This document shows positions 1 through 64,000 of a stretch of DNA of 64,000 nt, one piece after another. Source of the stretch: Cycas panzhihuaensis (lineage: Eukaryota; Plantae; Cycadophyta); the NCBI GenBank assembly GCA_023213395.1, contig CM041465.1, forward strand, positions 86,125,741 through 86,189,740, in the 5' to 3' direction. The notes beneath the pieces were generated by a model. The model searched no databases, was not told the origin of the DNA, and saw only the letters and a list, made by a program, of their open reading frames with translations. The position numbers were made by a program, and so were the translations under genes. How positions within the stretch are numbered: position 1 is the first letter of the stretch; the number at the start of each line of letters is the position of its first letter.

Positions 1-182
1 ATAATAATGTGTTAATTAGTGTAAGTAATGTAGTTAATGTTAAGATTAAGGGTAATTTGTTTATGAAGTAATATATATAAGAGGGTGCATTTATGCATAA
101 AATATATACACTAATTCATCAATTGATTACCTTTAATCCTAACACTAATTAAATTACTTGCACTAATTACTACATCATTATT
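1..182. repeat. Long imperfect inverted repeat (foldback)
   Basis: 1-56 (ataataatgtgttaattagtgtaagtaatgtagttaatgttaagattaagggtaat) matches the reverse complement of 127-182. Pairing continues inward to about 80/103. Confidence 0.85.
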
Positions 183-760
183 AACTCTTATATTAATGCA
201 CTCTTAAACATAGTTTAACCTTATGAGATGCTACTAAAACTAACCTTATAATATTAACCTACTAGTCTAAACTATCCCTAGGTTGTTAGGACCATAACAT
301 TCCCTTTCTCTTTAAGAGATGATTGCTCTCAACCATTAGAATTTAATGCAACTACCTCTTACTACCGAGATGTCAAAAGTAGATGCATTATATTTGAGTC
401 AATATGTAGAAATTACTATTATACCCTTTAATAGAGGAAAATAATGATGCTTGTACACTTTTCTTCATGAATAGGAATGTACGTCAAAAGGATTTAGTCC
501 CAAAGTATAGTAAAATGATGATACATAAACTTAGTAACTCTAATGTGGGCCCCAAATACATGTTGATGAGTTTCCTATCTAAAAGTTTTAACTCCCTTCT
601 TACTTTAAAGCCTATAGGTTCTGTTTGATAAGGGAAATTTATGGGGTCAATATTTAATCTACATTTGTTTCCTTAGTTTTCATTAGGTTTTATGTACATA
701 TTTGTAAATATTGAGGTAAGAGATACCAGGTTTACTATACATCCTTACACTCAATGAAAT
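1..760 (-). mobile_element. Degraded Ty3/gypsy LTR retrotransposon 3' end (integrase C-terminus relic, PPT 300-311, start of 3' LTR 299 to beyond the window edge)
   Basis: Minus strand reads ...atcatctcttaaagagaaagggaa|TGTtatgg (purine tract then TG). Upstream there are eroded GPY/F-type integrase-tail codons (tatttggggccc near 546-558). Confidence 0.5.
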
Positions 761-769
761 GTGAAAGGT

Positions 770-933
770 TGAGCACTAGAGTGAACTGGTAGGTATTTAC
801 CCTACAATGTTGGAAGTCCCAAGTTCAACCCTCATAAGGGGGGTTATAAGGGAGAACTAGATGAAAGGGCAATAAATCTTAATAAATATAGATTTGATTC
901 TGTTTGCTTGGTACATACCATTAAAAAAAAAAA
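770..933 (+). mobile_element. Degenerate tRNA-derived SINE-like element
   Basis: A-box-like tagagtgaactggt (777-790), B-box-like agttcaaccc (822-831) at tRNA-like spacing, and an A11 tail at 923-933. No clean TSD. Confidence 0.45.
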
Positions 934-1149
934 GTGTGTGAAATAAGCATTGACCTCACAATAGGATATTTTACATTCATAAATATAAATAATTATATCA
1001 AAGATATATTATCATAGTGTGTTAAATTTGGGTCTTTATAATACATGTGTATACACACACATAAATGATGGCTTTTATATCTAAATTTGATTTAATAATT
1101 TACACATAGTAGAATCGTTTTTTTTTAATTTCATCAAACCGAGAGTGTA

Positions 1150-2135
<986 letters not shown>

Positions 2136-2940
2136 CCATTCCTCAAATAAGAGAAGAAGAAAGGTGGATGCTAGTTACTAATCAGATGGAAAAACAAAGG
2201 TAAAAGTCACCTTCTAAGTACCCAATCCTCAGAGTCACACTTTAATGATTCTAGATATGAACTTAAGAAAAGGCTAAAGGTGACTTCACACACCCAAGGT
2301 CAAATTTCTGAAGTTGCTGCTGTGCCTAGCTTTGGACATCCTCGAGAGAACTCGAATGACATGCTTATGGAAGAAGTAGATTCTCTAGAGCATGTTATAG
2401 AAACTCAATGGTTGAAACCTCCTAAGGTAAATACTTATCAAACATAACATCATGTTCCTAACAACAAAGATATCCCACATCATACCCATCTTAAATCTTT
2501 AGCTCGTATCACACTCTCTCAATTAAATAGACAAAAATATTTTTTTGGCAATAGTTTGGAATATTAGGGGTGTTGGTTACCCTTATTTTTATAAATGTTT
2601 GGAGTTAAAACATATAGTTTGACATCATCATCCTCACTTCTTAGTTTTGATATAAACTCATATTATGTCTAATGATGACATAAAGTACACTGTTTGTAGT
2701 ATATAACTATCAGCTCATTGGAAAGTAATTATTTTAAATTGACTAATCAGAGGGCTTAATATTTTATGGAATAATTAGTGGAAGATGCTTTAGCATGTTA
2801 CAAGTTCATTTCAAGACTGGTTATATCTGAAAATTGAGAAGGATCATTTTGCTTGCTAGGTTATTGGAGTCAATGCCTATATTGATGCCCAGGTTAGACA
2901 TGACTCATGGCAAGTTCTAACAAATGCTCTTCATAACTTC

Positions 2941-5900
2941 TATTAGAATTAGGAATGCAACAATTATATCAAACCCTAACGATGAGTAAGAGATAAACAA
3001 TAAAGTACAAAAATATGGAGTATGTACATAATAGATAACATGTTGGAGAATTGGCCAAAACTCTATTATGAACAAAGAAGAGTACATACTTATAGTGCAA
3101 GCTCACCACTAGTGAGAGAACCACATTGGACTACTTAAAGGTGACACACATATCAAGGTGGCCCATAACTCTAATATAAAATATAAGAAATAGAGAGAGT
3201 TTATATAAGGTTAATGTAATTGGGTATTACACCCAATATTCCCCCCTATAATAATCAATTACATAAATGTCGTCACATCAAATGAAAACTTGAGTTTTCA
3301 AAAGCTTGTTGGATCATAAATGTTACTACACAGAATAAAAAACTACTAAAGTCTATATGAAATAGAATCCATCTACTGAAATGCATGGGTTATCAGCTAC
3401 TGCAACCACCAGTTGGGTAGGAACTCCCTTTGCATACGTGGATCACTCAGGAGCTAGTAAGAGTAGTTAAATAAGGTCCCACCCCTTGCTCATATGGGAG
3501 TGCAAGTAGAAAAATATATACAAGGCACATGGCAGGCATAATAGCTTCTAAAAGTGTGTCCTACCTCTTGTTCAATAGGACTAGCACTTCTTTGGCATCT
3601 AATGGCTGGAAATACAATGGCACTATGGCCTTAAACATGCTACATGGGCTAAAAGACGCCTCTTTAGGCTAACAACTTGCCACCATGGGCAAAAATAACC
3701 AGCATTAGAAGTTTTTACATGACTGAAAAATGATATGTAATGTGTGTAGCATATATGACTCTCTTTTATAAATGAAGTACAAGATGATCCCAATGGATTC
3801 TTTAAGAGCCAAAAAAATAAGACCATAGTATATGTCATCCCTCCCATTTGGGGCACATTACAACAGGAAGCCTTGAAAATGCAATATGTGCCTGTAGAAG
3901 CTGAGAAAAGAATGCAGACAAGTAGGAACTTATGACTTTGCATGAAAAAATCTCCATGAAAACAACTCCAAAATATGTCAAATGACATGCTAATAGAAAG
4001 CTCTCTCTATTACGAATCCAACACAATAGACAGGAGTAAAAACGAAGCCATGTAGCTCAAGATATCTGTAAAACTATGATAAGTACTCCATATGAAAACT
4101 GAAATTAAGGGTTAGCCCCTTTCACCGACTGGCTGCTGGTCATATAAGCTCACCATGTGACCGAGGGCTAAAGTACAAGGGGGTTAGGTGAACTTAAAAC
4201 TAATATCTAATTTAATTAAATTTAGTTTTAAAATTGTAAAAAAAAAAACTCCTTTTGGATAACAACTCGCGTCCGCCAATAATAAAATACTATTCAACAA
4301 AAAATAATATTAAGAATATATCCCTAAAATATTAGGGTTTATCTGCCAAAATAGATTTTGTCAAGCCATCATTGAAGCTCTAAATCACCATAGCATGTAA
4401 GCACCACTGTGAATTTGTAATGCAGGTCACCATGGACATGCAAGGTCGAGTAGAGATGAGGACGCCATTTTTTGTTATTATCTTCCCCCAAGATTTGAGT
4501 AGCCATCACCACCACACTGAATGCTTTGGCAAAGGAGAAAATGATGCCTTTCGAACTGTTGACAAATCAAAGGAGCCCAAAATCTGAAGCCAAGGAGACA
4601 TCCTCTAAACCCAATAAGGAATACCAATGAATCGAGGAGAATAAACCCTTATCTCAATAACTGGTAATGCACTGAGCTATGATTCGATAATTGGGAAAAA
4701 GTAGGGTAAAAGACATGAACCAACCTCAGAACCAGAGGTCTAAAGGTGCTTGAGAAAGAACAGAAGAATGATCAAGACCTTCTCTTATACAAAAATATGA
4801 AGGTAGATTGAAACAACTCATTTGAGTTGGTTCTTGTACATGACTGTGCTGGTGTCTCCATTACGCTGTTAGAGGAGGCCACTTAAAAAAGTCATTCATA
4901 TTACATGGGTTAGACCAGTTGCTGGATCTTGGGGATTTATCAAGTTTGTGAATGTAAGAGATATAACTAGGATGACTCCTCTTTACATGGTAGCCTGAGT
5001 TTGGGAGACTGTGATTTGTTGGTTGCTTTTGGATAGCAGAGCGTTAGTTTCTACAAACACTTCTACTTTTGGCTATGGACTGAGGCGTGGGAGTATTCCT
5101 TTGTACTATGCAGCTTATGGAGGATCAGGGAAGTTATGCTCGAGTTACTTGCTTGACCATACATAGAGAGATGTAAATACAAAAGGCCATTTCGATCCAG
5201 TCTGCTCCATTGTGATTGAAGCACATTATAAGTTTCTTGATGAGATGTAAAACCTGATAGCTGCAAAAGACTGACAGATGGAACCATGCCTTTTTTTTTT
5301 TAATATATAAAAGCATAGGCCTTAAATGCCATATACAAATTTTATTTTCATAAATAATATATCCTCATAGAAAGTTGTTTGACTGTAAATATTTTTTTTA
5401 AAGATGGAGTCATTTTTGACTTCTAGATAGCCAAAAGATAACCCACTCAACTGTTGTAAGCATCTCCATTACAATCTGCCCACTGGTATGCAAGGAGAGT
5501 GCTTTACAATAACTACATATGCGTACAAAAATCCTCCTTCTTGAAAAGTAGACACACTGATTCTACAAGGTGATTAGGCCTGTATGAATAGATGATCTGC
5601 AGTAGCTTTAAATACCTTTAATAGCTTAAAAAAAAAAAACATGAACAATAAAACTTGTGATATCTCTTAATGGTTTCAAAAATTAGCCCCTTGAGATAAC
5701 AAAACTACCCTAAAAAGTTCAACAGAAAACTCCTTTGGGAAATATGCATCAGTTAGTTATTTATAACCTAAAATGAGCTTACAATGACAAATCATAATAC
5801 ATGCACAAGGGTTCCTCAAATGATTCAAAGATAAGAGATAACATGTATAAAAGATATGAAATCAAGTACCCTCGAGGATTGAACCTTGGGCTCTGATACC

Positions 5901-6065
5901 ATGTGAGAATTAGGAATGAACCTTGGGCTCTAATACCGTGTTATAATTAGGAATGGACTACTTAAAGGTGGCACACATATCAAGGTGGCTCATAACTCTA
6001 ATATAAAATATAAGAAATAGAGAGAGTTTACATAAGGTTAATGTAATTGGGTATTACACCCAACA
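2941..6065 (-). mobile_element. Non-autonomous LTR retrotransposon (TR-GAG/LARD-like; gag relic only, no pol recognised)
   Basis: LTRs at 2941-3238 and 5939-6065 (the right one has an internal deletion). 5-bp TSD ACTTC at 2936-2940 and 6066-6070. PBS TGGTATCAGAGCC (tRNA-iMet) on the minus strand at 5889-5901; PPT at 3239-3247. Confidence 0.9.
5063..5287 (-). pseudogene. Copia-type gag fragment
   Basis: LLQLSGFTSHQETYNVLQSQWSR resembles copia gag N-terminal helices and lies downstream of the PBS in element orientation. Recognised by eye only. Confidence 0.45.
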
Positions 6066-9000
6066 ACTTCCAAACAAAACATAACCATATTCTACTTCTA
6101 GGGGATTTTAACTTTATGGAATATTTAAATGATAAATTAGGTGGCAAATTTAAAAGATATTATAAAAAATATAGTTTAACCTTTATCGATCTTAAAGATC
6201 TTTTCAGTCTCTCCGAACTTCCTTAAAAGGGGCCTCTGAAGTTTACTTAGACCAATAACTGATAGGGAAGTAATTGTATAATGAAAATACTGGATAGAGT
6301 TTATATATCCAATTCGCTCATTCATTCAATTATTTAGTACCATCACATTTCAGTGAATATAGTTGTGTTATCTGATTATATCCTTATCAAAATTCAACTT
6401 TCCTTTGGTGGGAAGAACTATATTCTAATACAAATGCTTTAGAAAGCCCTAACACTCAGTGGACGATGATCATGAAGGGTCTCAAATTTTGCATTAAGAT
6501 GTTTGGCAAAGATTGCAAGCGTAAATTTGAGGAACGAAAGGAATCTTTATTAGCAGCCATTTAGGATTTGTAAAAGGCATTTAAGGAAGGCAAAGATTCG
6601 ACTGATTTCCAATCAAGGCTCGCATATTTAAATGAACAATTTCTACTTATGTAAAAATATGAAGATGATAAATATAAAGCATGGTCAATTATTTAATAGA
6701 AAATCCATATAAATCGTAATTTAAAAATTTTCAATTACTATGCAAAAGCAATGCAACACTAGTGATCTATGAACTGCTTATAGGTTTCCCCTTTATAAAT
6801 CACTTATTCATGTCACAAAATCTAAACTAAGTTTTACAATCATTTCAATAGGCTATAGATCACTCAAGGGTTCTTGCCAACCAGGGCAAAAGCTTTTCAA
6901 ACTGTTATCTGAATGGTAAATCCTATCCTAGAGGAGTGTTATAGAAACCTTAATGATACTCTTAATAGATTGATTACTAAAATTTGAGGTTCACAAAATT
7001 TTGATGAAGCTTCCTAAAGGCAAATCTCTTGGTCTAGATGGAATGTTTATTAAGCTCTTATTGGTCATAGATTCTGATGAGGCACTATAACTCTTAGTAA
7101 AAGTAGGAGAAGAGGTATGTTAGATAGGTAGATTAAACCCAACTATCAACATAACCATGGTTTCTTTGATCCCAAAAGGTGGTACTCCATCCACCATTCA
7201 CTAATAGAGACTCATACGCCTTTGTAACACTTCATATAAGATAATAGCTAAAGTTTTTGCAAATTTGCTCAAAGAGTTCCTTCCTCAAGTTGTTAATGAA
7301 AATCAAATAGCCTTTATAAGAGGCTATTATATAGTAGGCAGTATTATTGTGATAATTGAGGCTCTCCATACTATATATATAAAAAAGCAATAAGTTACTT
7401 TACTTAAATTAGACATTAACGAAGCTTATGACATAGTGGAATGGGACTTTCTCCTTGTCATTCTCTCATGAAAGGGTCTTTAATTAGATCATATTAACTG
7501 GATCAAAGCCATGATTTTTTTGATTTCAATGGCTATAAAAATTAATAGCTCAACTGATGGCCTTATCTATACAAGTAGAGGAATTCACCAAGCTTGTCCC
7601 TTATTATCTTATCTTTTTGTAATCACAACGGAAGGCCTCTTGTATCTTTTTTTATGGCTCTAGTCAATAGGCCTTCTCCAAGGAATTTCTATTGATGGCT
7701 CAGAGTTTATAACGTACTAGATTTTTTATTGATGATACCATTTTATTGGGCCACTATTCTTATGTAGAGATCAATGTCTATGGCCAAGCACTTAGCATCT
7801 TTGGTCTTGTTGTATGGATGAAAATCAATCAAATCAAATATAGTATTATCTTTAATGAAGTGGATATAGAGTTGCAATCCATACTGGTATTAACTCTTAG
7901 TGTTCCTATTACTCCTAAATCCATCATTTTCAAATATTTAGGCATCCCTATGGGCCTCTCAAGATTAAAATTTTTTTATTGGTACCCTTACATTCAAAAA
8001 ATTAAAAAGAGTTTAGATGCTTGGCCTACAAGATCCCTTAATTTAGCAGGTCACCAGAGTTTAATAAAATCAACTCTTTCCCAAATACCAAATTATTTGA
8101 TGTCTATTATTCAAGCTCCTAAAGTTATATTATCAACGATTTGAGGTCTCTTCATTAGATTTCTTTATAAACCAGTCAACTAACTTGAAAATCTTTTACC
8201 CAATGAAATAGAGCATGGTGTTAAATCATAAGGGTCGAGGTGGTCTTATTCTTAAAGATCCCTTTATCTTGGCTAAAGTGAGAGGAGCTAAGCGACTGCA
8301 GGACCTATAGAATAGAGAGAATGATAAATGAACCCATATTGTTAAGAGGAAGTATTGTTTTGTGTATTATGTTAAACAACAACTAGTTACTACTAATTAC
8401 CTCAATAAAGGATCTCTTATTTGGAATCATATGGTGACAGCTTGGGATAACCTTCATTACAATACAATATTCTCTTCTAGTTCAGTTAGACATCAGGTCA
8501 ATTTTTAGAAAGATAAGTAGTTACCTGATGAGTTCTCCCCTTTAGTTGGTTAATATAATTTCACTTTGTTAGCTCATTTTTTCATCTCTCGTAATTGGCT
8601 TACTATGGCTCAATTCCATGACTTTGATTAGCTCTATTGGAAGGATTTTGTTGAACTCTTGATAGAGCTCAACCATTATCCTAAACCTTTACTTCTACAA
8701 ATGGTAGATAATCTTAATTTTTTTATATGACAAGTTGATCTTCTTATTACCTCTAAGAACTTAGAGAAGCAGGAAGGTCAAAGGTTTGTTTCTAGGGGTC
8801 TTATGTTTAAGTCCACATATTTTTATTACTTGTTACATAGTCAACAATTTCATCATGCTCAACTTCAAGAAGAATGAGGATAGATATGGTAGAAATAAAC
8901 TCAACCTAAACATAATATGCTTCACTAAAGGATTTTGCATAAGGCTTTCATATTCTAAGATATTTGGGAACATTAGAATGTGAGTCACCAATCATACTCT

Positions 9001-10189
9001 GTAGTATGTGGTGCTTATGATGATAACTTTGATCATATTTAGTGGTATAACCCCCTAATCTAAGATATTTGGCATACTCCCTTTTAGATCTTCAGTAGGC
9101 TTCACTAAAATTCATAATGGATATTTATCGCTTCATTCTTAGTTAATCAAAGAAAGTTGGGCTACATCTTATATTTAGCTTGTGACTCGTCAGTACTTGA
9201 TAGACCTTTAGTTTCTTTTCCTTAAAACCACCTTGTATAAAATTTAAAAATTTTGCACCACAACTTATTTTTTAAAAAGTTATTTTGTCTTTCAATTAAA
9301 CTTTTGGGTGTATAAGGAAAGATATTCTGTTATAGTTGTCTCATAATTTATACTTTACTCCTCTTTGTAAAAATATTCTGCTATATTTTGAGTGCTTTGC
9401 ATGTTAAAGATTAGGTTAGCATGCCTTTTTAATTTCTAAACCTTCCAACTTTTTGTATTGTATTAAGTTTATAATTCAATGATATCTTTTACCTTAAAAA
9501 AAAGAAAAAGATTTATATGCATGCATTTATACATACATGTGTTTCCATCCATCCTTGTGATAAAGGTTAATTAATAACATAACATAATATAATATAATAT
9601 AACATAATATAATGATATTCTATATTCTCTTCTCTTATCTTATAATATTACACTATTTTGTATGGTATTACATTATATTATATTAAATTAATTATTATGT
9701 CAATGTAAAATAATACTTTCTTAAAAATTATATATATTTGTCACTTTTAAGAATAGTTAATGATATGAAATGCCACTTTTTCACCACAAATAATATTTAT
9801 ATAATAATGTCTCATGACGATTACTCTCCATAAATTCTCCATAAATTCAACTTTGTATAAGATTTAAAAAAAAAAGATTTGTAATTTTAAATTTTAAATC
9901 ATTATGTAAGCAACTTGCTAGGACCACCTAGAAATAATATCATTAAAGGTACAAACCACTTAGAATCACCCCAAACTGGGTTGTTCACCTACCCCCTCGT
10001 CTACCCCATATTTTACTCTCATTTAAAACCCTTGTTAAAAATTTCAACATACACTTATTACCTAAGGAATCACTTTCTAGTTGTTCGTGTTTATCTTGTC
10101 TTCTTGTGAACGTCTTGAACACGCATTGGCGTTTAGACGCAAACGTGCGGAACACGCATTGGAATTTAACCATAGTAAAGACGCCTAAT

Positions 10190-10295
10190 AACACCAGGGC
10201 GGGGTTAGGGTTACGCGAGAACACCAGGTTTCGGGGTTAGGTAAAGAGTACGAGGCCCGAGGATGTAGCGGACCCCAGCGTGGCTCCTTATATCT
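10190..10295 (+). promoter_or_regulatory. Putative Pol II promoter of the MIR482 locus (telo-box-like GGGTTAGG repeats; TATA-like CCTTATAT 10286-10293)
   Basis: CpG-retaining island in AT-rich DNA. Two ~30-nt units aacaccagg..cggggttagg at 10189-10248; TATA-like box about 70-100 nt upstream of the hairpin. Confidence 0.55.
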
Positions 10296-10354
10296 GTGTA
10301 ATATTGGAGAGTTGTGGTGAGCGCTTGCCGAAGAAGTATTATCTGTAGGTTGCT

Positions 10355-10475
10355 GAGAAGGATGGCATGTGGTCTGTAGTCTTCAGGAGTGGGAGGAACG
10401 GAGAAGACTTCTATGGAGATGGATAGTCTTTCCTACGCCTCCCATTCCTATCGACTTCACTACACATCTGTTTTC
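10355..10475 (+). ncRNA. MIR482: miR482/2118-family precursor hairpin; predicted mature 22-nt miR482-3p 10427-10448 (UCUUUCCUACGCCUCCCAUUCC), star about 10388-10409
   Basis: 10385-10409 pairs with 10425-10449 (4 mismatches, a few G:U) and the lower stem extends (agtc/gact, tgtggt/actaca). The 22-mer starts with U and is the exact reverse complement of GGA ATG GGA GGC GTA GGA AAG A = GMGGVGK(T), the NB-ARC P-loop targeted by miR482/2118. Confidence 0.93.
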
Positions 10476-10515
10476 AATCTACACGCTCGCTCTTCTATTC
10501 CGTCGTATGATTTCA

Positions 10516-10590
10516 TGGCAGAGGGTTTCTGTGAAGGCTAGTCTTGCCTGCACCGCCTAAACCTGTTGCTTTCGCTACACATCCTTTTTC
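10516..10590 (+). ncRNA. MIR482: Second, tandem miR482-like unit (22-mer UCUUGCCUGCACCGCCUAAACC 10542-10563) with an atypical/deleted 5' arm
   Basis: Reverse complement reads GGT TTA GGC GGT GCA GGC AAG A = GLGGAGK(T). The preceding loop-like segment (ttctgtgaaggctagtct) and 3' flank (tttcgctacacatcctttttc) are homologous to those of hairpin 1 at a ~115-nt offset. Confidence 0.7.
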
Positions 10591-10625
10591 TTTCCACATT
10601 CACGATTCTACCTCTCCTGTCGAAC

Positions 10626-10634
10626 AAGGTAGGA
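10626..10634 (+). other. Putative 5' splice donor of pri-MIR482 (AAG|GTAGGA, GT at 10629)
   Basis: Consensus-like donor just 3' of the hairpins, followed by an abrupt switch to T-rich, intron-like sequence. Confidence 0.45.
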
Positions 10635-10991
10635 AGCATACGTCATGTTTAATGGCCTTAATTTTTCTAAATGCCTGAGAAATGTATTCTTTATTTTTGT
10701 TATAAATTTTGTTATCTATGAAAGTATAGGCGGTTCTTTTGATCCGTAGATGGTTTTCTTAGACCATATCTTTTAGATCTGTAGTTGATCTCGTTCTCGG
10801 TTCAATACGAGAGTCTTTTGTTAAACTTTTCTGTTATGTCATCTATGCAGAACGCATGCATAGTTTCTAGATGAGTAGCGTGTTTGTTATTCCGGGTTTT
10901 AACCTTTTCTGTTTTTAGCTATTTCTGTTTCTCAATTCGTGACAGAGGTTTTGTTTTTGGTGAGCCCCTAAGTTTTTGTTTTTTTCCTAAA

Positions 10992-11039
10992 TATTATTAT
11001 TATTATTATTATTATTACTACTACTACTACTATTATTAC
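10992..11039. repeat. (TAT)n/(TAC)n compound microsatellite
   Basis: Direct read. Confidence 0.95.
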
Positions 11040-11094
11040 AGATGCATAAGCTGTAGGCAGCACTTCGGATCTTTTGGAAAATTTCTACTGTTAT

Positions 11095-14000
11095 TTTTAG
11101 GGGTTTATTGTTCTAACGTGTTTGCGATTTGTTACATACCAAGGCTGAGTTCGTTACATACCAAGGCTGAGTTCGCCAGCTAGGGTTGTACTTCATAGAA
11201 CAGGGTTTCGGTTTATTGCAGGTAGAATGTGTGCACAGTTTTTATGTGTCCAATTGGATCTATACGTTCGGCCGTCCTGGGATGTAATATCATGTTGTGA
11301 TTCACGTCAAGTTTGCCAGCTGAGGGTTAGATTTTATGTTCCTAAGAACAGGGTTCTAGTTTTTCACTTTTGGTAGATGTGTTTTGCTTTTATGTATCCG
11401 ATTGCATTTGAATATGAAGTAATATAATTGTTCGTTATTGTGTTTTAATTCCTTTATTTATTTATTTATTTTATATGCCTTCTATTTTTGAGTAACCATT
11501 TTTTGTATCCATTTGTATTTGAATACGCAGTAGCAGTGTGGATTATTACGTTTTAGTTATTTTATTTATTTATTTGTTTTCAATTTTTTAGTAATCATTT
11601 AATGTATCCATTTGCATGTCAATATGCAGTAGTATAATTCTTTTGTTTATTTTTTTGTTTGTCTCCTATTTTGAGTTTCCATTATTTTGTTGAGTCCAAA
11701 TGCCTAATTAGCTCTAGTTTTGTTTGTATTGATTATTCTCAGCCAATGAGAGATTCAATTGGCTTAAGAATTATTTTGGCATGATGAAGATTGAAATGTT
11801 TTTTGCGTTTCATTATGGATGGGGGTGATTTTCTGTAGATTTTGATTTTAGCAAATACCAATTAATCAACCTTAATTAGAATTTTTTAACAAATGATTGA
11901 GATTGGGGGATTGTTGTTCAACAAGATTTTTGGACTGGTTGAGTGGAAGTGGCCTATCATCTATAACATGTACCTAAAAATATCTTTTGAACTTTTCTGT
12001 TAAGTGGCATTGCATCATTTTAAATGATGAGATATTTTGACCACCATTATCGTTGCAATCCCATTGAATGTATGGTTAGTGTGGCGTCGCAATTTAAGTT
12101 AATAATATGCATTGGTATGTTGCATATGCATTTTTCTGTTATATGCATATTTCATACAAAAGCGTTTTCTTCTTGGGAAATGTATGTTGCATTTGCCACC
12201 TTAATGGATAAACATAATGAGTTTTCTTGTGGCAGTTACCCTAATACTTGGAGGGATTTTTCATATTATTGTTAGCTTTTATATGTGAGGGAAATGCGTC
12301 CTAGTTCTGTTTTGGCAACCACTTGAGTAGTGGGTTGATATATTTTGGCATTTTCCATTGTGTATAGAGTGTATGGAAAGCTTTGGAAGTCTACACAGGA
12401 CTGAGCTGGGTGGTTGTGTATTGTAAAAATATGCTAGTACTAGCCAAATTTTTGTAGAAGTTGGACCTCTTCTTGTGCAGGACAAAAATTGATTGCCCTA
12501 AGCTCAGGGGTTATTCATAGTTAACTTGGAAAGTAGTTATTTCTTGTGCCCAGGTCTATAGAATCATGTGGATGTTTGAAAGAGTAGTAATCAAAGACTT
12601 CTATTAAGGGGAACACTATGTGTATCTGATTAATGTACTTAGCCAGAAATGACAAACCAGTAAGCTAAATTAGAACAAATGTAACTTATAGAGAGAAAGA
12701 GGCCAGTAAGCTAAATTAGAACAAATGTAACTTATAGAGAGAAAGAGGGCAAGAAGGGTGCTGTTCACAAGTAGTTTTTAATAGGCATGTGCCTTAGATC
12801 TGTGAGAGGCTAGGTGAATAGAAAATAAATGGAATTATAAAAGGCTCTTAGATCAACTGAAAAAATGTTTGACCTTCAATGTTTTTACTAGGCATTTTTG
12901 GTATCTTAAAAATTATTGCTACTCGTTATTGTGAAGTTTTGAGTTTGTAGTGTTTGGTTTTGTTCAATATTTGACTTGCATGGTAATGGTGCAAGAAGTG
13001 CTAAACCAATTCACTCTAGCACAATTTAAATGCTTTTTTTGATCTACCCATGCAATTTTTTTTTTAGTGTATATTTTAATTCAATGTTTTGGTTCCTTAA
13101 TTGTTGCTGGTTTTGACTTTTACTATTCTTATACTTTATTTGAAATTGCTATAATACATGGGGGCCATGGACTAATCTTCATTTCTGCATAAAGGATGGG
13201 GTGTACCCCTTTTCTTGAGTCTATTTTAAAAAAAAATGGTGATGGCTGGATAGGAGTGATCACTATTTGGAGTTGTATTTATTTTGCTTTTTGTTTAGGT
13301 TGTGATAGCTCTTTGAGAACTAAATTTTTGTTGGTTTTTTTAAGAGTATGTGACCCAAGGCTTTTATTTATTGATGGATGGGAGTTATCATGAATTGGAA
13401 CTTGCATTTATTTTGCATTTTTCTTTTGGTCGTGGTGACTGAAAATTTTATTGTTTTTATAGTATATGTGGCCCAAGACTCTTATGGTTTGGGTTAGACG
13501 ACTCTTTGGTGATTGATTTTTCAACATTTTTTTCTTTAGTAGTATATGTTGCATAAGGCTTTTATTATTTTGATTTGGGGTTGGTGGCTCTTTGGGAATC
13601 ATCAATTAAGGAGTATATGTGGCCCAAGATGTGTATCACTTTGGTTTGAGTTTGGTGGTTCCTTGAGAATTGGAGGACTTTGGTCCTAACGTGAGGTTGG
13701 AATAGTGATTTCTTTGTAATCATGGAATATATATGGGGTAAACTTATTTATGTTGAAAATAGGTTGCAAAATTGGTAAGTTTCTTTTTGACAAACCTTAA
13801 AAAGATAAGGATTTTATTCACAAGGATTTTACAACGGGAGTTAAAAAAAAATTGCTGTATTGATTATTAATATAAGTAGTAATTTAAAAGATTGCCAGGG
13901 CAGGTAGATTATGTTAACTTGAGTTTTGAGTTTTTAGGTTATTCTTCATTTCTCTTGTCATTATTTTCAATTACCTAGGTAATGAGTAGTTACTTTGGTA

Positions 14001-17000
14001 ATGACTATTGGTGTACTTATAAAACCTTTGGTAATGACTATTGGTGTATTTATAAAATCCTCATCAAAGGAATGCCTGGTCAAAGAATAAATTTCAAGGC
14101 AAGGGTTGGGGTGGGGAGTGAGTAGGGTGGGTTTGATCGGGGTTAAGTAAAATAAACAAGGAATCCTTTTCCAAGGGCACTATGCTGTGGCATTTGACCA
14201 TTTCCTCAAGTTTTATATTTAATTGAGTTGATGACGATGCATGGTTTGGATGGTATAGAGTAAAATCTCACTTTTTACTAAGGATCGAAAGGAAAATTAT
14301 TTCTTCGTATCAAACAATAAGTTGGAATAAAAAGTAAATGCAAGCTGTTGGGCACATTCATTTAATTGGATGTAAATCGGTCCATCTTTCCGTGAAGGGT
14401 TTATTTTGTTGATACATGTTTTAATCAAGCAAGATAAACTTGGCAAAATATGAATTTTTAAAAGAAGGGAATAAGATATTTGAAGTTGCAATGGTTAATA
14501 ATTTGCAAAATAGGAATTCATTGTTGGTATTAAAGCGACTAATAAATTGGGACCACAAATGTTGCTTCGTCACTTGAAAGCAACACTTTAAAGTGACGAA
14601 CTAAAGCAAATTAGCACTTTAAGCGATGAAGGTGCATTAGAACAAGGATGAAAAGATGATTTAAGATATTATGTAGTGATTTAAGATATGAGCAAAATTA
14701 ATTAAAAAATGGGTGGGTTTTATCAAAAAGGTAGTTGTTACGGTTAGTGATTATTTCATTTAGTCTATATTATATTCAATAAGTGATCAATGTTAGGGAT
14801 TAAAAGGTGAGGTAAAAAAGGGGGTTGGAATATACATTCTAAACAGGTACAAGGAATTCATTGCAAAAGTTTTTAAGTATAGAAGTTGTAAGTTGTTATA
14901 GTTTAGTCGGAATTTGGAGTTGATTTAGTATATTCATTAGTAATATATTTAATTTATTTGAAGTAGTTACTTTTGAATGTCTTAGTGTAGGAGGATAAAA
15001 TTTTGCCAAAAGGAAAATATCCCATCATGTTACAAAATAAATTACAATAATAATTTTAAAGAGTTGTTAAAAAGAAATAAATGATGGACCCTTTCTAAAT
15101 GTGCTTATGTTCTAATGAAATTTTGTTGGCGTTTGACCATTTTATTTGGTATTATTTTTTTATTACTTTGATGATGATGCCTGATTGGGTGGTATGAGGT
15201 AATATTTTGCCTTGGCAAAGGATTTAAAGGAAAAATATTCCTTTATATTAAACAATAATTTGGAATAAAAATAAATGAATGAATTAAATAAATTAATTTA
15301 TAAATAAATAATTTAATTTGTATGTGGATGCAGAAAATTCCATCCATCTTTTCATAACGGACATATCAACAAAGTAATCTATTTATGGGCACCACCATCT
15401 TCATCCTAGTAATTTATAAATAAATATCAACAAAATAATCTCTTTATGGGTACCACCATCTGCATCCAATAATTTATAAATAATTTAAATAATTTAATTT
15501 GAATATGGATGCAAAATATTCCATCCATCCTTCCATAACGGATGTATCCATAAAATAACCTCCTTATGGGCACCACCATCTTCATCCAGGGCTTCAAAGT
15601 TATTGGCATTACAGATTCATCAAGTAGTTTTTTTGATAGATATTTTGTAACCCATGGGATTTTTGTTTTTGACTTTTTGAAAGCCATCTTGGCCTACGGT
15701 CACCTCCTTCCACATGGGCCTCTTATACAGAGTTTTTTTTTCCAAGTGGCCATGCATATGGCGAATACAATGTTTAAATGGGATCTGTTCATGGTCAACC
15801 TGCTCCCACCATTTTCTCCTCAAATTCGAACAATTGCCTTCAGGGGTGAAACTTGATAAATTCATGAAAGACAAATTTTAGCATAAATTGTATAATGTTT
15901 TTCCATGGTGATCTCTGAAGCTTTAACGTAAGTGTTCAGGGAATTCCCAATTTCAAGAGGTATCTTCGTTCCAAAATTCTAAGAGGCAGAGGAGAGTTTA
16001 ACCCATGCCGAATTCGTTGAGAGGTTGTCTTTAATCAGAGCAAAACTAAGTGTCTAAAGCATCATGAATTGGCCCACAGGTTCGTATAGTCTGCTCTTAA
16101 AGGCTTTATTTCTGTCCTGAGAGGCAAAAATTACAGTATAAAAACTTTTTAGATCCAACTTAATGTTGGTTTCTCCTTTGAATTTTAATTTGCCCTCCCA
16201 TCTATTTTGATTCATTTTTCAAGTCTAATTTTGCAGGGTTGGGAATGCATGGTCACTGAAATATATACTTTTTGTTTAGAAGTCTGAAAAGAGTATAATT
16301 TGGAGATTCGTGTTTTGCCATGACCCAACAACCATTTAATAGTGGATCCCATATTAGGATAAATTTTTCACGTATGTGTTGGGTTATCATTGAGCATTGG
16401 AAAGGCTTTTTGGTGCCATATTAATAGTTTGTTTGACTGGTTAAATTTTTTTTGAACAATAACCAGGAGGGATGAAACCCAACCCTCCCCCCTTAGAATT
16501 AAATTAGTGTAAAAGAGTTTCGAATGTGGACAAGAAATCAAATTACAGATCTTGCATAAACTAGAAATTTCAGATGTACAAGAAATCAACAAAACAAAAA
16601 ATTGAGATGGAAATTTAAGCCCAATATGTGTCAAACGGGAAACGAGTCCTACCCAGAAGATGATATTCAGAGATAAACGAGAAAAATGAGTAGCACTCGT
16701 CCCGAAAGCACCGCCAACTAAAACCTCTGAACTCAGCGTTTATACAGATCTGCAGATTAAAGACCAATGTAGGATTCAAGATTTGGAGGGGGCTCAAAAC
16801 CACAAAATTGTAATCCCCTAAAGTGACCAAAGCCGCGAGGCAAAATGTTTCAGAAAATAAGGATGTGATCTGACCTTCAAAAACTTGCAGTCACCACCCG
16901 TCTTAAAAATCTCCAGCAGAACAGAACGGTCCAAAAGGAAGCCGTTACAAAGTAGTCGCTGCACATCAAAAGCCTTTGAAATCCATGACCACAATTTGCA

Positions 17001-17358
17001 GGCACTGTGGCTTCAGTTGAGAAAGAGCTATGAAAAAGCCAAAAAGGAGCCCACTAACAAAAAAGAGGGTTGCAGAACAGGACCAAAATATCCGCGATGT
17101 GTGCCGCCAGGAGCTGGGACAGAAACCCTAGCCGAAGGGGAACCTGAATATGGATTCATTTGTAATTAAACTACACAAAAAGCGATGATGCTGATGCCAT
17201 CTTGTGATTGCGACTTCAAAGTATAGTATTATCGATGTAGAGCTTTGCAGAAGTAAGATGCCAGAACATGACGATGCCCGCCCAAGTAAAATTTAATCGC
17301 CCATATGGAAGAATTTGACCAGACTGTTGCCCGCCGCAGAAGTAAGATTGACAGTGTC
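11095..17358 (+). repeat. Tandem segmental duplication, copy 1 (with ~5.6-kb internal deletion)
   Basis: Colinear with 17359-29530. For example, ccaattggatctatacgttc occurs near 11250 and 17501, cagtaagctaaattagaacaaatgtaac near 12658 and 18935, and gaccaaagccgcgaggcaaaatg near 16825 and 28993. Confidence 0.9.
15360..17358 (-). mobile_element. L1 5' fragment (5'UTR + ORF1 N-terminal half), duplicate of 27410-29530
   Basis: ORF 15620-15874 carries the ORF1 zinc-knuckle relic (FKHCIRHMHGHLEKK) and is colinear with the full-length copy. Confidence 0.9.
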
Positions 17359-20300
17359 ATTTGTAGGGGTTTATTGGGCTAACGTGTATTTGCGTTTTTT
17401 CATATATACCAACCAAGTTTGAGCTCGCCAGCTATGGTTGGACATCATAGACTAGGGTTTCGGTTTATTGCAAGAAGCGTGTGAACAAAGTTTTATGCGT
17501 CCAATTGGATCTATACGTTCAACCGTCCTAGGATGTAATATTATGTTGTAATTCACGTGAAGTTTGCCACTCGAGGGTTAAATTTTATTTTTCCGAGAAC
17601 GAGGTTTTTAATTTTTCCCTTTTAGTATACGTGTTTAGCTTTTATGGAATCTATTGCATTTAAATATGAAGTAATATAATTGTGCATTATTATATTTTAA
17701 TTATTTTTATTTTATTTATTTATTTTGTTTGCGTTCTATTTTTGAGTAAACATTTTATGTATCCATTTGCATTTAAATATGCAGTATTTTAGTTCTTTTA
17801 TTTATTTGTTTGTTTGTTTTCAATTTTCAGTGGCCATATAATATATCCATCTGCATATAAATATGCTGTAATATTAGTGTGCATTATTGCGTTTTAATTC
17901 TTTTATTTATTTATTGTTTGTCTCCTATTTTTAAGTTGCCATTGTTTTGTCGACTCCAAATGCTTAAATTTTAAACCTGGTTTTATTTAGAGCCATTATT
18001 CTCAGCCAGTGAGAGATTCAATTGTCTTGAGAATCATTTTGGCATGGTGAAGACTGAAGTTTTTTTTTTATTCCTTTCATTACGTGTGGGGGTATTTTTT
18101 TGTACATTCTGATTTTTTAGCAAATGCCAATTTATTAGCCTTAATCAAAAATTTCCGACAAATGATCAAGATTGGGGGATTATTGTTCAACAAGGCTGTT
18201 GAAATAGTCAAGCAAAAGTGGCGCTTCATCTATAACATAAAATGCATACCTAATAATGCATCTTCCGAGCTTTCCTATCAAGTGGCATTACATCATTTCA
18301 AATCATGAGATATTTTTCACCATCATCATCGTTGCAATTCCATCAAATGTATGTTTAGTGTGGTAATGCCAACTCAAGTTTAGTCATATACGTTGGTATG
18401 TTGCATATGGATTTTTCTGTTATATGTATGTTTCATATAGAAGCATATTTTTCTTGGAAAATGTATGTTGTATTTGCCACCTTAATGGATAAACATAACA
18501 AGTTTTCTTATGGCAGCTACCTTAATACTAGAGGGAACTTTTATATTATTGTTAGCTCTTGTATGTGAGGGGAATGAGCCCTAGTTCCATTTTCGTAATT
18601 GTTTGAGTAGTGGGTCGCTCTATTCTAGTATTTTCCACTTTGTGTAGTGTATGGAAGGCTTTGGAAGTCTGTATGATCTTTGCTGTGCTGTGTATTGTAA
18701 AAATATTTTAGTGCTAGCTAGGTTTCCATAAAAGTTGGATCTCCTCTTATGTAGCACAAAAATTGATTGTTGTAAACTATGGGTTTATTCATAGTTAACT
18801 TTGAAAGTAGTCATTTCTTGTGATCAAGTCTAAAGTAGCATGGGGGTGTTTGAAAAAGCATCAATCAAAGTCTTCTATTAAAGGGGATACCATTTGTATT
18901 TGATTGATATATTCAGTTAGAAGAGATGACAAATCAGTAAGCTAAATTAGAACAAATGTAACATGCAAAGGGAGAGGGCAAGGAAGGTCAATGCATAAAA
19001 TTTTGAAATTGTTCACAAGTAGTTTTCAGTGGGCTCTATAATTCAATGTGCCTTGGATTTATTAGAGGTTTGCTGAATAGAAAATAAATGGAATTATAGA
19101 GGGCCTTAGATCAACAAAAACAAAAGTTGTAACTTTAGATGTTTATGCTACACATTTTTTGTATCTTAAAAATTACTGTCACTCACGATATTGTGAAGTT
19201 TGAGTTTGAAGTGTTTGCTCTTATTTAATGTTTTGATGTACATGGTAATGGCACAAGAAATGTTAAAACCATTTCACTTTTGCTTCTATTGATCTACTTG
19301 TGTAGGATTTTATCAAGTGTATATTGTGATTAGTGCATTTGGTGTCCTAATTATTTATTTTGACTCATTGTTTTTGCACTTGATTTGAAACTACTATATT
19401 ACAAATGGACTTCCCTTTATTTCTATATGAAGGATGGGCTGTGTAGCTTGTTTTTACTCCATTTTAAAAATTTTTGTTGATTGATGGATAGTAGTGATCA
19501 TGATTTGGAGTTTGTATTTATTTTGCATTTTTGCTTAGCTTGCAATGGTTCTTTGAGAATTAATTTTTCATTGTCTTCTTTAAGAGTACGAGGCCCAAGG
19601 TTTTTTATCAATGTGGATGGGAGTTATTATGAATTGAAACTTGTACTTCTTTTGCATTTTTCTTTTGGTTGTGGTTGTTTGTTGAGAAAATTTCATTGTT
19701 TTCTTTAGTAGTATATGTTGCCCAAGACTTTTATGATTTCAATTTGGCTTACGTGGTTCTTTGGGAATTAATTCATCATCATTTTTTTTTCTTTAATAGT
19801 ATATGTTGCCCAAAGCTTTTATTATTGTGGTTTGGGTTAGGTGGCTCTTTGGGAATTAATTTTTTATCAGTTTTTTTGGTAGTATAAGAGGGCCAAGATG
19901 TTTATCACTTTGGTTTGTGTTCGGTGGTTCCTTGAGAAATGTAGGGCTTTGGCCCTAACTTGAGGTTGGACTAGTGATTTCTTTGCAATCATCGAATATA
20001 TATGGGATAAACTATTTATGTTGGAAATATGCCTCAAAATTGATAGATTCTTTTTGACAAACCTTAAAGATAGGGACTCCACTTACAAGGATTTTGCAAT
20101 AGAAGTTCAAAGGTCAATAATTACACTGTGGGGAAAGATATTGAATTAGATTGATTGCATTAATTAGTAATGTAATTAATTAATTTATTAATAAGTAGTT
20201 ATTTGAACTATTACAATGTTAAGGAGGTTATGTTAACTTGAGTTTTGAGTTTTTAGGTTATTCCTCATTTCCCTTGCTATTATTTTCAATTACTTGAGTA

Positions 20301-22339
20301 ACGAGTAGATACTTTAGTAATGAATATTGGTGTACTTGGATACAATCTTGTTGAAGAAAGTATTCCTTCCTTCAGGTCAAAGAATAAATTGCAACAAGGT
20401 TGTGGTGGGGTGGGGGGATGGCAAAAAGAAGTAAAATAAATAAGGGAATCCTTTTTCAAGGGGCTATGTTTCTAAAGTCCTTGTTGGAATTTGACCATTT
20501 CCTCTAGTTTTATTTTTGATTAGTTTGTTGATGACGCATGATTGGGTGGTATAAGGTAAAATCTTACTTTACAAAGAATCTAAAGGAATATTATTTATTC
20601 ATATCAAACAATAAATTGGAATAAAATTAAATGCAAGTTGTTGGTCACATTCATTTAATTTGAATGTGGATGTGTGAGATTCCATCCTTTCATAAAGGGT
20701 TTATTTTATTGATATATCTTTCAATAAAAGAAGATAAACTTGATGAAATATTTTAAAGGGAATAAGGTGTTTGAAGTTGCAATGGTTAATAATTTGCAAG
20801 ATAAGAAATTGTTATTGGTATTAAAACAATAAATTGGAATAAAATGAAACGCAAGTTGTTGGTCACATTCATTTAATTTGAATGTGGATGTGTGATATTC
20901 CATGCTTCCATAAAGGGGTTATTTGTTGATATATCTTTCAATCCAAGAAAATAAACTTGATGAAATATTTTAAAAGAAGGGAATAAGGTGTTTGAAATTG
21001 CAATGGTTAATAATCTGCAAGATAGCAATTTGTTATTGGTATTAAAAAGAAATGGAATTGGGCCCACAAGTGTTGAAAGCAACACTTTTAAGTGATGAAC
21101 TAGAGCAAATTAGCATTTTTAAGCAATGAAGTAGGGTTTAAAGTGATGCATTAGAACAAGGATCAAAAGGTGATAAATGCATACAAAATAATTAGGAATG
21201 ATTCTAAGATATGAGCATTTAATCAAAAAATGGGTGCTCACATAAAAAAGAAAAAGCATGGTTGTTATGGGTTTTGGTAAATTCATTGAGTCTAAATTAT
21301 ACTTGATAAGTAACTAGTTACTCTGGTAATGATTATTGGTGTAACAGTATAAAATCTTGCGGAAGGAAAAATATTCCATCATCTCAAAGAATAAGTTATA
21401 ATAATAATTAAAAAAACTAGTAAAGAAAATTAAATGATAGACCCTTTTTCAAGGTGCTTATGCTCTATAGAAACCTTGTTAAAACTTAACCATTTCCTTT
21501 GGTATTATTTTTTGGTCAGTTGTTACTCTGGTAATGATTATTGGTGTAACAGTATAAAATCTTGCGGAAGGAAAAATATTCCATCATCTCAAAGAATAAG
21601 TTATAATAATAATTAAAAAAACTAGTAAAGAAAATTAAATGATAGACCCTTTTTCAAGGTGCTTATGCTCTAACGAAACCTTGTATGGTGTGGTATAGAG
21701 TAAAATCTTGCCTTGGCAAGTATCTAAAGAAAAAACATTTCTTCATATCAAATAATAAATTAAAATAAAAATAAATGCAAGTTATTGGTTTCACTAGTTT
21801 AATTTGAGTGTGGATGCAAAATATTCCATCCTCCCATAAAGAAGTTATTTTGTTGCTGTATCTTTTAATCCAAGAAGATAAATTGTGATAAAAATATAAG
21901 ATTAAAAATAAGGTAATAAGATGTTTGAAGTTGCAATGGTTGATAGTTTGTAAGATAGGAATTTGTTTTATTTCTTGTTTTGATAGATAAAAAGGAAATT
22001 GAATTATGATACAAAAAATATTACAATATAGTACGTGAGAGATCATACCCATAATTGGGGAAGGTTTGGTAGAAACAAGTTAGAAACAACTTGATATACC
22101 AGAAAATAAATGTTATCCATGCTACATCTGAAAAGATAATAGAAAAAACAACAAGATTTAGATGATCAACTTGGGGTAAACAACATCTCCTCTCAACAAT
22201 TAAAGAACTAAGAAGAAACAAGGTGGGTGTACCTGGAACGCATCTAACAACAGAACATAAGACGAAAGATCAACAAAAAACCCAAGTTAAGCAAAATCAC
22301 CTCCTAACAATAAGGAAGCAAGAAAAGAAAAGGATTAGA

Positions 22340-25300
22340 CTATTAGGACAATGTCTTCCATCAAAATTTGACTAATGTCCTTTTTAAACTTTTAGAAAAT
22401 AAATCTATCAAGGGTCGAATCAATCTCTATTTCTCTCTAGCGATCCATCACCCCTGTATTTTGCTAGAAGGTCTACCACCTTATTTACTTTTCCTTTAAC
22501 ATGATTGAATGAGACATCCTCAAAATTGCTAGTAATGATGAGGGAGATTATCTTAAGAATGAGAGAGAACCTTTAATTATTGGCCTCTATCTAGTCCTTC
22601 ACATTTTAGAGAAAATTGATGATGAATTTGGAATCACCTTTTAAACATATACAATTCAGAGCTAATTTCCTCAGAATTTTAAGGATAGAAAGAGCCATCA
22701 TTACCTTAGCCATATTATTTGTGACCCCTCCAATATTTTGGAAATACAACTACACAACCTGGACTCTGTGATCTTTAATGACCCTCTAATAACTACTCTT
22801 CTCGGGTCCCCCCTAGAAGCCCCATCAAAGTTGGCTTTAAATAAACTTTCTAAGGGTGGCATCTAGAGACAACCAACTTATTTAGGAGTTTTATCATAAC
22901 TAAATTTGGATCTCAAATTATCTTTTAAAATTCTAAGACGTTTAAACTTTTCTAAATCTTATTGAGCCCAGGAGAGGTTCTCTACTCTCCAAATCTTGGA
23001 TGATAGAGTTTTCAAAATATTGCTCATGATTCTTTGAAGAATCAGGGAGATCAACTTGGCCTTGTTTCTGAATATTCTTTAATTATAGTCCTTCCAAATA
23101 GTTTATAAGACAAATCATGACACAAAATCTCTAGGCTTTTGTAGAATCCTATCTCCCGTTTTGAGATTACACCATCCCTTAAGGAGATTTGGAATGTTAG
23201 ATCTTCTCGAAGTCATTGCGCTAAAAACCCTTTCAAAGAAGTCTCAACAATTAGAAATTCCTTGATAATTGAGAAAAATATGGTTTATATCTTCTTCCTC
23301 ATCAATACACATAACACATCTTGAGAGACCAGTGAAGCCTCTACGACTAAGATTATCCCAAGTAAGGATACTATTATGAGCTAATTCCCATAAGAAGGTA
23401 GAGATCTTAGGCTAGATCTCAAGGGCCCAGATTTTTTGCTAGAGCTTACCTTGATCAAGCATCACATCCTCTTCCATTGAGAGCTCATAAGTCTGCTTTA
23501 TAGAAAAAGAACCTTTACCTTTAGGGCCCCATCTGAGCACATCGACGTCAACCTTATAGGGCATGGGCCTCCTACTCAGGATCTCCGACAATCTATCTTT
23601 TTCATCTAAAATAATCAGCTTAGGCCAAAAGTCCAAAGATTTTCATCTCCTTGTAAGAGGAGAACCCCTACCATCCCAAGCAAAAGAGCCACCTAGGTAA
23701 TTAGAGACTTTGCTCCACCAAGCCTTTAAGAAAATTTCCCTCATCCTATCAAGCTCACCTAGCTTACAAAGAGGCTCCTAGGCTTTGTAAGAATCTTTCC
23801 AAAACAAGCTTCCACACCATTTCTTATTTTCTAGAAGTAGTTAGCTTCGATCAATTTGAAGCGAGGGGTGGCCCCATTCCAAATAATAGATCTATTAATT
23901 AGCTTAATTATAATTAATCCTTCATGGTAATCCCTTCAGCATACTTTTCCCTCTAGATGTGAACCCATAAGGTGTCATTTTCCTTTAGCCACCTCCACAT
24001 CAATTTGGCATTGAGGGCCATATTTAGGGGCTTGAGTTATATGATATTTAGACTACCTTGGCTCTTAGCCCTACAAATCTTATTCCAAGGTACAAATGCA
24101 AACTTCTTCTTTAGAGCCGCACCTCCCCAGAAGAAGTCCTTTTAAATCCTCATAATGGATTTGATAAACTTAAGAGGACCTGAAAGTGAGAAAATAAAAA
24201 TGGGGAGAGCCTGAAACACTGATTTGATAACAACCCTTTTAGCCAACAAAAGAAAATTTAGATGTCATCCAACAAGCTTAGGCTTGATCTTATTAAGATC
24301 TCTTTCCCAAGCCGTATTTATATGAGGATTTTATATTAAAGGAATACCCAAATATTGGACAAGCAAAGAAGTAACGGGGTAATTCAAATATTTGTTTACA
24401 TTTCTTTGAACTCTAGGATAAGTATTAAAAAAAAAAAAAGTGATTTATCTTCATTGATAACACTCGACCCAGGAAGAAATGTATTGAGGTCCTTTTTCAA
24501 ATTCCTAGCTTCAGCGATTGAAGCAACTCCCAAGAGTATTGTCTCGTCAACAAACTATAGGTGAGGGAGCAATTCAACATCTTTGTCAATTTGAATCTGG
24601 ATTACTTGATTGTCCATTTTCATCTTGTTGATAAGCCTATCAAGACCTTCCATCATGATAATGAAGAGGTATGGGGATAAGGGATCTCCCTAGTGAATAC
24701 CTCTCGACGATCTAAACAAAGGGGTGGGGGATCCATTGCCCAAAATCGAAAAGGGAGGTCAGGAAAATGCAAATGTGAACCCATTCAATCCATTCATTTG
24801 CTAATCCAAAAGTCAACAAGATCTTATTGATAAATTCCCAATTTAAGTAGTCATAGGATTTTGACATGTCAAATTTCAAAAGCATTCGAGTCCCCTTGCT
24901 CTACTTGAAAGAATGTATACAACTTCCATGATAATAACGATCTCATCCAAACTTTGTTAGCCAACAACAAAGCCCACTTATTCCTTGGAAATAATTCTGG
25001 GAAGGATCCCCTTCAAACGAATCACCATGACTTTAGAAATAATTTTGTAAGAAGTATTACAAAGGGTTATTGCCATGAACTTATCTGTCGATAATAGGGA
25101 TTCCTCTTTTAGAATAAGAAATAAGAAAGTAGTATTCAAGGCTTGAAGAACCTTTCCAAACTTCCAAGATTTCTCAATAGCTTTGACCACCCAATTCCCC
25201 ATAATGTGCTAAAAGGATTGGTAGAAATCAACAAGGATGCAATCTGGGCCCAGGGCCTTTCTAGGTTTCATACTAAAAACCACTTTGATAACTTCATCTG

Positions 25301-26626
25301 TAGTAACTTCCTTAATAAGTATATTATTACATTTCTTAGTAACAAGTTTTAGAATGAACTCACAAATAGAATCTCTGGCAACCTGTTTATCAAGAGACAC
25401 TTTGGAAGCCAAATCCAAAAAAAACCTTCTCATATTCTCCTTAAACTCGGGCTTGAAATTAAGCATCATTCCATCTCGACCCCTTAATTGCAGGATTCTA
25501 TTGAAATTGATATTTCAAAGAAGATGGATGGAAGGACTTCATATTTCTATCACCCACTTGAAGCTACTTAATTCAGTATTTTTGTTTCCAAGAAATCTTT
25601 TCTTTTAATTCTAGAGTGTCAATCTCTTCCTGTAAATGATCCTCTTTAGACGCATTCTCCTTGGAAATTCCATCCTTCAAAAACTCTTCCTCTATATGGG
25701 CCATCTTAACATCCAAAACTCTTCTTTGTTAAAAATTGTCCCCAAAATGTAGGTCGTTCCATTCCTTTATCCAATTCTTTAGGAATTTAATTTTCTGTTT
25801 TAATTTAAACATATGGTAACCTCTGCAAGGTTGCCCTCCTGCCACCATTGACTAACGTTAACTTTGAAGTCAGGATGAGAAAGCCACATTTTCTCAAATT
25901 TAAATGGGGAATCATTAGGCTTAGAGTCTTCCAAAATATAAAGGTCTATCGGCCTGTGGTCAAATCCACTACCCTTAATTATATTAGATTCCATCATGAC
26001 ATTAGAACTCACCAAACTTTTGTTGACCAAGAATCTATCCAGCCTCTCAATGATCTATAAGCATTTCCACCTCTAGGATTATTCTAGGTAAACAACCCTT
26101 CTATGTGACAAATATCCGTAAGCCTCTGAGTCCTAATCCACTCTTGTAAGATGATGCTAACTTGGTTTAGAATCTTAACTCCACCCCTCTTCTCATCTAG
26201 ATTGAGAATAAAGTTACAATCCCCACCTAAAATCCATTGAGCATCACCAATGTTTCTCCTTATCCCTTCTAGAGACTCTTGGCAGGCAAGCTTTTTCCCA
26301 AGAGGAGTGGGAGCATAGAGGTTTGAAATATTCATAGTTATTACAGTTGTGGCAAAGCATAATAACTTATCGATCCATCTCCCATCTCCATTTGGATGTA
26401 ACAACTGCATCTTCTAGTACTCCATAAAGATTCCAATGCATATGAAGCCCGACAGGATCTAATGGTAATTACTCAGGATCCTTTCCAAAATTTTTAAGCT
26501 ATTATACTCATCTAAATCTAGTTTCATTTTTTAGATAAGGCAGATATCTAGTATCTTTAAAGCAATTCTTCTTCTCATGCTTCTTTGTTTTGAAACATCA
26601 TTTAAACCCCAAGATATTATCTTCAT
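22340..26626 (-). pseudogene. L1 ORF2 relic (EN-RT-zf-RNase H)
   Basis: MKIISW start at 26626; NLYAP and WILGGD.N (26084-26410); DHRPI..PFKFEKMW; KALGPD; TLCNTSYKIISK; FKANFDGASRG RNase H near 22810-22845. Many stops and frameshifts. Confidence 0.9.
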
Positions 26627-28300
26627 GGTTTGGGACTCTCCTTTTGTAGGAAATAACCTTCTTGAGGAGGTTGAGTTAACTCGAAGTTGATTAGAAATTG
26701 TCCCTCCTCCACCAATTTCTCCAAATTAGATTTTCTCCCTTTCTTTCCTTTGGGGGTTTCATCTCTTTAAATAATACAACTAATGGTTTTAATGCCTAAC
26801 TTAATTTCCCTAACACTCCTAATTCCCTTATCTTGGTCAATCCCTATTCCTTTATCCTTAGCTTATCTTTGCCCTTGTGATTTTTTATCCCCTTCTTAGT
26901 CAATTTAGCTTGCATAATTATCTTGTCTGAAGCAACCTCATCTTCTTCCATTCTTAGAATAGATCTTTGAGATAGAATGTCTTATGAAACACCGAGTCCC
27001 TACTCACAAGAACATTTGGAGCCCCTTGATCCTTATCAGTCTTATCATTCCCCCACTTCAAGCAACCCCAAAGAAGGAACAATAAAATCTATACCATCCA
27101 TCGCATGATCACTGTCAACAAGATCCAAAACGTTATAGTCCATAGTTGAGACAACTGGTCCTTTAACTTGGTCATCTTTGCCATCTGAGTACATAGTGTT
27201 GACTTCCCCATTTCCTCCAGGAGAAGGGGCTAATGGGCATTGTGTAGGATTGATACATTTTGATCTTTGATCACATTGAAGCTTACTATCTTCTATAACT
27301 TTTAGAGAGCCCATCTGTATCCCTTTTAAATAATCTCTAGAAATTCTACCCATATCCTTCGCAACCACAAGTTAGGTCTCTATAGCTTATTGGGACTCCC
27401 TATCCGAGGTAATAAACATATCTTCCCCACCATCTTCATTGAGGGCTTCAAAACTATTAGCATTAGAGGCTTGCTAATTAGTTTTTTTGACCCATATTTT
27501 GTTACCCTGGGGGTTCTTGCTTTTGACTTTCTAAAAGCCATCCTAGTCTGTGGTCTCCTTCTCCTATATAGGTCTCTTATCCAGACAATTTCTTTGTAGG
27601 TGGCCATGCATATGTTAGATACGATGTTTAAATGAGATCTATTCATAGCCAACCTATTGTGTCCATTCTCTACGCTCAAACTCAAGAACAATTGCCTCTA
27701 GGGGCGACACTGATAGGTTCATGTAGACATAAATTCTAGCATAAATTATGTAATGTTTTTCCATAGTTATCTCTAAAGCTTTAATATAAGTGCCTAGGGA
27801 AATACCAATTTCTCTCAAAGATATCTTCATTTCAAAATTCTAGAGGGAGAAAACAAAGTTTGATCCATGTTGGGGTTGTCGAGATATCTTCTTTAACTAA
27901 ATCAAAAGCAAATATCCAAAAACTCATGAAAAGACTTGACAAGTTCATAAAATATGGTCCACTTTCAAAGACCCTTTTTTTTGTCCTCTTAGGAGCCAAA
28001 ATTACATTAAAAAAACTTTTCAGACCCAACTTAATGTTAATTTCTCTTTTGAATTTTAATTTGTCCTTCCATATGTCTTTGATCCATTTCTTAAGGCCAA
28101 TTTTCGAGGACGAGATTTGTAAAATTTTGCAAATTAATACATGGCCACTCAAATACATTATTTTTTATTTAAAAGAATGTGAAAAAAATTTGATTTAGAG
28201 ATTTGTGTCTACCTTGCCCCAACAACCATGCAATAGTAAGTCCATATTAACATAGTTTTTCAATGCATGTGTTATCATTGAGTGTTGAAGGGTTTTCTGA
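26627..28300 (-). pseudogene. L1 ORF1 relic (DUF4283-like RRM + CCHC knuckle)
   Basis: ORF 27832-28158 (...RVFESGPYFM...PTWIKLCFLPLEF) is typical plant L1 ORF1; knuckle near 27590-27630. Start approximate. Confidence 0.8.
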
Positions 28301-29999
28301 TGCCACATTATTAGTTTGCTTAGTGGTCATCAAAAAATTTTCCAAAGATAACCAGCAGGGATTTTCATCCCCCCTCATTGCATTAATGCAAAGGAATTAA
28401 TGTCAAGGAGTTCAAAATGGGGATAAGAAATCAAATTACTATTTTGTACAAACTAGAGTTCTCTCTAAACTTTTAGATCTACAAAAAATCAATAAAAAAA
28501 ATTGAAATGAAATTTTGGCTACCCAGAAGATGATAATCAAGGGTAAAGAGAAAATGAGCAACACTTGTTCCAGAAAGCACTCAAACATAGTCAATTTACC
28601 TTTATGCACTTGAGTTCATTGAGTGTGCGTCAGCTATACGATGGCGGTATGAACTCCAAGCGTGGCCAGTACAAAGGCGGTGTGAAAACCTAGATCCCAG
28701 GATCCCCCCTCCTTCGGCACTTTGTACCAAGGGTGGATAGAAGTTCTCCTCTAGATATTGGATTGAAAAAAAAAAAACAAAATTACCTTTATACAAATCT
28801 GCAAACAAGAACCCCTTTACATGAATCAATCCAGTCCACGTCAGTACTGAAAACCAGCTCTGAAGAGGATTTCCATTGACATAGTAATACACTCAAATGC
28901 TTTGGATCCGATTCAAATTGTAGATTAAAGACTAAAGTAGGATTGAAGATCTAGAGCGGGCTTAAAACCACAAAAATTGCACCCCTTCAACAGACCAAAG
29001 CCGCGAGGCAAAATGCGTCAGAAAAGAAAGATGAGATCTGATCTAGAAAAATTTGTAGTTACTATTCCCTCAAGAAACTCTAATAAAGCACAATAGTTCA
29101 AAATGAAACCATTCGAAATTAGCTGCCACACACTCAGAATCCTAGAAATCCATGACTAGAGTCTGCAAATAGGGTCGCCTCAGCTGAGAAAGAGTTATGA
29201 AGAGTTGAACTACGGAGAAAAATCCTCCACAAGAGCAGAAAATATAGAAGGAACCACTATAACAAAGGAGAGCTACAGAATAGTACCAAAATATCCGATG
29301 TGTGCCGCCAGAGAGCCAAGACAGAAACCCTAGCCGAAAATATGAAGGATTTATCGGTAAAAAAGCTACACAGGAAGCTATGATGCAGATGCCATTTTGT
29401 GACTGCAGAGTATAGCATTATCGATGTAGAATTCGCAGAAATAAGATGACAGAACATGAAGATGTGTTAATAAAATTTAATCGCTCATATGGGAGAAAAT
29501 TCGAGTAGATTGTTGTCTGCTACCGCAGTGTCTTCCGTACAATTGATATGTATGAAGATCTTAATCAATTCTAAGATTGTAGAGAAGTATACACGGTCAG
29601 GTCACGAAAACAATGGGACACAGTTTGCTCTGGCTTGAAGATTTCACCCAAGAATTGCTCAGACTCTAGCTAGCTCTCTGGAATGATCACTTTCACCCTT
29701 GGATCAAAGATACGAATTTGTTATTGGTGTTAAAATAGATTTGGGATCACAAAATTTCAAAACAACCTTTTAAAGCGAATAAACTAGAGCAAAGTAATGC
29801 ATTAGAACAAGGGCCAAAAGGTGACAAATGCATATAAATTATATCAAAGAAGGGTTTAAGATATATGAGCAACCAATCAAAATTGAGATAATAGGTGGTT
29901 TTATTTGAATGGCAAGATTTGTTATGGGCCTGGTAGAGTCATTTAATATTAAATTATGCTTGATAAGTGATCAAGGGGAGTAAGGATTAAAAGGTGATT

Positions 30000-30620
30000 G
30001 CGCCAATAGGCGCCCTTAGATAACTTGGGGGATGAGACTTTCCACTCTCAGGGGTAGCATAAATTTTCTTTTTATAAAAATAGGGAAGAAAAGAAAATAA
30101 ACAGACGCGTGGCATAATTTCAATAATTTAGGCTTTCCACTTTTATGGGCAGCATAAACTCTCTTTTTATAAAAATAGGGGAAAAAATAAAAAAAATAGA
30201 CGCGTGGCACAATTTCAACATTCTTAAGACAAACAAGTGACACAATTTCAATGTTCTTCAACTTCAACCTATTTTTTGAGCAATTAGAAGCATTCTCCTT
30301 GGCAATCAACTATCGTGATTGATATTTGCAAACTAATTTCTTTAATTTTCATGATGATGATGATGTATGCAATAATTGAATTTCACCTCTTCCTGTGTGA
30401 ATTAAAGAAAGAGTGCACGAAAATCCTACGTATTGGTGGTAAAATAAGGTGGACGCTTGCCATCCAATAAGAAAACACTTGTGACTTGCAGCTTGGAGGC
30501 ACGCTTTAGGGTTGCGTTGGCAGGGTCCTCGTCTTCTTGAGTGGGGGGTGCCAATTGGCGTTCGTAGACTGTTGAGTCTGCATTAGTATATCTATAAATG
30601 AGGGGTTCCAAACAAGCTTG
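30000..30620 (+). promoter_or_regulatory. Orphan promoter-like island (two 95-bp units with ACGCGTGGC, telo-box-like, CCAAT, TATA)
   Basis: ACGCGTGGC at 30105 and 30200; TTTAGGGTT 30505-30513; CCAAT 30551; TATAAAT 30593-30599. CpG-richer than the flanks; no downstream gene evident. Confidence 0.35.
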
Positions 30621-32147
30621 AAACATATTTTAAATATAGGGACTTCACCATAGAATTTATAAGGCACATATTTATACTATGTGGGAAAAGTTGTTGAATC
30701 AAGTTGATTATATGAATTAGTAGTATATTTAATTTATTAATAAGTAGTAATTTAAAAAATAAGAACATATTTTAACTATAGGGATTTCATTATAGAAGTT
30801 TGAAGGGGCATGGTTCTACTATGTGGGAAAAGAAATTGAATTAGGTTGATTATATGAACTAGAAATATATGTAATTTGTTTAGTAGTAATTTGAAAGATT
30901 ATTGAGCCAAGGAGTTTGTATTCTCTTGAGTTTTTAGGTTATTGGACCATTTCTTTGGTATTATTTTCAATTACTTTGGTAATGACAATTTGTGTGCAAG
31001 AATGAAATCCTACCAAAGGAAAAATATTCCATCATGTCAAAGAATAAATTGTAATAAGAAAAAGAACACAGTAAAAGAAATAAATGAGGGATGGATCCTT
31101 TTTTGAGGCACTTATGTTCTAATGAGTCATTGTTACTAGATGACTATTTCCTTTAGTATTAATTTTTGTTACTTTGATGATGATGTTGGTTGGGTGGTAA
31201 TAAATTACAATAAGAAGAAAAAAAAGGAAGGTGAGAGAAATAAATGAGGGCTTCTTTTTTAAGGCACTTATGTTCTAATTAGTTTTTGTTAGCATTTGAC
31301 CATTTTCTTTGGTCTTATTTTTGGTTACTTTGATGATGATGCTTGATTGGGTGGCCATAGGTAAAACTTTACCTCAACAAGGATCTAGAGTTAAAATATT
31401 CCTTAATATCAAATAATAAATTAGAATAAAACAAATACAAGTTGTTGAGCATGCCAATTTAATCTAAATGTGGATACTAAACATTCCATCCTTTTATAAT
31501 GGGGTTATTTTGTTGGTATATCTTTTAATCCAAGAAGATAAACCTCATGAAATATAAGGTTTAACAATAGGGAAATAAGATGTTTGAAGTCACAATGGTT
31601 GATAATTTGTAAGATAGGAATTTATTAATAGTGTAAATGAAATGTATTTGGGATCACAAATATTCAAAGAAGTACTCTTAAGCAATGAACTAGAGTAAAG
31701 TGATGCATTATAATAGGGATCAAAGGGTGATGAATGGATACAAAATATCAAAGAAGGGTTTAAGATATGAGAAACTAATCAAAATTGAGATAATGAGTGG
31801 TTTTATCAAAAATTTAAAAAAGTGCTTATGGGCTTTGGTAAATTCATTTAGTATAAATTGTAATGATAGCAATGATTAAAGGTGATAAATATGAAAAGAG
31901 GGGTCAAAAAAGAGGGTTGCAACACATTCTAAACAAAGCATCTACTAGTTCTTTCTTTGTAACAATAGTTGTAGCATTCCTTGAAATTTGAAAGCTTTAT
32001 GGTTTTGTGGAAAATGTTGTCTTGAGTTTGGTAAAATTCAAGATGGTACTTTGTGTCCACATGAAGAGGATTAGAGAATGCAAGAAATTTTGTGCACGGA
32101 TTTGATTGATTAAGGTTAAATTTGAACTGGGAACAATGTTTATTAGG

Positions 32148-32150
<3 letters not shown>

Positions 32151-32233
<83 letters not shown>

Positions 32234-32252
32234 AGAGAGAGAGAGAGAGAGA
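32151..32252. repeat. (TA)40-(GA)n compound microsatellite
   Basis: Direct read. Confidence 0.98.
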
Positions 32253-32949
32253 AATCAAGACTATATTTTAGTTACACCAATTATACAAAGTTTATATATG
32301 TAGTTTGTTGGCTTCTTGGCATACAATTATTACCAAGCATATAAAAAATTATTATCACATGTTTGTTATGAGCAAAGGTTGGTAATAGGCTCTTAAATTA
32401 CACATCATTTAGATATTACACTTATTGAACATATTGTAATATCATTGTAATATTTTTATTTATATTAGCTTGGTTGTATTAACTTACTTGTTGGCTATGC
32501 TTGGCTACAACCAAAATTATTGGAGTATGCTTGTTGTATTAGTGGAAAGGCTAACTAGTTGTTAAGGGTTAATAATAAATTTACTTTGGGAAAAAATGTT
32601 ATAAAAATTTGTTGTTTATGGAGTGGACAAAATAGCCTTGCCACATGCCTAATTGATACTCTCATTGTTCTTGGGGCCTCCACCATTTCTAATGCATAAG
32701 TTTATTAGAAGTAATTGCCTATTCACTTGTGGTTTATATAAGTTGCTCATTGGTTCTTCTTCTTCCTTGTGGGACTTTATGATTGGAAGTGTTTCTTTTG
32801 AGTTCTCCTATTTTGGTTGTTAAAGATTCTTATTATGCTTCCCTTTTTTGGGTTCAAGTCTTTCATCTCCTTAACCATCTCTAGAAATGTTGTGTTTTAT
32901 GCCTCATAATCTCAACTTCTCCCCACTAAACACTTGAGTGTTTATTGCA

Positions 32950-34000
32950 ATTTCCACCATTTACCTTTTTCCTTAAATAAAACGACAATATTGTAGTTTT
33001 CTTCCCATCATAATTTATATGGTTTGGACTCCCTGTGGTTATCATGGTCCTCACCAAATTGATTTCTTCACTTCACTTTGGTATTAGATGATTCTCTATT
33101 AAAATAATGACATTAAGAAAAATGTGATTTATGATGGGTATGCCTTTGTTTGTTTTTTGTGATGCCATATAGTTTTTATTGCCTTGTCTAAAGCTATTAT
33201 TCTTAGACTTATCCAAACATGTGAATGTTGTTAGGTTTCATTATGGAACAACAACTTGTTTGAGGTTTTTGTACTTACCATGCAGTTTTTTAATCCAAAG
33301 ACATATCATAGTGCCCTTATGATGGGTTGCCCTCTAAATTAATTGTTTCTAGATTGAGCCCAATTTCATAGTGATTAGAAGCACCATCACATTAAGTTGA
33401 ATTTTGTTAAAATATTATTGTATTTGTATATCAAAGGTATTCCACATTTTAGCTTATAGTTGTTTGGCCTATTTACAACTTTTGCTTCATTGTATAAGGC
33501 ATATTTTTGGGCCTATAATTCCTTCTCCTATTTCTAGTTGTGAGAATTACATTATGAGAGGTTAACAGGAAGATAATTTATGTATTTTTTAAACTTTCTA
33601 GTTCTTGAGGTTGGAACATAGCATATCTTTAGTTAGTTCAATAAAGTATTTCTTACTATGGTGTGTTGAAAGGTTACGGTTATGGTATTGTTGAAGATAT
33701 TCATCATTTATTTAGTAGTGGCATCTTGGGCATTCTAGGTTGCATAGATGCACCAATGGAAGACCTTTTTTAAGACTTGTAGCTATTAACTTAGATGAGA
33801 TCTTTGCATAGGACACTACACATTGATATTAGTATCTAATCAAAGTATAATGGATAATTTGATTTAGGAATGAATGGTTTCTTTGAAGGCTTTAAAGAGG
33901 TTAATTTTATTGACTTCCCATAACTTGTGATAGAATTCCATGTAAAACCCATTTGATCATGAGCCCTTCCCTTTGCCATGTGGGGAAATGACTAAATAGA
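32950..34000 (-). mobile_element. Highly eroded Ty3/gypsy pol (integrase/chromodomain-like) relic
   Basis: Faint minus-strand motifs (GKYK.L.. near 33260-33280, W..EDHD.T.E near 33025-33085); no intact ORF. Confidence 0.3.
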
Positions 34001-34359
34001 TTTCCTCTAATATTATGCCCTAGTTAACTTCTTCACATGTGGGATCATAAAATTAAATATCTAGAAGGGGAATGTGTTAACGTATTCATTTTGATGTTTA
34101 TGGCTATTTGCTTTGTTGCGGGTAGACCCGCAACTAAGGAGCCAACATGGGAAGATTCACCAATGATATCATTATTTAAACAGTAGATAGTGAAAGTTAT
34201 CATTATTGGAATTTAGATGGTTTATTTTGAATATTTTGGGGTATATGCCCTCTAGAAATAAGCACAAGCTTATTTTGATTATTCCTTATTCATTTCTTTT
34301 GTCATTTTAAAGATTTATTATTTGCAAATTTTTACTTATGATTTCAAGCCCTTCACAAG

Positions 34360-34372
34360 TGGTATTAGAGCT
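34360..34372 (+). other. PBS-like site (tRNA-iMet) of an eroded LTR element
   Basis: cttcACA-ag-TGGTATTAGAGC, one mismatch to TGGTATCAGAGC. Confidence 0.55.
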
Positions 34373-35904
34373 AAATAACTAAATTGCCCTTTGCTCGAGC
34401 CATTCAACTCATCAATTTCCATTCCATGCAATGTCATAGTGGTCAAGAAGGTTACTAGGCAAATACGAGCCATGCTGGCTAATACTTAGAGTTGCCTAAA
34501 ATGTATTCTCAATAAAGACTCTAATCGTACATTACAAAAGGTGGTCTGAGTGACCTATAGACATCAATTCTCAACTATTGTACTCTATTGCAAACTTTGA
34601 AGTCACCCCTATTGTAGTGTAGTTTTTTTAGTGCTTAGGTACCACTATTGCTACTTAATTATTTTCATGGAAACATGGGCACATCACTATGTGCTAGACT
34701 GGCATCTTGGGGCGTTGCATAAGAGCTTGAACCTCCAATTGTCAATTACATTAGATACTAAGGGTAGTCAAATCAAAGAAGATGCCCTAAGGGTTTATTG
34801 AGTCAAAAAAGTGCACTACAAAAAGGAGATAAAGTGTAAATAGGACAAATTAGAAAATTGTTTCTAACTTTTCTAATGTTTATTTTTTAATCTATTTAAT
34901 TTAGAACATTCCTCGGAATATTATGCATAGGAATGTTACTTAGACTATCAAAAATTTTAAGTAACCATTATAAGCGAGTTATGCGAGTGATTTTGAGGTG
35001 GGAGAAAGAGGTTCTCACAAGGAACCCTATCAACTTTCAAATAGAGGCACCTACAATGTCTAGTTTCTCCATTGGGAATTTAACTAAAAGGTATTTGCAA
35101 AGAGCATTGTAGAGAAATGATGAAGAATAGAGTTTGAAATGGGATTTTCTAGTGAGGAATGCAACTAAATACAGGTCAGGTAATATCACATGACTAGAGA
35201 ATATTATGGAGTATGAAGAGGCTTTTAGAAACAGTGTAGAGGGAAATTAGAATGACCTGTATCATGTCTAATTAACTCATTATCTCCAAGGACATAGAAA
35301 TATATTTGAATATGCAAAATCATTCTAAACATTGGATATTCAGGTTAGTATTAAGTCTAATGACACCTTATCCTTCTACATAAGTAATCTATGGGTGGCA
35401 ATATGCGAAGATATATGGTAATTTGAGTCTAAAATACTTGAAAGGGTCATATGCCTCACATGATAAACTAAACCCAATTGAGTGCTCTAAAAAATATTAG
35501 TGTACTTATGACCAAACAAGGGGACATCCATGTAGATAGGAAGCTCCATCCCTTAAACTTAAACTTCTAACTTGCTTATAAAAGGGGAGGGCTGAGATAA
35601 GACTAGGAGGAGAGCATGAGGGTTCTGTTTTGATTACAAAAAAAAGGAGGAGAAGGGACGTGCTTTTATATACCCCAAAAGAAAGCAAGTACATGTACTA
35701 AAATAGAAAATGATCCAGAGGACGTGTAGGAGGAAGTATAAGTAGATCTCCTTAATAATTAGCAATGCAAAGATATTCTAAACACTTTAAGACTAGATAA
35801 TGGGCACCTTGAAATATTTATGGTAGTTATGTTAAGTATCCAACAACCCAACACCATCAAGACATACGAGTACATTCAAAGACAAAAAATGCTAGCATTA
35901 ATAG

Positions 35905-36235
35905 TGTTGGATAATGTCTAATCTATGAGTTAGTAGATTGGTGGTATCCCCTCTTTTATGCACTAAGGGGTCTTAGTGTACACACTCTTCATGCATTAGT
36001 CATTGTTTGACTATGTGGTTCTTAGCATATAATTGCATACCTATATGAAGACATATATTATGAATATATATTGTTTCATAATACAAGTTGGAGATTATCA
36101 TTTCCCCAAAAGGGTTTATGTATTATGTTGTCGGACATTTTTCATTTTTTTATTTTATATGCTGTTACTATAGTCTTATTGTGTTTAATATTATATATTC
36201 ATAGTATTAAATCATGTAATTTTAACATGGTATCA
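35905..36235 (+). mobile_element. Copia-like LTR (35905-36227) + PBS TGGTATCA
   Basis: TGTTGGA...TTTAACA termini followed directly by TGGTATCA. Confidence 0.8.
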
Positions 36236-36845
36236 ACATTATGGTGTGATCCATGTAAGGTTATAAGATTATAAGTGTGTCTACCTACCCAATGTTATTT
36301 AAAACTTATTTTGGGTATGATTGTTGTGATCAATAATAGAGGTTATCTTATTGAGTAAGTATGCTATTGTGGGTTAGTGGGAAGATTGTTGAGCCATATA
36401 TTTTTATAGAGTACTTAAAAACCATGTTGATACATACACCTGAAGAGCATGTTTACTAGATAAGTACCCAAATAACATGTTGTTATGTGTGTTTGAATAG
36501 CATAGTGGTGCCTGAGCCATTGAAAGTTTAACCATAACACATGTGGCTATGTTTATTTGAAGACAAATTCCACAGTGAATTACTATACATGGTATAATTT
36601 ATTTATTAAACTTTCTTTATACATGTTGGCCAGAAAATACACATATGCATGTAGGCATTTGCTGCATCTCCATGAATGAAGTTTATGGAGCAGGATTGAT
36701 CACTCTGTTAAAGTCATTTTTGCGGTGAAGAGAATCATTGTTTTGCCCTTTGTTTTATGATGTGAAGACTACGCTTGAAGAGAGTTTTGTGACAAATTAT
36801 GCACACAAGAAGTTCACATTGATGTAGTTATTGTATGAATGCTTT

Positions 36846-37182
36846 GGCTATGATACCATGTTAAAATTACACAATTGGATATCATTAATTCATAATATCA
36901 AGCACATCAAGACTACACTAACAACATATAAGACAAAAATACAAAATATAAATTACAATATAATGCATAACCTTTTAAGGGAAACATGCATCTCCAACTT
37001 GAATATGAAATAATACACATATTTATAGTACATACCACTACGTGGGTGTTCAATTACATGTCAAAAACCACATAATCAACCAATGACTAATACATGAAGA
37101 AGTGTACACATTAAGTCTCCTTAGTATACGTAAAAGAGGATATTGCTAATCTACTAACCTATGGATTGACCATTATCCAATA
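36846..37182 (-). mobile_element. Copia-like LTR (36859-37182) + PBS TGGTATCATAGCC, same family, opposite orientation
   Basis: Its reverse complement aligns end to end with 35905-36235. Confidence 0.8.
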
Positions 37183-38747
37183 GATATTGTTAGAAATTCT
37201 ATAAATCTAACAAACTTTGAATTAAGATCTATTTAAAAGTTCATAGTTGACCTCATAGTTGGTTTTCAATTTTTCTTTTTTAAATTCCTTTTATTGTCTC
37301 TTTTGTTTCTTGCTAACTTGTCACTCAGTGAAAGAGGAGTGATCAATTTGGAATTTGAAGAATGACATAAAACTAATTAAATAATTCCTAAACAGGGAGC
37401 TTTCTTTAGGTGTAAAAATTTATTTGCCTTAACCCTTCCAATTTGGTTATTTATTTGTTTCTTATTTTTCAGAAAAAAAAGGGAAAGTGTCTTTTTAGTA
37501 AAAGTCAAAGTTAATTGTAAGAGCAAAAAGTTTCTAAATTTACTATTTGTACATAATATATAATTTTCTTACCAACTTCATATGTGCAAAAGAAGTATAT
37601 GTCTTATTTGGCTTATTTCTTATTTCTTTTATGCACTCGCCTACTATATATATATATATATTCTTTTGTTGAGGTAAAAATGAATAAAATGTGGGTTTAT
37701 AAAACAAGATCCCACAACCTAGTATATCAATATAATTTTGTCATTCAGATCATGATGGACCGTGACAACCCCATGGCCTGAGTACATAAATAATTCAACA
37801 CATAAGCTAAATTTGTACTAGGATAAGCCCCATAGTTAGCTATCACAGATCCTTTCGATCTCAACCAGTTTCATAAGTTCCTCAGGGATGTCCTCCCTCT
37901 AAACAATAGATCTCCTATTCTTAACCCCCCATTTAGCCAAGAAGTCAGCCACTTTATTAGCTTCCCTAAAGGTATACCAAATCTGGACACTCTCCAGATC
38001 CTTTAGTGCATCTTGAGCATCTTTAATCATGGTTTGAAATCTCCAGTCCATGGAAGCTATGCCTTTCAAAAGATTTATTACAATAAGGGGTTCACCTTCA
38101 ATAACCACCCTATTGAAGCCCCCTTCCAGGGCTAAATCCATGACTTTTAGCATAGCTTCCATCTCTGCAAAGTGGTTTGTCTATTGATCATAGTATTATG
38201 AAAAAGCCCATATGAGGTTCCCTTTAGCGTCTTTAGAAATACCGCCACCACCAGCTTCTCTAGGGTTTCCTTTCGAAGTGCCATCAAAACTTATTTTTAA
38301 CCAATGATTCTTAGGAGGGACTCAGGGGCAAATCCTTCTTTTCTCCTCCTTAATTATCAACTTTATCCCCTACTTAAGTAGTATCTTTCTTTTTATCATA
38401 ACAATTTGCTTCTCCTCTGTGTTTTTAACATTCTCCCTAATCTTTGTATGGATAACATTGAAAATAGCATTTGAGTCCATCTATCTATCCTGAAAAATCC
38501 TTCTATTTCTTTCTTTTCATAGATTCCACAAAAACACTAAGATAGCAATTTTCCATAAGCTACCTAGGATTTAACTCTTGATGGGCTCTTCCTATTTTTT
38601 GGTAAGATAGAATGAATTAAAGTGGGTTTGAAAACAAGATCCCACAACCTAATACATCAGAATGCAAATAAGGTACCAAGTCAGGGTTAACCGTGACAAC
38701 CCCATGGTTTAGGCAAGAGAACTAGAATGCCGGGACAAGCCCCGCGG

Positions 38748-41700
38748 CTAGCTACCATAGATCATATCCTTCTCAACCAGAGACAAAAGGTCCCTAGGGA
38801 AATCACATCTCCACACTTGATCCCTCTTGTTCCTCACCCCCCAGTTTGCCAAAAAATCTGCTGCTTTTTTACCTTCTCTCAGAGTGTGTCTTATACAGAC
38901 ATCTGACAAACCCTTAATAATCTCTTTGGCATGTTTGATTATAGCATGAAATTTCCAATCCAGGAGGGCCACTCCTTTTAGCGAGTTTAAAACAACCTCT
39001 GAGTCCCCCTTAATCACTAACCTCTGGATGCCCCTATGCGGGCTAAGTCGAGGGCTTTAAGCATAGCATGCATTTCCACATAGTTGTTCATCTGGTTCTC
39101 ATAGTAGTCTGCAAAGGCCCAGATGAGAGAACCTTTACTATCCCTATAGGTTCCCCCACCCCTAGCTTCACCTGGGTTCCCTTTTGCTGCCCCGTCAAAA
39201 TTAATTTTGATCCAGGGCTCCTCTGGTGGGATCCATCTAGTACTTCTGGGTTTAGACGCCACTATTTCAGGTTCTATACCCTATTTGAGCAAAATCCTGT
39301 TCTTTAACAGGGTTATGCGTTTTTCCTTAATGTTTCTAATGTTTTCTCTGATGTCCAAACATACTGTGTTATAAATGGCCATCTGGTCCTTCTCTTTTCC
39401 CTGGAAAATCCTACTGTTCCTTTCTTTCCAGATATTCCATGCCAAAATCAGGAGCGTATTCTTCCGGTCTGGTGAGGGTATTACTTTTGAATGGGCTTTG
39501 CCATGCAAGCCAAAGGCCAGCTGTCTTTTGCGATAATGTCCAGCACACTTCCAGTTTTCCAAGCAACATCCTCCAAACTTCCCTTATGAAAGGGCACTCT
39601 AGGATGATGTGATCAATGGATTCCTCCTCTTTGCAGCATAAAACACATCTGTTCGCCAACATAAAGCCTCGCTTTTGAAGGTTATCAACAGTGAGGATTT
39701 TGTTCATAAGACAGGTCCACCAGAAAAGAGCTATTTTTGGAATGAGGGGGAGCCTCCAGACACCTTCTAGCATTGGGTTTTTCTTGTCCCCTCTTTTTAG
39801 GCATAAGTATTGGTAACTCTGTTGCATTGTGTACTCCCCTGACGAATTAGAGGGCCATACCATCGAATCCTGCGAAGGAGTTCTAGGGATATAACTCTTA
39901 CCTAGAATCCTTTTGATCTTATTGAGACCCTCCTGCAGGCTGCCTAGCCCATGGATATCCTCAAAGTTCCTCCAGATCCTACTTCCTTCTCTCCCAGTCC
40001 AATAATCTTTAATCAGATTGCCGTATTCCCTAACATAAGGACCCATTAGAGGCACCAGGTCTAGGAACTCCTTCAGAGCCTTGTCACAACACCACACGTC
40101 ATCCCAAAATCTGATGGATTTGCCATCACCCAGTCTCCATTTTAGGCCATCCCTGATAGCTGCCTATGCTTTGAGGATGCTCCTCTGGATGGTAGAACCA
40201 GCCGATGAGACACTGCTATCCAAAAGGGAGCCTCCTTGAATATATTTTTTAGAAAGGATCCTCTCCCAAAGTCTCTCCCCACCTTTGAATAATCTCCACC
40301 TAAGATTTGCCCCAAGGGTGACATTGAAGGGAGAGAGCCTTCACAAATTGAGACCACCGGCCAATTTCAGAGTGCATACTTTGCTCCAACTCACTAAATG
40401 AATCATGTCTTTACTTTCTGATCCAAACCAGAGGAATCTTTTCTGGATTGATTCAATAATATCTGAGATACCCAGCAGAACCCTAAAGATGGACATCCAA
40501 AACACTAGGATGCTCTAGAGAGTAGAGGCAACTAGCTGGAGTTTTCTAGCTAAGCTCAGGAGGGTACCTTTCCAGCCAGCTAACTTTCTTTGCATTCTAT
40601 CTAAAAGAGGGTTCCACATATCTTTGGACATCTTACCAATAAATAGGGGCAAACCCAGGTAAATTGTGGGAAGCTTTTTTATGTCCGTACCTAAGATTCT
40701 GCTAATCCTACCTTGGATATAGCCCGGGGTATTTATGAAAAAGACATTACTCTTCTTAAGACTTATCTTCTAGTTTGTGGCCTTCTCAAAATGCCCTAGG
40801 ATGTCTTTAAATCTGGAAGCCTCTCCTACTGTCACCTTCCCAAGGAGGATTTTGTCATCTACAAATTAATGGTGAACCACATTGTCCATCCTCGACATTG
40901 ATTTGATGCCGTTTAGGGACCTAAGCCTCCTAGCGGACTCTAGGGTTCTACCTAGCAGCTCAGCCATCGTGATGAATAAGAAGGGAGAAAGGGGATCTCC
41001 TTGTCTCAACCCCTTGAATCCGGGGAAGAACCTAGAAGATGAACCATTGATAATAACAGAGAATTGTAGATTCCCAATGCACAGTTTAATCCAGGACCGC
41101 CAAGGTTCCCCAAAGCCAAATGCCTCTAGGCAATCTAGCAGGCATTCCCAGGAGACCCTATCAAAGGCCTTCGTGAGATCGATCTTGATGAGCATCGCAG
41201 GCTCCTTCCTCTCGGCAACTGAGTGAATTATTTCATGGACAACAATATATCCATAATATATCTGCCTGCCTCGAAGGAACCCATCCTGATTGTGGGATAT
41301 AATGTTTGGCATAATTCTCTTCAGTCTGTTGACCAGGACCTTAGTTAAAATCTTGTATTTAACATTACAAAGGCTGATGGGACGAAACTCTTCCATCCTT
41401 TTCACTCCTCCTTTTTTAGGAATGAGGACAAGGAATGTAGTCTGCCATTCCTGTAGCATCTTTTTGTTTGTGTAGAACTCCTGCAAAGCTTCCATTAAGT
41501 CCCCTTTAATAATATCCCAATATTCTTGGAAACAACCTAGAGGGAATCCATCAGGGCTAGGAGCTTTGTCTTTCTTCATGCTAAAGAGAGCTGCCCTGAC
41601 TTCCTCCAGAGTGAATGGAGCAGTTAACTGCACATTTTAAGCTTCATTCACCAGCCTAGGGATGTTGTTTAGGAAGTCTTTTCTGCTTTCCATGTCCCCG

Positions 41701-42941
41701 TCCTGGGGTTCAGTGAATAGATCCTTAAAGTATTTGTTGGCCAACTCATTCATTCCCTCAATAGAACTAATAACTGAGCCGTCTTCCTTTTGAAGACTAG
41801 AAATTCTATTGCTAGCTCTATGCTTAACTATAGTCATATGGAAAAATTTTGTATTCCTATCACCTTTATCCAACCAAAGAGCCCTGGATTTCTATCTCCA
41901 GAGTATTTCTTCTCTGGTGAGAATCTCATCCAGCTTCTCAACCAGCTCTTTCTCTGTCTTATCTAACTCAGGGGATCTGCCCGTTCGTTCAATCCAATCC
42001 TCTATATCTTTCAGATCACTGATAGTTTTATCCTTTTACTCATGAATATTTTGGAAAACCTCCTTATTCCAAGCCTTAATTTGTCTTTTAATCCAATCAA
42101 GCTTCTTCAAAAATCTGTACATTGTGTGACCTTTGATTTGAATCCGCCACCATTCCTCAACCCTATTCCTAAGATTGGGGTGACGAAGCAACATTAGCTC
42201 AAACCTAAAGGGGGACCCAATAAATTTGCCTGGATCTGAAAATTGGAGCAAGAGAGGGGAATGGTCAGAACTTGTCCTCAGTAACGCCTTAAGGGTGAAG
42301 TCATTAAAGCTCCTCATCTAGTCATAATTGACTAGCACACTGTCCAATTTAATTTGAATTAAGTCATTCCCCAATCACTTATTTGACCAGGTAAAGGATG
42401 CCCCCCTGAGCTTAACATCCTCCAAGCCCCCCTGCTGAAGGAAGTCATTAAACTCTCCCATGTTGGTTGTCCATCCACCAGTGCCTCCTCTCTTATCACC
42501 CAAGGACAGCACCGAGTTGAAGTCTCCCGCCAGCAGCCATGGTTGTTGGCAATCCCTATGGGCCTCTAATAGTCTGTCCCAGAGTCTCTTCCTAGCCTCT
42601 TGACTATTTGGAGCATAAACATTTGTGGCTAGCCAAGATAGGTTGTTGCTTTTATTTGTTAGCCGAATCGATATGAAAGATCTCTCTGCCAGGAAGAGTT
42701 CTCCCGACCATATCGACGGATTCCATAGGACCATTAAGCCCCCCACTCCTTAGGCATAGTCGATCTCAATACTTTCAGCAGTCTTCCAAATTTTGTTCTT
42801 GATCCTTTGGCCATTCTCCTTATTCATTTTAGTTTCCTGCAAGAATATCAAATCCGGAAAATGTTTATTTCGCATATCCCTTATAATCCTATGCTTCGAG
42901 GGGGTATTGAATCCCCTGATATTCTAAGATATTAATTTCAT
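38748..42941 (-). pseudogene. L1 ORF2 (endonuclease, RT, zf-RVT, RNase H), disrupted
   Basis: NVYAPN, WLLAGDFN, SDHSPL, FRPISLCN, KIDLTKAFDRV, GLRQGDPLSPFLF, RCVLCCKEEESIDHI, KINFDGAAKGNPG. Confidence 0.95.
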
Positions 42942-44854
42942 TTCTTTTTCCTTTACTTCTAGACTTCAGCAGGCTCTCCTTTGGGAGGCTCTTTGCCTGC
43001 AGTACTGGATCTAAGGGTAGGCCCTTCTAGAAATACTTCCTTAAGAGTTTTCTGGCCGCCTTGGTCTACTTGGGCAGTCGTTTCTTTCTCTCTTAGTAGC
43101 TTCAGAGGTGGCCTCCCTACCTTCTTCTCAGCTCCTACATCTGGCTACTTTTTCTGGGACATTATCGGTTGTGGTATTAGATCTAGGTCTGGCTCTCCTA
43201 AATCCTCTAATATGGGCGCTGACTCCTCAACCCCTACCCTCTACCTCTGAATCTCAGATTCACTAGGAATAACATCAACCTCTGCGGTAGAGGACAAACC
43301 TAACCTTTTCGCGGCTTGCTTATCCCTCGCCCGCTGTGGTTCAGGGGGGATAGTTTGTATCTTGGCGGTAGTCTCAATAGGGGGAGAAACTCCTGTACTA
43401 ACCACACCAGCTTGGCTACCCAGAGCCATAAAGGTCTGTGTAATTTGCTCTCCTTCCTCTAGGAGTGAATCCTCCTCATTAGGGTCAAAACCCAGATTCC
43501 CAAGAGGGGACTCAGCATCCTTCGTGTGATCTGCAGGTTCTGGTACCACCTCTTGATCCTTTTCTTTCTTTTCCTGGAGATTTAGTACTAGGGGTCCCTT
43601 ATTATTCTCATCCGTTGGAGGCTGAACCCTTGGGCATTTTTGGGGCAGGTGCCCCAAGATTCTGCAGGTGGAGTATCTTATGTGGTCCATTTCATAAATC
43701 AGCGGCTGCACCCAACTCTCATCCGGCATATCCATCCAGATGTCGTCTAGGAGGGGTTTATCAAGCCGTATTAAAGCATAGATCCTAGCGTTAATGAGTC
43801 TGCTCCTATTCTTCATCGCAGAATCAACTGCTAGAAGATGACCCACCGCTTTTGCTATACCTTTAAATACTTCTGGGTTCCAATGGTGTAATGGGAGGCT
43901 CGAGAGTTGAATCCATAAAGGGGCTTGTTTAATTTTGGGAATAGAGGGATCAAAGTCCCTATGCCATTTCTCAAGAGACAAGGCTTTCCTGCCAAACATC
44001 CATGGCACCTTGAGCAGGATACTGGACATATCTTTGTATGAAGAGAATTTTAATAGCACACAGCCCTTGGGCATGGCTATTACTTCCACGCTTCCTACCA
44101 TTTTCCATTTAGTTCTCGTCCAACTCCTGATAGTCTTTAGACCCGATCTAGGTCCCGAGAATCTGCTAACTAGCGCTTCTCCCGAGTTTCTGCCTTCTCT
44201 CCACAAGAGCTAGAGGTATTTTCAGTCTAACTTTGTTATCAACAACCACTGGTGTTAGGTCGAAAGTTTGCTCTTCATTTGATTTCAATGCATCTCAGTA
44301 AGATTTCCTCGGGGACAGATTGGAGATCTGAGTCTGGTTTTGAGGGATATGATCCATTACCATTTTTAAATATTAAGGACAGCAAAGAAGAGCCTGCCAA
44401 AAAAATATATGCATACCATAGTTAAAGCCTGCTCAGCTGATATCTTCGTTTTTGATTTCTTGGTCCCAAATAGAAAGTTGTTGGCCTGTAGTACCTCTGT
44501 AGATCTACCTTCATGACTCAACCCCTGTCTCCTCTTCCACTCGGGTTTCTCAAAAAGCTTGTCTATCTTCAAGCAGGAGCTATTATCTGACTTGAGCCGC
44601 CTTCCTACTAACACTATAATGTGCCACAATGTTAGTCAATCCAGAAGAAGCCAAAGAAGAAGGCTCTGTGTTCTCTGGCTGTTACGCCAACAACTACGTC
44701 TCCATTCCACTTTCGTCGGTCCGTCTTCCTTCGCAGGTAAGTCTATAGGGGGAACGACCCCAACAGAAGCCTTGCGCAGGGCCCTAACTCCCTTGCCATG
44801 TCCGTTCGATGGACGCCATCGCGCCCCAGTCCACGCTAATCCTCCCGCCACCAC
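42938..44854 (-). pseudogene. L1 ORF1 (DUF4283-like + zinc knuckle), disrupted
   Basis: ORF 43241-44206: PWMFGRKALSLEKW..APLWIQLSSLPLHHW..CRILGHLPQKCP. A TGA overlaps the ORF2 ATG (ATGA). Start approximate. Confidence 0.88.
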
Positions 44855-46273
44855 TCTGAAACCCTAACAATCGTAGGTTCGCTCTCCGTTCCGTTCGCTC
44901 TCCGTTCTGTTCACTCTCAGAAGTTGTTCATGAGATCTATTCCTGATGGGCTCTTCCTAGATGTCCATTAGTCCATGATATTTTTAGAAAAGACCTAATT
45001 CACCTCGAAGATGTCGAGCAAAAGTCTCCAAACCTCACCTGAGTAAGAACACTGAAGGAAAATATGATCCACAGATTCCTCCTCTTTATGACAAAGAATG
45101 CACCTATTTGTCAGCTGATATCCTCTCTTATTGAGATTATCCATTTTATTCCTAAGACAAGTCCACCAAAAAATGACAATCTTTGGAATGAGGTCCAGTT
45201 TCCATACCCCTTCCAAGGTCTCATTCCTTTGATCCCCACTTTCTGAATAGAGGTAGAGGTATCCCTGCTTCACTGAGTACTCCCTAGTTTGGGTTAAGGG
45301 TAAGATTATTGAGTCCACCATGTTTGTTTTAGGTATATAACATTTTCTAAGAATCTTTCTAAGTTTGGTGAGACCTTCTTGGGGGAAATACTTCCACTGA
45401 AGTTCCTCAAAATTCCTCCATCCTTTTCTTCTTCCCCTCCCATTCCAATAGTCCTTCACATGAATACCATATAATCATTCACAAGGGGCCTAAAGGGGGG
45501 CTAATTCAGGACAATTATTTAGACCTTTTTCACTACACCATGTATCCTCCCAAAAGTTTATAGTATTCCTGTCTCCCAAGCTCCGCTTTAGGCCAGCCTT
45601 CATCATGGTCTTGGATTTGAGAATGCTCCTCTAAACTGTTAAGCTAGAAGGGGGAAATGTATTGTCAAGGAGAGAACTACCCTGAAGATACTTTTGAGTT
45701 AAGATCTTTTCCCACAGGCCCCCTCTACCTTTGACTAGTCGCCAACTGAGCTTAGACACAAGGGAAGAATTAAATAGTGATATTCTTATGAGATTTAGTC
45801 CCCTAACCCATCTCAGTATACAAACTTTACTCCAACTTAGCAGGTGGATTCTATCCTTCTCCTCAACCCCAGACCAAAGGAATCTTTTCTAGATGGACTC
45901 CAAGATAGTAGAAACGTTGGGTAACATTCTGAAAATAGACATCCAGAAAACTAGAATACTTTGTAAAGAGGTAGCCACAAGCTAGAGCTTCCCAGCTTAG
46001 CTAAGAAGAGCCCCTTTCCAACCAGCCAACTTTCTTTGAATCTGATCAATGAGGGGATTCCAAATATCCCCTGTTATCTTACCCACAAATAGGGGTATAC
46101 CAAGGTATGTAGTAGGTAGCTTCTTAATTTCCATCTCTAAAATTCCACTGATCCTTCTTTAGGTATTCCTTGGGGTATTTGTAAAGTAAACTCTACTTTT
46201 ACTCAAGTTTACCTAATGGTTCATGGCCAGTTCGAAGCTTCCGAGCGGTGGGGCTCTGCTGCCAAGGGGGCAG

Positions 46274-48849
46274 TGTTTCCTAGCTATTGGGAATGGACTC
46301 GAGACGCATCAACTTAGGTAAGCTCAAGTATATGTTCTCACTTCTCCTTGCTCTTATTTGAATGAGATTGTTTAGCGTAGACTACTTAACATATGCTTGT
46401 CTGCCTGCATTGCTTCTTTGCCTGATCATAGTGCATGTGCTTACAACACACTTTCAGCCTATGACAACTCACAATAGGGGAATTCCTTAATGAATGCTAC
46501 ATCCCATATGGTGCACAACCACCCACTTCATCTCCACGACCTCCTGGGATGCTTCAGCTAGTTATATTTGCCCCTGTTACGACACCCTGCTTGTGTTCCA
46601 GTATCTTCCAAGTCTGATTAAATCCTTGGTTGAGATCCATTTCGCTGTTTTGGCTACTTGCCTATCACCTGGGTATTCCCCCCAGTTGTTCCAGCCTTAA
46701 TTTACTCTTAATATTAACTCTAAAGCCTTATTTCTACTTATTTTTATTTATTTTTTGTTTCCATGCATCATTGTAAACTTAGCGATGCATCGCGATCTTG
46801 TCAGATCGCTAAGTTTACCACGGGGCGACTGTTTGAAAATTTTTTAAAAAATCACACGACAATTTTCGGTTTTTTCGCGGAATTGCCACGTGGCACCTGC
46901 ACATTTGTGTCACCCTAACATCCCTAATGTTCACCTGTAGTGAGCAGGGGATAAAATAAGGAATCCTCTTCATTTTCAAGGATCTTTTGCTCATTTTTAC
47001 ACAAAAATATACAAAATCTTCCATAGAAATCTATTGCAAAAAGAGACACATAGCTATTGGCTCATTTCCAAGGACCATTGCTGCCCCTATTGCTCACCAA
47101 CATCAAGCTCTACATCTATTTGCAGGACTTCAAGGCTTCAAGGAGGATCTTCTTCAAAATCTCCCAAAAGACAAGCTCTAAAGACTCCAAACTCATAGGA
47201 TCATTCTCATATTTCTCTCTTCTCCAAACCTGCCATCATAATCCACTAAATGCTAGTTCTTTCTTGCTATTTTTCTAGCAAGTTCATGCTTGATATCTTC
47301 ACAAGGTACCTCTCACATTTACTTTGTAATTTATGTTATTTCTTTATGCTTTTGTGGATAAACTCTTAGTTTATATACCTGCTTATTGCTGCACCTATTT
47401 AGTATCATTTCTTTATCTTTTGGCACAATAGTACTTTCCCAATAATCCCTACAAACCTACTCTTAGGTGGCTATTGCAGGGGGGTAACACAAAGAGAATT
47501 TGAGGGAGGAAGGCGTGGTCCGTCCCCCTTACTGTCCTTCTCCCCAAGGGTTCCATCCCTTATTCTCTTTCCCCTTGCCTTTGGTGCCTTCCTAGAAGTT
47601 AGGTTAGGGAGTTTGGGAGCTCATTTTCAGAGCTAAACCAGCGTTGGCAGCCCATTGCCATGCTGGTTCTGGATTTTTGTCTGTTGGTTTTGGGCATCGC
47701 ATAAGCCCCGAAACTACTTCTTGCCAGTTAACAGTTTGCTACCCACCCAGTCAGACAATTTGCTGTTCATAGCATCTCGTCCTTTGGGTGTTTGTATACC
47801 TTTTAGTTACCCTCTTCTTTCTCGTTATTCATTGCCCCATGTCCTTGCTGCGAGTCTATTTCCCTTTCCTGAAACTAAGTGGAGATTTATTGTGGGTGAG
47901 TTAGCCATTCTGAGGCTATACTCTTCATTTTTGGGTGTCATTTATAGTAACTGTTTGCAGGAGTTTTGTTAAATGTTGTTTCATTAAATGATAATGTATA
48001 TGCTTAGCTTAATTTGATTTGGTTTCATCTGAGATTAGTACATATACTCGATCTATGTTGTGGCCCCTCTTCCGAGAGGGAGATACTTGTCTAGTTGACT
48101 TGCAGGATCTCACATCGGTGGAGTCAGGTGTGGAACAAAACCCATTGTAGGTTAGTTCCATATTTAGTGCTTTTTTGTCATTTTCCGTTGTTTGCTATTC
48201 TGTTTTACTTTTGCATGCATAAGGGGAGGTAAGCTAGCCCCTCTTCGATTGCTCACAGCAACCATCGTTGACTAGTATCGCATGCGCAACGAGTGGAGCA
48301 GGAAGGAGCGGGAAGCAAAGAGGCAGGTAGCACTCCATTCAGACGCCAGGTCCAGGTATTTTCCTTGTCCTCGTATATCTTCTTTATGTTGTTGTCTTTT
48401 ATACACATGTTTGCGTAGTTAGAAACATATAAGGAATTGAAAGTGGAAAGGAACATACTTTTGCTTTGCATCTCTTTTATCTAGTGGTTAGTCTAGCATA
48501 TTTAGATAGTTTACTTCGTGTTAGAGCTACCCATACTTTACCCATTTTACCAGCCTATACCTAGATGCCACACTTTATCTATATCCCCATTCTCGTGTTG
48601 CCTTCTCACTTCCTTGAGAAGATGCAACGTGCTAGGTTCTCTCATCCTCTTCCCGGCCATTCGAGGGGTAGGAAGGCCTCGCCTTGTATAGCTACCTGGA
48701 AGCAACCAGGCACCTCTGCAGTTATGAATCCATGCTCTGGCGCACGAAAGCCTTGCGAGGTGAAGTCCTTGCTGTTTAGCCTAACTTAGCTTTGCATAAT
48801 CCGTTCCTTTTGCTAAATGTAGGGATACCACCCCGCGGCAAGCGATTCA
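46274..48849 (+). repeat. LTR of Tat element 1 (~2.6 kb)
   Basis: Colinear with 53045-55467; ends 1 nt before the PBS. Confidence 0.9.
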
Positions 48850-49114
48850 CTGGTGACTATATTGGGGAACTGCCAGTAAAGGAACTAGTTTTGCTTCCCC
48901 TTTTCGTTGGCGTTCTTGCCTTTAGGTAGCCTTCTTATCCTGCTTTTTAGTTGGGCAACCCCTAACATATTTATTTCATATCCCTTTCACTTTCTTCTAA
49001 CAACACTTGCAAAGGTGTTGTATGCGACGTTTCTTACGTCACTTGCGAGGTCTGCCGCCGTTGTTAGAAGACCCATTTCCTTGTTCCCTTCTGTTGTCGG
49101 ATCCCGATTCGACA

Positions 49115-52100
49115 ATGGAAGGTTACCAGTCCGATTGGGATTACCACACCATGGTCTTGGGAACTCAAGAGTTTCCTGCGTCTGTTCTGGGATCCACCCA
49201 CGAGGGTGACGATCCTATCTATTATCCGGGTAACCCGTTTTACCCTTCTGACCTTCATCCTTCTGCTCATGCAGTAGAAGACTCGCCTCCTCACGAGACT
49301 TAACATCCTATTGGTGAATCTTATGAGGAATGCCCTGAGGGGTCCCTGACATTCGAGATCCCATCGACCTCGTATGGCTACGAGGATACCCTCCTGCCGA
49401 TGTGGTCGAAGCGCTCAGTGAGTACTTTCAAGTAACTCGCCATCAACCACGTCCTAGGTGGTTTGAGGAAGTTCTGCGCGGTGTAGTGCCTTCTTCATCT
49501 GCACCTATGTCTCTTACAACAAATGACCCTTCTTCCCCATGCACATTTGTCCCATGCCGTGTCTACACCGACTTCTAGGACAAGTGTTGTACCATCTATT
49601 CCTAGCCACGGTCCTGCTTCTTCAGGACCCGTTCGTGCGTGTCCTTTCCTCAACTTGGGGTTAGCATGCCATTCTTGAGTCAAACGAATGTGCCACCTTC
49701 AAACATGGTACATGCATTTCCTAGTAGGCCTTGAGGTCCTACTAATGCTGCTACTATCAACTATGTGGGACCCGCTCCTACATATGTCCAAAACCCATCT
49801 GGTGGTCCATCCCTTTACCTACCCTCGGGGTATGCATCTCAACCTTCGGGGCAGGGTAGGGGAAACCACCTTCTAGCTTATGGGGTGGACCCGTTACACC
49901 CATATGGGGTTACACCACCTACAGTTGGCCCATATGCGCAGAATCTGGTCCTGTACCCTTCGTTTCTGCCATCTAGCGCAACTCCTGTTGCCACGCCTTC
50001 GCAAGGGAGCATGCCTCCCTTCTAAGGTGTTTATCCGCAACCCCCCTTCTAGCAAGGGGCATTTCCCTAAGGAGGGATGGGTTTACCACCCTCATCCATT
50101 CCTGCTTCTTTATTGTCTGTCGATACTTTGGCCCATGTAAGAATACGTCCCTTCATGGACTACAGGTCAACGCCGCTATTCGTCAAGGTACTAAGGACTA
50201 ACCTGCCGCCTCACCCTCCTGAAGTTCCCAAATTTGACGGAACTTCATCGCAAGACCCAGCCGAGCACGTGCGTAGTTTCTATATGGCACGCATAGACTA
50301 CTGGGCTTACGACCACATTCTAATGAAGCTATTTTTCGATCCTTATAGGGTGATGCCCTTAAATGGTTTTACCATCTCCCTGCCCACTCCATTTTTTCAT
50401 TCTAGTAATTGGTGGATGAATTCGTCAACTATTTTAATGTAGCCCATCCATTCGAGAGCAGAATGAAAGCTCTCCTTTCACTTAAACAAGGTCACGATGA
50501 AATGAATCGTGACTTTGTGAGGTGATTCCATGATCTCCTTCACTCTACTAAGGCCACGTTGCCTGAGGAGTTGAAGCGAGATCTCTTCGTCAATGCACTT
50601 TGCCCTAAAATGCATGTGGAGGTCCTCAAAATGGGGGCAACCACATACGACTCTGCGATTATGAAGTGCTTGGCATTATAGGCTATTGAGATCCAAGCCA
50701 GACCTAAGAAACCTCTTAAGCCCTCATAATATCGTAAGGCACCTCCCCCAGCGAAGGAAACCAAACCTTTGCAACCTGCCATGTCTACCTCTCATCCTAT
50801 TGAGAGGACTTTAGACCCCCTTACTTCTGCTATATGCTCATTTGAGTGTACAATAAAGGAGCTTAAATTCCAATCCCCTTCATCGTTAACCTCCCATAAA
50901 CTAATTCAACAAGCTTCTGATGTCGTTCCCCCCAAAGGGGGTAACACCCAACTTTCTCAAGCAAGGAGAATCGATCCTCCCCTTGAGAAGAGGTGGTGTT
51001 CCATCCATGGGGAATGTTTCCATGATGATTCACATTGTTGGGTGCAACACCTATGTGATGCCCCACCAAGCGATTCGTCTCCTAGACGGGCATCGAGGCC
51101 CAATCTCAATCAACCCATCTATAGGGATCCGTTCCCTAAACATCAGGAGCGTGATCATAATGTTCAACAGAGAAACAACCGGAATCGGCATAGATCCCCC
51201 GATTCTCGCCCTTCACACGGTAGAGGGAAGGGTGTGCGAGGTTCATCCTTCTCTTCACGCTCCCCTGATCACCATGCTCCCTCACCTTCATGGTCCCATA
51301 ACAAGGGAAAGAAGATGATCTAGATGCTTGAGATCACTCCCCTCTATGCCTTGACCCAGTCTCAAGTCGCAAAAGAGGTAACTGGTGCCTCTGCGTCTAC
51401 GTTGCACCTTGATCCTCCTATGGAAGCTATTCCTCCAGAGATTCCTGCGCTTCCCAAGAGCATTCCCATCTACCTTGGTCACTTTGACTTTAGGAGAGCC
51501 CTTACCCAACCCACAAGGAGGGGTAGGCCTTTCTTCATAGTTGAAGAGCTTCTTACCGTGGCTGCCGGGATGTCTATCATGGATGTCTTGAGAAGTCACC
51601 CCGAGGAACGAATGCTCCTCTTGGAAGCCCTAGGATCGAATGATGCACCTGTTCACGCTTTGGGCACAACCTAAAGTTGTGAACCTGTCATCTCTTTCGA
51701 TCCTAGAGATCTTCCCCCGTCCAGTAGAAAGGAACGACAATGGAACTTCCCTTTCATGATTACCATCGATACTCCTGATTGTACATTGCGAAGAACCATT
51801 GTGGATAACAGTTCTTTTGTTAATGCCATGCCCTTGTGCGTCATGCAAGAGCTTGGCATTTCTGCCTTGGAACCTATTCCGTGGCAATGTCAGGGTTATG
51901 ATGGTAGCGGGAAGACTCCCTTAGGATATGTCTTGATACCTCTTACCCTCGAGGATAAGACTGTCCTTGCTGACATCGTTGTCCTCGATGTAGACGTCGA
52001 TTACAACCTCCTTTTGGGTCGACCATGGCTTGACCAAATGGGAGCCGTGTGTTCCACCTGTTGGGGGCAACTTAAGTTTGTCCATGATGGATAAATAAGA

Positions 52101-53044
52101 GTTGTCTCCTACGAGTGACCACTCGCAAAACAAACTAGGCCTTCTACTCAGGCGAGCCATGGCTATACGAAGGGAAGCAAACGCCCTTCTGATCATGCCT
52201 TGGCCTACTTGATTGATGTCCCTGATCCCTCTTACCACAAAGAAGATCCCATATCTTCTTCTTCCGATTTGACTTGCTTCACCTCAATCGGCGTCAGAAG
52301 CTATGGATACCTCGCCATGTTTGATGGCAATGGGTTCCATAGTGAGGATGAGGACCTTCCTCACTTGGTTTCCTTCCTTCACACTGGTGGGGGGTATTCT
52401 TCTAGTTCTAGGTCTCCTCCTAGGACCCCTTTTGTCATAGAGCCTGATCACTTTCACATGTCGCATGTCATCGTGCACATTGGTCATCAGGCTCGTAGCT
52501 CTTCCATTCCATCACCTTCCGCAGGTGATGGCATTGAGAGCTTCCCTCTTGCTTTTTACGAGAGATCTCTCCTTGACTCTCCCTTAGAGTCCCTTAGGGA
52601 TGTTGGGCAACTTACAGGCCATACCGGTCCTATCGCTCCCATGCCATCCTGTACCTCGTCCATTTGAAGTCAGGTTATCCATGGGGTGGACTACGTCGAG
52701 GACGACGAGGCTTTGCTGGAGCACTTAGCCGGCTCTGCGCCCAATTTACCTTCTGGTCACCACAAGCTTGGCCACCAAAAGGTCCTAGCAATTGGGTCCA
52801 CACTAGCTGACCTGATCCCTTCATCCATTTCCTCTCTTCCTATTGATCTTTCCCCCCTTTATTTCAAGGAGGGGAATGCTATGTGTATGGGGGCAACCCA
52901 AGATATAGTCCTCGTCTTGGGCAAGATCATTAAGGTAGGGGTGGAATGTACTCCTGATGAAGTGAGGGAATACTCCCTCCTGTTTCAGGAATTCCACGAT
53001 GTGTTCGCATGGGACTACTCTGACATGAAGGAAATTGACCCCTC
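49115..53044 (+). pseudogene. Gag-protease polyprotein relic
   Basis: Capsid PKFDGTSSQDPAEHV; CHHC-type knuckle WCSIHGECFHDDSHC; protease IVDNSS...YNLLLGRPWL; pre-RT EFHDVFAWDYSDMKEIDPS. Confidence 0.9.
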
Positions 53045-55467
53045 TATTTCCCAGCTACTAGGAATGGACTTGAGACACATCGACCTAGATATGTTTAGGC
53101 ATACATTCTCACTTCTCCCTGCTCATGCTTGATTGAGATTATTTAGTGTAGACTACTTGACATATGCCTGCCTGCATGCATTGCTTCTTTGCTTGATCAT
53201 ATTGCATGTGCTTATAACACACTATCAGCCTATGACGACTCACAATGGGGGCATTCCTCGATGAATGCTACACCCCATATGGCGCACAGCCACCCACATC
53301 GTCTCTATGACCTTCTCGGGATGCTTCAACCAGTCATGTCTGCCCATATTACGACATTTTGCTCATGTTGCAGTCTCCTCCAAGTCTGATTAATCCCTTG
53401 GTTGAGACTCACTTTACTGTTTTGGCTACTTACCTATCATCTGGATGTTTCCCCCTGTTGTTTTAGGCTTAATTTACCCTTAATAACAGACCCAAAGCCT
53501 TTATTTCTGCTGTTTTTATTCTTTTTTTGTTACCGGCCCAGATCACAGAACTCAGTGGTACCACGGTCTTTGCCACGGTACCGCCAAGTTTGTTGTGGTA
53601 TGACTATTTAAATTTCAAAAAAGAAAACCATGCGATAGTTTCCGCTTTTTTCGCGGAACTACCGCGTGGCGCCTGTCGATTCGCATCACCCTGACATCCC
53701 AATGTTCACCTATAATGAACATGGGATAAAGGGGGATTTTCCTCCTCATTTTGGGATCTTTTTTCCATTTTTCTAACTTTTTACTCAAAATTTACATAGA
53801 AAGACATACACTATATTCATAGAAACCTGTCACAAAGGAGAAGACACTACTACAAGCTAGATTTTTAAGGACCATTGCTACGCCCCACAGCTTCCAACAG
53901 TAGGCTTCACATCTTCTTACAAGTGACCAAGGTTTCAAGGAAGATTTCTACCAAAAGCTCCTCAAAAGGACCAACTACCAAGGTTCCAAGCTTACAAAGA
54001 TATCTCCACACTTTACTCTTGCAAAAACCTGCCACTATTATTCACCATATGCTGGTTATTTCTACTATTTCCTATTAGCAAACTTATGTTTGGTTCTTCC
54101 CTAACAAGGTACTCTCTACTCTTACTTGCAATTTGTGTTGTTCTTGTTTCTTTTATGTTTTGGTGAATAAATTTCTAGTTTGTGTAGATTTATGTTGTTG
54201 CACTTAATTAGCACCACTTCCTTTTTCTTTTGAGACATTACTGTTTTCCCAAATCATCCCTCTCAACCCATTCTTAGTTGGCTATTGTAAAGGGATAACA
54301 TAAAGAGGATTTGAGGGAGGTAGGTGGGGTTCCGTCCCCATTGCTGCCCTTCTACCCAAGGGTTCCGTCCCTTATCCTTTTTCCCTTTGTCTTTAGTACC
54401 TTCCTAGGAATCGGGTTAAGGGAATTTGGGGAATCTAGTTTCAGAGCTAAAACCAGCGTTGGCAACCCATTGTCGCGCCGGTTCTAGAAATTCCATCCGT
54501 CAGTGTTGGGCCCTGCTTAAGCCCCAAACCTTTCCATTGATCTCTTCTTTTTTTACTATTTGCTGTCCTATGACCTTGTTGTGAGCCCGTTTCTCCTTTC
54601 TGAGTTATGTGGAGACTCTTTGTGGGTGAGTTAGCCATTCTGAGGCTATACTCTTTTCCTTTTTTTGGGTGTCACTTATGGTATACATTTGAGGGAGACT
54701 TTGTTACATATTATTACATATTGATGCTTAGCTTAGCTTTATATAGTTTCATTTTTGTTTAGCACATATACTCGATACCTTTGTGGCCCCTTTTCCGAGA
54801 GGGAGGTGCTCGCCTGACTTGCTTGCAGGGTCTTGCGTTAGTGGAGTTGCACGTAGAACGAAACCCATTGCAGGTCGGTTCTATGTTTAGTGTATTTCTT
54901 ACTATTTCACGTTTTTTGCTTCTTTTCTACTTTCTATTCTTTGCATGTTTAAGGGGAGGTAAGTTAGCCCCTCTTGACTACCATTAACTATCGCCGACTG
55001 GCATTGCATGCGCAAAGAGTGGAGCAGAAAAGAGCGCGAACTAAAGGGATGAGCATCACTCCACTCGGACGTCAGATCCAGGTACTCTTCTTATTCTCTA
55101 CGTATTTCTTTTACACCGCTGTCTTTTATGTACATGCTTGTGTAGTTAGGAACGTGTAAAGAATTAAAAAGGGAAAAAGGAATGTGTGTTTGCTTTATAT
55201 TATTTCATCCATCGGTTATCTTAGCATAGTTAGATTGTTTACATTGTGTTAGAGCCACCTGCGTTGTACCTTCTTTTTGCCTATGCCTAGACATATTTTA
55301 CTTGTCTTTCTGTTTTGTTGCCTTCTCATTTCCTTGAGAAGACACAACACGCCAGGTGCTTTCTCCTCTTCCCTTTTGCTTATAGGTTTCCATCCATACC
55401 CCAGCATTGGATGTTGGCCACCTCAATTCCTACTAAGTGTAGTGACCATCCCACAAATGCAATTCCA
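53045..55467 (+). repeat. 5' LTR of Tat element 2 (~2.4 kb)
   Basis: Starts TATTTCCC (mutated TG), homologous to 46274-48849, followed by the PBS. Confidence 0.9.
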
Positions 55468-55725
55468 CTGGCGACTATACTGGGGACCTACTAGTAAGGG
55501 AGCTAGCTTCTGTCTCTTTCTGTTGGTCTTACTACCTCTTAGTAGCTTTATCCCTTTTATCCCTTTCATTGGGCAAACCTCAACGCATACCTTGCATTCT
55601 TCTTTCTCTTCTAACACATTAGAGAGTTTTATATGCGACGCTTCTCACATTACCTATGAGGTTTGCCCCCGTTGCTAGAAGATCCCACATATCGCCTCCT
55701 TCCATTATTGGATTATGATTCGACA

Positions 55726-58700
55726 ATGGAAGGATATCCTTCAGATTGGGCATATCATGCCTTTGCTTCCGGAGCTCATGAGTTTCCCACATCTTTCCCA
55801 AGGTTCACCCAAGAGGGTGATGATTCTATCTACTATCCGGGTGATCAACAACGCCCACTTGATGTTCATCCCTCTACTCACAGAGTAGAGGGTTCGTCTT
55901 CTCTTGAGATTCATCACCCAGGTGGTGATTCTTATGAGGAGTGTCTTGAGGGGTCCACTTTGTTTGAGGTCCTATCCACCTCTTATGATTAGGTAGATAC
56001 CCTTCTCATTGATATGGTTGAATCACTCAACGAGTGCTTTCATGCTGCTCACCTTCAACCATATCCTAGGTGGTTTGAAGATGCCTTGCATGGTGGGGCA
56101 CCTTCCTCATCTGCGCCTGCCCCACTGTCTTCATCCACGTTTACACCTCCTACAATAAGTAACCCATTTGTTCCACCGCATCCATCCCGTTCAATCTTTA
56201 CATCTACTCTAGGGATGTCATTGTGCCTTCTGCTTCTCATCACGGTCCCAACTCTTCCGGGACCTCTCATGGTGTGGCTTTCTCCTAGCTTGGGGTTGGC
56301 ATGCCTCTCCCTAGCCAAGCAAATATGCCACCTTCAAATGTGATACACACATTTCCTGTTAGACCTAAGGGTCTTGTTTATACTTCTACTTCTAGTTATG
56401 TGGGATCTATTTTTACATGCGCCCAGACTCAGTTTAGTGGTCCTTCCCTTTACATACCCCCAGGCTATGCATCTCAGCCTTGGGGGCATGGTAAAGGGAA
56501 CCGTGTTCCTGTTTATGGGGTGGATCCTTTACATCCATATGGGGTCACGCCACCCACAGGCGGCCCATATAGATAGAACCTGATCCCTTACCCCTCGTTT
56601 CCACTATCTTGCATAGCTGCTTATGCTGTGCCTTTACAAGGAAGCCCAACTTCTTTTCAAGACACTTATCCTTAAGTCCCTTTTTAACAAGGGGAATTTC
56701 CTCAAGGAGGGATGGGTCTTCCACCCCCATCCATTCCTTATTCATTGCCTTCTTCATCTTTTATCGATCCTATGATCCAGATGGGGGCACATCTAGATTG
56801 ACACCCTTGTCTATTGAGGTGCTAAGGACCAACTTACTACCTCATCCCCCCGAAGTTTCCAAATTCAATGGAACTTCATCGCAAGATCCAGCAGAGCATG
56901 TCTGTAGTTTCTCTATGGCATGCATAGATTACTAGGCCTACAATCACATATTAATGAAACTATTTCCACAATCTCTTCAAGGCGATGCCCTCAAATGGTT
57001 CTATCACATACCTGCCCATTCTATCTTCTCATTCTAACAACTCATGGATGATTTCATCAACTATTTTGATATGGCTCGTCCATTTGAGAGTGGAATGAAA
57101 TCTCTTCTCTTGCTTAAGCAAGGTCACAATGAGATGAATTGTGACTTTGTGTAATGATTCCATGACCTCCTCCATTCCATCAAGGCTACTTTGCCTGAGG
57201 AATTAAAGATATATATCTTTGTCAACGCACTACGCCCTGAAGTCCATGTGGAAGTCCTTAAGATGAGGGCAACCGAATGTGACTCTACCATTACGAAGTG
57301 CTTGGCACTTAAAGCTAGTGAGATCTAGGCTAGACTCAAGAAGCCCCTTAAGCCCTCACAACAACGTGAGGCACCTCCCCCAACTAAAGAAACTAAACCT
57401 CAACAATCCACTAGGTCTTCTTCCCACTCAACTGAGAAGACCCTAGATCCACTTACCTCCTCCATACGTTCATTCCAACGTATGATGAAGGAACTTAAAC
57501 TTCAAGCTCCTTCGTCGCCCACATCCAACAAGCCTCCTAAGCCACTCCTCCCAAGGGCAGCAATACCTAATCCTCTCAGGCAAGGAAAACTAATTCTTCG
57601 CTTGAGAAGAAGTAGTGCTCTGTTCATGGAGAATGTTTCCATGACAATTCGTGTTGCCAGGTTCAACATCCTAGGGATGCCTCACAACACAACCCATATT
57701 CTAAATGGGCCTTAAGGCCTAACCTTAACCAACCAGTCCATAGAGATCCATTCTCCAAGCATGGGGAGTGTGATCGCAACTCTCAACCAAAGAACAATAG
57801 GAATCAGGGGAGATCTCTGAATCTACACCCTTCATAGGGTAAAGGGAAGGGCATACAGGGTTCGTCTTCTCCCTCGCATTCCCTAGATCGTCATACCCCT
57901 TCATCTTCATGATCCCGAAATAAGGGAAAGAAGGTAATCCAGATGCTTGAGGCCACCTCTCTATATGCCTTGGTCTCAAGCTGCTAAAGAGGCAACTAAC
58001 ACCTCTTTGTCCGTTCCACATCCTGATCCTCTTCCAGAAACCTCCCTTCTGGAAGTCCCTTTACTTCCCAAGACCGTTCTCATTCATCCAAGTTACTATG
58101 ACTTCAGGAGAGCCCTTTCTCAACCTACGGTGAAGGGGAAGACCTTTTCTATTATCAATGATCTTTGTACTGTGCCTGCTGGGATGTCTATTATGGATGT
58201 CTTAAGAAGTTGTCCTAAATAGCGGACACTCCTTTTAGAAGCTTTAGGATTGAGTGACACGCCCATTCACACTTTGGGTATTGTCCAAGGTCATGATCCT
58301 GTCACTTTTTTCGATCCTAAAGACCTTCCTCCTGCTTGTGAAAGGGAGCGCTAGTAGAACTTCCCTTTCATCATTACTATCGATACACCTGATTGCACTT
58401 TGCGAAGGACCGTTGTTGACAATGGTTCTTTCATTAATGCCATGCCTTTACGTATCATATAAGAGCTTGGCATCTCTACCTTGGAACCTATTCCATGGTG
58501 ATGCCAAAGCTAAGACGGTAGTGAGAAGACTCTCTTAGGATCTATTTTAATCCCGCTTACCCTGGAGGACAAGACTATCATCACTAATATTGTAGTCCTC
58601 GATGTAGATGTTGACTACAATCTCCTTTTGGGTTGACCATAGCTCAATCAGATGGGAGCCGTGTGTTCAACCTATTAGGGGCAACTCAAGTTCATCCATG

Positions 58701-61700
58701 ATAGGCGAATGAGCATTGTTTCCTATGAATGCCCACCTACTAAACAATCCTATCAAACCAACTAAGTGAGCCATGGTCATGTGAAGGGGGATAAAGGCCC
58801 TTCCACCTATGCCTCGGCTTGTTTTATCGGCATTCCTGATTCATCTCATTCTGAAGGAGATCCCACATCTTCTTCCTCGAGCCTTACCTGTTTCGCTCCT
58901 ATTGGTGTTATAAGCTATGGGTACCTTGCCATATTTAGTAATGACGAGTCCCATGGTGAGGACGAGGACCTTCCTCACCCTGTTTTCTTCCTTCATACTA
59001 GTAGGAGGCACTCTTCTTGTTTTAGGTCCCAACCTAGAACCCCTCTCATTTTGGAGACCGATCACCCCCTTGTATCATATGTTATTGCTTGCGTCGATCC
59101 ACCAATCCTTGAGTCTTCCTCTTCACCGCCCCCCGCGGGTGATGAATCTATGGAACTTCCTTTTGCCCCTTATGAGGGGCTCCTTCCTGACTCTTCCTTA
59201 GAGTCTTTTAGGGATGTTGGGCAGCCCGCCGACCACCATGGTCCTATCACTCCCACTTCCTCTTACACCTTGTCTATTTGAAGTAAGGTCATCCACGGGG
59301 TGGATTACTTTAAAGATGATGAGGCTCTACTTGAGCACTTAGTGGGCTCCACACCCAACCTTCCTTCTGGTCACCATAGACTTGGCCATCAGAAGGTCTT
59401 AGCGATTGGGTCCACTCTTGCCGACCCAATCCCATCTCCTGTTCCATCTCCTCTTGTTGACCTTATCCCCCTTCATTTCAAGGAGGGGAATACCATGTGC
59501 ATGGGGGTAACCTAGGATATAGTCCTCGCCCTAGGTAAGGTCATTAAGGTGGGGGCAGAATGCTCTCCTAATGAGGTGAGAGAATACTCCCTTTTATTTT
59601 AAGAGTTCTGAGATGTTTTTGCATGGGACTACTTTGAAATGAAGGGAATCGACCCCTCCATTGTCACCCACAACCTTACCACCATTCCTGACGCTCACCC
59701 CGTGTGCCAAAAACAACGCCCACTTCATCCTAAACTCTTAGTCGCTATCAAAATTGAGGTTGAGAAACTCCTAGATGTAGGACTCATTGCTTTTATTGAC
59801 TACCCTAAATGGGTGTCTAACATCATTCCCATGGCTAAAAAGAATGAGACCATCCAGATATGCATCGACTTCCATGACATCAACAACATGTGTCTTAAGG
59901 ATAATTTCCCACTCCCTTTTATTAATCAGATCATCGAATGAACCACTAATTTTAAAGTCATGTCCTTGATGGACAGCTTCTTTGGTTACAACCAAATTCA
60001 AATCTCTCTCGAAGATTGCCATAAGACGACCTTCACCACCTTGTGGGGTACCTTCTTTTACAAGGTGATGCCCTTCAGATTAAAAAATGCAGGTGCCACT
60101 TACCAAAAGATGATGCACTTCATCATTCACGACCTTATCAATAATACGTTGGAGGTCTTTATGGACGATATGATGGGTCTCTCGCGTGTTAGAGCCCATC
60201 ACCCCTTAGACTTGTGGGCCATCTTCACACGATGCTGCAAGTACTACATAAGTCTCAACCCACTCAAATGTGTATTTATCATCACTTCTGGAAAACTCCT
60301 TGGTTTCCTTGTGTCGAAATAAGGAATTTAAATCGACCCTGACAAGGTCAAGGTGATCCTTGACATACTGCCGCCTAGAACTCAATGACAGATTAAGTCA
60401 TTTCTGGGTAGGGTTGGATTCCTTAGGCATTTCTTGGAAAACTTCATTGTGAATGCCAAACCTTTTACTAACCTATTAAAGAAGGGAGCCTCGTTTGTTT
60501 GGTCAGCTAAGGCCCAACAAGTTTACGAAAGACTTAAGGAAGCTCTTGCTTTCACTCTAACATTGGTACCTCCTCACTTTGATAGGTCTTTCATCCTATA
60601 TACCTCAGTGACCGATGAGTCCTTGGGTGCTATGCTATCCCAGGAGGATGATTTGAGAGTCAGAAAGGCTATTTACTTCATTAGCCGCACCCTCGTGGCT
60701 ACCGAGCTTAACTACTCTCTAGTCGAGAAGGAATGCCTCTCCTTAGTTCATACAACTGAGAAGTTTAGGCACTACTTGCTCGGAAACACTACCAAGGTGA
60801 TAGTTTCATCCGATCCCTTGCATTATTTACGTACCTGTTTTAACCTGACAGGTAGGGATGGTCATTGGGCCATCCTCCTTCAGGAATTTGATCTCCATAT
60901 CGTCAATAGAAAATCGAAGAAGAGGATGGTAGTGGTGGAACAACTTGCAGATGCCCCTGTCCCTAACTCGTTCAATGCCCCCGTTGATGACTCCCTTCCT
61001 AATGAGTCTATCTTGACTATTCAAGGCACTTCTTCCCATCCACTCATTGACAGTGAGTGGTATGGTGACATCGTGCGGTACCTTACTCAGTAGTAGTACT
61101 ACCCAGAAGCTAGTAACAAGGTCAGGTCACGCATTCAGGCCATTTCTAGGTAATACTTCCTTATGGATGAAGTATTGTATAAGAGATCCTTTGACGGGAT
61201 CCTCCTCCATTACATCACTCCCGATGAAGTAGACCAGATACTTCATGAATGCCACCATGGCATTTGCGGGGGCCACTTTGGGGGCCAATCCATGGCCCAA
61301 AGGATCCTTCGTATGGGCTACTATTGGTCATCCCTCTTCAAGGATGCCCATGCCTATGCCTTGAGATGTCGGCAATGCCAAGAGCATGCCAACATCTCCT
61401 ACATGCCTTCCAAGGCTCTTCATCCCATCATATCACCATAGCCCTTCTCCCAATGGGGTTTAGACCTCATCAAGACCATATCACTGCCCTCTTCATCGTA
61501 GCACAAGCTCATCTTGACTACCTCAAAATGGGCAGAAGCTATTCCTTTGATTACTACCCCTGATAAGATAATAGCCACTTTCGTCTACCAATATATCATT
61601 GAAGCTTTAGAATTCTGGATGTCTTGATTACAGACAACAGAACCCCTTTTTGTAACAAGGAGGTGGACGAACTTGGTGAGAAATTCAAGATCTCTCACAA

Positions 61701-62288
61701 AACCTCTTCTCCTTATTACCCCTAGGCAAATGGTCATGTTGAATCATTCAACAAAATTCTTATCAATATCCTAAAGAAAATTGTTACTCAATCTCAGAGA
61801 GATTGGCACCTCTAGCTCCCTTTTGCCTTATGGGCTTATCGTACCTCTATCCATGTAGCTATGTGAATGACTCTGTTCTCCCTAGTTTATGGATCGAGGT
61901 GGTACTCCCATTGGAATTCAAGATCCCCTCTCTACAAGTTTCTCTTCGAGGTCTTATCGATGAGGAGTCTATTCGTCAGGCTCACCTCTTAGACCTCGAA
62001 ACCTTGGATGAGAGGTGTTTAACTGCTTACCAAGCTAACCTCGTGTCTAAAGCACGCTCGCAAAGGACTTACGATAATCACCTTCGTTCTCACCCTTTAT
62101 ATCCTAGGGACCATGTCCTGAAGCTGAAATATCTTCATGACTGCTTAACTAAATTCAGACCCAAATGGATCGGTCCCTTTACTGTTCTCGAGAGTCTCAA
62201 TAATGACGCTTATAGGATCACCACCCTAGAGGGCCTTGAATTTGAGAAAGCCATTAATGGGAAATTCCTCAAAATATTCTATACATGA
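55726..62288 (+). pseudogene. Gag-pol polyprotein relic (gag, PR, RT, RNase H, integrase)
   Basis: RT: ICIDFHDIN..KDNFPLP, GYNQI, YKVMPFRLKNAGATYQ, VFMDDM. RH: SLGAMLSQ, NYSLVEKECL. INT: HHGICGGH..CRQCQ, KWIGPF, INGKFLKIFY. Many C>T/G>A stops. Confidence 0.95.
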
Positions 62289-63651
62289 TTTCTTCATTGT
62301 CTTTTCCACGCTCCGAAATGAGCCTAAACTACCATCCTAAGCTTGTTCCCATTCCTCCTAGCCATAAGCGGGATGGCAACTTAGGGTGGCTCTCTCATTA
62401 CTTTTAGGCTCCTCCCGTGGAACCCCTATTCCCATTCCCCTGGGAACCTTGTCCTTCTATTTGGGCATCTCCTCCCCCAATTAGGATGATGTGTTGGAGT
62501 CTCGCCACTCCCTTTTGATTGGCATTTTCTTTACATATCCCTCTATGCTCCCATGTGGACATCTGTGATGTCCTGTGTCTTGGCCTCATATGTACTTATC
62601 ATCATTGCTCATGGTGATCGTATGTGCCTCTATTAGGAATATGGCCCTGTATGAAAGGAAACATGTATAATATGAACGCCATCCCCCCAAAAGAGGGGTT
62701 TTTCTGCCTAAAATTTCTTAAATTTTTGCTCGAGTGAGCCACTCTCACTCTCACTTGGACCAGGGCTACCTAATGCACCGATCCTGTCTCTCTCTTGGTC
62801 CAGTTTGAACTCCGGGAGATCATCTCTGGCCTTTAATAGGCCCAAAACTACACTAAAAAATATTAAAAAGCAACAAATTTTAATTGACAAGATGGGTTTG
62901 GGTTTCGATGATCCACTCACTGGATCTGGTCGTGCCGTCGCCATCTCATTGCCCTCATCTCAATGACTGTCTCCCAGTTTTGATCCAATGGTCAGATCTC
63001 CCTCCACATGCCTCTGAAGTTGGGGGCACTCCGTTGCGTAAGGGAAGGGCTCTAAATTCATTCGTGAGCCCGTGAAAATGAATCCTATTTTCATCGATTT
63101 TCCTTATATAAGTAGGGGCCCTGACATGCACTTTCTCTATTTTTGCTTTTAAGATAGCCTTTGAGATCATCTCTAATCTCCAATCACTATTGCCTTATGG
63201 CCTTGTTCCTTATTACACTTCCATAGCCTCCATTTTACTCATTCCTCTAGGTGAATTTATGGCACCTCGCCGATGCATTTTTGCTAGAGTCCTTTCGTCT
63301 CATTTTGCATGTCACTCCCATGCATGCCCGAGTTTATACTCGTTTGGCTCATTTCGTCATCCTAGATTCATTTTTGTAGTTCGTTCATGCCCCTAGGGTC
63401 TCCAAAAGGAGAACTCCCTTTGTTCGGGACCTCTCTTTGCTTTCTTAAGAAACCTTTGGCATCCTAGAGTGGCCTTCTTACCGCCCACTCTCTGCCAGTG
63501 GTCAGATAGTCTACTCCTATCCTCAGGTAACCTCATTAATGGGTCCTCCTACCCTTCACAGCCACTATTACTAGCCATACGAGCCTCTTTTTTTCTTTTA
63601 CTTCGACTCTATTGCACATTTTCTCTATCGAGACACTTTCTTTTCTTGACC

Positions 63652-64000
63652 ATGGCTCTCTTCATTTTTACCGATGGCAGAAGGCGCAGTAACCCCGGTC
63701 CCTCCATCGTGGCATGGATTCTTCACGACCCTTCCAGATATGATTTCCTACATTCTAGAATCTTCCTCCTTGAGGCCACCAATAACGAAGCTGAGTACAT
63801 GATCGTTATTGAAGCTCTCACTGATGCACTCTGTTTTCACCTCGGATCTATTGTTCTCCTTTGCGATTCCCAGGTTGTGGTGTCCCATCTCACCCAGGTT
63901 TATCGGGTGTGATGCCCACGCATGAGAGTCCTCGCTTCAACCGTTAGGTCCCTATTGGCTTATTTTTAGTCTGTCGACATCTGACAAATCCCTTGAGCCC
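63652..64000 (+). pseudogene. Archaeal-type RNase H (aRH) in a separate 3' ORF of the Tat element
   Basis: FTDG..RSNPGP...ATNNEAEY..IEAL...CDSQVVV. The frame continues past a TGA at 63910 to an F..V.I..IP motif. Confidence 0.9.

Follow-up and report, generated by a model that had tools for sequence, protein, structure and literature searches.

We propose, with a probability of about 0.7, that the locus described here is the remnant of a bicistronic MIR482 gene whose second cistron was recently lost by deletion. The cluster remnant occupies 236 nt of the window, that is, of the whole stretch of 64,000 nucleotides that was analysed. In the scenario that we favour, a complete hairpin unit would have been duplicated in tandem long ago, giving rise to a two-hairpin MIR482 gene; the mature sequence of unit 2 would have diverged into TCTTGCCTGCACCGCCTAAACC, mainly opposite the third-codon bases of the P-loop, and the cluster would then have been amplified into paralogs. 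More recently, the lineage or haplotype to which the window belongs would have undergone a deletion of at least 76 nt at 10533|10534, in which unit 2 lost its 5' flank, its star arm and part of its loop. The second 22-mer (miR-2) would still be carried by the same RNA as hairpin 1, deprived of a duplex partner.

The first unit is a canonical MIR482 precursor. Hairpin 1 (10370-10470, plus strand) folds at -42.8 kcal/mol (z -4.03) and displays what is expected of a MIRNA gene, a stable hairpin with a mature/star duplex of about 21 bp. Indeed, the 22-nt miR482 TCTTTCCTACGCCTCCCATTCC (miR-1; 10427-10448, plus strand) lies in the 3' arm and forms a duplex of -32.8 kcal/mol with its star in the 5p arm (10386-10407, plus strand). 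The miR-1 sequence is identical to Aang-nmiR046 3p of Araucaria (PMC6448024) and to pab-miR482c_1ss11TG of Cunninghamia (PMC12027079). As miR-1 is a published, expressed small RNA in both plants, the genome is probably that of a gymnosperm, and we regard hairpin 1 as a bona fide MIR482. DCL1 would process the intact unit 1 (10370-10470) in the ordinary way and so yield the published 22-nt miR482. No Rfam family matched at threshold anywhere in the window; the MIR2118 family reached a sub-threshold 24.5 bits on hairpin 1, for a gathering score of 85, and copy 2 received no score at all. Plant MIRNA precursors diverge fast, and the sub-threshold result therefore weighs little. The MIR2118 score was slightly higher on the minus strand (24.5 versus 19.6 bits), and the antisense of the hairpin 1 star (10386-10407, minus strand) fits the miR482 pattern with one mismatch. 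Such a minus-strand signal is unsurprising because any near-perfect hairpin gives one, and we assigned the locus to the plus strand because the published mature miRNA sits there.

The sequence-only reading had described a second copy of the loop, mature sequence and 3' flank, and this duplication is real. Local alignment of 10402-10497 with 10520-10610 gave a score of 63, as against 23.6 +/- 4.2 for shuffled sequences (maximum 42), and the identical positions amount to 15/22 for the mature sequence, 8/11 for the loop and 20/28 for the 3' flank. The unit 2 remnant (10520-10610, plus strand) thus duplicates three parts of unit 1: the end of the loop, the mature sequence and the 3' flank. Within it, miR-2, a second miR482-type 22-mer (TCTTGCCTGCACCGCCTAAACC; 10542-10563, plus strand), is star-less at this locus and lies 115 nt downstream of miR-1 on the same plus strand. 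It is followed by a 3' flank (10564-10600, plus strand) that contains the common motif gctacacatc and would have formed the 3' side of the lower stem in the lost hairpin 2. Moreover, miR-2 fits without mismatch the family pattern UCUUNCCNNNNCCNCCNANNCC (22 nt, initial U, antisense to GxGGxGK(T)), which has three matches in the 64 kb for 0.05 expected, namely miR-1, miR-2 and the antisense of the hairpin 1 star.

The differences between the two 22-mers agree with those announced from the sequence. They number 7 out of 22 (miRNA positions 5, 9, 11, 14, 17, 19 and 20); read in the target sense, positions 3, 9, 12 and 18 are each the third base of a Gly codon, positions 4 and 6 turn Met into Leu, and position 14 turns Val into Ala, so that the antisense of miR-2 reads GGT TTA GGC GGT GCA GGC AAG A. 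Of these seven differences, five occupy one of the seven third-codon positions (hypergeometric p=0.0136), and the 12 bases that make up Gly positions 1 and 2, Lys and the first base of Thr are all spared (p=0.0007, for a set picked post hoc), in keeping with the claim that the invariant Gly and Lys bases had been preserved. The miR482/2118 family is known to diversify opposite third-codon bases, spruce included (Zhang et al. 2016, PMC5026261; for the spruce family, PMC4651229), a trait that has been read as miRNAs tracking synonymous diversity in P-loop sites (PMC5026261). Since codon-periodic divergence is a known trait of the family, it suggests that unit 2 was a working miRNA through much of its history, and for the same reason it is no argument for anything unusual at this locus.

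Judged by its sequence, miR-2 would be a processed miRNA aimed at NLR P-loop sites; the window itself holds no NLR gene. The proposal that it had been re-tuned to a GLGGAGKT P-loop is not required by the data. A canonical GMGGVGK site with suitable synonymous codons pairs with miR-2 except for one mismatch at position 19, with G:U pairs at positions 9 and 17, and a new amino-acid target class therefore does not follow from the sequence. Sites with Ile/Leu add a mismatch at position 10. Neither miR-2, its halves or its complement nor the motif GLGGAGKT was found in the searchable literature, and all of them are likewise absent from the supplements of the Cunninghamia, Araucaria and Cryptomeria small-RNA papers. 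A scan of metagenomes for the exact miR-2 gave no match. A degenerate pattern for both 22-mers retrieved 56 loci there, four of them from human-gut assemblies, although we do not consider these four to be human DNA; the loci are mostly GC-rich and none has a hairpin partner, and as a consequence they fit microbial P-loop genes read in antisense.

Part of the region 10200-10700 is present in 20 public runs from six coded organisms, and another nine runs from organism A, which belong to three studies, contain 0.68-0.72 of its sequence words. Four runs, X2 (organism A), X11 (organism B), X12 (organism C) and X16 (organism D), were compared with the window over 10000-10990 at a likeness of at least 80%. 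All are Logan contigs (k=31) of unrecorded kind, and strand, ends and abundance lie beyond what such contigs show; comparisons of loose ends rest on 30 letters per contig end. In all four runs, several contigs that differ from the window by approximately 3-18% also start at 10533, behind ...TTCTTTAACTCGGTAATATCGTGAACTGAG. Among the differences listed for these paralogs, none lies within 10533-10563, and the first is at 10564. This constancy across paralogs and four organisms, together with the wobble pattern, upholds the idea that miR-2 was under constraint, and miR-2 is apparently an unreported 22-mer of the miR482 family common to several paralogs and at least four related organisms.

The paralogs also bear on where miR-2 might be made today. 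The summed depth of the X2 contigs is 462 at 10544-10577 and 63 over hairpin 1. As several diverged and more deeply covered paralogs encode miR-2, the plant probably still makes it from paralogs elsewhere. In these paralogs, no star was found within the 39 nt directly 5' of miR-2. For hairpin 2 to be intact, its loop region would therefore have to measure at least about 40 nt, more than in unit 1. The paralogs presumably have an intact star. Loose ends in X2 and X12 point to another class of paralogs, which joins the window at 10464 behind CCTTCCATTTCGGCTCCTATTGCTTTCACT. In this class, the 3'-flank motif ctacacatc follows a third sequence, far more diverged, that takes the place of the 22-mer and whose antisense does not read as a P-loop.

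The abundance of such copies can also be read differently. The sequence from 10533 onward might be a multi-copy repeat, transcribed or NLR-derived, that holds no miRNA cistron, and the constancy of miR-2 would then reflect recent amplification instead of selection. Contigs at 82-97% likeness are indeed numerous and cover 10533-10650 and 10708-10901 in all four runs, with a summed depth several-fold that of hairpin 1. The silence of Rfam on copy 2 and the failure to find miR-2 or its halves in the searchable literature or in the Cunninghamia, Araucaria and Cryptomeria supplements would also suit a repeat. However, homology to the MIR482 precursor of unit 1 extends over the loop, the mature part and the 3' flank, the differences between miR-1 and miR-2 are codon-periodic (p=0.014), and the antisense frame past the P-loop core reads KTSL.. 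and then meets a stop, which is not NB-ARC. We thus hold a repeat devoid of a cistron to be unlikely. An antisense fragment of an NLR pseudogene was rejected as the main reading on similar grounds, the frame past the P-loop core not being NB-ARC-like and the flanks being homologous to a MIR482 unit. A 63-aa ORF that spans the locus had no relative in the protein collection searched.

Evidence for a deletion comes from relatives that retain DNA missing from the window. In organism C, record 8 of X12 follows the window over 10290-10533 with three differences, leaves it at 10533 and continues for 76 further letters. In organism D, record 16 of X16 does so over 10355-10533 with one difference and continues for 30. 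Beyond 10533 both begin with GATTTTGA(A/G)AAGG(A/G)ATGTCTCTGTAGTCTG. Their identity over unit 1 is 98.8-99.4%, that is, a divergence of about 1% from the window. On the other side of the junction, record 9 of X12 covers 10533-10905 with five differences in 373 nt and carries 50 other letters ahead of 10533. The extra letters found in organisms C and D can be aligned with 10354-10382, the part of the hairpin 1 5' flank that immediately precedes the star, with scores of 29-30, whereas shuffled sequences give 16 +/- 2.7 and 0-1 out of 500 reach the observed score. Moreover, the extra letters of X16 pair with the 3' flank of miR-2 (10564-10600) at -20.2 kcal/mol, for -11.5 +/- 2.7 in shuffled sequences, 2 of 500 of which reach this value. 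Those of X12 pair with the same flank at -13.4 kcal/mol, a value attained by 47 of 500 shuffles. For comparison, pairing between the 5' and 3' flanks of unit 1 gives -18.2 kcal/mol. According to this homology and to the lower-stem pairing, a complete second unit begins in the relatives, with 5' flank and lower stem succeeding each other as expected.

The extra DNA at 10533 in organisms C and D therefore indicates that the window has lost at least 76 nt, comprising the 5' flank and the 5' arm of hairpin 2. We estimate that the deleted piece also took part of the unit 2 loop and measured about 100 nt. The deletion junction is at 10533-10534 (plus strand), where the window and organism A are joined directly and the relatives have at least 76 nt. 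This gives good support to the suggestion of a recently crippled cistron, the homologue of the unit 1 5' flank being found, in near-identical contigs of two organisms, exactly at the site of the missing arm. The sequence-only reading had put the loss at about 20 nt of the 5' arm, which is too small, since the relatives hold at least 76 nt more at 10533|10534. It had also taken ggcagagggttt for the base of the lost arm. In the relatives this stretch precedes the 5' flank of unit 2, and its pairing with aaacctgttgct is probably fortuitous, as is the match of 10520-10530 to the end of the unit 1 star, for the same reason. The contigs of organisms C and D could stem from a very close paralog and not from the orthologue, and organism A could also carry an intact allele.

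The same contigs bear on the possibility that copy 2 was star-less from birth, through a partial tandem duplication of 115 nt, the extra DNA of the relatives being a later insertion or belonging to a close paralog. In the window, the homology between the units does end inside the 5' arm (10402/10520), and orthology is beyond proof by contigs. However, a random insertion would provide neither a homologue of the unit 1 5' flank in the right order nor lower-stem pairing, and on either side the flanking contigs from organisms C and D share 98.6-99.4% identity with the window. Furthermore, a close expressed paralog of unit 1 was not seen in organism A (X2, 10340-10440, at least 80% likeness), and a 22-mer that had long been star-less would not be expected to keep its codon periodicity or its identity among paralogs. 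We therefore give little credence to a partial duplication, and retain the loss of a complete second unit.

Organism A, represented by X2, is probably the species of the window. Its contigs cover 10329-10990 and beyond with no difference (record 23, 10329-10562; record 25, 10534-10990 and beyond; plus strand, as deduced from the mature miRNA), and no X2 contig covers 10000-10328. A TATA-like element, ttatatc (10289-10295, plus strand), located about 35-40 nt upstream of the first covered base, is a candidate core promoter of the pri-miRNA. Because upstream cover is missing, because the contig set amounts to 49 Mb and because of this TATA-like element, the cover probably represents an RNA that starts near 10329, a pri-miRNA with both 22-mers. 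Record 23 spans hairpin 1 and all but one of the 22 letters of miR-2; it extends 29 letters past the join, two under the bridging rule, and stops where the next 30-mer is common to paralogs. No further X2 contig of at least 80% likeness covers 10340-10440, and accordingly a close expressed paralog of unit 1 is not seen in organism A.

If the X2 cover is RNA, then hairpin 1 and miR-2 share one transcript. The polycistron that had been postulated would thus be borne out by one window-identical contig of organism A spanning hairpin 1 and nearly all of miR-2. As in a polycistronic MIR482 cluster, two homologous units are arranged in tandem, on one transcript provided that the cover is RNA. The second unit is not a complete hairpin, since its 5' flank and 5' arm are absent from the window. 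An assembly error at 10533|10534 could also have accounted for the absence of the arm. We rejected this explanation, since independent contigs of organism A reproduce the same junction with no difference.

The copy was indeed star-less when the window was searched for a partner. The stretch 10490-10600 folds at -21.8 kcal/mol with a z of -0.77, and the first bases of miR-2 lie in a 7-nt loop, as had been noted. No complement of miR-2 with three mismatches or fewer exists in the 64 kb. Within +/-2 kb, the best partner is 10226-10250 at -24.7 kcal/mol, for -22.8 +/- 2.5 (minimum -27.7) with shuffled 22-mers. Copy 2 thus lacks the star-arm duplex of a plant MIRNA gene processed by DCL1. DCL1 requires a miRNA/miRNA* duplex of about 21 bp with a flanking lower stem or loop. 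With no such partner for miR-2, it is most likely that miR-2 is no longer diced from this locus and that the cistron is dead.

A more surprising outcome would be either that miR-2 is freed without an arm of its own, for instance through trans pairing with star transcripts of paralogs, or that it belongs to an unreported gymnosperm miR482 subfamily directed against Leu/Ala P-loop NLRs, whose cistrons are gained and lost among very close relatives. We consider the chances of either to be slim. As for release at this very locus, miR-2 could come from a local stem-loop, from pairing with the miR-1 star arm or with the distal arm at 10226-10250, or from dsRNA formed with an antisense or paralogous transcript. 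An unchanged miR-2, probably co-transcribed with hairpin 1, would be compatible with such a route, as would the weak duplexes with 10226-10250 (-24.7 kcal/mol) and with the miR-1 star arm (-23.0 kcal/mol). However, shuffled 22-mers find duplexes as good as the best of these within the 4 kb searched, none of the contigs of the probable transcript reaches as far upstream as the distal arm (they begin at 10329 in X2 and at 10290 in X12), and the miR-1 star prefers miR-1 by far (-32.8 kcal/mol). The local fold (z -0.77), with the 5' end of the miRNA in a 7-nt loop, and the general need of DCL1 for a duplex point the same way. The non-canonical processing offered earlier as one of two outcomes thus finds no usable duplex partner for miR-2, and is very unlikely. 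A nested or switchable precursor built on the distal arm at 10226-10250 was discarded, its -24.7 kcal/mol being within the shuffled range and its position upstream of the probable transcript. The segment 10190-10249, just 5' of the probable transcript start, is a tandem pair of 30 nt (aacaccagg..ggggttagg), the second copy of which is this distal arm.

The surroundings of the locus are those of plant DNA rich in retroelements, with a step in GC content at 38 kb (about 0.32 before it, about 0.45 after it). Broken LINE-like ORFs (RVT_1, two zf-RVT, DUF4283) occupy 39411-45459 on the minus strand, and broken gypsy-like ORFs (RT_RNaseH, Tf2-1 SH3) occupy 60434-62288 on the plus strand. Closer to the locus, a (TAT)n microsatellite (10992-11038) lies downstream of the contig cover, which runs about 37 nt past 10990; a perfect 22-nt tandem duplication is found at 11131-11175 and a 99-nt tandem repeat (1.8 copies, 81% matches) at 11453-11632. 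On the upstream side, a DNA contig of organism B (X11, 10000-10167) lacks 14 letters at 10136 (10136-10149), and this gap indicates indel variation in an upstream repeat-like region, where gaacacgcattgg occurs twice.

A recently truncated bicistronic MIR482 gene would offer a snapshot of MIRNA gene death, in which a cistron has been lost within about 1% divergence while its mature sequence is intact and probably still transcribed. It also carries a warning for annotation, as a perfect match to a mature sequence does not amount to a functional MIRNA locus. The loss of a cistron is an ordinary event in the fast-evolving miR482 family, a small case of MIRNA turnover that holds no surprise for the specialist. 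The general picture of the family is unchanged, and miR-2 becomes a candidate NLR regulator for testing.

Several described systems can be compared with this locus. Araucaria Aang-nmiR046 (PMC6448024) has a 3p 22-mer identical to miR-1 and a different 5p arm, and miR-2 is listed neither in that paper nor in the Cunninghamia one (PMC12027079). Like the members of the miR482/2118 superfamily, miR-2 is a 22-mer with an initial U, located on the 3' arm side and antisense to GxGGxGK(T), with 5 of its 7 differences from miR-1 at third-codon positions. It departs from the wobble pattern in the other two, which affect first or second codon positions and, in the literal antisense, replace Met by Leu and Val by Ala. 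In flowering plants such as Aquilegia, polycistronic miR2118/482 clusters are described as neighbouring hairpins that are complete (PMC8368212); the neighbouring family members are alike, and the present locus is a degenerate derivative of such an arrangement. The closest described case is MIR482-MIR1448 of Populus and the Salicaceae, in which MIR482 was duplicated in tandem and the copy, carried by the same transcript, became a second miRNA, a divergence ascribed to co-evolution with targets (PMC3475693). Here too, a tandem MIR482 duplicate has a diverged second mature sequence and would be carried by the same transcript. In contrast, both poplar hairpins are intact and both miRNAs are made, whereas hairpin 2 is deprived of its 5' arm at the present locus. 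The lineage also differs, miR-1 matching gymnosperm small RNAs, and the two loci go back to independent duplications.
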